The notes beneath the pieces are model-generated. The model saw only the letters and a list, made by a program, of their open reading frames with translations. It was not told the DNA's origin and made no database searches. A program made the position numbers and the translations under genes. Of a stretch of DNA of 64,000 nucleotides, positions 1 to 64,000 are shown piece after piece. Every line of letters begins with the position of its first letter. Position 1 is the first letter of the stretch. Location: positions 372,001-436,000 of the forward strand of contig BDGG01000017.1 in assembly GCA_001949185.1 (NCBI GenBank), given 5' to 3'. This DNA is from Ramazzottius varieornatus. Lineage: Eukaryota > Animalia > Tardigrada.

Positions 1-98
1 AGACGAAAACTTTATAAATAAGGTGCGATCAGAGAGGAAGGATGGGATCTTTTGCGTGGGTTTACTGTCCTCTACTGTTCGCTGGATTCAAAACTGGA

Positions 99-979
99 CT
101 AGCTGCTCTGTCGGATCTTGCTGCGGCTTCTCTTGGATGAGGCAGTGGACTGGACGGCCCCGATGGCGGCTTGCAGTTCATAGTCATCCTGGTTGTCCAA
201 CAGGAAGCTGCCTTCCTGGTACAGACGGCTGTTGGAGTAGTCCTGGAATTGCTTGGACTGGCTGCAGTCAACGTTCCAGAACCAGTCGCAGACCAGGGTG
301 ATTTGGTTGAACAACTATAAATCAAGGTTGGCGTACAGTACGTACACCAAGACCCAAATGGCAGTTCGGCACACAAACTGAACAGGTATGTCTTCCCAAC
401 TGGTGCACAAGTCCAGTATTATTGTCTGGAAGCCTGCGCCACTTGTAAACCGTGACAGGAGTGTCTTCCGAAGTGGCGCGCGTTTTCCTTACTGCTAACT
501 GCGAGGGTGCGCCACTTGGAAACCTCGATTAGCTTCCTTTTCCCAAACGGCGCACGTCCTCAGTTTCATTGGCAGGAAGCGCGCGTCACTTGAGAAAACG
601 ATCTGGTCATGTTTGCTGAGCCTGCCAATTGGCAGAGAAGGGAACAAGAACAGGCACTCACGCTCATGTTGGGGCACAGGTAGCTGGTCAAGTTGCCGTT
701 GACGTCACATCGGTGGAAAACTTGGCATTGGCCGGCTTCGTCGGCGTAGAAACCTGGCTGCTTGAAGGAGGCGCAATCAACGTTGGACTGGGGGATTTCG
801 GCAAGGATGGGGAAGTCCTTTCCGGGCTGGGCGTTGGCATAAATCTCCCGAATTTGGTCAGTCTGCAGGGGAGTCTTGCCCCGCAGAACGTCCAAGGCGC
901 TGAAGACCTTGGGGTTCTGGTCACCGTTGGCAGCGTAAGCCACAGCCACCAAAGCCGAGAGGACGACCAGGCACTTCAT
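99..979 (-). CDS. Secreted chitin-binding type-2 (CBM14/peritrophin-A, CPAP1-like) protein, 2 exons (979-662, 314-99)
   Basis: Signal peptide MKCLVVLSALVAVAYA. Spliced domain reads CASFKQPGFYADEAGQCQVFHRC...YLCPNMS|LFNQITLVCDWFWNVDC (six-Cys CBM14 spacing). GTGAGT donor at 661, TAG acceptor at 315. Confidence 0.9.
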
Positions 980-2684
980 GGTTGGTAGCGGAGAACAAAG
1001 CAAGTTTACCGGTGGACGGATGTGATAGAAGAAGCAAAAGTACTGCTTGACACTTCTCGGTGTGAAAGATACGCAGTGCTTTTATACCATATCAGAAATG
1101 GCTGACTCGACCGCCGATGTCTTGCGGAATATTGGACCACCGGCCACGAAAAGAGGTCGACATGACAGGGCCGAAGAAAGCATCGAGGAAATTTGTTTTC
1201 GGCTTCGTCCGAAGACACAAATCCTTCTTGCGAAATGATATATCGATAGCCATTACTAAACATTTGTCAGCCAGCCGATATCTGTTGAGATTCTGTAGCA
1301 CATGCCAGCTGTATATTGTCGAACCTGGAAAGAACCTCGGTATATCGTTTTTGACTGGACGTAAGACCACTTTACATTCTCCCCGATCTCCCAAAGACCA
1401 TTCACTTCCAAGAGTGCAAAAAGTCCAGACTAACGCGCATTGCACAGACCACGAGGACAGTTCTACCTTGTTTCAGGTCAGAAAACGTAAAACGTTGTGT
1501 CGGCCCGTATTATTTTCTCATGCATACTATATGTCCTAGAATTTCTCTTCTTCATTTAAGGCGAGCGCTGGAAGTTAGAAGCACGTTTTCGGTTATAGCA
1601 GCAAGAGCATCATTGTGTAACGAGAAGCTGTTTCGGATGGCCTTGACCCAGTTGGGTTGCCGGCCCTCGGCAGACTTACTACTGTAAATTTGTCCAGTAT
1701 CGCGGACTTCGACAGAGGCCAAATGCTTTACCATAGGCCATTGCGCCATGTCAGATCTGGCCTAGTTATGGCCTATGTGCTATCATTTTGCAAAAGTGGA
1801 CGAAAATGATGATAGTTTTTTGGCAGTGTTGGGCAGAAGAAAAGGTGCCGGCCAACTCATTCCAGCATGGAAATTTGCAAGACAAATGAACAGACGCAGC
1901 ACTCGAGCTTGTCCATCCAACCCGAAAAGATACCCATCCATCAGGACAGAAAAGTTCGACAGGGGTTCTGTGAGCACATTTAGTAGGTGTTAGTTGACAT
2001 TTGCCCTATATGTCCTTATTTTCCTGGGTCCACCATGCAGCTGATGGAGACCAGAAATGATGCTGCTACGTATGTAGAACAAGTTTGCGATGAATTGATT
2101 TTCGTTGGTCAAACTGTCATTACCGCTCAAGCTGATGGTGGCAGGTTCGTTCGGTTGCAGACAAGGAAGAGGACGGAAGTCAAGCCTTGCAAATGACAAG
2201 GAGGAGTCAGATGGTACCGGAGGCAGCAGCGACTACTGACACCGCAGTGCCTGACGGCCCGCGCGCCACCCATCAAGCGCGCTAAACTACCACCGCCACT
2301 ACCACCAAGCGACCAAAGACTGTCACTACCACAGCTACCACTGCCAGGAAGCGCAGGTCCCACATCTCCGCCTCATGCTGATGAGTTCCTGCCGCAACCT
2401 AGCCATGGGCTTACTCTGCGGCCTTTACCATCAAGCAGCACCCGTCTCTGATCGAAAATGAACAATGGTCATCTTCGCATGGCTACAGAAGGACAGTGTA
2501 CAGTACGTACCGTAGGATTTGTCTGCTCATGATACGGCAATCCTACAGAAATAAGACTTTATAGAAACAGTAAGTCGCTCGAAGTTCTGTTGACAGATCG
2601 AGATAGCTGGTGTCAACTCATGTCCCGCGCCATTGAAGAAATAATAAATATCCTTAAGCTGAGCAAGTGAAGACTTTGCCATGT

Positions 2685-4485
2685 TTAGCATTGGTCTTGG
2701 CCTAGTTTGTCCATAGCGGCATCATGGGCTCGTTGGTTGGTCTCAGCCCGAAGTGGGGCAGGTAAGCCTTGGACCAGCTCATCGATGTGCCTTTCCATAG
2801 CCTGGTCCAGCATGACATGGTAGCCTTCCATCTCTTGTCGCAACGAGCGCTGAGTGTCGCCCATCAGCCTGTCCACCCTCTCCTGGCTGCCTCGCAGCGC
2901 TGCCCGTTCCTCTTCCGTACCATGACGGTACAGCCATTCCGCCAGCTGCCACTTGGGAGTAGCAAGGCTGCAGCTGACGTCGACGTCCGTCAGACGGTCA
3001 AAGTTCAACTGGCGCATCCCGTACAGCTCGACCAATTGCTGAAAGACCGCCGTGTAGTCTGTCTTGCTGCAGCTGGCCGCTTTCTTGGTCGACTGGATGG
3101 CCCAACATTTGCCGCCTGTGGAAGGCGCAGTGGCTTCCCTTTGCAACTTGCTCTCCGATGTAGTGACAGCGTCACTGCCAGTGACGGTATCGCTTTGGCT
3201 GCGGATGCTGACAGTCTCGGGTTGGCTACCTTCTTCTTCTGGCAGGAGAACGAAGCCGCACTGTTCTTCGACGGCTTGAGCGGGAGGTTAGACTGCGTGC
3301 GCCACAGGAAGCATGTCGGGGAAGACTTGTCTTCCCAGATCCAGACTTGTCTTCCCAGATCCACTGTGGCCTTCATTTGAGCGCGCACTTGCGGCGAGAT
3401 GGTGCTGAAACCCAGGCTGGTCTGCAGGTGTGTGAAGCACTTGCGCAGGGTCTGAAAACAGGCGACGAAATAACCCAGAGTGGTCATTATCGTCACGTCA
3501 TCTTACAGTGGAGCGGACAGCAGCAGCGTTCTCTGCATGCCGAGGTACCTTAGTGTGCTTGGGCAGGTCTGCGCTTCTTCGCAAAGTACAGGCCATCAGC
3601 AGATAGGGCAAACATTCAAAGTCGACCGCCAGCAAGTCCTCATCTCTGTCCCTGCCCTCGTCGACCTGAAGAAATTTGCTCATGCTCTTTAGCATGAGTT
3701 TCTTCGAAGCCAGCCCTTTGACGTACAGATTGCCCATCAACCTACAATGAAGATCACCATATGTACCGTAGTCACCCTAGTCCCCTTTCATCTCGAAAAA
3801 AATTTCTCCTATGAGTACTAACCAAGTTGCGCTCCTGACCGGTTCGGCAGCTTCATTGATCTCCGCCGTTCCATCAGCGGCCATCATGGCGCATCATCCA
3901 TCGATCCTGTCGCTCATGCGCTGGCAGAGGACCTTGTGGAAGGTGGTGTGTCGATGATGACTGGGCCCGCCGCTGGCAATCTTGGCCAGCTTTATGCTCA
4001 AATCGCGGCACAGCTTGACATGGAACAGTCCATCGCCACTGGCGTCCTCCATGATGGCGTCGATGACGTGCTGCACCACAGGCAGCGACTGTCCCGTCAG
4101 CAAGGCTGTCATCTTGGTTATAGCCTCATTCCATGGTGGGTCTTCAAGAATGGCCACAATCTTGTCTACAATGCTCTGCAAAAGTCACACAATTGGCCTA
4201 TGTCACAAAGTACATATAGATATAGAATATATCCGACAGCAAATGAGAGCATTAGTGTCTCATACGTACCTGCTCCGCTGCAGTCAGCCCGACGTTGTCC
4301 ATTGTCGCAGATCTCTTCTGGATCGTCTGGATATGGCTTATGGCAGACGAAGATAGGTTGTTGCGGCAGAGGTAGCTGGAACGTATCACTTGCTGGCAGT
4401 CAAGATGCTGCAAACTAATTTTCTAGTGTGGATGGCAATTAACAGCTGCTCTTGCAGCTACATGTCTGCCTCACTCGATGGCCAT
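2685..4485 (-). pseudogene. Disrupted MIF4G-domain-like (eIF4G-related) gene
   Basis: Fragments TFHKVLCQRM, RSATW|LMGNLYVKGL, DFECLPYLL and ISPQVRAQMKATVDL follow MIF4G helix order. In-frame TGA 3894-3896, frameshift near 3500, 20-bp tandem duplication 3323-3362, in-frame TAA 3288-3290. The 5' limit is approximate. Confidence 0.6.
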
Positions 4486-4673
4486 TCCGTACTCCGTACG
4501 CGTTCTCCTTTCGATAGGATAGGCAAAGAAATTATGGTCGGCTTTTGTTATCGCTTCGAGTCATTTGATTCTCCTCTCTCTCTCTCTCTTTCTCTGCTCA
4601 CTGTCTGACCGGACCGTCAGTCCAGGACCACTTCTGACCAAGTTGATCTCGGACTGACCACTGGGCAGACAAG

Positions 4674-4860
4674 GGTATCTACATATGTGAATGCGTCTAA
4701 ACGGGTTGTGACTTGTGACCAATTTGTTCAGGAGAGTGTTTTAAAGTTTTCGGACGCCAAGGGCAAACTTAGACGGGACTTTTATCTACATCAAAGAGAC
4801 CCTGAGGAAAATAAATCTGAAGTCAAAATCAAATTTCGACCACAGATGAGAAAGTTATGA
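4674..4860. repeat. Dispersed repeat, copy 1 (second copy 63797-63980)
   Basis: Collinear diverged match, e.g. gtatct(a/c)catat..gaatgcgt and accaa.ttgttcaggaga..gttttaaagttt.cggac.ccaagg. Confidence 0.65.
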
Positions 4861-6498
4861 AGAACAAGGTGGAAGGACCGAATTCCCGTTTACTCAAAAT
4901 CAGCACGCGGATCGGTTGTATGGGCTGTGCGCAGTTATGCTAATCACCTAATCATATACCGACAGTGAAAAGACGACGTGCACCGGAAGTGCTCGCTAGT
5001 GCGCGTTTCAAACTGGAGCGCGTTGTTCGTGTTAAGACAAGTACTTAACAGCCCTGTGATTTTCGAAAGGTGTTCTCAAATCTTTCAGCCACTCGTTCTG
5101 ACTTTATTACCGCAGCAAAGGAACCTGTGTTACAGTTCAACATTTCCAACAAGCTGATATCATAAAGTGCCGATTCGGAGGCAAAATACTTCCGACGCAT
5201 TACCCACATATCGTCTGGCAGACTGGCAGCAGGCTTGTTCACGTTCCGCTGGAGATTGGACACGGGACCTAGTCAGCCCGGAATTCATCTCCCATAACCC
5301 TCTCAAATTGAACACAATCGGTTTTGTATCCTGCTCTGTCTTTCTGACATGACCAATATATTATACGTATTGCGTGTTGACGTAGTCGACGTAACCTGTA
5401 ACAATGACATATTTACCTGCAGGACAATGGCGCTACACATCAACATCTGGCTGGCCACAAAGCCGTGCCGATACATGTTGCCTCACAAATTGACACAGTT
5501 GTTGTGCAAATATAGCCGGTCTTGTTGGGTCTCCTGTAAGACTGTAAGGTCGATGACGCTAAACCGGCTGTCCTTGTTGATATTCACAACTGGGTCAGGG
5601 ACTTTTGCCGTCATCCAGCATACACCTTCGCCATGTCTTAGACCACCTCCCAGCGTGAGAAGCCTCCATCAACGACGGCCAACCAATCATCTTTGCATGC
5701 AGTGCTCATTAGCCGTACACTTGAAGAAAGTCTCCACCTGTTAACAACTGCTTGCTTGTTTCAACACGGTCCCTCCAAGGTCCACACACAACTGGCTCTC
5801 TTTCTCTCATCTCCATCATCTTGACAATAACACAAATGAGTCGTTACGAGTCGCCACTATTGCCAGTTCGACAGTGTCCACTGCGATTTAGTTATGCCAT
5901 TGTCCTATTCAACAGCTCTTGTCATTGTTGCACTTCAGATGTATTTGCAAAGGAGCATGTTCGGCCAGTCCCTTCCTCATCAATCGACTCAACTAACCAC
6001 TCCATCAATTTTGCATTTTCCTACTCGCCCAACTTTTTCATGTGAAGTTGGATTGCTGATAAATATTACTCGATATCACCCCGGTCGTTCATAACTACAG
6101 AGCCGACAAGGCTGGTATTTTTGCAGCGTTCTTCATTGAACCAGGAGCTGAGTGATCCATCGCACAGAGTGATTCGACTGTCTTTCGTTTTGCCGGCTCG
6201 TACAGAAAGCGACACGGCTCCTTGTTTTATGTCGACTTCTTCATCGGCCTATGCGAGCCGAGTGATCCAGCGCATAGAGTGATCCGTTTCTGTATCGTTG
6301 GCGATTGGAGAAGCTGAGGCCATTGTTGAGCGGTTGTTGCCAGAGTCCTTCCTGTGCGACAATGGCTGAGAACGGAAATGGTGTAGAGGGAGATTAATAT
6401 TACCTGCTGATGGACGGCCACGCGTGATTGTGTAGCATCAGGCTTCGACAAAGGCCTTGTGGCGGCTCGCCTTACCAAACGCCGGCGTTTCATGTGAT

Positions 6499-8383
6499 AT
6501 GAACCAGCCACGGCGTTCTGCTGGCCACCATCTCAACGAGGATAGCGCCGCAGAGGATATGCAACATATGATGAGCAGTCAAGGCAATTTGATGGCGCTG
6601 GGCGATTATTCTGACGCTTCCGAGTATAATAATAAAAATCCTCGATTGTACAAAGTCAACCATTTTATCCTGCCCGTCTTCTTTGTGGAACTGATTGCCT
6701 TGGGATCTCTAGGAGCCCTTGCTTATTATTTACGGTATGCTTTTTCAACCTATGCTTATCGGTCATTTACAACAGTAAAAAATTTCCATTTTTGAATTAT
6801 TTTAAAATAAAAACATATAATTAGTTGTATGTTTTAGCAGGGTTGTTTTGCTGACAAAGTTTTGCAGCTGCGTTTACCAGCACTGGAATCCATGGACCAT
6901 TTCAATGATTCTGGATATTTTCTACGTAATATTTTACGTTATACTGAGGTTTTGTAGGTTTACGGATGTGTTTCCACTGCAAAGCGCACCTGTAAATTGT
7001 ACGGAGTCAGGAATAAGTTTTGCGCTGCCCAACGCGACGTCATTGTTGACAGATGTCCCGCTGGAAGTTGTCTACAGCGTGGCCTTGCTCTTGCCACTTG
7101 TCGTGGTACGTAACCAATCCACGTACCTTTCCTTACATTACAATCAACAAACAACTGACGAATAAGAGTATCAATCGCCGCTATTTCACAATTGGTTGCC
7201 GCAGTCGGTTTGAAATTCTAATTGAACTTTTAGATCTTGATTGGTGAACTTGGATATTGGTTGTTCTCCAGCAAGCCCAAAAAGGTGGTTCGAGCCCACT
7301 GCATCTACTTCAAACTCCATCTGATGCCCCGTCGCTTCTTCCGCTTTGCCGGTACTGTACTGCTACAGTTTGAATTTTCTCCACGAGCCCAACCGAGACG
7401 CACTGTCGATAGGTATATTCGTCTTGGGTCTCCTTACAACGAGCATCTTCACCGATTTCGCTAAGCTGTTGATCGCTCGACCTCGACCCTACTTCCTGCA
7501 AGTGTGCGACATGCAGTGTATCAACGCTGATGGCTCGACCACCACCAACGACAATGACAACTGCATCGACGAAGACCCCCGTCATGCTCGGACCTCATTT
7601 CCCTCCTTCCACTCGTCCATCGCTCTCTTTTCCGCTGTGTATGCGTCGGTCAGTCCCGTCAGCACAAACTGAAGCAGAGGCATCAACCATGAAATTGCAT
7701 ACGAAAACCCATGTTCTTCCTTCAGATTTACATACACAGTCTACTGACAGCTCGTGGTGCCCGCCTATTACGGCCCATTCTCGTCTTCATCGCACTGACC
7801 TTTGCTGTCTTCGAGGCTGCAAGTCGCTACCTCACACGGAGAAACCACTGGCAAGATGTTCTAGTGGGAGGGATATTAGGAACCCTCATTGCTCTCTACC
7901 TGGTAATAAATAAGTCTTTACAGACACGGTGGAGGCCGGTCAACGAAATGTGGCGCACGCTTCCAGTCTTAATGGCTTGCAGCCTGCGCCATTGCGGAAT
8001 CTCTTGCGCGCCTGCCGCCTCGAAAGGCCTTTGCGTTTGCACTGGAAAAAGTCGTTCATCTGATCTGTTTGTTTCAGGGTGTCGTTGTAGCCAACGCTTT
8101 TCGGGAGAACGTCCATGCAGACAACCTCTTGTCTCTGCGGAGGAAGTCTGGAGCGTCAAGTCCAACGCTGAACATACCCGACTCGAAATCGCCCTTCTTC
8201 TCCTGGTTTCCCATCCCCAGGGTGGAGTACAAAACGAAACCCACACGGTATATCCATGGGTTCCACAGCCACGCCGCAGACTTTAACCACGAGACCGTGC
8301 CGGTTGTCTATCATCCAGACATGAACCGATCGTTAGCCGACAATTTTAGCCGCACTTCCAACCAGCACTTCGCGCACTATTAA
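6499..8383 (+). CDS. Phospholipid phosphatase-related (PAP2/PLPPR-like) membrane protein, 6 exons
   Basis: Spliced ORF with six hydrophobic segments and PAP2 motifs C1 KLLIARPRP, C2 SFPSFH, C3 SRYLTRRNHWQD. Canonical GT-AG junctions near 6734, 7106, 7352, 7649 and 7903. Confidence 0.88.
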
Positions 8384-8715
8384 TTTCAACAGGTTTCATC
8401 TTGTTCCACTGTTTCCTTTTATATCATACTTGGACGTACAGCGATGTGCGGGTCCTACTAACATTACTGTAACAGAAACCAATTATTTGTAGTCACAAAA
8501 CACAGGAATCTAAAAGGTAAACAAAAAGAGAATGATATCATACCGCCTATATGTCAAATCACAGCAGTTATCGACGAAGTATAACAAAGTTCGCGAAGTG
8601 AAATCGGAGAACGCCCCAAGAAATGAAAGACGCCATCTTCTATTGAGGCCTATTTTCTAGTCTCAACCGAAACCATTTTTGGTAGAAGGTAATAGCGACG
8701 CGGTGAACGAAGAGG

Positions 8716-9831
8716 TTAAAACTGGTCACTTCCGGGTGCGAATATCGAAGCCATTTCGATACCCGGTCCATAGAATGGAATGACGTAATGTGAGCCGTCC
8801 GCTGGTCGCAAGGTCTGAAAGCAAGAAAGATCGACTTTAAGGAATCCGGACGACAGAAAAATGTAAAGAAAGTACGTACCCCGCTGGCGATGAGGATGAT
8901 GTCCAGAAGTTGAAGAAGGAAGAACCCACCGAGCGTGCATGACTTCAGTAAACCTGCCGAGCGAACCATACGATATATTAGTCCCGAAACGGAGTGAAAT
9001 ACCATGCGTTCTGAGCCTACCGACGCCTGGGTAGCCAAGGTAGAATCTGTCGACTCCAAACATGCCCAGGACCACCGAGAGGATCAGCGAAACATCGTAC
9101 CGATGTCCGCTCCTACCGAAGAAGCATCATTCGTGGATGGGTATGCATGTGCATGAGCGACCACGACCAATGATAAGCGGATGCATCAGTTAAATGCATA
9201 CCAACTGTACCAAACCATCTGGTATGAATTTACCTAATGCAACACAGCCTACTGCTCTGTCTATGTCATACAGTAGCATACAAACGGAATAAAGGGAATG
9301 GCTTACGAGTATTTGCAGGGAACATCTTTCCAGAAGGTACTGTTTGCTCCTAGACCATCGCAAACTACACCCGGAGCAGCTTCGCACTTCACTGCAAGCA
9401 TACAGAGTTCGCGGTGAACGTAAAGTAAGTGAAGAAGCACAGACCAGCGTACACGAAACTGCAAGAAGAGTCTCCATGTGTAGCAGCTTAGGCCTGACCA
9501 ACCTTTGGCAAAAGCGAGATTTGGCTGTAGTTTGGACGGCTGACAGCCTTCCAGCTGTTGAGCCCCCAGGTCGATATTCCTGTCCAAGCATCGGAACCTA
9601 GACGAGGAACACACGTCTGTAAGAAACAGTACTTCTACAGAGAACATGGCGGCAACAGCGCTCGATGTCGTCAACGAATACTCACTGTCCTGTCAGCAAG
9701 CTGGAGCATGGTTTGAGTTTCTCCACCATAGGGTTATCCAAGGCCCGTGCGCTGTTCGAAGAAGCACAAGTGGAAGACAAAAAGAGCGAGAAGGACAGCA
9801 CAGCGCGTCTCAACGCGTCCGTCGCGACCAT
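8716..9831 (-). CDS. TM2D1: TM2 domain-containing protein 1, 6 exons
   Basis: Signal peptide; CSSLLTGQ|FRC; PCKYS|SGHRYDVSLILSVVLGMFGVDRFYLGYPGVG|LLKSCTLGG...LLDIILIA; PADGSHYVIPFYG tail typical of TM2D1. Confidence 0.88.
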
Positions 9832-10141
9832 CGTGAGCGATCCTATCCACCAATACTGCAGACGACTATACCATATTTACACCTCCGCACATACCCAGGA
9901 CGCTGGAGTACACGATATCGCAGGATAAGGACAAGAATTTTGACTTATAAGTTCTGAGGAAAGATCGATAAATAACAAAAATCGGAAAAACAGCGGTGGA
10001 CGGATGATTAATAGAGATTAAGTTGCCACTCCGGTTCACTTTGCAACTGTAGCTGCGGCCTTCCTCCGCCCCTTTCGTGACGTGTAACTACATTTTGCTT
10101 TCCGGAGCTCCCCTTATTTTCGAGAAATAGCGTAATCGGAG

Positions 10142-13100
10142 CAGGGCTGAGCAGTAATGCAATCCTCACATCTCCGTTTCGTTTTCGTTATTAACCAAAA
10201 TTTTTTACCGTTTCAGTTTCTTTATGAAATTTTGGGAACCGTTATTCGTTATAAACCGTTATAACAAAACATTGTATATATTTATCTGTTTTCGACAGAC
10301 TTGCTTTTGATGTTAGAATCTAAGAGCTCTTGATTAATGTTACAGAAGAGAAGCATCTCAAAATTCGAGTCGTTAGTACTGAGTCTAATTTCACTAAGAA
10401 GCCTCCCGGAAATGCTGAAAATGCGTTCGATACCAGCGGTCGTCGCTGGAGCACACAGAATCTGCTTCGTAATGACTACCAGACGCTTAAAACTATCTTG
10501 CGTTCCCTTCAAACGGTAGAAGTCCAGCGGGTTCTCGCCAGTCCAGTCATTATTCAGGAACAACTCGTACTCGGCCTCGACGGTAATCGTCGAACTTCGC
10601 GAGTGCTTGACCGCGGGAACGTCATCCTCCATGAAGCTGACGAGCTCCGACTTCTTTCCTTCGCTTAAAAAACCCCATGCACTGACGGCTAATTGCAGTT
10701 ACTTGCGCACAAACCTGGACTTCCTGGTATCGGGGAGGGCTGTGTCGTCGCGGCCTTCCTCGAGCCTGACGTCCCGCATCATTCTCAAGATCAGAGCTCT
10801 AGTACGACTCTCAGTTTCTTTTGGCTTCTTGGAGCCCCGACTGAAACGCAGCTTAATCGTGGGATCCAGAAACGCAGCAGCCAAATACAGATCATCATCC
10901 TCAAACTTATCAAAGCGCTCTTCCAAAAGTGCGAGCAGCTCCAAGCTGTATTTTTCCAACAGCATACATTCTCCGCTAGCTATCATGTTGGTCAGCTGTA
11001 TTCGAAGACCGAAAAGAATTGGCAAAACGTTGCAGATCGCTGGAATGTGATGACGCTGAAGCTTCATGAATGCGTCTTGGAAAGGCTTTGTTATCTTGAC
11101 GAACTGTTTGAGAACAACTTCATGGTCTGGAGACAATCGGTATTTCTTGTCAAGGCCTACTTTGTCCCAGTCGAGCTGCAAGGCATGTTCGGCCATAATG
11201 AAGTTACTGGTTCAGCGAGTTGCACATCGCGCTTTGAGGGCCTTGCCAAACTCTTCTTCCACTTTCTCGGTCATCCCCACTGAATGTCTAACGCTTGACA
11301 CGACGGATGCGAGGGCTTCTACCGCTTTATGGACTACTGCACAGCGCGCCACTGGTTTCTTCAGGACTAGCTGCAGAGAGTGTGCGACACAACGGACCTG
11401 AAAACAGAAGTGTTTAGAAAACTGAGTGAGGATTTACTCGGTTTTATGCAAATATAGCGATTACCAGTATTTTTCTGTCGGGTAAAAGGCAGTACTTCTG
11501 AATCATCAGATCAGCAACTTCATTAGCCAAGCCACTTTCTGTATTCAGTTCTTCTGGGTCGAGAGGCTCCAAATCCAGTTCATCGTCCGACGCTATCTCG
11601 CTCTCATCGTCTGGCTCTATTTGCGTGTCGGACCCTTCTTCATCTAGACGAAGAGCATTAACATGATTAGTATCATAGCTATCACGCAAATGAAAAGATG
11701 AGTTTCATCCGAAAAATTTTACCTGTTTTGTTCGACGCTCCGGAAAATTCATAAAACTGAGGGAACAAGTCTTTGAAAGCGGCGACGATGTTACTTCCGT
11801 TATCAGTTCCAACGTAGAACACCTTGTGCTGGAGGTTGAAATCTGCGATCACCTCAACTGCCAGGTTGAGGATCTCTTCAGCAGTGTGAGAACCTTTAAA
11901 CCTCGGGCATGCGAGGAGAAAGGTTTCGCAGTCTGAACTTCTCGTCTATGAAGTGCACACTAATTCCCCTGTAACCACGCATCCGCTTGCTGCTCCAGAT
12001 GTCCAGGTTGATGGCGTCGGCTACGGCCTTCGTCAGCAAACTCTGAAGCTTCTCTTTAATCTTTCTGTGTTGTCTAGGTAAGAGGGTTCTAACAATCCTG
12101 TGTCGTATGGGCCACTAAAAAACAAAAAGAATATCCAGTAATACAATCAAACCTCAACAAGCGCCTCTCGCCACTCTTTTTTATCTGCAGTACAGTTTAA
12201 AGTTTACCTGTAGCCCAGCATCGCCCACCTGGATTGCTCTGTCGAAAGACGAGTGGCCAAGCACTGTTGGAGCTATCAAAGTCTCGACTTGAATCCGCGC
12301 TACGGCCTCATCCAGCCTTATTTGCTTAGAGTGTTTCCGGCCGAGACGCTTTTTCTTCATGTCCACCACGTAGTCGTCTAGCGTTGAGTCGGGCTTCGCT
12401 GTCTTCGGTCCTCCTTCTTTCAAGAAGTTGCTGACATCCTAAACATGGATTATTAGCAGCTGAGCAGCCCGAAATGACAGCGCATTCATTACAAAAATTT
12501 TTCATAAATATTTACCTTGTCCTTACCGTGTAACTTCAGGACATGTGTTTTGAAGTTGCTGTATCCGTCTTGAGCCGATATTTTCTTCTCACTCTTCGGC
12601 TTTCCTTTCTTGCACAGTTTACAGTGACCATAATTGATGACGACGATCTTGCTGTTCTTCGATTCTCTGGCTGAGGTAGGCGAAGTGAAGAAAGCTTTGT
12701 AGAAGTCTTTGGCTTTCCGGTCGTTCTTCTTTCGTGTCGGATCCGACGGCTGACCATCATCTTCTTCCAAGTCGATCTCCATCGACGTTACAGCGCTGTC
12801 CGTCATTCTAGCTGTGCTCCAAATGCAAGACGACTCGCTCCTGGGGTTTCGTAATAACAAAAAAGGCAGAGAAGCTTCCGAATTGACGTACGAATGCAGA
12901 AATAACTAAACCTATGTGGGCGGATCAACACGCAGGGCGCTGTAGCATGGACACAGTTAGCAGCTTGCCATAGAGGGCATACGGCAGTTGCCGATTATTG
13001 TAAGTCAGTGCGTCCAAGTTAAGCTCGCGCGTTTCACTAGCGTTCAGAGTATGGAGAGTGTGGGTTCGATTCTCCCGCACGGCAGATTCTTATTGTTTGA

Positions 13101-13310
13101 AAGTCTAAGTCTGACTGCGTTCGTAACGGATAAATGGTTTCAGATTCGTTATACTGTTTTTCCCGTTACTGCAGTTACGCGAAATAATCGTTGATTCCGT
13201 TTTGTTATTAGGTCTTTCCTTTTCGTTATAGTTTCGTTAATAACGAAAACGAAAACGAAAACGACAACGGAAGCAACAACGTTACGCCGTTTAATAACTG
13301 CTCAGCCCTG
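10142..13310 (-). mobile_element. Full-length hAT DNA transposon
   Basis: TIR CAGGGCTGAGCAGT at 10142 and ACTGCTCAGCCCTG ending at 13310. Perfect 8-bp TSD AATCGGAG (10134-10141, 13311-13318). Subterminal cgtt/aacg repeats. Internal transposase. Confidence 0.95.
10282..12806 (-). pseudogene. Intron-containing hAT transposase, disrupted
   Basis: BED finger CKLC...SNFKTHVLKLH, DIWSS, GTDNGSNI, CVAHSLQL, AAFLDP and dimerisation motif PATTAGIERIFSISG. In-frame TAA 10699-10701 and a frameshift near 11935. Confidence 0.85.
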
Positions 13311-13485
13311 AATCGGAGTTACGGTTGGCTAGCAGTGGGAAGCATGGTGGCTGCCCAACTGTTCAAAGTTCTGATCAGCTTCTGCGCTTATGAGTGACGT
13401 TGCAACTCATCTTAGCTACAGTGGGACTTTCGTCTGGCGGTGGCAACTTAATGTCTGTATTTATTCAGCCTAATGAAATCCTACC

Positions 13486-16089
13486 CAGTGTTATTTTAAT
13501 GATTGTAATAGGTAATTGAAAATGGCCGAAAATCGGCTCTTTTCAATTTCACTATCATAATTAAAATTGCTAAACTTCAACGGATTCCACCATGTAGTAA
13601 AATTATAGCAAAATTGGCTGGATGGTGAGATAGTAAAAAAGATAATTAAAATTAGGCCAAACTTGAACAAAAATGGGCCTGAATTGCGGAAAAGGGTTTG
13701 AAACTGTGCAATCGAGGGATTTTTTGGCGTGATTTATACTGCTGGACATTACTCACATTAGATGTGTCCTAGGTACTGCACATAAGCTCAGTTTGTGCAC
13801 CGGGTTTCCCAAAACGAGCTGCGCACCACATACTTCCATTTCGCGCACCGTAAAATAGTGCGATTTGTTGTGCTGCGGTGCATTGATTCAACGAATGTAG
13901 AGCTAACAGTGCGTCAGCATGGTGTGAAACGTACCAGTTTCCATCATCCCGCAATTAAAATAAAGGTGAAGTTATTGTCACCCAGTAAAACACAAACAGG
14001 TTGTTGGCACACACTGAGATTATGGTCGAAATCCACTAAGGATATTGTCACCCACTAACAACAAGAAAGTACAACAAGAAAGTCGACCTGTAAAACTGAA
14101 ATCATGAGGTTAGTAAGGAATGCGAGCGCCGGAATTATTAACACAATCAGTCATTCTATCAAACATCGAATTCACCAGGTTGCTGCAGTACTCGGGAGTC
14201 ACGATCGCTTTCCACGCTTCTTGGATAAGAGTGTCCAGCTCCACCAGATTTTTCGGTCTTCGGTCACAAATATACATATCCATTTTTCCCCAGACATTTT
14301 CGATGACATTAAGATCCGGAGATCGTGAAGGCCATGTCAAAACCTAAGATAGACAGACTGTAGACTTATATATTCGAAAGTACGTTCAAAATTTGATAAG
14401 TAAACGATGTGAAATTTGATATGCGAGACTTACTTCTATTCCTTCCTGCCGAAAGAATTGCCCTATCTTTCTGGAAGTGTGGATTGGACATTTGTCTTGC
14501 TGAAATGTCAGATCCCGTCCATGCTTATCCAAGAAAGGCAGCAGGCGCTCAAACAACGTATCCTCATATACGTCGGAATTAGTCCGACCATCTAACCTGA
14601 TCAACGCTACAGGTCCGGTCGCGGTGATGGCACCCCACAGCATTATCCTACCCTTGATGCGAGTGGCAACAGGAACTTGCAAGTCCTTGTCGTGACGATT
14701 CTCCCCTTTTAAATACCTGCACTAAAACAAATAGAATAAATAGAATAAAAAGAATAAAAAGAATATATAAAATAAATACAATAAATAAACAAAATAAACT
14801 AAATAAAAAAATAAAATAAATATAGTAAATATGACGAATACGATAAATAAAATGAATACGGTTCTCCAGAAGAAGCTTCCGCTGAATAAGGCACCAGAAG
14901 ACGCGATTGTCCCTATGCTCCTGGGTGAGCTCATCCAGGACAGCTTCGGATCGGCGGGCCTTAAAATCGCGTGGACGATTTAATAGTGTCTTGCGACCCA
15001 GTCCAACTTCCACAGCAATAAATCGGCGTCCTGCTCAGTGGTCGTCGTACGAGGTCTTCCTTTTGGCTTGGTAACTTTGCGCTTTTTCGTTGATTCATCG
15101 TAATTAACGATGATATTCTGCATCCACTTGTAGCTCTTTCCCACGAGCCGTCCAACTGCGCTGTAATTCCTGTTGTTTTGCGCAAAACACCTGAAGACAA
15201 GACCAACGAGGTCTGGATCGACAGGCTTTCCTGGTGCCATCCTGTAAAGTCTTTGGATCGCTGGTTCTATCCTGGCTTCGCTGTCAACCTTCCAACGGAT
15301 ACGGATTTCCAAAGCCGAGTACGACGAGTTGGGACAGATGGATAGATGTCCAAGAAGAGAACTTTCAGACCAGCTTGAACGTTTTGCCGGGTGTTATGTA
15401 ACATGTTGCCTCTCATTTGGGCGAGCTGTGGAGTGTGTGTATGTTTGATCAACTGCTGTAATCAACCATAAAGGAAAGCTGTCTCGTTTAGAACAGTTTT
15501 TGGTTCGGTGTCTTCACTGTCGATAGTCCAGCCTACTTTTAGAGTGGCTTATTTGCCTACACTGTAGTCCGAAAGTTCTTATAAAAAAAGAGTAGCTGTT
15601 AAATTGTTAGATGCGACTCTCGGACCTCCCTCAGTTGTTGAAAACTGGTCGAGATGCAGACTCAGGACAGCAGTACGAACATGCGAACGGATCTTATCTC
15701 TGTTGAAGTTTGTTGAGGCAGCATTGTTGTTCCCCAAAACAATCTCGACCGCGCTGGCAATTGCATGCGGTTCACAGTCATATCCGTTTGACTGTTTCCG
15801 GACTCTGGGGTAGAAAGTTATCTTCGTTACTGGGTCTAAGTGTTCGTAATCAGTTTCAAATTTCAGTGGGTTACCATAATTAAAGTGGGTTTCACTAATT
15901 AATTTTAGTGGGTGACAATAAACATCTCCTTGAATTAATTAGAATTTCCGCTGCTAGCATGAGTAAATGTAATAGATGGTGAACAATTCCATGAGAGCCG
16001 TTTCCTGCAACTAAAATTATGAAACCCGGTAGAATTTTGATGATCGTAATAGGAATTATAATTCTAAAAGTCATAGTGAAATATCACTG
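13486..16089. mobile_element. Composite DNA element: CAGTG termini with a near-perfect 8-bp TSD, enclosing a Tc1 transposase
   Basis: CAGTGTTATTTT at 13486 and AAATATCACTG ending at 16089. Flanks ATCCTACC / GTCCTACC. Inverted internal motif TATTGTCACCCACTAA near 13972 and 14043 versus 15905-15921. Confidence 0.6.
14110..15240 (-). pseudogene. Degenerate Tc1-family (DD34E) transposase with intron
   Basis: GRPRTTT, LTQEHRDNRVFWC, IMLWGAI and FQQDKCPIH...GIE|VLTWPSRSPDLNVIENVW (34 residues between D and E after splicing out ~14344-14433). Frameshifts present. The first-D region is replaced by an AT-rich tract at 14722-14860. Confidence 0.85.
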
Positions 16090-16335
16090 GTCCTACCTGT
16101 GAAATGTGAGAGTTCAAACGTCCGATTTTAGTTCCGGACGGTAGGCGTACACCGGGCAGCTCGCTATGCTGTTCGCATGAGACCGATCAGCTGATCAGAC
16201 ACGCGCTTGATTACTTGAGAAAGTCAAAAGACAACTGGACGTCGATCAGCTGATCGTGCTGCGCAGTGCATGACCAGCAGTCTCGTGGACAAACGCTGTT
16301 CGTTTGCCGAAGAAGCAATTGTCACTTCTCACCGG

Positions 16336-16508
16336 TACAGTGTATCACAGAATAAGCCGTTAAAAATATGTGTTGGAGGGAGCAAGATGGATGGAGCCAA
16401 TGAAATTCTCGCACGCATGATAATATAATCCTCATTGGCCGAGTCGTGAGTAAGCTCCAGCTGCAGTATAACGTCCATTTTTAACGGTTAATTTTGTGGT
16501 ACACCGTA
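16336..16508. mobile_element. Tc1/mariner-type MITE family A, copy 1
   Basis: TA-flanked TIR of consensus CAGTGTACGACAAAATTAACCGTTAAAAA and shared core gatggatg(g/a)agccaatgaaat. Four copies in the window. Confidence 0.8.
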
Positions 16509-16509
16509 G

Positions 16510-17333
16510 TAGAGCCCTGCAACATGCAGCACGTTCTGCACTGCACTGCATTTTACTGCAATGCAGTGCGGTTGCGGTCGCCGGAATGGTAAGAAAATGC
16601 AGTTGCAGTGCAGTTGCAGTTTTGAAAAGTGAGCACCGTTCGTCGCAGTATACTGTTGTTGGTCGAAAAAACAGTAGTAAAATCGGCTTTTTGCACCTTG
16701 TGGCCACGGGAACTGCATGAGCGATGTAGCGCGACGGACGGGCACTCCATACGCTAATTAATATTGCGACTGGAATACCATCTTTACGTACTATAATGAA
16801 ATCACAAAATGTCGTCTTAATAATCCAAATTATTTGAATTGCTGTCAAAAGCTGGATTCCGATTAATTGTAATCGTCAGTTCACTAACGACGAACTACCG
16901 GCAATTCGAGTTACGGCTGCGCGAAGGATTTCGATTGATCGTAATTGTAATTCAAACTGCAAAAGTCGTATCGGAACAACACTGACTGCATCTGCAATTG
17001 AGTGCTGTTTTTCAAACTGCAACTGCACTGCACTACATATAAAAATTAAGAGTTTCTGCCCACCAACGGAAATGCATGTCAAACACAACGTAAACGTCGT
17101 TGTTTCACGAAGTTCTAACCGAAAAACGGCAGAATCCGGCCACAAGGTGCAAAAAGCCGATTTTACTACTGTTTTTTCGACCAACAACAGTATACTGCGA
17201 CGAACGGTGCTCACTTTTCAAAACTGCAACTGCACTGCAACTGCATTTTCTTACCATTCCGGCGACCGCAACCGCACTGTATTGCAGTAAAATGCAGTGC
17301 AGTGCAGAACGTGCTGCATGTTGCAGGGCTCTA
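16510..17333. mobile_element. Non-autonomous element with ~195-bp near-identical inverted arms (TAGAGCCCTGCA termini)
   Basis: 16510-16705 is the reverse complement of 17138-17333. Rich in TGCAG/CTGCA. No TSD seen. Confidence 0.85.
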
Positions 17334-17929
17334 TGGGCTGCACTTGATGTTGCGAAGCCGTTCTGTGTTTCGGTCAATTCATTGAGTAAACCACCCGTTC
17401 ATCGCTGCCGAAAAATTATGTAATGACGCCACGACTCGCACGTGGCGTCATTACACTCAACGTCATCGCGGAGACTCGTCTTCGGTCTTCAGACGGTCGT
17501 CTCGCCGGTTTCACGGGTACGGGATTTTGGGCTTTTCTGGTAGCAATGCCACAGAATTTCAGTTCGAGGACCTTGGAAAACTTGAACGCTCCGGTACAGA
17601 AAGGAAGATTGAAGAGAACATACAGACAACACTCATCAAATTTCATAACGAAACGAGCTTTCGATATAAATTTCTGGCCGAGAAGGAAGACAACACAGAA
17701 AAAAGCTGAATTTTTGTCCGAATGTTTATCCTGGGTTCCCTACACGACAAAACCAAAACACATTACAACGTGTGCTGCTGCTCGCGGCGACGCGGCCCGT
17801 TTTTGAGGAGGATAGTAATCTCCCGGTTTCACACGGCCTGACACTTCCTTCCTGTTGTGAAGCACAAATTACGGTTGGGAAGCTGCCAAGCCTTTCTGAA
17901 CCCTGATGGAAGGCGGATTGAAATTAATG

Positions 17930-19930
17930 TCATATCAACCTGCAGAGTTCATCCTTTATTTCCTTAGTCGCAGAAAGACCCGAGGTGTCAGCCTTAAAAT
18001 CCTGTTGGCAAGGACAAGTTAACATCGTTGCAGGTTGGGCAATTTCCGTGAAGCGTTTTGGGACAACAGACGGAGGAGAGCTTACTGAACGGGACCATTT
18101 TTCAATTAGCAGAGTGTAATAACAGAAAATATTATGCGGTAATAAATTATTACGAGCATAATCTGAGCCTCTCTTTGCAATGACTCTGGCTTCCTCGTCG
18201 TGTGTCTTTGCCCATTCGAGCTTCTCCTCAAGGTCTGATAGGTCTCTCTTTACGGGAATGTAGTGGACTCCAGGCTGCAGGTCGTTGTAGAAGTGCTCGT
18301 AGTATTGGGAATCTTGCTTGAAGACGAGAGAATCCCCGGCCAGCAAGTACGGGAATCGGTAGGCTGAAATAACCATGAATAAACTGCCGAGCAGGGCCGA
18401 AAAACGGTAAATTCCGCCTACACCGTTCACGATATGGGGCAGTGCATATGCATTGGTCCTACTGAGCAGCTACTTACCAGCAACGGTTCCGTCTAGATTC
18501 AGCTGATACTTCGACTGGAAAAACTGAAAAAAGTCCACCCGATTTCCAGGTGGTCCGTGACTCTCCTCCTTGTCTCGGAAAAAGAAGAAGTTGGTGAGGG
18601 CTGCGTCGATCAAGTCGGGATGAGCTCGTGAAAGCTCCACCAGCCGTAACCGCTCCATCCTCGCATCCCGTCCACGCCAAAAGGCTTTGGTTTGTTTCTC
18701 GTCCCATACAGGAGTATCGGTAGCTTGTACTGATAACATGTCCAGAGTTACCCTAAAACAAGTAACCGGCATAAGCAAATTATGGGTAGGTCGAGAAAGA
18801 AACCATGAATCCATAATACCTGTTCATCGCGTGCAGACTGGACTCTGTGATGTCATAAGTGGGCATGACGATGTCGAACGATTGCACATTTCCGCACCAG
18901 GAAAAGACGGGCTGCTTCTGCTCCGAAGACCCACTCCCTGACTTTCTCGAAGTCAGTGGATAGTCACCTAAATTTACGATAAACTCTGTGCTAGGAAGGG
19001 CCGTTCGGCGCAGCAGGAAGAGCAGGGTTTGGTCCATGAACATGGCGAACCCGACGTGTTCGCCGTAGCATTTCCGGTATAACCGCACGTCTCGGATGAC
19101 ATAATGGCAAAAGCTTGCTGACTGTGGATGATACCGTGAAGCAAGCGCCTGGAAGGCTTCTGTGACGTTCAGTTTTCGGTTCTCCAAGTCTTGAAGATCT
19201 TTGTCAATTTGAGGAAAAGATTCCGGACAAGAAGCTGCCTGGAAAAGAGAGAAGGGTTAGGGCGCTACCGAGGTACGCTGGTACGGAGCCAGCACAAACA
19301 CACGTTCCGTGGTACGATTGTGCTTGATTCATATTGAAATCGAAATACCACGTGACGTAAGATAGCGTAACTACTGCAACAACTCCACGTGACTGAAACG
19401 ACGAAACGGAAAACTGTTGATTTAAACACAGTTTGATTGAGCTCAAACAAACTTGAACCTAAAGTTTTTTCACAAACCGTTTTCCACTCTTCCAGCGAGA
19501 CAGGACATTCGCAGTCAGAGTTGACGATGTCCTCTTCACTGATCCACGGAGAATGGAGAATATGCTGTCCATTCTTCAGGTGGACAGAGATCCGTAGTCC
19601 GTGACAGGTATCGTAAGTGCGATAGCGAGCAACGAAAGTCCCGTCTTTGCGATCGAGCAGTTCAGCGTGGATCCCGCATCGTCCCTTCAGCGCCTCGATC
19701 TTCAGAACGAAAGAAGCTTTTCCCGGTGACAGGGTACAGTTGTTTCCTGCTGCGTCGATAGCTTGGATGAAGAAGTAGCGCACCGGAAGGACGAGAGAAG
19801 CAGGCGACAGACCCGGACCCCACGCCAAACTCAAGTGCGAAGCTTCGGTCGGTTCATCCCCAACACACCTTCTTACAAACATACAAAGTATGGCTCGTGC
19901 CCAACATCCTGTGATTTCACAGTGAAACAT
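17930..19930 (-). CDS. POGLUT2: Protein O-glucosyltransferase 2/3 (KDELC; filamin + CAP10/GT90 domains), 4 exons
   Basis: [71 protein letters not shown]|[14 protein letters not shown], and KDEL near the C-terminus. Confidence 0.92.
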
Positions 19931-20626
19931 TGTAATAACCCGTAAACTGAGGTCGGAGAAGCAGTACAATTGTCTGTGGAGATCATTCTTGAAAAGCGAA
20001 TTAACCTCTAAATTACGCTCACTGGTAATCAGCGCACAAGACACGAGTCAAAGCCGTGCCAGCACAGCTTTGTCGTCCTCATGTACCCAACGGGCTGCCA
20101 AACTGCGTCTTGCTATCGATCGTGGCAGACCAAGCCTCCAAGTGCGCCCTGTTAGGTATCCTTCGCCAGAAAGCTGAAGTTTTTCTGCTTTCGGACATCG
20201 TCCAAAATTCAACAGAAATTACCCGACAACACTGCTCGATGTGATTGATAAAATTATCAAATAATGGTGGACTGCATTCCTTCGTCACCAAATAAAAATC
20301 TGTGCAAAGAATAATTCCAAGTTTAACCGTGTAAGAGAAACTGAATGACTGTAACGACGCCTGGAAAAAAACGCGATACAGAACCGTCACTAGTAGCAAA
20401 CCCAAAGAATATCACGGAACCAGTCCAGATGCTTCCCGGGATTCAGAACAATATGGATAGAACAGCCGAAAGGCACTAGAAGGTAAAAAAGAAGGTGCTG
20501 GAATGCCGGTGATCTTGTTTCTTTTGCCGTACAAAGGGGACGTTTCAACTTGAAGAATAAACCGTGCGGATGATAGCGTGCTTTATAATCTCACAGCCGT
20601 TTTGCCATTGCCTTTCCGGACGCCCA

Positions 20627-21067
<441 letters not shown>

Positions 21068-21841
21068 TCAGCTGTCGAGGTCCAGTTGGAAGGGCTGGAC
21101 ATAAATCAAGCAAATCAATACGTCTCCGGTCAGGCAGAGCTCGACATCCGCAGAGGCATCACTAGATGGCGCCATCAAACTGTGATCCGGAAGTACCAGA
21201 TCGCCCGGCTCGTACGAAGTGCTCACCGAGAAAAAGGAAACGTTACCTGCTTGCATGAGTTGCAACTTCACTTAAAATACCCAAACGCTCTCCGTATATT
21301 GACAGGTTGAGCCCTAACACTCTGCCTCTAGACCAACCGGTTTGCGCCTTCGACGGGTTGGATAAGCAATGTCACAGTACGTCCTGGTCACGTATCGACT
21401 GGATGGCTCGATGGACCGACCGTCCTGACCCACGACCAAGTTCTTTTCCAAGGTATGGTGGTTGGACTGGCAGTACTCATGGCGGTACTTCTGTCCAGCT
21501 CGGCGACAATCTTGTTATGACGCAGTAATTATGTACTGTACGTACGTTTATTTGACGGAGCCACAATGCAGCAAATCACTCTGAATCAAATTGGTATCAA
21601 GCGTGCTTTCCAGGTTCATCGTCCGGTCACGGAGGCTCTACTTCATAACTCGAAGATCCGTTGCTGGTTTACCGAAGAAAATGACAACGGTGTAGCGCAT
21701 TAAAAATACAAGCGGTAATGCTGGTATACATTACAGTACCGCAGATAAAAACAAAGGCAGTAAAGCGACTTTCCGCTTATTGAATTGTATGATAAATCGA
21801 CAACCGAGCCTTCCCAACAGATGGCCGCGATTCTTAGTTAA

Positions 21842-23773
21842 TTAAAAAATATATACTAGGGCTAGAACAGTTAAGAAGGCGTAGGTCGAAGTGTTGGTGG
21901 CATGACGTGGGCGATCTGCAGTCGCTCTAACGTCAAGAAAATCCTCGGCCGAAGATTGATTAGCGCTTTCCGGTGAGGGTGGTTCCAGTTGTGGTGGTAT
22001 GGTCGGTGGGGGACGGGGAAGAGTGGCAGGTTCAATCATGTACGCTGGATTAAAGAAGTGCAACATGAGTGAGTCCAGCGTCCACTCGTTACACCAGTGG
22101 AAATCGCAGACACAGTTCTTCCAGCCGGAAACAAAACATTGTCACTTATGGACCAAAAGCAACAGTTTAGATAAGACATAATTACAGGCAGTGGTTCGGT
22201 CCTGACGGTGAAAGTTTTGATCTCAGTGACTACGATCAGAAAGGGCGGAGCAAAATTGAGTTCAGCAATCACCCATGTTGGCTGTAAAACGACCACAAAA
22301 TGTCCTTATAAAACGGTCAATTTCGTAGTCAGTTAATGTTGGACTAGGTCGATGTACCAGAGGATATTTCGCTATTCCCTAGTATCGTGTTGTTGGCCTG
22401 ATCAGTTCTCTGCCTTGTCTGATCCAAACCATTCAGTGCCTGCGGCAATAAATTTTGTCTGATACCAACCTGTACTTGATGTCCTCCGTTTTCCACAATC
22501 CTTTTGGAGCATCCGTTTTCGAAAAAAAGCCAAGCCTGTAGATGGAGAGCTCTGGGTTCCCACTGGAAGTAGTTGCCCGAATCCCAATACCGATTTCGCA
22601 TCAATTCAGTCTTGATGCATCCTCGGGATAGCTGATCTATAGGACAGCCCATGACAGCCCAACAGGCCAGGAAATGACCTAGCTATAAAGTTTTGGGGTC
22701 CAACACTGCCCTTACAGGTTTTGCCATCATGCAACTTGGCCAGCTCCGTACCGCAGCGCTCTCCCATCGGCGTGACGGCGACCCAAGTGTAAGACTCGCA
22801 CCTTTCGCGGTTCATGCCGCTCATGGTCTGGACGAACAAGTCCCGCGCATCTTCTTTATACTCCATGGCGCAAGCCTCGTTACTGACAGCGTAGACCGGG
22901 TCATCGGCAGTCCCCACATGGGAGAACTGCGTCGTGCATTTGAAGCAGTACTCGTTCTCCACTGCGCTTACACAAAACAAAACTATGTGCACTGTTGTAC
23001 AAAAATAATATTGGACTTTTTTCATCAGTGTGTCTACTTCGCTTAGCCTCCAACTTGAAGTCGGAGAGGATGGGGCCACTTGGATAATCTTCGGTACTGA
23101 AGGTAGGGGGCATCAAGCTACTCTCGTAATCGTGGAAACGTTGCTTGAGGCTTGCGTAGGTCCAATCGTTGCACAGGTCGGTTTCGCAGTAACACTTGAT
23201 CCTTTGCGTTTGCGGCTCAGTGCCGGCCCGACGTGGGCTGCAGTTCTCCGTGGCACCGCCAGCTATATATCCACTCAGGCTTTCTCTTGTCCAAAGCCAG
23301 CACGAGCGTGTCACCCCATCTACAAGAGGACAACGACTCTTGCCTCCCTCTTAAGCAAACGTCCAGTCGTAGATTACTCATCACCGACGTGACCGGTTGT
23401 GTTGGTTTCTCCCTTAGTGAGCTTCAAGCCTGGACTTACAGCGAAATCCGTCGGCTGGTAGTACAGTGTCGACATCCGAGTCAGCGCCGATTCGCGTGAA
23501 AAGGACGGTGCAGTACTGCCCCAGCGGGCATATGCTGATATTCTGCGATAGCAGTGTCCGATTAGCGGCGATGCAGTACTTGGAATCAGCTGGTGCTCGT
23601 GCAGTATCCACTTGGTGCTTCTCGTCAACCACGGTCGAACATGAGTAGCACTGTTTGTTCCTGTATGCAATGTCCGACACTTGGTACGGCTCGGCCGAGG
23701 TTTCCCACATCCACATAGCACATGATAAGAGCGCACATAAGACACATTTTCTTGATAGCCTCCATAACACCAT
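21842..23773 (-). CDS. Secreted/GPI-anchored Cys-rich protein with two Ly6/uPAR (three-finger)-like domains, 5 exons
   Basis: Signal peptide; CYSC...CYCETDLCN and CFKC...CVCDFHWCN; Pro-rich stalk; hydrophobic C-terminus YAFLTVLALVYIF. Exons join in frame. The start lies next to the N gap and is uncertain. Confidence 0.7.
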
Positions 23774-23789
23774 TGGGGGGGGGGGGGGC

Positions 23790-23839
23790 NNNNNNNNNNN
23801 NNNNNNNNNNNNNNNNNNNNNNNNNNNNNNNNNNNNNNN
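23790..23839. other. Assembly gap (50 N) after a poly-G run
   Basis: N run in the sequence. Confidence 1.
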
Positions 23840-24220
23840 GTGCAGTATCACACACGGTTAGCCCAGCGTGTCATTGATTACCTGTTTATTTACTCATGGC
23901 GCAAATCTGTTTGACTGATCGATAGCTGACCGTTGATTGGCCGGTCTGCCGCGTGCTCACTACCCGGGACGGATTCACGCGTACGACTGTGTGAAGGATC
24001 GTACATACTGAGAATCAGAGATCCTATCATTTGATCTTTCCTCGCAGCGAGATGATCGAAAGCTGATCTTAACTTTAACTTTCTAAAACGGCCAAGTTGA
24101 CCCGCCTCGCGAATTAAGAACTATGGCCGTAAAAGAATCCATAAAAAATGTTGGATGGGTTGGCCAGGAGGCTAAAAGTACCACCCATTGGTAGATGAAA
24201 CAGAGCTTAGTCTGGCCCTG

Positions 24221-24500
24221 TAGAGCCATGCAACATGCAACACGTTCTGCACTGCACTGCATTTTACTGCAATGCAGTGCGGTTGCGGTCGCCGAAATGG
24301 TGAGAAAATGCAGTTGCAGTGCAGTTGCAGTTTTGAAAAAGTGAGCACCGTTCGTCCCAGTATATGGTTGTTGGTAAAAAAACTAGTAAAATCGGCTTTC
24401 TTGCATTTTCTGGTCGGATTCTACCGTTTTTCGGTTGGAGTTCCGTGAAACATCGACACTTGCGTTGTGTTTGACATGCATTTCCGGCAGAAACTCTTGC
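24221..24500. repeat. Partial copy of the 16510-17333 element
   Basis: tagagccatgcaacatgc... matches the reverse complement of ~17050-17333. Confidence 0.8.
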
Positions 24501-26082
24501 AGTTTCTGGAAACCGAATGCAGTGCAGAAGTAGCACAGGTTTCAGCTACTGCTGCAGAACTCTACTGGTCTGGGAGGTCAATTGCTCGAACGGGTAAAAT
24601 TTCATCAGCGTTTTGGGAAATGACTCAGACGTTCCATGTTTCCGGACCTTTTCTTGTCTCCTCAAATCGCGCTTGCTTTCCTGGATTAGGTAGCTGACTG
24701 AGCTCGACGACACTCGTCTGAGGATGTGTGGTGGATTAAGACTACCTGATTGCTGTTGTTTCAGGTTGGCCGACAGAGCCGCGTGACTGACTGCCTGTGT
24801 AGCGAGAATTTCGTACATTATTTAGTGTTGGAAAGGCTCCACGAGTGTACGAGTACGATGAGTGTATGACTGACAGGGGATTTCCTCGAGGTATTAAGCC
24901 AGCCCTGCAGGCGGCGTATCTTGAGAAGTATATTAGCTGAAAGCTGTCAGTTGTTCGAGACTCTTCAGTTTCTCCTTCAGCTGAATTTTGATCAGTGAAG
25001 TGCAGTACGAACTCCAGCTTTTGCCGGTCCTCTGTGAAGCCTAACTGGCTGACTTAGAGGTCTGCGAGGTCTTTCAATCTTCCTTGGTGGATAAACCTGT
25101 CGATTGTCAGCGAAGCCTGAGGTTCCTGCAGGATCAAAGTCGAGGACGCTTGGCTAAGGCCCTTTGGAATACCGGGATCAACTGGCGGACACTGGCGAGG
25201 TAAGTCTCGGAGACAAACAAGTAGCCCACAGGTCTTAAAGAAAGAGAGGGTGACTCGTGTGACGGATAGGAAAGTATCAGTGGTGGTTTGTCTGGAAGAC
25301 TTGTGAAGTGGGATTCTGTATTGAACAACAGGCAGAGCGCCGGCACCATCAGGTTCTCTATCAACTCGAAGTTTAGCTGAAGCTGACGTCCGTTTAAAGT
25401 TCCTCGTTAGTCGGACGATTAAAGTTATTAATCGAGGTGCAGTGTGAATTAGCCTACCGCCTGAGCCAGCAATTTTGTTGCAGGCTTTTTGCCGTGGTGA
25501 GATTTACTTACGCTACATCTGCCTGCCTTCTTCTACCATGTCATGTCTAGTGTTTCCTGTTTTCTGGCCTCGCTTTCTCTCGGTTCCCCTTGTTTAGGTG
25601 AGTACCGACCTTCGCGGAAGCCACCATGGGATGGATGGTGGATCGTTCGCCCACCTGACTGCTCTTATTTCAGGTTAGCCGGTCGAAGCCAAGTGTTTGC
25701 TTGCCTGCCTCCCGTCATCGTGTGCTCGGTCTCTCCTGTCTTCTTGGCTGCACTGCCATCTTCTCCTCTTACCCTGCGCTTCTTCCAGAGCTCCTCCATT
25801 TCCTCTGCTTGTTATTTCTTGTCTTTCACAGGATGGTGGTTACATTAGCACGGTTATATACTGCTAGTTCACTTGAGGCAGGTGCGCGTCTCCGGTTGGC
25901 ATACGTATCGCGTGCGTGACGGTTCTGGCTTTTCAAAACGTGCGCGACATGCAAGTGCATACGACTGTCTTTTTAATAAAGTGTGACGTCATCAGTTTTA
26001 ATGGGCGTGTCGATGTATTTCCGCCTCCTCTAGTCAGGTTTTGAAACAGCGTTTCTACCGTGTTATACAGCTGTAAGACCAG

Positions 26083-26255
26083 TACACTGTACGACAACAT
26101 AAACCGTTAAAAATGGGTGTTGGATGGAGCCAGATGGATGAAGCCAATGAAATTTACGCATGCAGCAAAATACAGTTCTCGTTGGCCGAGTCGTAAATAA
26201 CTTCCAACTGCAGTATTACGCCCATTTTTAACGGTTAATTTTGTCGTACACTGTA
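26083..26255. mobile_element. MITE family A, copy 2
   Basis: Same TIR and core as the copies at 16336 and 63114. Confidence 0.85.
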
Positions 26256-27940
26256 CCAGAGTGAAACAACCAAATAACTAGTGTATTCACTGCAGTGACA
26301 GGACATTGTATGAGACCGTTGCCCGCAGTCAATCAAGGATCCTCTTGATTAAAGGATGGATTTGACCACGTGCTTCGAGAGTGCAGTCTCTGACATTGTG
26401 GTCACGTGGTCAAAGTCGGTCCTGGTCAATCAAGGGCTAACCCACGATCAACAAGTGAAAGTCCGCCCTGAGAAACAATCAATAATTAGTGTGTCTGCCT
26501 ACGCTTGATTGAGAGGACAGATTTCTCCAGTGTAGCAACGTGCCTTTCCTGCAGTGAATCCTCTCTACAATCCTCAACCGACCCTGATCTAACGGACGTG
26601 TGGTCGACGCACTAATTATGGTGTTTGTAGGTGCTTGTTCCGAACTGCAACCAACTCAGTGGGCATAATGGTTGCTTGACCAGTAGTCTCGCTGGAACTG
26701 TAAAGACATGCTGTAGTCAAACTCAGTAAGGTGCTGATGTTACGACTACCGCCAGTCTGTTACCAGTCTCTTTACCGCTACTGTAACCCGTTGGAGTTGT
26801 TAGAGTTACCGCAATAGATTCCTTTACTTTACCGTGCTGCGTTACAACCTAGTTATATTTAGCTGCCTTACTGTTTGTCGAGTTGAAACCTGTTTGGTAT
26901 CACAGTGAAGTTGATCGCAAGAGACGAGACTGATACCGTCAAAAAATATTATTCAAAGGTGTGAAGAGGATTAAACGGACGAAAAACACCTGGAAGACAT
27001 GGACCAGGAACAGCTAGACATCCCCCAGAGTGAAATGCACCATAAGGCTTAATTCACACAAGTTCAACCATGCCGGAAAGCGCCATAAAATCAACAGATA
27101 ACATTATGTGACAATTAACAAGTGCTGAGACAGTAAAAGAGTTGGAGTTAGGCTGGGAAAGAATCTCTAGACTTTGCGCATGTTGGACAAAACAAATGGA
27201 AAGGATTGAAGGAAGAAACAGGTACTAATCTGCTTTAGCTTCTGGCCCTTCTTCCTGCGAGCTATCGGTCTATCCACCGTCCAACTGTTCGGTGTCGGTG
27301 ATTTTTTTGGCAGATGGTTTCTGCATCTTGTTCTGCACCTAGGTCCACCAGTGGCTTCATCTTGGCTGCTACCACTTCCCGAACTTTCGCCGCTGCCCCC
27401 AAGTTTCCTCATGGCTTCTTTCAGCCAACGCTTTTGTCCGGCAGACGGACTGACGAACATATTCAGAGTGTCCAACTCTAGCATTCGCGCAACTCGAGTG
27501 ATTTGCCCTTTGGTTCCTGCTCTTGCAGTCAGTTTTCCAAACGCTCCCTAGCCGTTTTCATCTTGATTTCGGGCGATGGTTCTTCCACTGTTTCTTCGTC
27601 TTTCGAGCTGTCCAGTATGGTTCTTCTGGCGTAAAGACTGTGGTTCATCTGAATATAGAATGGGAACAGAGCGGGATCTTTACGGCCGACACTATCGTGT
27701 AGCTGAAACCGGTTTCAGTAAGGGACTTGATGACGTCACAGCATTGCAATATGGGTCTGTTGAGGATCTAATGTGGGAGCGTATAGCTTGTTGGTTAAAG
27801 TGGAAGCAGTAGAGGACACATAACGTAGCACCTGTAGGTGGCAGCACTGTAGCGTGGGACCATTATGGTTATGTGGGTCGCACCCAGTACGGGATCACAC
27901 GTTATCACAGTATGGACGGGACAAGCATGGGAAATTTCAG

Positions 27941-28097
27941 TACGAGGTTAAACTAGCGGACTTGTCCCTGTGAAAGCGCATGGCGAAGTTGTCCACAAGG
28001 GAAACAGAGAGTAGGAGCTGCGCCTATTTTCTGTTTCTCTTGTGGACAACTTCGCCATGCGCTTTCACAGGGACAAGTCCGCTAGTTTGACCTCGTA
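27941..28097. mobile_element. Fold-back MITE (TA-CGAGG termini, near-perfect ~75-bp stem)
   Basis: tacgaggttaaactagcggacttgtccctgtgaaagcgcatggcgaagttgtccacaag is followed by its reverse complement ending cctcgta. Confidence 0.85.
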
Positions 28098-28770
28098 TTC
28101 GTACGGGACGACATGTCAAACTAGGATGCAAGCCAAACAGCGTGGCTTTCAGTGGGGGATAAGCTCACACGCAATAGCCTCCCACATTAGAGCACAATGT
28201 ATTGGACATCCTAGGGTCGTCCGCTTCTCCATGGGCGACCTCTTTGGTACCAAATCAACACGAAAACCACGCACTAATATCATTCAAGGGAGACGTGACA
28301 TTGAGGAATTTTTCCTCTGCGGAAAGTGTGCTGATTAACAGACGGTTAAGGCGGTGACTGGCCGTAGCAATTTTGCCCAACTGTGTTCGTGCACACAAAA
28401 ACGAAGACACGAGCACTTTCTCCGTGCGAACATCAAGACAGTCAAGACTCCAAGACTGTTAACTGTCGTTGGATGCCCACTTCGAAGCACGCCCTCACCA
28501 TCACTACTGTACAGTAATACTTCATGAAATTCGCGCCTCACGTCATCATACGCGTACAGTTGAAGCCCGGTCCGAAAATTTTGCCCTACAAACCCCCTAA
28601 GGGATGTTTCGGGCGTATGATGAGGTGCTTCGCGAAGTTCATGAAGCGGCCTTTCTTATAATAGAATGCTTTGACCAAGAGCAGTAAGTCGATTATTGAT
28701 GTGAAAGTGATCCGCAGCATGTGACTGCCTGCGATTGATTGAGTTGACGTTGCTAGATGAGCAGTAATCT

Positions 28771-30760
28771 CTAGACAGCGTGTAGCAGAGCAAGGACAGC
28801 CAAAGAGCTGGAAGCTAGCAGATAAATGGGGTGAGGCGCGCTCTCCGTCGCTGCCGATGCAACGTCGAAGGCGTCGGCCGAAAGGTTAGCGCTACTACCA
28901 GTGTCATTGTCGGTAACCAATTCCATCATGGTGATAAGAGGCATCGTCTGTTGGGCGGTATTAGTAATGGTTGTAGTGGTTGTGGTGGCGGTCTTGGTGC
29001 TCGTGCTGGTAATGGCGGTACTGGTCGCGAGCGGGGGACGGGTATAAACCCCCTGACCGAACAACTGAGTGGTGTGATCGTCAAAGTGATACATCAGGGC
29101 GTTCAGTGACCATTCGTTGCACCAGTGGAAATCACAGACGCAATCCTTCAAAAGGGGGAAAGAAAACCTGGTTAGGCCATCCAGCCAGCGCCACATCATG
29201 CAGTACCTATATAGCAAGTAGCAAAAAGTATGAGCCTTTAACGTCTTAGCACTAACCTGGATTCGTGCTCCCTGTTCGTTGACCTTGCGGGAGCATGCGT
29301 TCTCGAAGAAGAGCCACCACCCAATGTGCAGTATAGCCGGCTCTCACTGGAAATAGCTATTCGGGCCCCAGAAGCGCTTACGCATCATTTTGATATGCAG
29401 GCAGCCTCGTTTCAGCTCGTCTACAAGACGAAAGAGGGTAATGGACACCAACAGAGCAGCCCGCGCCTATCTGGAGGCTTTTCACTTCAGCTTCATTTCA
29501 CCATAACTTCGCACAAGTTAACGTTTAGTGGCTGGTTCCACCCGACACTCGTGGCTAATTTCTCATAGTTCAGATTTCGTAGGAGTGCCAAAAGTCAAGT
29601 GGCTCAACATTAGATCCATGTTTACATGCTGAGTTCGCCTACAAGCTGGGAAAGCCGCTGTGGTCGTGTAGTAGTGTCTCACTGTTCTGATGCTTTAACT
29701 GTGATGATCATTGGGCATTTTCGGCCATGGACTGATACTAGCGGACATTGATGACATCGAGCGGGGGATTGAGCGATAGGGTAAGTCAACTTACACAAGT
29801 CATCGTAGAGGTGGGTCAGCTCAATACCGCACCGCTGTCCGGTAGTCGTTTCCGGATCGGAACTGTACTGGCACGTCTCGCGGGCATCTGGTAAGGCCAT
29901 CAAGTCCGGCGCATCTTCTCTGGTCCGAAACTGATACCGTACATGGGCGTCCCACCGCTCAAAGCGCCCGCTTGGCGAAAGTACGTTGAGCATTTGAAGC
30001 ACAGCTCGTTTTCGACTGCAGCAAGCACATAGAATAACCAGAAGTTAGACTTAGCTAAAAGAGTGGCAGTGAGTACATAGCAGCACTGTACTTGATTTAG
30101 CTTCCGAGTTGATGCGGATGATGGAGGTGTCATTGTCATAGTCTTCGTTACTGTACATGGCCGGCATCAGGGCGCTCTCCAGGTTGTAACAGCGCCGTTT
30201 CAGACTGGCATAGGTCCAATCGTTGCAATCATTTGTTTCACAGTAGCAGCCGATAAAGAGGGACTTGCCATCGGGAGTGGGTAAGCGCGGGCTGCAGTTC
30301 TCGCTGGCGCCGCCGGCTATCGAGTCCCCTTTGCCCCACCTGCCGCAACGCTGTACTATCTGAACTACAAAGAGGAGAGACGTCAGTTTGACATGGGCCA
30401 AGGCTGCTGCTGGTCACAGCCACTTACAGCGCCATCCCTCTTCCGGTCGCCTTGCGTAGACATCCGTCGCTCCTAGCCGCGTGACAAAGGCGCTACAAAC
30501 TTCCCCTGGTCACACATCGACATGTTTCGGTAGCTGTGGTGCAACAGTGTTCGGTTAGTGGCAATGCAAAACTTTGAATCAGCAGCTGCCTTGCTAGTAT
30601 CGACCTGGTTGTCGTCGTCCACCACCGTCGAGCAGACGTAGCATTGGTGAGGTCTGTACTGAATGTCCGACACCGTATAAGGTCCGGCCGATGACTGGGA
30701 TATGCAGACAGCGCATAGTACAACTAGAGACAAGATCAGCGACGGCGTCAGCATTGCCAT
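28771..30760 (-). pseudogene. Disrupted tandem paralog of the two-domain Ly6-like gene
   Basis: Same exon layout and motifs (CYVC, CYCETNDCNDWTYASLK, CFKC, CVCDFHWCNEW). Lesions: 1-nt deletion near 30498, frameshifting deletion near 29930, TGG>TGA at 29344-29346, further indel near 29275. Confidence 0.8.
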
Positions 30761-32379
30761 CTGACGGCGCTACTATTACATAAAACTTCAGAAATACGGC
30801 AGTCCGTGCGGGAAGAAGGCAGTGGAATGTGTCAAGTACAGCCTGCAATGTGCCAGGATGATTCTCAAAGTATTTGTCACTACGTAACGAAGGGTCACGG
30901 AGAAGATCATAGACGATTAGTCGATTAGCCGATGCAGCGTCCCACTACAGAGGCTGCTGTGCACCCTATGACTGGCTGCAAACACTGGCAGGGCCACCAT
31001 GAATTCATCTGGTTAGCCAGTAGACAAGTAAACTTCAGCTCTGGGGCGGAGTGGTGCCCACTACATAACTCCATAACTCTTCTGTCTCTTCAAGGCTTTT
31101 TTCTGCTGATCATCCGTCTGCTGAAATTTCCCCTGTTAACACCCTGAATACCAAGCTTTTTGTTGTCGGCAGATTCCAGCGTACTCACAGTGAGCATAGG
31201 ACTTTAACTGGAGGAAATTGAAAAGCGTAACCCAAATTAACCAATAGACAACTTTCAAAATTTCGAAATTGTAGAGATTGGCAGGCCGTAAAGGCCAATG
31301 TGGGAAAAGTAGCCCTAGCCGTTTTGATTTTTTTCTGGACGCACCGATGACACCAAGTTTGTCCCAAGCCTATTATCGGTAGAGGAAGCTCTCTTTAGTG
31401 TTTTTTCCAGCCTGCGGAAGTTGTACTGACCAGTGGTCATCAGCTGCGTTTCGGTGACAAGACCGCAGACCAGGCAAAGAAAAAAAGTTTGATTCAGACC
31501 GGGCAAAATGGAAATTATGGGGAGCGAGAAAGTGCCGTATTGTACTCACAATGAGCACGGTGGTAATCAGGGTGTTAAGTTGGGTGGTATACAGCGGCTT
31601 TTTCCGTGTGGTGAGAAATTGATTTAAAGAATTATATCCCCCGATTCTTCCTAAGAGGGTTGGAGGTAAATATAGTATGCTATTATAATGGCATCTTGTT
31701 TGCAAAGGCTGCTGGATCCACATGTGAGAACTTGAAGGATCCCTACTAGCTACCTAACGATGTATGGGATATCTGGAAAGGAGGGAGGGGGGAGGGGAGA
31801 GAGACTACTTCGACAACTGAGAAATGAGCTGGCCCAGATCATACGCCGACGTGTGGCGCACCGTCTCACCAGTACCAAAGAGAAGATGCGCCACTTGGGA
31901 TGGCTATTTGGCTAGAATGGTTAGCCTGCGTCTTACTTATCCATAGTGAGATTACCGAATGAGACACTTGGGCAAGGTGACATCTTACGGAATCACCATC
32001 TTTATTTTCACAGAGAAGAAGAATGGGATCGAGCAAAAGGGAAGCCAAGCAATTTAAATACAGCGGCGAAAGCGACAACGAGCTCATTACAGCCAGCTCA
32101 CAGACCGTATGCTTGCAGCACTCACAAGACCGTAGCCTGCAGGTTACTTGAAACTTGTTGACAGAGAAGTAATGGAAAAAGAAAACGAAAAGAAAAGGTT
32201 TCATATTGATCAGTCAGAGTAGCCGTCAAAACAACTGTTCATCCATCATCATCATTTAGCCACCACAGGGAAATGTTTCTCTTCTTCATTTCATGATTTC
32301 TGGTCTGTTCCACGTTATCGACGATCAAAGTTCACAAGAGGAAAAGGAGTTATTTTAACATTTTTCAAGGGTCTCTCTC

Positions 32380-35300
32380 TTAAGGGTGCGGCAAGTTGTG
32401 GGCGTGTGGTGCTGCAGCGGGCTGGTTGGTGACGACGATGCGCTCGTCGCGCTGGACCGTCACGTGCTCGCCGGTGGGGTGTCCAGCGCCATGGCCTCCT
32501 CCTTGCTGGCTCAAGTGCACGTTAACTTCGCTGTGCTGCACCTGTTGTCCACCGTGTCCTTGTCCATGCTGTCCGCCATGCTGCTGATGGGCCTGCACCG
32601 AGTGAAGGTGACCCTGAGCCTGGTTCAGACCATGCTGAACGTTGGCGTGGGCACTGTCCGCTGCCTCCCGTCCGGCATCTACAACCACAAACAACAATGC
32701 CAGATGAGTATACGCTGAACATACTACAACAGCATCTCCAGAGATACCATCAGCTCGGCCCAACAAAAGACCGCTCTTGTCAACCCGCTCCAAAACCTTT
32801 CAGAACACCATACTTTCACAACGTGTAAAGCAATGATCAAAGCATGGCTCTGACTGATGCTTTTCCATCGAGACATGTGTTTCAATCTTGCATGTCTGAA
32901 GGTCTCACTTCTGACTTCTACAGTGCAGGCGAAAATTAACCGTCGATAACGGGCGTAACGCTCGAGCTGGGTCTAACCAATGACCGCTACAGCTTGGTAC
33001 ATGAGGATTTCATTGGCTTCATCCATCTGGCTCCATCCAACACCCATTTTCGACGGTTAATTTTCGCGTGCACTGTAGAATTCAGAAGTGAGACCTTCAG
33101 ACATGCAAGATTGAGGACTTACTTATAGCTCCCTGTGCCACCTCTTTCGACTTGCGATCAGCGGCGTCCTTGACTTGTTCCACCTTCTGGCCTGCGACGT
33201 GTGCGGCGTGCTGGGCCTGATCCGCCACGGCGTCTTTAGCCTCACCAATCTTCTGGCCAGCCACATGCGCCGCATGCTGGGCCTCGTGCTTGACTTCTTG
33301 GGCCTTGTCGGCCACGGCATCCTTGGCTTGATCCATCTTCTGTCCGGCCACCTGCGCAGCCTGCTCTACCTGCAAAGAGATGGTAACTCCTGTCAGAACC
33401 ACCCTGTTCCAACTCCCCCAACAGACTAGACTTTGACCAGTTTAACCCAACATGTCAACACATGTCTGAGTTCCCAAAACCGAAAACAAACATGTATTCG
33501 TCACACTATACGTACATGCAAACGCATGTTTAATCACAACTTTCCAGCCTGCGTTCGATGGAACTGACCTTCTGTCCAGCAGCGTTGGCTGCGTCTTTGA
33601 CATCTTCCTTGGCGCTTTCGGTGGCTTGTATGGCCGTCTGCTTGGCATGTTCAAAGGCGTCTTGGGCAGCATGTGCAGCGTTGACGGCGGTATCGGCCAC
33701 AACGTGGGCAGCACTAGCCGCCGTGTCAGCCACGACGTGTCCCACCGCTGCGGCCTTATCCGCCACAACGTGGGCAGCGCTGACGGTGGTATCCGCTACC
33801 ACGTGTCCCACCACCGCCGCCTTATCCGCCACGATATGGGCAGCATTGGCAGCGGTCTCGGCCACGACATGACCAGCATTGACGGCTACATCGTGGGCTA
33901 CGTGAGCCGCTTGTGCGGCATAGTCGACGGCCACGTCCTTGGCGGCCACGGCAGCTCCAGCAACGGTCAGCGCGGCGTTGGCGGCCATATCACCGGCCAC
34001 ATGCGCTGCGTGCACCACGTTGTCCTTGGCGGCCACTGCGGCCCCAACTGCCATATCCTTGGCTGCTACAGCACTAGAAAGATAGACAATAAACATCAAA
34101 AAACCATCAAAATCATCTTGAGGACGATTCACAAAGGAAAACCAGAGCCCTCACAGACTTGCACACTCATCCCAACTACTCCTACTAAAATGCGCAAGTA
34201 TGCAGGTGCATGCGAGATGTATCCGATCCACAGCACCCACTTCGCGCACCTACATGCGCAGGTATGCAGGCGGGTGAAATGATGGCTGGCTTTTGGGTTG
34301 TTTAAGCAAAAATTTCCCAGAAAATTCAAACGAGTATATTATCCAATTACTGTTATCGAGCGTTTTGGTTGAAGAGTCTTTACCTGTCGTGTACGACGCC
34401 AGCGACGTATCCGGCAGCTCCGACGGTGGCAGTTCCGACTTCGGCCGCCTTGTCAGCTGTGGCATCCGCTGCGGCGGAGAGGTTCTGCTTGGCAGCGTGC
34501 GCGGCATCAGTAGCTCCTTCCTTCACCTGCTCCGTCGTCTGTTGGACCGTCACTTTGGCATCGTGTGCGACATCTGCGGCCTTGTCCCTCAGGTCCGAGG
34601 CAGCCTGCTGGCCTTTCTGTTTGCCCTCCTCAAAGGCCTTGCTGGCTGCATCAGCAGTCTCCGACACCTGAAACCAAACATTCACATTCAACACCACGCT
34701 CCATTCGCCTCCACGAAATCTCTCAAGCATGCCCAATCTTCCATTTAACTCGACTAGAAATAACCATCAAAGTAAACTTGAGAAGAAAATCACGTAATCA
34801 CGTTGGCAAGAGTAGGCTCAAATTTAATGGCCACACTCACGGCCGTGCCCAGCTTCCTACTCAGGTCTGTGCCCACAGGAAGTCAAGAACAAGGCCGTGA
34901 CAGAGAAGCTGTTACTCAACAGTTGATTGACTTTATTACCTTCTGTGCTGCAGCATCTTTGACTTCAGCAGCTTTGTTGGCCGCGGCGTGGGCAGCATCT
35001 TTGACGTTCTCCGAAGCGTTATGGGCAGCTTGTTTGACGTCTTGGGCCTTGTCTTGGACTTTGTCGGCCACCTCGCTGGCTTTCTGGCCGGCCACGTTGG
35101 CAGCATGCTGTACGGAATCTTTGGCATCGTCAACCTACAAACCAACACAAACAACATGATTATCATGCCTGCACTGTGAACAACATGTCACCTCTGTGCA
35201 AATGTGGGCTTAATGGGTAGCTGTGTGCCACAGACAAGTTTGCGCGACAAACAGATGCGTGTTTGTGAATCTACATGGCCAACATGAACTATCAGTCTTG

Positions 35301-36395
35301 ATGGCATGCCTAGTTTAGTCGCTCCCTCAGGCTGATGCCGTCATTCAACTTTATCATAATACACGCTCGATGCGTAACCTCCAACGAATGTTTCATGGTA
35401 ATCTTCTATCTGACCTCGTTTTGAACATACCAAGCCAGAAATATCGAGAAAGTTCGACTTCCTTCTGTGACCGCCACCAGCACGTAGCCATTGGTCACAC
35501 CGTTACCGCCACCATGTTTAATATTGATTGGTTTGACAGACGGCCATATGAACCATCGCCGAAAGTACAGTGGCCATAAGCAACAGTCAAAATCAAACAC
35601 GGCACCCGTGCACCGCAGAAAATGGTAAGCATGTGACGTAAGCTGGACAGCGCCGTCAACAGAAACGCTTACATCACCGCTTGTTCTCCCCGCAGAAGTT
35701 CTGATCAAAGTGATCTCCTCCACCGTTCAACCCCATTCCTACCACGAAAATCACAGGAGACCTTGTCTTACCTTTTCGGCGACTTTCTGGCCAACTTGGT
35801 GGGCAGTGTGTTCGGCACTCTGCTTGAGATCATGGGCACCTTGCTTGATATCCTGTCCCACTTGATGCGCTTGTTGCTTGACGCCTTCCACCGTTTGTCT
35901 TCCAGCATCGGCTGCTTGATCAAGCTTCCTGGCTGCTGCGTCGCCTACTTCGTTGGCCTTGATGGAAGCAGCTTGGGCCGCGTGGTGAGCTGCGGTACTG
36001 GCTTCACCCTGTAACAGCCAAAAATATTTAGCAAACCACAGATCTCAGTTCGGAATCAATCAAGGGAGCACTCGAGTAGTTAGTGGAACCATAAATCTGG
36101 CAGGGCATAAGGTTGCTCCGTCCATGTGGTGTAGCAGCAATTTCACGCCCTTACGGCTCTCCAAATAGCTGGTAATTTGGGAATTTACCTTGGCTTGATC
36201 CCATTTCTGCTCGGCATGAGCTCCGCCGACGTGTCCTCCACTGCCGACGTGTCCTCCTTGAACATGAGCCCCGGCTACGTGTCCTGCTTGACCGTGTGCC
36301 CCAGGCTGACTGAGATGAATTTCGGTGTGGCTAACTTGTGTACGTTGTTGGAAACCCTGGTCTCCATGAGGATGCTGTTGGTTGTGATCGGCCAT
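32380..36395 (-). CDS. Large LEA group-3-like 11-mer repeat protein, 657 aa, 7 exons
   Basis: Exons 36395-36189, 36008-35772, 35134-34940, 34667-34384, 34073-33569, 33369-33123, 32678-32380 give an open 1974-nt CDS with all GT-AG junctions. A/K/D/Q/H-rich amphipathic repeats (AKDAVADKAQE). No Cys and no signal peptide. Confidence 0.88.
32919..33077. mobile_element. MITE family A, copy 3 (in LEA intron 6)
   Basis: tacagtgcaggcgaaaattaaccgt...acggttaattttcgcgtgcactgta. Confidence 0.8.
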
Positions 36396-37727
36396 CTTGT
36401 CGTGAGAGGGCGAAAGATTTGCTGCAAAAACGAGTAAAAGGAACGAATCAAGGCCTCAAGACAGGGCTTATGTAACGCGTGCGCTTGGCAATATGGGACT
36501 TCCGTCGAACTGGCTTGGTAAACACTTTCCACTCGTAGGAATTTCCTTCTCGACTGACAGCGCGGGGGGAGGGATGGTTCCGTTAGCTCAACTCAATGTC
36601 GCGATAAAATGGTTGTGAAAGAGAGAGGAGTTGCTCCAACGTGGCGTATTTTTAGCTGACTGTGATGGCGCGCTTATAAGGAATCCGGCCTCGCTATGCA
36701 AGATCGAACATGTGCACTTGTGGTGAAGCTGACGACAACCAATGTTTACGATATTTCACCAATGAGATTGTCAAGTGCAGGTCCCAAAGGCGGGACCAGT
36801 CGTTGTGCACCATCCATCTACAGCGCAGTGCGCCGAAGTACTTGATGCTTTCCCTCTTGATTGTTTTGAAACCTTTGGTAGCGAATTGCTGTGTGGCAGC
36901 CTCCTGGCTGTCCAGACCAGTCAAAATAAGTTCGACACGGATGGCCCAACAGGTGATGGTTTTTGCCGTCATATGTGGAGCGCTGCATCATTCCGACGTG
37001 TCTTCATCACGCTGGAACTGGGCAGTGGCTATCATCATTCAGCCTCATAGGAAACTTCCGATGTTTCGATCGACCAATATCTCGAAGGAAGAGGTCACCG
37101 AATATTCTCATCTGCTTATCGTTTCTATTTGGGCGAGCCGTGGGAACCGGCAGCGCAGTGGGGTGCTCGCCTTGGCAAACAAAAGGACCTTTGACAGTTC
37201 ACGATCCACAAATAAATGTTCCAAATGTGGCGAGTCTTGTCGACGAGGCTAAGTTTTAACGAGTACGGCCTGTCGTAAACACTGGTGGTTTCAAATTGCG
37301 CGGCGTAACATGCTTATCGGCTTTTCCGCCTGGTCGACGATCGTTCCTGACAATCGAGAGCCCAGACAGTCCCACCTCAACTTTAGACTTTGTAAAGCCT
37401 GGCGTCACTTAATCTTGTTCCTGGGTTCGTTCCACGCTTCCAGTAAAAGGGATCAATAGAAAGCTCGAATTACATAACCGTGTCGTGTGATCTTTCTCAA
37501 CTTGTGCTGACGTTGTCAAACTTGAGTCATTGCAGTCGTTTACAGTCAAGAAACTCGTGCTGCGAGCCCATCGTCACGGGATGCCCCGAGCCATGTTTAT
37601 GACTGTCAAGGGGTACAACTCTCTCAACACAAAGGACCGGAAACTTCTCACATTAGCATAAAACGAGTAAAGAAACAGAACGATCAAGTTTTCGAAAGGA
37701 TGCAACGCAGTATTACTTTCTAGATAA

Positions 37728-38538
37728 TTATGCCTTGGCGCCACTAGTTTGCTGCCTTTTCAACACTTTAACCTTCCGTTTTTCAACGTCGGGAATTCCT
37801 TCTCGGAAACCATTCCTGTAACCAGAAACTGAAATTAGTAAGCGCAGGCGCAACAGACATGATGCCACAACGCACTTCCGATTGCTCGACCACGACGACC
37901 AAGAAATGTGCGCTACTGTAAACCCCACACTCGCAATTACCAAACTATAACGTCACGATGCAAGGGTGATAACCTCTTAATGCCCGTGACGTTATAACTA
38001 CTGTTTCACACCGTCTTGCACCACAAACGCAGGAAACCATTCAAATCGATCAACTCGACTTTCATCGCATCAGAATCTAAGAAAAACGACTCTTCTCCTC
38101 GAAGCTGCTTGATCTTTGGTGCATCTTTCCCTAGTTTCTCGCCTGGCCCGGAGCACATGAACTGGAGAAGGCCAGGGAACTTACTTGAAACGAGCGTAGA
38201 CGGTTTTAAGATGGGCTATCCTGCCAGTTCCGGTCGTCCGTCGTCTCTTGGCTTTCACCGACCAGTTATCTACAACGACCCAACACACTCTGGATGTTGC
38301 TCCCTTTGGGGTTTACGGCAAGTTACTATGCACTTACATGAGCGGGTTCTGACGTTGGGATAACCACAGGAGGCGCAAAGGTGTTTCTGGATGTGATAGC
38401 TGGACTTTCCACACCTGCGGCACAGCGTGTGCGTCTTATTGTGCCGTTTACCAAAACTGGACGTTCCTTTCGTCTGCAAGCACACAAGCTCAGGTTATTA
38501 CAGCTCTTTCCCTGCGAAGCACGATCCCAACTCACCAT
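37728..38538 (-). CDS. RPL37: 60S ribosomal protein L37, 4 exons
   Basis: ATG|[39 protein letters not shown]...[17 protein letters not shown]...FK|NGFREG. Confidence 0.97.
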
Positions 38539-38573
38539 TTTGCCAACGGGGAAGGTGCCAGTCTTGGATTAAT

Positions 38574-38590
38574 CTGGAAGAAAGGAAGGC
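38574..38590 (-). promoter_or_regulatory. Polypyrimidine TCT/5'TOP-type start region of RPL37
   Basis: CCTTCCTTTCTTCC lies ~40-50 nt upstream of the ATG. TGACGTCA (38675) and CTTCCGG (~38720) lie further upstream. Confidence 0.6.
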
Positions 38591-40502
38591 AGAGAAGATT
38601 CGAAAACATCGATTCCGCCGAAGTAAGTTGATTGTCTCGCTTGATTGAACAGTGCCTGGTACACTTCCGAGTTGTGACGTCATTGCGGCACGGCAGATGG
38701 CGCTAACGGCGAGCAGCCGGAAGTGGTGTTTTGTGGCGATGGACATCGGTGATCGTTATCTTCTCAGCTTTCATGCACCGATCTGGTGACTGTCAAAGGT
38801 GTCTTTTTATCGGCCTCTTGTGACACGTGGCATTCATGTAACAGTTATACAAAACTACAGTAATTTTCTTTTTATGTTCATTTTGTGCCGTGTTCATTTT
38901 GTCGACTGGGTCGTTGTGAGTGACGGGGTCGTTATGAAAACTACGTAGACTTGGTGAACGCGCAGAAAAGCTAGTTGGTGTGGTAAACGAAATTATCAGC
39001 AACCACGTACTGACTTACTTGATTTTGATCAACTAGCGTTCGAAAATGAATTATTGGCAACTGGGTTAGCTACTCCCTGACTGTCGTAATTTGAAAACTC
39101 GCACGGCGCGTTTGGTGGAAGTTCGAAGACTTCCATTAGCTATTCTGTTTACGTTATATGGAGAAGCCGCTGCGGGCGATGAGAACATTGGGAAGGTCTC
39201 GGGAGCTGCTGAGCAGTGAGAAACCAGTTTTCGAGAACGACATAGTGGAGCAGCATGGGAATTAGCTCCTGCAAGATGAGTTAAGATGTACCTGTTCCAT
39301 CCACGATCCACTTCTCACTTTCCTCACACGGAACGAAGCCAGAAACTGTATTCCAACAGTGGGAAGTTTTCAGTGAGTAGCCAGTGACACAAAGAGAAAT
39401 CATGTTCAAAATGTTTGATGTCGCAGCCGGAAGCTGGGTTGAAAGCTACTAGCCTCTTCTGGCTAGTAGCTGTGGTAGGCGCTTTAACATTGGATTGGTT
39501 GGCTACGCTGTTTGCTAGCCCTGATGCGTTCACAAAGTCGACGTTGTTGATGACGAGGTTAGGTGCAACGTGGTTGAAAGACTCATCTCATAAATTTTCG
39601 ACTTTGTGAACGATTTTGGGGTTATTATGAGCTACCCACCTCTGGGTTGAAAATAATCGCCTTTATGATTTTGCTGAATGACAAACTCGCCAATGGTATC
39701 TTGTTTACGAAAGACCATGGTTGATTTCACAGACTTGATTTTGGCCATGATGTACCGAGCACACTCCGCCCATTCGGTTCTGGTACCAATTCTGTCCAGG
39801 TTTCCATGTGTTTGAAATACGGTATCGGAAAAATACCGCATCGAAATATCGATATCGAATGAATATCGAGGACCGCAATAAAATATCCGCCGATATTGTA
39901 TCGAAAAATATTGTATGAATTTTATCGTATTTTTGCCAGCACTAACCCCGAGTTTCGCGATCAAGCATGCGCGCCAAGTTTGTTTCTCCCGCACACTGGA
40001 GATTACCGTACTTGCTAGAACTCAATCCCGCAGACACCACGAGTGCAGTAGGGCACAGTAGCACAGCTTTCCTTCATTCGTACTACGATTATGGAAGTTC
40101 AGCCGGCTTCCAGTTCACGGTCTCCTGAGACATCTTATCCATCTAACCCAACCCTCTTTCTACCGGATCCTTTTCGTGGTAGCGAAGTAAGCTTTTGTGT
40201 TTTACGACCTGAGCAGAGCGGGCAGAACTCTCTGCGGTCTGTACGGTGCGTGGGTGGTTCGAGAACACATCACCCGTAATAAGAGAAACGATGTTCCAGC
40301 AAGATATTAACCCAAGAATCGATAACCAAACTATGCGATCCTGTGGTTCGGAAGGCCTTTACTCTGGTGAAGAAAGCCCAGAAATCATCAGCGAAGAACA
40401 GGTCGAAGAAACTGTGGCACGAGCAAGCAACTAATACTGTACTATATACTGCAGGATAAGTCGTACCATTGAAACGTGCGACGACGACCAAGATAAACAA
40501 AT

Positions 40503-40871
40503 CTATACAGCAGAGGAATTTCTTCGGATGTTGCGCACGATGGTAACAAAAGACCCGCGCTCGTAAACATTCGCACTATAAGGTGAAGAAAACTGATGAC
40601 GTATGGAATATGGATTGACGAATGGCGAGTCATTCCATGAGGTTGAGTTGCTCAGCACAGCTTGATAATGTCCGTAGGGATTGTAAATGAAGGTGTAATA
40701 AAAGGCCAGGACCATGGCTGGCGTGGAGATGGCCAAAATGTAGACTAGGAAGTTGGCTATGCGAGTCCGAAACTCCGCCGACATTCGCTTCCGGTCCTTC
40801 GAGGCATAGATGGGCAGGTTCCCGTGGAAGGACGAACTGGCTCGACTCAACTTACCCTTCTTCGAACTCAT
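40503..40871 (-). CDS. InaF-motif single-pass membrane protein
   Basis: TRIANFLVYILAISTPAMVLAFYYTFIYNP fits the InaF motif (R...AY..SVS..A..L..YY..IW.P) after a basic N-terminus. Confidence 0.7.
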   Translation of the reverse strand: MSSKKGKLSRASSSFHGNLPIYASKDRKRMSAEFRTRIANFLVYILAISTPAMVLAFYYTFIYNPYGHYQAVLSNSTSWNDSPFVNPYSIRHQFSSPYSANVYERGSFVTIVRNIRRNSSAV

Positions 40872-41584
40872 CTTGAATTACGTGTCGGGAAACTCAGGTG
40901 AAAAACCTCTGACTTGTAAAGTTTCAATCTACATGCAGTCAATCGGCCATTTATGATTTTCCAGGTAGACAAGCTTGTTCCCCAAGTGGCGCACACGCGC
41001 TGCTAATAACACCGAAATGTCCGCCACTTGAGAAGACAATCTCGTTGAGGTTTTCAAGTGGCGCGCGCTTTCAGCTGCGGCTAGCAACACCGAAAGCGTT
41101 TCTCCGAAATACTTTCGCAATAAGAAATTACCATCAAACAAGGGCTCGTTGACGAGATCCGCGACCCTCGTCGTGAGGAAACATGCATGTCAGGGACGAG
41201 AAAGATCAACGTTGAAACTTTGACTATGCTCGGAAACTGAAGTGCGCGAAATAGGAAGGGTCGACTCCCCGCAATCAGCCGAACTTCCCCACTGTGACAA
41301 TTTCGTCGCTGACATCTGGAGATTGGATATTTATTTACCATCCCGACAATGGAAAGTACTGTTTCTGACGGCTCGTCTGCCTTTTACTTCGACCACAACT
41401 CTTGTACCAAGCACCACGCAGCTGGAAGTTTTCACTTCTCAGCGCGGTTTTTTCTGCAGAACATACTGAAGCTATAAAAAGCACGAAGCAGAGTAATGAA
41501 AAAGTGGAAAGTATCCGACGTGTGAGTACTTTAAGTGCATGTTTCATTAAGTCGGAAACCCGATCGGCAATGTCGTTTATTGTT

Positions 41585-42232
41585 TCACTGGCTATTTATA
41601 CCGTAATCGGGGAAGGCAGTTGTCGTCCTGGTTCGACTCGAGTAGTAGCCGTAGCCGCCTCCTAGCGCAGCTCCCAACATGGCTCCCTTTTTAGCGTCGA
41701 AGCTGGGACTGATTCCTTTCGCCAAGTGACCTATCGAAATACAGAAATGAATACAAGCTGAACGAAACAAAATCCAAAGTTACTTTCCACAAGTTGCTGG
41801 AAAGGTGCACCACTTGAATAACACTACAATATCACTTTTCCTGGTGGCGCATGTTTGCAGTGTCATGAGCTGAAAGCGTGCGCCACTTGGAAAAACGACC
41901 ATGACGAGTTCGATTATCCGGTTCCAAATGCCCTTGCCGGTACGCCGTCGAATGGGACCTTCGGTCCAAATTTAAGAAGACCGAGGGTCAGTACTTACCG
42001 AGTAGGGCTCCACCAGCGGCACCCATCAGGGCGCTGGTAATGGTTCCTCGCTTTTCTCGCCTCAGTTTAGTGTCCATCGGAAATGCACCTGTTTAAAATC
42101 AGCCGTTGGAATGAGCTCAGACGCTTTTGTACTTCACCATACTGCCACCGCATCTAGAAAAGGATAGAGGAACCTACTGGCCGAAAGGACGAAGCATCCC
42201 AAGAGAAGGATACAGATTTTGTGAGCGTCCAT
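41585..42232 (-). CDS. 96-aa secreted prepropeptide with dibasic/furin site and glycine-zipper mature region, 3 exons
   Basis: Exons 42232-42178, 42088-41999, 41730-41585 join in frame through two phase-1 GT-AG introns: MDAHKICILLLGCFVLSASAFPMDTKLRREKR-GTITSALMGAAGGALLGHLAKGISPSFDAKKGAMLGAALGGGYGYYSSRTRTTTAFPDYGINSQ. Confidence 0.78.
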
Positions 42233-42920
42233 TTTACAGTTGAGCTCTCTGGCAACTATGTCGAAAGTAGATGTGACGAGAGCGCGAACAACACCGAAGA
42301 CGCACAACTGAAAAGGATTTTCACCGCTGAAGTTAGCTCGCAGGGGCCCGAGAACTGCGACTCGCGAACGCCGCTGGAAAGAAGCATAAGGGACACTACG
42401 GGATAACAAGTTACTCACATGTCAGAAGGTGCTGACGCAGCGCCGCAGAACAATACGCACTGTCCATCCCGGACTGAGCCAGAATGTCTTCTATTGTTTG
42501 GGATATCTGAAGAAAACGGCTTGCGTGTACTACAGTAGCAGAAAAGCCTGTTGTACGGAGATGCCAGTTCGCCTCAACGTCACAACCTTTGCGCTTTCCG
42601 GTTGAAACCAAGGTTATCGCGAGGTAGAATGTTTTCATTCGGAACATGATGGCTATAGTCTGTTTAGCTGTGTTCCATACGTAGTCGAGATTGAATCAGG
42701 AATTTATGCTGACAATTAACATTGTCCCATTTCAACTTCCGGTTCGGCTGTGCTAAAACACGCAAATCAGAAACACACGGCCGCAAGTTGTGATCTTCAA
42801 CTTGACGGCTTGACGGCTAGAATTAAAACAAGTCATACTGCAAGAGCCGAAACAGCTCACACAAAAACCAGAAACTGCAATGTTTACCAAGCTTCTTGAG
42901 CGAAAAACCAAGTCCAGCCT

Positions 42921-43929
42921 TTACAAGTGTTGTCGGTGGGGAGGCACTTCCGTCTGGATGTCCGAGGCGTCCTGTAACAGAAATCACCAAACGAGATGTA
43001 CACGAAACATCTCTAACACCTCTGGAACTTACCGGTGAGGAGGTGTCGATGAGCTGTTCGTCCAAATTGCTTGTCCGGTCTCCAGCATGGGCAGTGGCCA
43101 TGTGTGTCATGGTATCCTTGGCGCCTTGCGCGGCGTTGGAGACTGTCTCCTTTACACTCTGAGCAGCATGAGAAACGGCATCCTTGGCTTGCTCCAAGTA
43201 CGATGCTCCGCTAGTCTTTGCATCATCAGCGGCAGAGGAAGCCTGCGAAAGACACCAAACACCTTGCCTCACAAATTCGCACACGCCGAGTACACGTATG
43301 ATGGAAAATTATGGGACACTAAAAGCTATGGGACAGGCGGGAAGGGGGCCAAAATGGAAATTCAACCGTAGAAAAGTGTCGGAAACTGTGAATCGGTCGC
43401 GTACATACGTGCTTCCGTACCGCCGTAGCGAAAAGACCTGTCCCATAATTTTTAGCTATCCCCTAATTTCCTATCGTACGTGTACGACAGTACGAGAACA
43501 CGCAGACAAGTGTACCCATGCGCACGACGCGAACTATTCATACTTCGCATAAAACAAACCAGCGCGCATCGCGCACATGCGTAAACGTTAAAGGGCGATG
43601 TACATCGACAGATGGACGTTTCCGGTTTCACCATACTCCCAGACATCTCTCACCTTGTCGGAAGCTGAGCTCGCAGCGTTACGGGCAGAATCGGAAGCCG
43701 AGTAAGCAGTATCTTTTGCAGCGTCCTTCAGTTCTCCAGCTTTCATGGAAGCGGCATCCTTGGCGTCTTTGACAGCTGCTGCACCTTCAGCCTACATTAC
43801 CAGCACAACAATATATAATTGATTGGTTGAACACATGCACGTCACATTCGCCACAAGTCGGATTCTTGCGTCTTCAGCTCGATTCTCTGCACTTACCTTT
43901 GCTTGATCCCACTTCTGTTCAGCGGACAT
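42921..43929 (-). CDS. Small LEA group-3-like protein, 143 aa, 4 exons
   Basis: Exons 43929-43897, 43791-43654, 43242-43033, 42971-42921, all phase 0: MSAEQKWDQAK|AEGAAAVKDAKDAASMKAGELKDAAKD...|...YLEQAKDAVSHAAQSVKETVSNAAQGAKD. Confidence 0.85.
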
Positions 43930-44532
43930 GTTCTAGAGGACTGCGTGCTCCTGAGAAAGATGAGATACGAGAGAAATATGTGCCTGCTGTAGGGGGTAGA
44001 ACAAAAAATTGGAAAGGCTCGCAGAATGAGGACTAAATAGTGAAAACTACTCCGCGCAGGTGTGCATGGGTAAACGCCATGGCCTGACGTCACAACGAAA
44101 TCCGACAGGAATACCGACGGATGACGCAAGTTAAGCCTTAGACTTGGCCGCTGGTCGCAGAAGAACAAGGAACAATAATCAATCCGTATGTTTTACTGAA
44201 ATAAGAAAACTTGTTTCATATTCATAAACTGACGATGAACTTGACGATAAAAGACAGAAAACTAGCTGGATAAAATTAGGAATATCAAAGAACAGCGATC
44301 AGGAAGAGAAAGCTGCACTGCCAGTGCCAACATGTCAGTCACCGCAGAAATGCTTCTCTTTTCAGCCATGAAAAGCAATCAGTTCGCTCCAGGAAAGACT
44401 GCTGCAGAAAGAAGCTAAATGAATACAATCGACAAAGAAGCAAAAATGGCCATTACGGTAATGGGAAAAGCGAACTTGACGAAGTCAACGAACGTGGAGG
44501 AGAGCAGCTGACGGAACTCAACGTTAGCAAAA

Positions 44533-47500
44533 CTATTCAGCCTTGTGCTCCGCCGTCTGGCCGTTCAGCTCACCGTTTTGCTGATAAGCAGGGCCGTGAG
44601 CCTTGATTTGGTGCTTGGTCAGATCGGGCAGCGAGTTACTCTGAATAGTTTCCTTGCAGACTGCGCACTGGAGGACCAGACGAGCATTGAGCTCCGGGTG
44701 AGAGCGTGTAAAGTGCGTCTGGAATTGGTAGACGTTGCGGGCTTCATAGTCATCCGGGCACGGCTGAATGGGGCATCTAAACTTTTTCAGGGCCTGGACA
44801 ACAGAAACGGCATGAAAGAGGAAACAACAAACAAGAAAACATTGGTAGGACCACAGCAATGTAATCCCTACATCTCCCCAAGGAATCGGCAACACTTGCT
44901 CCGGCCCTTTCAACGTCCCTTCCTCCGAACTGACATCCTCGCCCATCTTGTCCCCATTTCCATCAGGATAAACCGCCGGTGAATGCGAACCTACGGACCA
45001 GATAAGAACTGTCACCGATAAGTCAGAACTCGAGCCGAAACACCTGTTGCACATTGTAACTCATATACCTGGGTATATTTTAAAGAATAGAAACCATTGT
45101 TCATTTGTCCATTGATTTATTGATCAAAAGTCCCACGGTGCACGACTATGCGCAAAAATCAGCTACGGTGCGCACTTCCGGGTGCAACAGAATGCACACT
45201 TGCGACAACCATCAAAATTCTCAAAGACGCTTAAAGACTAGCGTCACACTGTATGCAGGTGCAAGATGCCAGAAAATCAAGCAAAACAAGACCGTCCACA
45301 GATTCTATGTACAGGGGACAATGTTGTGTTGTCTTGCTCATCCTTCTAGGCTTCTTTGAGAATGGAGACATAACCGAGGTTCAGCTTAGGCTTACCCGAA
45401 GGAATGGCAATGCTCTTACCCATCGTGTTGGAAATCAACGCGTCCAGCTGCATCTTCTTCACCTTCGGCACGCCATCCTCCGCGGCTGCGCCTTCGCTAG
45501 TACCTTCCGACGAAGCGGCTGGAACGTCCAGCTGCTGGCGTTTCTGTGACTTGGTGTTCCGCTGTCGCTTTCCAGACTTGCTTCGAGATCCCCGACCTGC
45601 AAACATAAGTCACTTATCAACCAAAGAAGTACAGTAGCATCGAACGTACTTCCATACAAGACTCAGTAATAAAACCAGGGGAAACGTAAAACTATGCAAA
45701 AACGTAAAACTGTATGCAGGGGAGAAAGAGGGGCTACCGCTCACAGTTCAACTACCACCATACAAGCTTCTGTGATGCATTATCGATGTATTGTATTTAG
45801 GTACAAGATAGTGCTGGGGCGTTTCAGAACAGGGACAGTTGCATCTCCAGACTTTCTCTCACCTCGTTTACCATTGCTGGCTGCACGAGCACGACCCCCT
45901 CCGCCTCGAGAAAGACGACTATTGATGGTTGTCGCTGCTTGCTTGTCGTCAGCAACCTCCTCGTCACCACTTTCCTCTTCTTCCTCGGCCTCATCTTCCT
46001 CCTCTCCTCTAAACTGGTAGTCATCGGCTGGCTGCGTCTTCTGAGCAGACTTGCGAGTGTCGGTGTCGAAGAGACGAGATCGTCGTCCAGGGGTGGTGTC
46101 TTTCTTTGGCGAGATGGGAAGAAGCCCTGCAAAGTCAACCTTCAAACATCTGCAGTATCGACCATTCGCATTTCCGGTTGCACCGGAAGGATAACATGCG
46201 ACAACCACCAAGATACCAACACACTGAAAGCTCGGGCTACTGCGTATCCAGGTGCATCCCGCACAGAAACTCAGAAATTCAAGTTAGAAGTTCGACCTCC
46301 GAGAATAACCTGACTTTGACTTGGGGTCTGTATGTACATGTGTCAGAAAAATCAGGAATTTTTCGTCATAGTACCTTGGGGGACAGGAATGACGATACCG
46401 CGGCCATCGCCAGAGCGACGAGGCGACAGTGCGTCCATACGAAGACGCACATTGCCGTTGATAGTGTCCATTTGCACGTTGGTGGCATCACCGTTGGTAG
46501 GCGCAGGCAGGCGCTTCTTCAAAGCGTAGATGGTGCCCAACGAACTCTGCAAATTTGAATACACACAAACGTCATAAACCTGACCAAAGAGAACGGATGA
46601 ACATCCACACAATCTGATGAGAGGCCGAAAAACGAACCGCACAACATCTTTTCCTCAAGTGGCGCACGTTTTCATCCATATTGGCTAGACGCGTGCGTCT
46701 CTTGAAGCTAATTATCCTTTACATGACGTTCGCCGGCCTCCTAGATGCTCGTCGGGGAAATTATAGCAGCAGACATACAGTACCTCGGAGACTATAACGG
46801 CATGGTCGTTAGCCATTTCATCGGGCATTTTGACATAGACGCGAACGTCTCTGGCTTCTCCCAGTTGAAACTTGACCGACGTGTACGTCTCAGTGCGCGC
46901 ATCGACTTTCTTGGCCACTGGTCGTTCTTCCGTTCCCAGAAATTTGACTAAAAGAAGACATACCATAGACATCAGAATATCCACACTGAGACTGAGAGAG
47001 GGAATATGAGACGTCAGCAACGATTTGTTAGGTATCATCGACATCTCGAGTGGCGCACGCCTTCATTGTAACTAGCTGAAGAAGTGTGCCACATGGGAAA
47101 ACGATCATGTGCAAGTCATAATTTCAAACTAAATTACCGCAGACGAGGGAGATTTGGTGCGTGTCGATGTCCAAATGGCGAAGCAGACCTTCGTAGCGGA
47201 TCAGCGCCTTGGAGATGATGCTGATCTTGTTGCGAGAACCGACGTGCTGTTGGAGAAGACTGACGGCCGAGTCTTTGTCCACCACCAGCATGGTCCATTC
47301 CTCGGCTGTCATGTTATCCACATCAGCAAAGGCCCGTCCATCAGGGACGGTGAAGCCTGAAGCGTAGTCTTCGTTGAGACTCGACCATAAGATGGGAGTG
47401 ACGGCCGTCGAACACTGCAACGGATATACCTTCAAACAGATCTGCGGCATGCGTAGTGCGGTTCAAGCTTACCTCCACCACCGATGAATCGGCCATCATT

Positions 47501-48312
47501 TCTCGAGCTTGTTCGACATGCGCAAAGATGTCTTTCAGCTCGGGCAGACGAAACTTGACAAAGTCGTACAGTTCATCCCGAGGCTCGATTCGCGTCTCTG
47601 TCGGTCGACTCTCCGTTCCATAACATCGTACTGCAAAAGCACAAAGGTCTAAATTTAAAGTATTCAATCGATAAACGGGAGAAAATCTGGCTGCTCGGCT
47701 AGCAAAAGTTTCTGTCGCTAGATAAAGTACAAACTCGGCAAGACTGTTTCACCAAGTGGCGCACATTCCAGTATTACTGGCTGAAAGCGTGCGCCACTTG
47801 GAAAACAGTCAGTAAACCGGTTGATTGCTGATTGGCTGTAAATATTCGGACCTTTATTCATGGTGGCGGATTCGGTGCTCTGATCCACCGTCTGGAGCAT
47901 TCCTTCATAACGCAGATCGGATCGGGAGATGACGCTGATGCGTTTGCCAATGTATCCCGTTAGAATGTTGATGGTCTGGGCCAGACGGGGAGGTGGAGAA
48001 GCCACCGGCGCCGTTTCCTTCGTCTCCGAATTGGTCGCCTCCGAAGCAGACCTGCGAAATATTCGCATGAAATCACAGAAACCATAGTCTAGTGCCTGAA
48101 GCCTTACCCATGGTTTGTCGAGTATCCTGACTCTATAGATCTGCGATCGACGAGTTGCTTGCCGGGAGTGCCGTTCCTACAGAAGAGAAAACGATGATTA
48201 GTACATTTACGCCTACCACCGGCAACTGCCTGTTCCATATAGTTAACCCGTGATGTGTCACTTGCTCCAGCCCCATGGCCTCCATGGGAGTCTTATTCAT
48301 GCTGCTGTCCAT
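44533..48312 (-). CDS. Protein with two tandem LSm14 (Scd6/Tral N-terminal) domains, acidic/RG-rich disordered middle and two C2H2-type zinc fingers (~11 coding exons)
   Basis: YIGKRISVISRSDLRYEGML...K|VRCYGTESRP...DELYDFVKFR and HVGSRNKISIISKALIRYEGLL...C|VKFLGTEERP...YTSVKF. C-terminal CPIQPC..HFTRSH and CAVC..HQIKAH. Phase-compatible GT-AG junctions found throughout. Confidence 0.75.
47742..47810. repeat. Representative of a ~60-70-bp palindromic mini-repeat family (CAAGTGGCGCAC...GTGCGCCACTTG)
   Basis: gactgtttcaccaagtggcgcac...gtgcgccacttggaaaacagtc. Related copies near 465-523, 40978-41038, 41835-41898, 46648-46705 and 47045-47103. Confidence 0.75.
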
Positions 48313-49094
48313 CTGTGCAGGCCACAAGAGATCTGAAAAAGAGACATCTTGGCATGCAGATCAGAACAGCGATGATACATGAGCGCAAGATGGACGACAT
48401 GTTGAATGCTTACCTCACTATCAGCTCGACGTCTTCCGCCCGGTTCGATCTGGAAGCTGGCGCCTAATGCTTTTCCAATGGAGGAATACAATGGAGAATA
48501 AGGCCAAGTACCGCGAAAGCTGGAAGAGTTGGAAGAGCTGAAGAGAATCTGATGACAGAGAAAGCTGCACTGCTGAAGTTATGAGTTCTGAATGGAGGCA
48601 TGAGGACCCCGCCCAGACAGGCACGGCCTTGACAGAGACGAATTACCAAGTCCGTGCTGGTTTGGGGCGGGTCCTTGTGCGAGCTGACAGACCGTGTAGA
48701 CCACAAGACTGCAGTGTGTAAAACGTCGGTTATGAATAGTGAGACTCAATCAAGCAAAAGACATTGTGTTATTCCATTTCCCACAGTACGCTTGGTTCGC
48801 CACCACAAGACTCGCAGATTGGCCCGTGCCTAGTTTCTGCAAGGCATAGCCATCGAGTGATTGATTCACTGACCATCACCAGATTCTGTGTCACGACGGA
48901 CGAGCCATGTTACGCTTTCTCACTTTGTTCTGGCGAAGAGTTCGGTTATACCAGGTACGAACAAGAGCTCGAGTACACCAGAGAAAGCAGAAGATCAAAA
49001 TTATTACGTAGAATTGATTTAAACTTTGCTATTTTCACAGGGGAATGTATAGGTATGCTAATAAATAGAACGTGCACAAGATCGAAATCGATGG

Positions 49095-50255
49095 TTATGT
49101 GGAGGCGGATGTGCGACTGGCAAGAACCCGCCGCAGCATTTCCCGCCGTCCTCCGAACCTCCCGTTAGCTTTTGATCGAAGCAGGAAGTTGGAGTTGTGA
49201 CGTATTGAGACTGTCAATCGGCGACCGAAGCTTGCAGGATGCACGATGCCCGAATGCTCTCTGACCGTCACCACCCATGTCCTAAAAAGTCGGTGGTATC
49301 CCTGCCGGAATTCCTTGTTCAAAATGTAGAAAATAATCGGGTCAAGAGAAAACTGACAAATAGACAGAAAGCGTAACCATAAGTTGGCAGACGGCACTCT
49401 GTAAATTCTTGGGTAGTAGGTGACAATTACTACCAAAGGGAGACTACAGGCTTGGAACCACAAGTACGAAGCGAAGAGCATCTTGACGATATCCATGCGA
49501 CGTTTCATAGTCCCTTCTTGACATGCCTTTCTTCTACTGTTGTTTTTTTCGGGCGCCACGTTCTTATTACGTCGTCGCTGAATGTGCAAGCCGATGATTT
49601 TTAAGCCAATCAAAATATACGATCCGCCGGACACTATTCGTTGGGCCACGGTCAAGAAACTTTCGTAGGGGACACCGATAGCGTTGGGGATGTGGGAACA
49701 GCGACCGGAGGCCGACATGTGAAAGTGACCGGTCCAGCCCAGGCTAATGGGGATGACGGACACCAACGCCATGAACCAGCAGAAGCCGATGCAGGAATAC
49801 ACGGCCGGTTTGGTGGTGAAGCGGGGATAGTGGTAAGGGAAGCTGACAGCGATGAGACGGTTGAGGGCTAAGATGGCCATGGCCCAGTAGGGTACTTGCA
49901 GGAAAATGTCCGCTACCGCTTCAGAATAGAGGCAAACGGAGGAAGGGATAACGAGACGGTTGTGGAATTGTAAGTAGACGAAGAAGGGGTTGAGGAGAAA
50001 GTCGACTAGACAGATGGCTCCGTAGGAAAAGGCTTGGTGCATGATGAGGATACCGCTGCCGGCACGCAGAGAACTGGTGCGGAGGATCATGACAAAGGTC
50101 ACGAAATTGAGGATGACCCCGATGACGGTAACGAGGAGCTCGCTGTAGAACCACAGGGACAGTTCCGCCTGGGAGATTAACAGTGGGAGGTTGGTCCCGT
50201 TGGTCCTTGCAGACATGTTAGCAGAAGAGCGATTTCGATCTGTCGTCCGATCCAT
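49095..50255 (-). CDS. Intronless orphan class A (rhodopsin-like) GPCR
   Basis: 386-aa ORF with seven hydrophobic segments, GVILN, ALNRLIAVSFP (DRY variant), CSLP, DPIIFYILNKEFR and N-terminal sequons. Confidence 0.88.
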   Translation of the reverse strand: MDRTTDRNRSSANMSARTNGTNLPLLISQAELSLWFYSELLVTVIGVILNFVTFVMILRTSSLRAGSGILIMHQAFSYGAICLVDFLLNPFFVYLQFHNRLVIPSSVCLYSEAVADIFLQVPYWAMAILALNRLIAVSFPYHYPRFTTKPAVYSCIGFCWFMALVSVIPISLGWTGHFHMSASGRCSHIPNAIGVPYESFLTVAQRIVSGGSYILIGLKIIGLHIQRRRNKNVAPEKNNSRRKACQEGTMKRRMDIVKMLFASYLWFQACSLPLVVIVTYYPRIYRVPSANLWLRFLSICQFSLDPIIFYILNKEFRQGYHRLFRTWVVTVREHSGIVHPASFGRRLTVSIRHNSNFLLRSKANGRFGGRREMLRRVLASRTSAST

Positions 50256-51346
50256 CCTGTACTCTTAGCGTTGACCGAGCGGATACTGCAACTAGCGAAC
50301 CAAGGATTGCTGCCACCGAAATACCGAAGATCGTCGGCTGTGGCGCCTGAACAGACTGCAATCAGATCCGAAGCACCAGTTGACTCAAAGCACGCCTTGA
50401 ACGGACGCGCTTTTGTGCTTCCTGCTGTTCATATTATTATGAAGAGATCACGTCCTGCGAGCTCGAGGTGGGGCTAATTTTGAGATCAGCCAGATCTCTG
50501 GTGCGCCAGAGAAAACGGCTAATCAAATTTTCATGATAGCAGGTTCGAACTGGATTGAAAGCTCGCTTCATGCCAATCCACGGCCTATTTGATCCAAATC
50601 CTGCCAAAATGATATAACAAGCTGATTAATAGCTGATTTCAAGCTCAGTAGATCAGCTTTCGTGCGTAGGATTTGTGAACGGAATAAAGAACTCGACTGG
50701 GCTGGAGAGCAAGAATGAAGAAGTCGAATGGGCTGGAGGGAGCTGCGCACAAAACCCCTAAGGAATTCACGTTATGGCTAGCTTCTGATTCTCGCGGGAA
50801 ATACCCAAATAGGTAAAAATGTTGCAGAGAAGATTCGTCCACTCATACAATTTCCGGGGCAGAACACCAAAGAGTCAAGTTTACACCACCATAAAACACC
50901 GCATTCCCGCACGAACCACCGCTGCTCAGACACAGTACTTTCGTAATCTTCCCGCCTTAAGGCAGATCAGATACCTGTTCGTGCTTGAAAGATCCTTGTC
51001 ATTTCCTGAATATCCTCAAAATCAGAGCCACTATATCCATTACGATTTCATCAGGGATAGTCGAGTGGCGTGCTCTCTGGCAGAGAGGTATGCGCTCAGG
51101 AAGGCGGAAGTATCTCAGGTCATGTAATGAGCCACCTACGTCACGTCAAAGCAGCAAGGGGAAGGTTCCGCTGATGCCTCATTCATTCACTTAGCTAGCG
51201 CGCCCACGGTCCGCATCCACGAAAGGAGGAAGTGAATTAGACGGTGACATTTTCGTGCTGCCCTATAACCCGTCACCTGACCACCAAAACGTCGAACGCT
51301 GCAGGATCCGGAGCTGAAGGCTCCATCCAGATCTTGGAGCAGATAG

Positions 51347-53059
51347 TCACATAAACACTATGGTGGAGAGAACAACGGAGTGCTGATGATTCTCCCTGTT
51401 ACATGCGCGAAGGGAAAGTTTGGAGCAGTAAAACGTTTTGGAACAAGCGATTCCGAAACAGCGGAACGGCAGTTCGTACCTGCGTGTGCAATTCACACCA
51501 ATGCACTTTTTGACAATTTTCAACGGTTGAATTCTCCGTTTGCCGTCTTTTCCGCCTGCTCCAAACTGTTTACTGTTACAAACTTTCCCTTCGTGCCTGT
51601 ACTGGATTTCCGAACCAGTGGATCGGCTGCGAAGTCTGGCACTTTTGTAACCGGGGAGGAGCGGACTAATCAAACAGTACTTGTAAATGAGCTCGCATAC
51701 AGTTGCTTGGACTAAATATCGAGCGCGGCCAACAAATCTTGCAAATCGCTGTTCTGCTTGCAGCTTAATCCTCCACGATTCAGCTGCAAGAGAGTAGGTT
51801 GAGCGGCGTCCATCTTCCAAACCAAAGCCCGCTACTTCTCGCACGGCTCCTGCCAACTCCGCCGCTGTGATCTCTCTGGTAGGTTGCATCTTCGCCACCC
51901 CCTGTTTTTCCAGCTTCTTGGCATCCAATTCTTGATCTCCAAATAGCGGCCATGCTACAACAGGTGCACCGTACGCCAAGGTTTCCAGCGTGCTGTTCCA
52001 CCCGCAGTGCGAGACAAGGACCGCGCAGGCCCGATGACTCAAGACCATTCTCTGAGGAACGCATGACAGAATTAGAAAAGGTTTCGAAGTCAACGCGAAC
52101 TGCGCCGCAATCTTGTCTGTGATTTCGGTGGTCAAATACTGGTGTACATCAGCCTTCAGAGACATAATAAAGGGCTGGCCCAGCGATAGCAAACCTTTAC
52201 TAATTTGTTCCACTTCCTTTTTGGATGGACGACCAACTGTGCCAAGCGAGAAGTAAACAACGGATCGAGCTGGTTTAGCGTCGAGCCATGCTTTGACTTT
52301 GATCGACCCCTCGAACAGTGTGGAATCCGGAGAAGGGCTTTCGGGAGAAAGCAGAGGTCCCACAAAGTACAAAGGTAGTTTTCCACCGACGGAGTCGGCT
52401 TGCGTTCTTTTGACCGCCTCTTTTTCAAAGTCCCACATTGAGTTGACAATCACTCCCGCTGTCAAATGGGCCTCTTTGGCGTACGGTAACTTGCCGTTTT
52501 TGTACTCCTGGGGAATGCCCTTTGGTATTACCGCTTGACTGTCGAAAAGTGGGCGCTAACGACAGAAGCCGTTGGGATCGTCTTGGTCAGGTATGACTGG
52601 TGTCTCGTCGGTCAGCTGGAAGAATAGCGGAAGGATATCGGCACAAGCAGTGTCGAAGATATAGTGAGGGATTCCCTTGACGGAACTTCGAACAACGCTC
52701 CCGGCCAGAAAAGTGTCGGTGATGACAGCGTCGATGGATGCAGTGCTATCAATGGTGTCAATCGCTCCTTGATTGCTCATTCCCAAAATGTGGTTAAAGT
52801 CGTTGAACGTGTCATGCTTGCCGTGAATGTGGCCGTCTTTGATACTGAAAAAGGTGATATCGATTCCGGGTTCGAGGGCGAATATCTCCTTAAACTTGTT
52901 CTCTGTCAGAGCAGTCTCCGATAAGGCGAAAGTAACAGAGTGATGCTGGGCCAGTTTCTTGGCTAGTTTGAGATGGGGAATGACGGGACTAATGGCAGGA
53001 AAAGGGATGATGAGAATGCTCTTGCGACTACGCTTTGTCAAACTTGACTGCTGCGCCAT
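51347..53059 (-). pseudogene. Intronless plant-type family-1 UDP-glycosyltransferase, disrupted
   Basis: ILIIPFPA, AVITDTF, IVNS..FE, VGPL, WLDAKPARSVVYFSLGT and a PSPG box CVPQ..VLSH...SHCGWNSTLE...P...WPLFGDQ. The two ORFs share a frame and are split by TAG 52556-52558. The catalytic His position reads Pro. Homology ends near 51730 and the ORF runs on. Confidence 0.82.
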
Positions 53060-54435
53060 CTGAGTAGACAGAGCACCAGTCGGCTTTTAGAAGTTAAACC
53101 TAGTTCCCGCAAAACTCAAATTATTCGTAGACGTAGAATTTCAACCGGGCTGTCACGTTTATAGCGTTATACGTGGGTTCTGTAATACATAGCCTGGTTA
53201 GAGCGAAGTCTCGTCTCGCTCCTATGAGTTACAGCAATCACGGTGCAACGCGTCTGTCTAGAAATGACAGTGTCAAGTAGGAAAAATCACGAGTGATTAG
53301 ATGTATGATTAGATGTAGACTTATCACCAAAGCTTCGTTGTGCAGGTGCGTAGGGCTATCATATCTATCTCATGAGTAGATGGAACCTTTTTCATCTGAC
53401 TGACAAGGGGATTGATTACGGAAACCGTTGAATCCTGATGCTCAAACCAATACCGCAGCAAGATAGAGAAGAGTTCCCTCTACAGTTTGGCTGTACACCT
53501 AGTCAGAAGAAAAATCCTGGAAGATACTGCGGGATGCGGAAGTTACGGCTCCCAGACGCTGCAGTAACGTAGAGATTCTTGACTCAGAGTTTTGATGAGC
53601 ACGAGCGCATCAGCCCATCAGCTGTCTGTTTGACATCATGGGACAGAGCGGTGTACCAAAACCCGTCGACAGCGCATTATGGTACGCCATCCAGTACAAC
53701 CCTTGCACATCAGCTGATCGGCTGATGAGTTTATTTCAATCAGAACGCTCACTCAAAAATCCTTAGGTCACTACAGCGTCTGGGAGCCGTAACTTTCGGA
53801 TCCCGCGGTAACTTCCGGGATTCCGTCTTCTGACTAGATCTATGGCTCAAACTGTAGAGGAAACTCTTCTCTATCTTCCTGCAGTATTGCTTTGAGTATC
53901 GAGACTTGACGTAGCTATAATCCCCTTGTGAGGAGAGTAGATAAAACACTGAGAAGCAATTAGAGCGGAATACTGAAATTGAGGAAATAATTATGGATTG
54001 TATGATGACAGAGACTGGGTTGTGATGGTTAAGAAGCTTGATTTACCTTCAGGACGTACCCAACATTCCATTTGGAATTGTTTCTCCAAGTTTCCACGAA
54101 CCTCCCACGGATTTCGAAAAATGACTAGAGATCTGTTATTATCTATTGGCGGAACTGCAGTGGTCTCTGCAGAACAGATCAGAAAAGGTCTGTCTTTGTG
54201 GCGGTGCGTCGTGCAAAATCGCGAAAGTAAAGTCGACGAGCGCTCAGAATAGTCCGATTACACCTCTCGTCGGAAGTCTGAAAGTGCTCTCGTCTGGAAA
54301 CCTATATGAGCTATATTACACCTCGACTCATTCCTGGTCATCCAACATGATCTAGGTATAATCACCCATTTCGGAACTCCGACGAGACATCATGTCAGAA
54401 GCATGAAACTGAATTTTATATTGCTGGTCGGAATT

Positions 54436-56919
54436 TTAGACAGCAGTATCCCGGTTGGCCGTTAGATCCAGAGGAACATCTTCCGATCTATTTGGAGTCG
54501 AATTGGAAAGTACTACGGACTGGCGTTGGGCAGGCTGCTGCTGTCTCACTAGAGACTCACACCGACATAACTTGATTAACTTCACTCGTATGGCCTTTCT
54601 TGCAGATATCATGGTGCTCTCAACAATACTGTTCGAATGCGTGATCCGGGTTTTCGTCTTTGGAGACTGGACAATCGGTGCAGCGGCGTTGTACCGTGCG
54701 CCACCCAGCGACGTAGCCTCAGTGTATGTAACCGATGCTGCGCTGTTGAGACTGAGAGAGCGTCCTAGTGCTCGGTCACGTAAAATCCTCGTGGTTAACA
54801 TAAAAAGGGCAGCGACCTGAAAACAAGACAAGTCACCAGTTGAAGCCAGGATGGGACTGTTGCTGCTCAAGGTCTTTCAGACACACCCGCTGTTAAAGTA
54901 GCAACAGATGAGGGCAACCCCTAGTCCCTGTAATCCATCCAAGACGCTGTTCAGGTGAAAGCACAATTGCATGCCGCAGGTATCAGACGGTCGGTAGGCG
55001 GTAAAAGCGAAATGCAAACCGAAAAGGGGGAAGAGGACTAGCATAGCCCTCGTACTCGCTGTGCAACAGAGGACAAGAGATCGTCAGCTCTCTCGCCACA
55101 ATCAGATGATACGACACGGAAAGAAGGCCAACAGCGGGGGTGCGCACCTTAATTTGGCTAGGACGACGTTGCCACAATATTGTTGCTGAGCCTTCCGGAC
55201 CAGTAACGTCAAGATGTACACAAGGAAGTAGAAATTCAGCTACAAAACAAGATGAGATGATTTTATACCTACAAGTGATTCACACAGTTTACGCATGGAC
55301 AAATTTATTGGCAGCAGGCCGAAAGCGGCAGTGCATCGATTGATTTATTTGTTGAATTCAGCATTAGCTGATCGCGCCGCCTTCGGGCCGCTGCCCATAA
55401 TTTTGTCCATGCCAGTAATTAGGTAGAGCACATGTACACGTCGAAGGACTCGGGCGATCTTTCCAAAATAACAGTCAGGAATGGGGAAGGATACTTAGCG
55501 TACCGAGAGGACGAGCAGCGCAGGACTTTTCAGTATCCACTCCAGACGTTCACTTGGTGCTATCCAACAGCTACAATAAATCATGAGATGTGGCGTTTGT
55601 CATTTCCGTTGACTTTAATAAAATCGCATTCGACGCCAGGTCAATGTTTACTCACCCCGTTTCCGAAAACCGTTGGCCAATGTAGAGACCCACCGGTATA
55701 GCTGGTATTCCTGTATTTGAAAATCTGTCAGGCTAATTGAGATTAACCGTGCCGTCATCTCGGATGACAAAGTTGTTTTTCACCCCTCATTACTGTCGCT
55801 AAGTTGATGAAAAGTAGGATGTACCACAGGATGGTTGAAAAACACCGGCTCGTCTACCCGAATTGCAGAATGAGGGGAGAAACTCACCCCATCCCATCAG
55901 GTAATATGACTGTAACCATTGGTCCCGCATGAACACATGGCGAAGATGGCGGAGGAGAAACAGAACTTTGAAATTGCAGTCACAATGCTTGTGTTTCAGT
56001 AAAGTTTTGGTGTGATGTAAGCTGTGCCAAGGTTTCTTCCAGCATGTTTTCTTTACCTTCGCAAAACATCCAGCAATAGTTGTAAAGTCGAAGATACATG
56101 GTGAACGCATAGATAAGTCGGCATTCGACAGAAAGGAAGTTACTGTGGATGAAGGATTCTGGATCGTCTAGAAGTTTACGGGTGACTGAACTTTGAAAGA
56201 TTATCAGCATGATGGCGTTAACCAACAGCGACAGGATGAAATGTGCGTGCATAACATCTCGTTGATGTTGTTGTAGCTGTCTGTAAACGCTGACAAGCTT
56301 AATTTTATAACGGTAATTTACACTGCACTCAGCCACTTAGTTGCAGCAAGAAAACATCAGGAAGGCGGGAACCAGGAAAGGACTCGAGACTGAATAGCAC
56401 AAAGTTTGCACTCGAGATCGATTTTCAGGTGGCGTCACAGAGAAACAACTGGTGTAGTTAGTCCAGGAGCTCCTCGATAAGTTACAACCGAGCTGTGAGT
56501 CTTCTTCGTCCAACCGAAACCATTCGCCATTGTCCACCAAGGGATGACAGTCATGTCGAGTTGCCCACCTGGCGGACGTTCAGCCAACAACAATGTAACC
56601 GTGCGCCACTTGAGACACTCTGGGTGAAATCATTCGCCACCAGAAATCTTGGCATTTTTGAATCCAGCGTAGCGGGGCAGACAGGTAAGGAAAAGGGACT
56701 GATGTGGCTAGGGCACGATTGCTTTGATGCTGTGCCTTGAGGGGACGTGGGCCAACAATGCCATCCATCCCACGTCATGGGACATTCGGATGACACCCCG
56801 TTTTTCCGCTCGAGTTGCTCGTTACAACACTTGAATGCCGCTTGACAGCACCGATTCCAGGTGTCGCTATCACGTTCCAAGTGCCATTCCGGGAAACCGT
56901 ACGTGTAGACGGGCGAGTC
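54436..56919 (-). pseudogene. Class B (calcitonin/DH31 receptor-like) GPCR, probably disrupted
   Basis: CPMTWDGWHCWP, NGEW, WTNYTSC, HAHFILS, NYCWMFCE, YLMGWG|IP, CW, LNFYFL, STRAMLVLFPLFGLHF, GLQG..VALICCYFN. TAA at 56337-56339 at the end of the TM1 exon, and no phase-correct AG before the TM6 exon (ttgcacAGCG near 55060). The signal-peptide exon was not located. Confidence 0.7.
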
Positions 56920-56941
56920 TAATGCATAAGATGCCGGAAGT

Positions 56942-57207
56942 AATACAGACATTAAGTTGCCACCGCAGGATGGAAGTCCGACTGTAGCTAAAATGAGCTG
57001 CAACATCACTCATAAGCGCAGCAGCTGATCTTTGATTTGAATAGTTGGGAAGCCACCATGCTTCCCAATGATAGCTAACCGTAACTCCTATTACCTTATT
57101 TTTCGAAAATAAGGGGAGCTCCGGAAAGCAAAATGTAGTTACACGTCACGAAAGGGGCGGAGCAAGGCCGTAGCTACAGTTGCAAAGTGAACCGGAGTGG
57201 CAACTTG
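56942..57207. mobile_element. Uninterrupted copy of the TTAAGTTGCCAC MITE
   Basis: Reverse complement of the joined flanks of the hAT element, carrying a single AATAGGAG target. Confidence 0.85.
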
Positions 57208-58013
57208 ATAACCGGTCTTCGGTTGCATTATCCGGTGAGGAGTAGCGAAGCAGGCCTTCCGGCTCGTAAGTCAGGGGGTACAGGAGAGAATCGCTGGAAT
57301 AGAAGGTGTAAATGTAGCATAACGCATCTGCAGAATAAACGCCTGTAGGAGATCCAGTCTATGGAGCCACTTTTCAAAAGACGAGGCTCAAACTTGTAAG
57401 TGATGTTCAAATAAATGTCAACAGGAAAACTTCCCCATTCGATCACGCCCTGACAATTTCTGCTACCTTTTTGAATCAAGCGTGATGCAAACTTTCGTAA
57501 GAGGCATCGTATTTAGAATGTTAGAACTGTACATTCGATTTGCAGATTTGGCAAATGCCCCAATCTTTGCCGCCCCTGTTTCCACCGATTCCGCTCAGAA
57601 TCATGGTGCCTTCAAGTTATGATACTACAACCGGCTGTCCAACACACCAACAACGACCCGTGCCACCGTCACGGTAGCACCGATTACTACCACCAGACCA
57701 CCAGGTCCAGCATCGGCACTCAACAGCAGCTGTCTGATGCGGCCAGAGACAAACTTGTGTCACCAGACCAAGAAAACCTTTTTCGGCCAGATCGTTTCGC
57801 CTGATGAACGACATTCCCCACCAGCTGCTCAGAATATTATGAGGTTGATGCTGCTGGCTCAGTATCGGTAAACTACCAGCCTTGTGTCGATGTCGATATT
57901 TGCCTTCCATAAACCTGGTCGTGAAAATGTTTTACACGTTAGCCCGATCGTGGAAGGATACAGTATTTCACTGGGCAATAACCACAAATAGCGGGGCACT
58001 GCAGCTTATGATA

Positions 58014-58255
58014 TAGAAGGCTCGGCGAAGCTAAAACAAGCCGTTTTAGACGTTCTTAGCCGTGTCTAAAAATATTTTAGCCGCGGCTAGAATGTATTGT
58101 GCGTTTGAATGATTTATTGATGCCAAAAGTATTTTAGCCGATTCAATATGAATAAATCAATCGAACGCACAATACATTTTAGCCGCGGCTAGAATATTTT
58201 TAGCCACGGCCAAGAACGGCTAGAGCGGCTTATTTTAGCTTCGCGGAGCCTTCTG
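58014..58255. mobile_element. Palindromic MITE (~240 bp, TA-flanked, internal TTTTAGCCGCGGCTAGAA repeats)
   Basis: agaaggctcggcgaagctaaaa...ttttagcttcgcggagccttct with ~105-bp arms. Confidence 0.8.
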
Positions 58256-58546
58256 TAGCTTACGACGTGTTGCCATGTGCAGGGTCGTGAAAATCCAGAC
58301 GAGCACTTAAGCTTGGTGTAATAGTCAGCTACTTTGTACTAGCCATAATAATCGTAATGTTTTTGAAGAGAACTTCTGTAGTGGGGTCGCAGAAAGTTGT
58401 AAGGATGAGGAAGCAACGCAAGTATGTCTTAGACGCAGAATCCACGATGCACCAAGCGTCCTCAGTTTTTGACTGTCTTAGTAGTCGTTGCTCCTGCGTG
58501 GACCCATTTTCAAGTTTTTGAACGTTGCGAAGTCTGGAAAGCCGGA

Positions 58547-61167
58547 ATGAACCGATGTACCTTTGTTGCTGTGTTGTCGATACTACAGGTTTCCTTCGGT
58601 TTCCAGTATGCGCCTGCTATCCCGTGGCTAACTGTTCCCGCCAGCTTCTTCAACCAGCCGATTTGTGAGTGTGATGTGACCGCCTGTCTCGAACGTACTA
58701 CCGTTTTACGGGATGTTTTTTTGGGCAGACTTGGCGAATCCACCAATCTATATGTCTGTCAGAGCTGAGGATATAGCGGAAAAATTTAAGGCTTTTAGAA
58801 TGCTGATGTTTTACGAAAAACCCACGTCACCGCCTCCAGCAACAACGCCTGCTACAACGACACAGACTTCATCGACAGAGAGTACTTCGACCTTGATCAC
58901 CATACGCGGCGAAGGAGTGGGAAGAAGTGATTCCGGTTGGAAAGCTGGGCTGCTGCTCCATGCACGAAGACGATACGTTCCGCTGGCTTCCAGAAGGACT
59001 CAAAGGCAAGGATCTAGAGGTCAGCGTCGCTGAAGGTTTTACGATTATCAAGCAGACTGTCAATTTATCGGCTCTGCCGATAGTGTCAGTGAACTTGACA
59101 CTTCAAGTTTATGTGGTGCTAATCGCATCCCTGCGGCTGCTTTCTCGTGAAGATATTGTGTGTAGCTAGTGTGCATTGAAAGTGAATCTTCCGAGAGAGC
59201 GAAAGTTTGATCTTGCACTAGCAAAACCGGTTACATCTCTGCCTGCATCTGCAAAACAATGCTCCTACCTAGCGGTTCCGGTCGTTATTTTCCGCGTTTG
59301 GTACTTGATCGAGAAAGTTAGATCATCCGCCAAGCTGGTGCGATAATTCATAGCTCGATATCATCGACCTTCTTCCATGCTTGTGTAATTATCATCAACA
59401 GATTTCTCTCACCTAAATATGTTAGAAATTGGTTGTCTGGAAGGCAGATCAAACTTGATTTATCATGTTGCGCTACTGAGTTTCCTGAAGTCCTGTGAGT
59501 CTTACTACGACTCCATCAGCTGTTTCGGTAAACGTAGGACGCACTGTACTTCTAAACCTAAGACTGTCGCACATAAAATTTTCCCCAAGAAATGCTGTCT
59601 TGGGTTGCTGAAGGTACGGGGGATTGTATCATCAGCCTGACGTCCGGCGGACATGCTGACGACCAGCACAAGTGGAACACCGAATGTCATGATGGGGAAG
59701 CCATCATCGCCATTCAGGACACTGGCTCTGATTTTCAGGGTTTCGGATGTAAGTGGATTGATTACACCCGGCGTTAGATGGCAGAACCTCAAAGCGGTGC
59801 GTGCGCTAGCCTGTGCAGTGCTTTGGTTGGCTTCATACATATCAATGGTATTGCTTTGATAGCGGTATGGTGTCGCTTCTTATTTCCCAAGAAACCACCT
59901 TCCTTCGGCTTGTACCCTTATTATCCATGGTGTAATGTCAGGTACGAAAATATTACCAGAATTCCATGATAGAAACTTTTTTCTTTATTTGAACTTTCGT
60001 GCCGTTTTCCAGAGACATTTCTTTGCGGGAGTACTATTGTTACGATAAATTATTTCCTTCGGATACCTATGATACTTTTGTAACAGGTAAATAAGCTGAT
60101 AAAAATAAATTGACAGTATGCTTTATCCCAGTCGTCGGAGCATGTCTTACTGGAGAAAGTTGTACTATGTTGTTTTCCAGCGATGTCATCTAGTCAGTAT
60201 TATCCCGGTGGTATCTCAGTATCCAGTTCCTATAAATGCTGTAAGTGAGCATCGATTATCAGGATGGAGATCCGATGCTGGTGATTCTATACTGTGCTCA
60301 TCTGTTTAATGGGGAACACAGGTCGATTACCGGATGGGTACCACTTTGATTACCGCAGATGCGAGTACAGGTACACCCACGACAGGTGGGTGCTTTTGTG
60401 TAAAATCTGTTTGATCTGATCCTCGACAGGTAGACAATGTTGCCTTGTGTAGGTACGGCGAACACTACGATAACGACCAGTGGCTGGTCAAATGCGAGCG
60501 CGGCTATATTATGACAGGTGCAGCAAACTTTGCGGGACTGTAATGCATGTCACCCAATCACAGCCCGATTCAGCAAAGTTGAACCTGTCCTTCACACTTA
60601 ACCCCTAAAAAAATTCAAGGCTTTCGTTTTCATCTTATCTCACTTGGTTTCTCGTTTTCCAACTTATTCTGCGTGTAACAAACACGCTTTCGATATGTTT
60701 GTGCTCACATCATACTAGGAAGGTTGTTCATTGGTTTTAGCGACGTTTTGGTGAACAAGCGAGGTAGGCGAGGAAGAAGTGATCTTTTTCAGCAAACATT
60801 GTCAACTTTGCTGAATCTGGCTGTAATAACAGGACGTCAAGTCCATGATGCTCTATGGCCACAGTAACTTGTCATCTTGTGGTAGGAATCGGGCAGGCGG
60901 CCAACCCATGGACTAATGCACTGCATTACACCTGGATACAGGTACGGTCATACGCTGTGTGCCATGTAGATTTGCTGTCTTGGCTCTCGTCACGCTTTCG
61001 TCGATCAATAGTGCTGCCCTTTATTCTACGACCCCATGTTTGTGGTACCACATCCGCCAAGCAACAAAACCGTCCAACGACAGAACATCACGACAACAAG
61101 GCAAACCATTCTGGCTAACTCTGCGACAGCACCACCAGAAGAAACCACAACGGCAGTCCCGACTTAA
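58547..61167 (+). pseudogene. Multi-exon secreted Cys-rich protein with Thr/Pro linkers, frameshifted
   Basis: Signal peptide MNRCTFVAVLSILQVSFG; T/P linker; LGCCS; repeats ECHDGEAIIAI...VWCR and KCERGYIMTG|IG...WIQ|CC. Frameshift near 58890. Middle exons only partly resolved. Confidence 0.5.
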
Positions 61168-63113
61168 CTTTCAAGACAGCCCGAAATTCCAACGGAGTTC
61201 TCCCTACGTCCGACGTGGCAAATACACTCAGCGTCATAAATGACGGTCACTCATTGTCCTGCTTGGTTCCTCGACAACTTTGGAACCACATGTCGAATTC
61301 CACGGATTCAAATTGCTTATTCTACAAGATGCCTTTTGTCTGACCTCTGTGACAATAATCACGTCAAAAGGTGTCGCCGTCAAGATATAAATTCTGGAAA
61401 ACGACTTTGCTTTGAATCGGAAAGATAAATTAAACCTATTGTTATAAAGGTGTGGTTGACGCCTGGCTGGTAGAGTTTAACCGTTGAGGTCTGTTGAAAC
61501 ACGTGTCACCTGACAGCAGATACGGGTTTAAAAAACGCCTTTATTTCCGTGTTCCCGCAATATTTCGTGCCAGTTGACTGACTGAAGTCGCTGTATGGAA
61601 CTACCATCAACATCGGTTTCAGACTGTCTCCTAAAAGATGCATTTTGGATTAGTGGAATGCGACATGTGGTTCCCAGGTTATCGATGTATCAGATCTCTT
61701 GTTCTCGTCAAATGAATTGACCTGGGAGAGCGGGAAGAGTTGACGGGGGTTGCGATGCTAGGGATATAATTCATGACAGAGTGACGATAACGACCTGGGA
61801 AAACTACAACTGACTTGCAGAACAGCATGGAATGACTAACAGAGACTGTCAAAGACAAGTACGAACCTAACTTAAATATCTTAAATAGCAGAAAGTCTCA
61901 CAAGTCTAACAGATAAAGCTAAAAAAACAACGAGTAACCGTCACTTATGACGGTGAGCGTATGTCTTTATGTGTACGCTATCAGAATCGATCCAAAGATC
62001 AATAAAATAACTCCTCGGTCGATCTCCAAGCACTGTAGTTAGTCAGCATATATACAACAACTACGAGCGCTAAATTAGTACAAACTGCGATAGCACGAAT
62101 CACGAGGCAATCAACACGCCATCCAATAGTCCAAACGTGTGCAGTGAGGTGATGTTGCTGACGTTATGTTATCGTAAACAAGAACATTATGCCCAAACCA
62201 AACTATCGTTGATTTACGTAGGAATCCAGAGGAGACGAGAATCATCTGCAGGCATAAAGGAACGTATACGTACGATGGGTAATCATGAGACAGGCCTTTT
62301 CGCTACAGTACGTACGCGACCGATTCACCGTAATACACTTTTCAACACTTCTCTGCGGTTGAATTTCCATTTTGCCGTCCTTTCCGCCTGGCCCATAATT
62401 CTCCCTGTCCCATGAATGCCCATCGTGCGTGTATTGTTACGAGCAAACCCACGTTATAGAAATTTCGCTGTGTGACGAGGCGAAACAACCATAATTTCGA
62501 AGTCGATGTGTACCATAGTTAAACGCCATGGATCTTTCAACCAAATTTCGGACTGCATCCGGTAGGACTCATCGTACTCGTCACCTCAGTCATCAAAGAA
62601 AACATCTGTTTCCTCTGATCTATCGAGTATCAACACCAATCAAGTCACATAGCGAGGCTGTACGTACCGCAGTGCGCGGTTCGTACAAAGTCCACGGCAA
62701 TCGTACAACGCTTGACCCAGTGACCATTCTAAGCACAACTTTTTGAACGTCCAAGTGGAATACGTCACGATGCCTCCATACTACCATTCACGACACCGAT
62801 AATTTCCTGGCAGAGTTCGGCGGTTTCTCACCAGCCAGGACTTTACTTCACTTCAACGAAAATCCGGCTGATTGAGAGGACGGAACAGCGCCGGTCCGCT
62901 GTACTTCAAATCTTTTTGACATTGCACGAGCTATCCAGCTAGGCGTTTAAACGTTATTTGGTGAAGCTCACGCTCTCCTGGGCTGGTTCCCGAGAAGCTG
63001 CATCCGTCATCCGCGGCCTGAGTACCACACACAAGAGACCAGCGTGGAAATTAGGACGAGTTGAATAAGGCCCAGCCACGGTGTCCATCACACTCACAGT
63101 GGCGCCATCACTA

Positions 63114-63285
63114 TACAGTGTACGACAAAATTAACCGTTAGAACTGGGAGTAATACTGCAGCTGGAGATATTTACGACTCGGCCAATGAGAATTATATTT
63201 TGCTGCGTGCGCAAATTTCATTGGCTTCATCCATCTGGTTCCATCCAACACCCGTTTTTAACGGTTTATTTTGTCGTACACTGTA
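63114..63285. mobile_element. MITE family A, copy 4 (best-preserved TIRs)
   Basis: TA-CAGTGTACGACAAAATTAACCGTTA...TAACGGTTTATTTTGTCGTACACTG-TA. Confidence 0.88.
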
Positions 63286-63796
63286 CGCCGGTTACGTGAG
63301 CCACTGGGCACCCCACTTGACCATGCCCTTGCATGAAAGTTGACGACTCTATTACCAGCGGTATCCATACTTCATCTTCGCTTGCATCCAGCCGATGGAT
63401 CTGCTTAAGTGGTCCACATCTTATCATACATACGATCGTCTTGACTTTCTTCTCCCGTAATTTTCGCAACTCCTAAATTAAAAAAGACATGTCGCCGCTC
63501 TTCTTGAAATAAACCAGAAGCTCAGAGATGGCAGAACTGGCGAGATATCTGCTTTGGAAGGAAGGTGGGTCGGACGTAATGCTAAAAAGCCTATTTGACG
63601 TACTATGATCAAACGATCAAGTGTACAAAACAATGCTCCGTGGATATTTCCATGCCGGCTGCCTCGTAGCATTCTTCTTACCATAAGATACAAAAAACGT
63701 TCACAAAAATTCCTTGGTGCTTTCGACTGTCTCAGTTCCAACCATTAGCTTGACCAGTGGTAAGCTCTGTCTCATCTGCGGATGCCGAGTACATTT

Positions 63797-63980
63797 GGGT
63801 ATCTCCATATAAGAATGCGTCCAAAGTGTGTTTAACCAAATTGTTCAGGAGAACGTTTTAAAGTTTCCGGACCCCAAGGTCTCACTGTAACGAGACTTAC
63901 GCCTACAGCAAACAGACCCCGAAAAACACGAATCGGAAGTCAGAAACAAGCTCCTACCAAAGGTCAGAAAGTTACAAGCC
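63797..63980. repeat. Dispersed repeat, copy 2 (see 4674-4860)
   Basis: Collinear similarity to 4674-4860. Confidence 0.65.
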
Positions 63981-64000
63981 GCAACCCAAAAGAGCTTGAA

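What the first reader, a model, noticed from the sequence alone, without database searches (positions are those of the whole stretch)
32380..36395. Giant LEA-like protein with matching His/Gly-rich caps resembling CAHS termini (dumbbell architecture)
Seen: a 657-aa spliced ORF with a ~500-aa helical 11-mer core. Both ends carry a similar motif: N-cap QRTQVSHTEIHLSQPGAHGQAGH, C-cap QQVQHSEVNVHLSQQGGGHGAGH. The C-cap continues EHVTVQRDERIVVTN, an alternating beta-prone pattern. Recalled from memory and needing verification: tardigrade CAHS N-termini contain segments like ERNEKVVVNN and QQVEHTEFTHTEV, and CAHS gels form through beta-prone termini flanking a helical linker. Inference: this may be a LEA core with CAHS-like sticky ends, a candidate gel- or filament-forming desiccation protectant. 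The many His could give pH or metal sensitivity.
Basis: partly seen in the sequence, partly recalled or inferred. Interest (0 to 1): 0.82.

Follow-up and report, generated by a model that had tools for sequence, protein, structure and literature searches.

The report
Tardigrade LEA protein with twin ends
This is a real, already catalogued drying-tolerance (LEA-type) protein gene of the tardigrade Ramazzottius varieornatus whose two histidine-rich ends do resemble each other. The proposed kinship of those ends with the tardigrade CAHS gel proteins does not hold up beyond composition and one short motif.

Summary
A seven-exon, all GT-AG gene on the minus strand (36395..32380) encodes 657 aa (calculated 66.36 kDa). 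It has about 490 aa of 11-residue amphipathic repeats between His/Gly/Gln-rich ends.

The two end motifs are alike beyond composition: Smith-Waterman (SW) score 68 against 29±6 for shuffles, and P=0.001 with local shuffles.

Length, mass and gene order identify it as RvY_18026. That protein is annotated in the LEA family and was detected by 26 peptides among the proteins that precipitate reversibly in trifluoroethanol (PMC9592077, S1/S2 Data).

The CAHS link is weak:
- A profile of the CAHS3-type N-terminal segment scores the C-cap at noise (2.2 bits, E=13).
- Composition-corrected BLAST gives E of 0.2 or worse.
- Only the C-cap against one CAHS N-terminus beats shuffles (family-wise P≈0.01).
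- The cap motif occurs nowhere else in the genome.

A 143-aa tandem paralog (RvY_18030) shares the exon-1 end and exon 2 but has no caps, so the caps are add-ons to an LEA gene.

Most likely function: a histidine-rich LEA-type conditional helix that condenses on drying, with charge flipping between pH 7.5 and 6. Gel formation is untested.

No ortholog sequences could be fetched, so cap conservation is open. The scan had notes on neighbouring genes in this window, but no follow-up of this gene.

The parts
32380..36395 (-). Whole gene: 7 exons, 657 aa. Identified as RvY_18026 of Ramazzottius varieornatus (G000:C17:404380-408395).
   Evidence: Splice sites. Residue counts give 657 aa and 66.36 kDa. 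RvY_18026.1 is listed as 657 aa, 66.3 kDa, pI 6.61. The neighbour model of 143 aa matches RvY_18030.1.
36189..36395 (-). Exon 1 (69 aa): hydrophilic His/Gln/Gly-rich N-terminal region with no hydrophobic leader.
   Evidence: It holds 11 His and 13 Gly in 69 aa. No Pfam family was found.
36279..36347 (-). N-cap motif QRTQVSHTEIHLSQPGAHGQAGH (residues 17-39).
   Evidence: It aligns to the C-cap with SW 68, P=0.001 against local shuffles.
36216..36278 (-). Gly-His-Val repeat stretch VAGAHVQGGHVGSGGHVGGAH (residues 40-60).
   Evidence: Read. The exon-1 hydrophobic-moment peak is at 155 degrees, not helical.
36189..36215 (-). AEQKWDQAK, the last nine residues of exon 1, followed by a phase-0 donor. 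The same nine residues, after Met-Ser, make up exon 1 of the small paralog RvY_18030.
35772..36008 (-). Exon 2 (79 aa): 11-mer amphipathic repeats. Its start is collinear with exon 2 of RvY_18030.
   Evidence: Moment peak at 99 degrees. SW 61 against the paralog exon 2, z 4.7. Sub-threshold YtxH hit.
34940..35134 (-). Exon 3 (65 aa): 11-mer repeats.
   Evidence: Moment peak at 99 degrees. Sub-threshold LEA_4 (15.7 bits) and YtxH hits.
34384..34667 (-). Exon 4 (94 aa plus 2 nt): 11-mer repeats.
   Evidence: Moment peak at 99 degrees. Sub-threshold Apolipoprotein hit. Best match to exon 3 of RvY_18030, z 5.7.
33569..34073 (-). Exon 5 (168 aa): Ala/Val/His-rich 11-mers with consensus [A/G]-H-V-V-A-D-x-A-x-x-A. 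His sits at position 2 in 9 of 15 repeats and Asp at position 6 in 12 of 15, an i,i+4 spacing.
   Evidence: Register table and 98-degree moment peak. AlphaFold2 on the single sequence gives one helix, residues 2-167, best model mean pLDDT 91.5 and the other four models 67.5-79.2. Nearest ESM Atlas clusters carry LEA_4, phasin, YtxH or perilipin-4-like families at 0.77-0.86, so they are leads only.
33123..33369 (-). Exon 6 (82 aa plus 1 nt): the most canonical LEA-type 11-mers (AKDAVADKAQEVK).
   Evidence: LEA_4 at 28.0 bits, E 2e-6, below the 51.1-bit cut-off. It finds generic LEA-type repeat proteins in metagenomes at about 40% identity.
32380..32678 (-). Exon 7 (98 aa plus stop): a helical continuation, then a His/Gln/Gly-rich stretch, the C-cap and the tail.
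   Evidence: AlphaFold2 gives a helix at exon residues 2-32 and coil for the rest at pLDDT 45-65. It holds 16 His and 15 Gly in 98 aa.
32479..32547 (-). C-cap motif QQVQHSEVNVHLSQQGGGHGAGH.
   Evidence: The pattern H[ST]E[IV]x(0-2)HLSQ occurs in a coding frame only at the two caps of this gene in the 55.8-Mb genome.
32425..32469 (-). Tail EHVTVQRDERIVVTN with alternating hydrophobic residues: a possible strand-turn-strand.
   Evidence: Read. No strand appears in the AlphaFold2 model, so it is unconfirmed.

Best explanation
The gene is RvY_18026 of the tardigrade Ramazzottius varieornatus, a cytosolic protein related to group-3 LEA (LEA_4) proteins.

Shown here or in published data:
- It is spliced from seven exons into 657 aa.
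- Its roughly 490-aa centre is built of 11-residue repeats with the 98-99 degree amphipathic periodicity of LEA, apolipoprotein and perilipin-type helices.
- It is made as protein.
- It precipitates in 20% trifluoroethanol and redissolves when the solvent is removed.
- Its assigned orthologs in two other genera rise slightly on drying.

Inferred:
- In water the chain is largely disordered. As water is lost, the core folds into very long amphipathic helices that coat or bundle with other molecules.
- The 56 histidines put the isoelectric point in the physiological range. The calculated net charge goes from about -20 at pH 7.5 to about +18 at pH 6.0, assuming a His pKa of 6.5.
- Mild acidification or metal ions would therefore turn the two near-neutral caps into cationic or chelating stickers. 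They would also switch on His-Asp i,i+4 pairs in the exon-5 repeats, favouring helix formation and self-association.

Origin of the caps: they are copies of one motif added to the ends of an ordinary LEA gene. The 143-aa tandem paralog RvY_18030 starts at the shared AEQKWDQAK and has no caps. The caps are not derived from CAHS proteins. Any likeness to the CAHS 'helix between sticky ends' design is analogy.
For: Gene model and sizes.

Identity with RvY_18026.1: it is listed as 657 aa, 66.3 kDa, pI 6.61, IUPred2A 0.66, with 26 unique peptides, 43.5% coverage and 75 PSMs (8th of 336). Its orthologs are HDUJA.g03633 (log2FC +0.89) and PARRI_10081 (+0.31). It is listed in the LEA family (PMC9592077 S1/S2 Data).

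Assembly identity: CAHS3 was found at the published Scaffold 13 coordinates.

Periodicity and helix.

LEA-type signals: sub-threshold LEA_4, YtxH and Apolipoprotein hits, LEA_4-bearing Atlas neighbours, and generic LEA repeat proteins found with exon 6.

Caps: alike and unique in the genome.

Paralog without caps.

Charge against pH.

No sequence-level CAHS kinship.
Against: - No single exon reaches the Pfam LEA_4 cut-off. The best is 28.0 against 51.1 bits. The whole-protein scan was not run because exons were not to be joined.
- Exon 5 is far less charged than canonical LEA repeats.
- The pH and metal switch and any role of the caps are inference from composition only.
- No ortholog sequence could be retrieved, so it is unknown whether the caps are conserved.
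- The C-cap keeps a marginal order-specific similarity to one CAHS N-terminus (family-wise P≈0.01). A distant link or convergence on a shared short motif is therefore not excluded.
- Single-sequence AlphaFold2 helices are weak evidence.
Confidence: 0.7

Rival explanations
1. This is an LEA core carrying CAHS-like beta-prone sticky ends. The protein forms gels or filaments on drying the way CAHS D does: helices bundle and the termini cross-link.
For: - The two ends are truly alike.
- The tail HVTVQ-RDE-RIVVT alternates like a hairpin.
- The protein is among the reversibly condensing proteins.
- The CAHS D dumbbell and beta-termini model is published.
- The C-cap against the L017 CAHS N-terminus (QHSEVNVHLSQQGG against QHFEKTVITQQQGG) has family-wise P≈0.01.
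- CAHS N-termini carry Y[STQ][HR][ST]EV in 8 of 13 loci, close to SHTEI and QHSEV in the caps.
Against: - The profile and composition-corrected tests are at noise.
- The N-cap is no closer to CAHS than to unrelated frames.
- There is no CAHS CR1/CR2 region.
- AlphaFold2 gives coil, not strand, for the cap and tail.
- CAHS D variants with the same terminus at both ends failed to gel.
- There are no gel data for this protein.
Confidence: 0.15
2. The histidine-rich ends and repeats mainly bind transition metals (Cu, Zn, Ni, Fe). The protein would then act as a metal buffer or antioxidant during drying, as proposed for His-rich plant dehydrins and LEA4 proteins. This comparison rests on my own knowledge, not on a search made here.
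For: - The protein has 56 His (8.5%), of which 27 lie in the two terminal exons.
- Runs such as HGGQHGQGHGG, GGGHGAGH and GGHVGSGGHVGG are present.
- HxxH is enriched in the helical core: 5 against 1.6 expected, P=0.013.
Against: - There is no similarity to any metal-binding family in Pfam or the PDB.
- HxxxH and HxH are not enriched.
- Nothing in the data bears on metal binding directly.
Confidence: 0.2
3. The weakly charged Ala/Val/Thr-rich 11-mer helices coat lipid droplets or membranes, in the manner of perilipin 4, apolipoproteins or phasins. They would not act as a general protein shield or network.
For: - The amphipathic period is 11/3.
- Exon 5 has a low charge density.
- Sub-threshold Apolipoprotein, ApoO and Oleosin hits were found.
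- Atlas neighbours include phasin and perilipin-4-like clusters at 0.77-0.79.
Against: All these scores are below the levels at which the tools call them evidence. The LEA_4-bearing clusters score higher (0.86). There are no localisation data.
Confidence: 0.12

Closest known systems
Group 3 LEA proteins (Pfam LEA_4, PF02987), such as nematode AavLEA1, Artemia AfrLEA and tardigrade RvLEAM
   Same: Tandem 11-residue amphipathic repeats, hydrophilic and predicted disordered, with desolvation-induced condensation. Exon 6 carries AKDAVADKAxEVK-type units that match LEA_4 weakly and retrieve LEA-type repeat proteins. The gene is already listed in the R. varieornatus LEA family of 10 genes.
   Different: No exon passes the LEA_4 cut-off. 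Ala is 26%, Val 12% and His 8.5%, with few Lys and Glu in exon 5. The repeat is [A/G]HVVAD.A..A instead of a Lys/Glu-rich consensus. The pI is near 6.6. Both ends carry a duplicated His/Gly/Gln-rich motif.
CAHS proteins (CAHS D/CAHS-8 of H. exemplaris; CAHS3 of R. varieornatus)
   Same: A tardigrade protein found in the same reversibly condensing fraction. It has a helical middle between non-helical Gln/Gly/His/Ser-rich ends. A short [ST]H[ST]E[VI] element resembles the CAHS N-terminal Y[STQ][HR][ST]EV.
   Different: It has no CR1/CR2 region or 19-mer CAHS motifs. Its repeat is an 11-mer, and it is about three times longer. Profile and composition-corrected comparisons are at noise. Its two ends are alike, whereas CAHS D needs unlike ends to gel.
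RvY_18030, the 143-aa LEA paralog 6.5 kb away in the same window
   Same: Exon 1 ends in the identical AEQKWDQAK with the same phase-0 intron. Exon 2 is collinear with the start of exon 2 here. Both are in the LEA family list and in the condensing fraction.
   Different: It has no N-cap (it starts at MSAEQKWDQAK), no C-cap and only about 120 aa of repeats. Its H. exemplaris ortholog is induced far more strongly on drying (log2FC 5.5 against 0.9).
Other 11-mer amphipathic-helix proteins (perilipin 4, exchangeable apolipoproteins, alpha-synuclein, phasins)
   Same: The 11/3 helical periodicity, and a long continuous conditional helix with a small-residue, weakly hydrophobic face in exon 5.
   Different: Only sub-threshold or lead-level similarity was found. 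There is no evidence of lipid association.

Membership tests
LEA group 3 / Pfam LEA_4 (PF02987) | Match to the LEA_4 profile at or above the curated cut-off (51.1 bits for the whole protein) | tested here: inconclusive
   Exon by exon, E6 scores 28.0 bits (E 2e-6) and E3 scores 15.7 bits. The others are not reported. The whole spliced protein was not scanned because the joined step was left out. The genome-wide LEA_4 scan found no exon over the cut-off anywhere.
LEA group 3 / Pfam LEA_4 (PF02987) | Tandem 11-residue repeats forming an amphipathic helix | tested here: met
   Autocorrelation peaks at lags 11, 22 and 33. The moment peaks at 98-99 degrees in exons 2-6. AlphaFold2 gives a helix at residues 2-167 of exon 5.
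LEA group 3 / Pfam LEA_4 (PF02987) | Hydrophilic, intrinsically disordered in water, and gaining structure or condensing on desolvation | not testable with these tools
   Published data only: IUPred2A 0.66, and recovery in the TFE-precipitated, buffer-resolubilised fraction (PMC9592077 S1 Data). No CD or heat-solubility data exist for this protein.
CAHS | Conserved C-terminal region with the two CAHS motifs (CR1/CR2) | tested here: not met
   The CAHS3 C-terminal exon finds 13 loci in the genome, none at C17:404-408 kb. The core repeat here is an 11-mer, not a 19-mer.
CAHS | Conserved N-terminal segment (Y[SQ]RTEV ... SETHV in the CAHS3 group; SYTHTEV in others) | tested here: not met
   A profile of four CAHS3-group segments scores the C-cap frame at 2.2 bits, E=13. 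SW against shuffles gives P=0.04-0.7. Composition-corrected blastp gives E of 0.2 or worse. The only residue is the C-cap against L017, at family-wise P≈0.01.
CAHS-like 'dumbbell' gel former (functional class, not a sequence family) | Beta-forming terminal regions and concentration-dependent gelation that requires them | not testable with these tools
   AlphaFold2 gives no strand in the cap or tail, at low confidence. Gelation needs experiment. The CAHS D model comes from PMC10949331.

The most novel reading that the evidence does not exclude
The twin histidine-rich caps are pH- or metal-switched stickers. They would let a 66-kDa LEA-type helix cross-link into a reversible network, giving tardigrades a second, CAHS-independent stress-induced gel or filament system that evolved by capping an ordinary LEA gene.
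Probability: 0.15. Interest if true: 0.7.

Novelty: new variant of a known kind. Interest (0 to 1): 0.4.

Why it matters
Tardigrade drying tolerance has been explained mainly through CAHS, SAHS, MAHS and Dsup. The LEA-type proteins of these animals are listed in papers but hardly studied.

This one is abundant in the reversibly condensing fraction (8th of 336 by spectral count). It has an unusual, histidine-loaded chemistry that puts its charge reversal exactly in the range of cytosolic pH changes.

If the caps do drive assembly, the protein would be a compact natural example of a pH- or metal-gated 'sticker-spacer' protectant, and a useful contrast to CAHS. If they do not, it remains an ordinary lineage-specific LEA paralog.

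The check also corrects a tempting but unsupported homology claim.

Tried and rejected
They belong to H. exemplaris CAHS-8.

2. Exon 1 and exon 7 as proteins against the own genome gave self hits only, plus one E=0.1 hit.

3. The cap pattern genome-wide has three extra matches. None lies in a coding frame.

4. Big searches with exon 7 found nothing. These were the word search, the 1.84-billion-representative phmmer search (0 hits at E≤1e-3) and the metagenome scan.
   - No self hit appeared anywhere, although the R. varieornatus proteome is in the database (RvY_01350 was returned).
   - Proteins of this window therefore seem to be held back. These blanks say little about orthologs or CAHS.

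5. Two routes to orthologs by synteny failed.
   - The open frame around exon 3 of RvY_18030 found nothing.
   - No ortholog locus could therefore be read.

6. The raw SW z-scores of about 5 against CAHS3 and L014 were rejected as evidence. They rest on Gln/Gly-rich low complexity and vanish on the conserved segment and with composition correction.

7. PDB sequence search of the caps gave only E=0.14 to a Pseudomonas lectin and E=1.5 to PenA, which I take as noise.

8. A DNA-level comparison of the two caps shows no sign of a recent duplication.

9. Papers: no text hit for RvY_18026. A 'histidine-rich' tardigrade cryo-EM preprint was unrelated. No supplements are held for the genome paper.

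10. The joined 657-aa sequence was never built or searched. All searches were exon by exon, by reference.
Full report
WHERE THE WINDOW COMES FROM

The window is G000:C17:372001-436000 of a 55.84-Mb assembly in 200 contigs. Earlier notes of the scan name the genome Ramazzottius varieornatus. I checked this independently. A paper places CAHS3 at 'Scaffold 13: 649,624-670,909' (PMC11609603). Contig 13 holds a CAHS gene at that place, and its C-terminal exon finds 13 CAHS loci in the genome.

THE OBSERVATION

On the minus strand, seven exons with canonical GT..AG borders join in frame:

- E1 36395-36189
- E2 36008-35772
- E3 35134-34940
- E4 34667-34384
- E5 34073-33569
- E6 33369-33123
- E7 32678-32380

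Together they make 1974 nt, which is 657 codons plus a stop. The two split codons read Ser and Asn. Both quoted caps and the tail EHVTVQRDERIVVTN are there letter for letter.

Every search used single exons by reference. Whole-protein figures were obtained by adding residue counts.

THE CORE

Exons 2-6 (489 aa) show clear 11-residue periodicity.

- Residue-identity autocorrelation is 0.286, 0.323 and 0.26 at lags 11, 22 and 33, against 0.07-0.2 elsewhere.
- The hydrophobic moment peaks at 98-99 degrees in each of the five exons, the value of an 11/3 helix.
- AlphaFold2 without an alignment models exon 5 as one helix, residues 2-167. The best model has mean pLDDT 91.5 and the other four have 67.5-79.2. 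It also models the first 32 residues of exon 7 as helix.
- Pfam gives only sub-threshold hits: LEA_4 at 28.0 bits for exon 6 and 15.7 for exon 3 (cut-off 51.1), plus YtxH and Apolipoprotein.
- The ESM Atlas neighbours of exon 5 carry LEA_4, phasin, YtxH or perilipin-4-like families at 0.77-0.86. The tool itself calls such scores leads only.
- Exon 6 retrieves two generic LEA-type repeat proteins from metagenomes at about 40% identity.

The composition is unusual for an LEA protein: Ala 25.9%, Val 11.9%, Gln 10.2%, His 8.5%, Gly 8.4%, no Cys and under 1% aromatics. Exon 5 repeats [A/G]-H-V-V-A-D-x-A-x-x-A, with His at position 2 in 9 of 15 units and Asp at position 6 in 12 of 15.

THE CAPS

The N-cap (33 aa) and the C-cap region (57 aa) align with an SW score of 68.

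- Shuffling the N-cap gives 29.2±5.8, and none of 5000 shuffles reaches 68.
- Shuffling within 8-residue blocks, which keeps local composition, gives 35.1±7.4 (P=0.001).
- The whole terminal exons give SW 82, with P=0.008 (global shuffle) and P=0.017 (local shuffle).

The twin ends are therefore real.

- The pattern H[ST]E[IV]x(0-2)HLSQ occurs in a coding frame only at these two places in the whole genome.
- At the DNA level the two caps show no sign of a recent copy.
- AlphaFold2 gives no regular structure for the cap and tail, at pLDDT 45-65. That neither supports nor excludes the proposed strands.

WHAT THE GENE IS

The S1 Data of Tanaka et al. 2022 (PMC9592077) lists RvY_18026.1:

- 657 aa, 66.3 kDa, pI 6.61, IUPred2A 0.66
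- Mascot score 2736, 43.5% coverage, 26 unique peptides, 75 PSMs (eighth of 336 proteins)
- orthologs HDUJA.g03633 (log2FC +0.89, FDR 3e-28) and PARRI_10081 (+0.31, FDR 4e-4)

My residue counts give 657 aa and 66.36 kDa.

Their S2 Data places RvY_18026 among ten genes of the LEA family, and among the six found in the 'T-DRYP' fraction. That fraction holds proteins precipitated by 20% trifluoroethanol and redissolved in buffer.

The same list holds RvY_18030.1 (143 aa). The gene at 43929-42924 of this window splices to exactly 143 aa. Two lengths, one mass and the spacing of four gene numbers all fit, so I take the identification as secure, although I could not compare sequences directly.

The paper did not study any LEA protein further. 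I found no paper text that names RvY_18026. The gene is thus catalogued and seen as protein, but not characterised. I found no description of its capped architecture.

ORIGIN OF THE CAPS

RvY_18030 begins MSAEQKWDQAK and then has a phase-0 intron. Exon 1 of the large gene ends in the identical AEQKWDQAK with the same intron phase.

Exon 2 of the small gene aligns collinearly with the start of exon 2 here (SW 61, z 4.7). Its exon 3 aligns best with exon 4 (z 5.7). Its last exon shows no similarity to exon 7.

The simplest reading is a tandem pair of LEA genes. One of them gained an N-terminal extension of 60 residues, a large expansion of repeats and a new C-terminal region.

THE CAHS QUESTION

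- CAHS-8/CAHS D (P0CU50) does contain MERNEKVVVNN and QQQQVEHTEFTHTEVKAP (PMC11524581).
- Sanchez-Martinez et al. 2024 do propose a dumbbell, with beta-prone termini around an amphipathic helical linker (PMC10949331).

I took real CAHS sequences of this genome by reference (L010-L023).

First comparison. Raw local alignments looked promising: exon 7 against the CAHS3 first exon scored 78, with z 5.0. That alignment is carried by Gln/Gly-rich runs.

Against the conserved segment. Taken against the conserved CAHS3-group N-segment alone, the caps give P=0.04-0.7.

Profile test. A profile of that segment scores the C-cap frame at 2.2 bits, E=13, rank 22 of 1443 frames of the window.

Composition-corrected BLAST. 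blastp with composition-based statistics gives a best E of 0.2-0.8 in a 66,000-residue database. Antisense frames score much the same. Without the correction, E falls to 1e-4 and only sense frames score, which is the signature of shared composition.

Family-wise test. Over all sense frames of the 13 CAHS loci, one signal is left. The C-cap scores 59 against the N-terminal exon of L017 (QHSEVNVHLSQQGGGHGAGH against QHFEKTVITQQQGGDSSAAHH), P≈0.01 with either shuffle. The N-cap gives P≈0.1.

Control frames. In 112,000 residues of unrelated frames the C-cap reaches only 40, but the N-cap reaches 51, more than it reaches against CAHS.

Other points:
- CAHS N-termini do share a short element, Y[STQ][HR][ST]EV, in 8 of 13 loci. 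It resembles SHTEI and QHSEV in the caps.
- The gene has no CAHS C-terminal conserved region.

My verdict is a resemblance in composition and in one short element, possibly convergent, but no demonstrable homology.

One further point from the literature: CAHS D variants carrying the same terminus at both ends did not gel. Like ends are therefore not what that model calls for.

MECHANISM

Shown, or taken from published data:
- The gene model and the protein's presence in the animal.
- Amphipathic 11-mer periodicity.
- Reversible precipitation on desolvation.
- Mild induction of the assigned orthologs on drying.

Inferred: folding of the core into long helices on water loss, as in LEA proteins.

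The histidines add a switch.
- With a His pKa of 6.5, the calculated net charge runs from -19.9 at pH 7.5, through +3.3 at pH 6.5, to +18.5 at pH 6.0.
- Each terminal exon goes from about -1 to between +6 and +9.
- Exons 4 and 5 are the most negative parts at neutral pH.
- Slight acidification would therefore bring the protein through its isoelectric point and make cationic ends face anionic cores. It would also create His(+)-Asp(-) i,i+4 pairs in exon 5.
- Metal chelation by runs such as HGGQHGQGHGG or GGHVGSGGHVGG is equally plausible. HxxH is enriched in the core, 5 against 1.6 expected, P=0.013.

None of this has been measured.

LIMITS

- The costly searches with exon 7 were blank. They also returned no self hit, although proteins of this species are in the database. 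Proteins of the window appear to be withheld, so the blanks say little.
- I spent the one representative search on the cap exon. A core exon would have been the better choice for reaching full-length orthologs.
- Whether the caps are conserved in Hypsibius and Paramacrobiotus is therefore unknown. That would be the most telling computation.

VERDICT

The gene is a known catalogue entry of a known kind with an undescribed, somewhat unusual architecture. Interest is moderate.

Noticed in passing
window 32882-33114 (intron 6 of the gene): An inverted repeat with 75-nt arms, 93% complementary and 83 nt apart. It belongs to a dispersed MITE-like family with at least 55 matches (205 candidates) across the genome. 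Two further copies lie in or near this window, at C17:398083 and C17:435215.
   Followed up: partly
window 42924-43929, minus strand: A small LEA paralog that I identify with RvY_18030. It has four exons (43929-43897, 43791-43654, 43242-43033 and 42971-42924, plus the stop) and encodes 143 aa. It starts MSAEQKWDQAK and ends DASDIQTEVPPHRQHL. Its H. exemplaris ortholog HDUJA.g03630 is induced with log2FC 5.5 on drying, according to PMC9592077 S1 Data.
   Followed up: yes
window 38273-38485, minus strand: An exon of a ribosomal protein eL37 gene lies about 2 kb from the LEA gene. It is only 85% identical to the annotated R. varieornatus eL37 on scaffold 1 (RvY_01350). It looks intron-containing, with an acceptor before [11 protein letters not shown], so it is probably a second, divergent eL37 copy and not a retrocopy.
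   Followed up: partly
window about 23.7-23.85 kb: The ORF at 23414-23851 translates through a run of X. This marks an assembly gap (a run of N) in the window.
   Followed up: no
L015 1-1023, minus strand (G000:C10, about 1,224,200-1,225,219): A 341-residue open frame lies next to a CAHS gene. It is extremely His-rich, with repeated HHGSVSS(T/A)NPHDPHHSAHH units. It may be another histidine-rich disordered protein in a CAHS neighbourhood.
   Followed up: no
L011-L023 (13 CAHS loci): The short element Y[STQ][HR][ST]EV is present near the N-terminus in 8 of 13 CAHS loci. The CAHS3 group (L011-L014) shares a longer segment: Y[SQ]RTEV..GGP.IGG.QRTV.VP.G.H ... SETH[VM].
   Followed up: partly
L010 2000-2410, plus strand (G000:C13, about 658.5 kb): Upstream of CAHS3 is a small gene, MSGKEVKYERVEKAHVDGDGNVV...REDQGGEDPGMNFKDKR. 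Its start resembles the N-region of the long CAHS at L014. Earlier notes of the scan already describe this as a stand-alone CAHS N-module.
   Followed up: no
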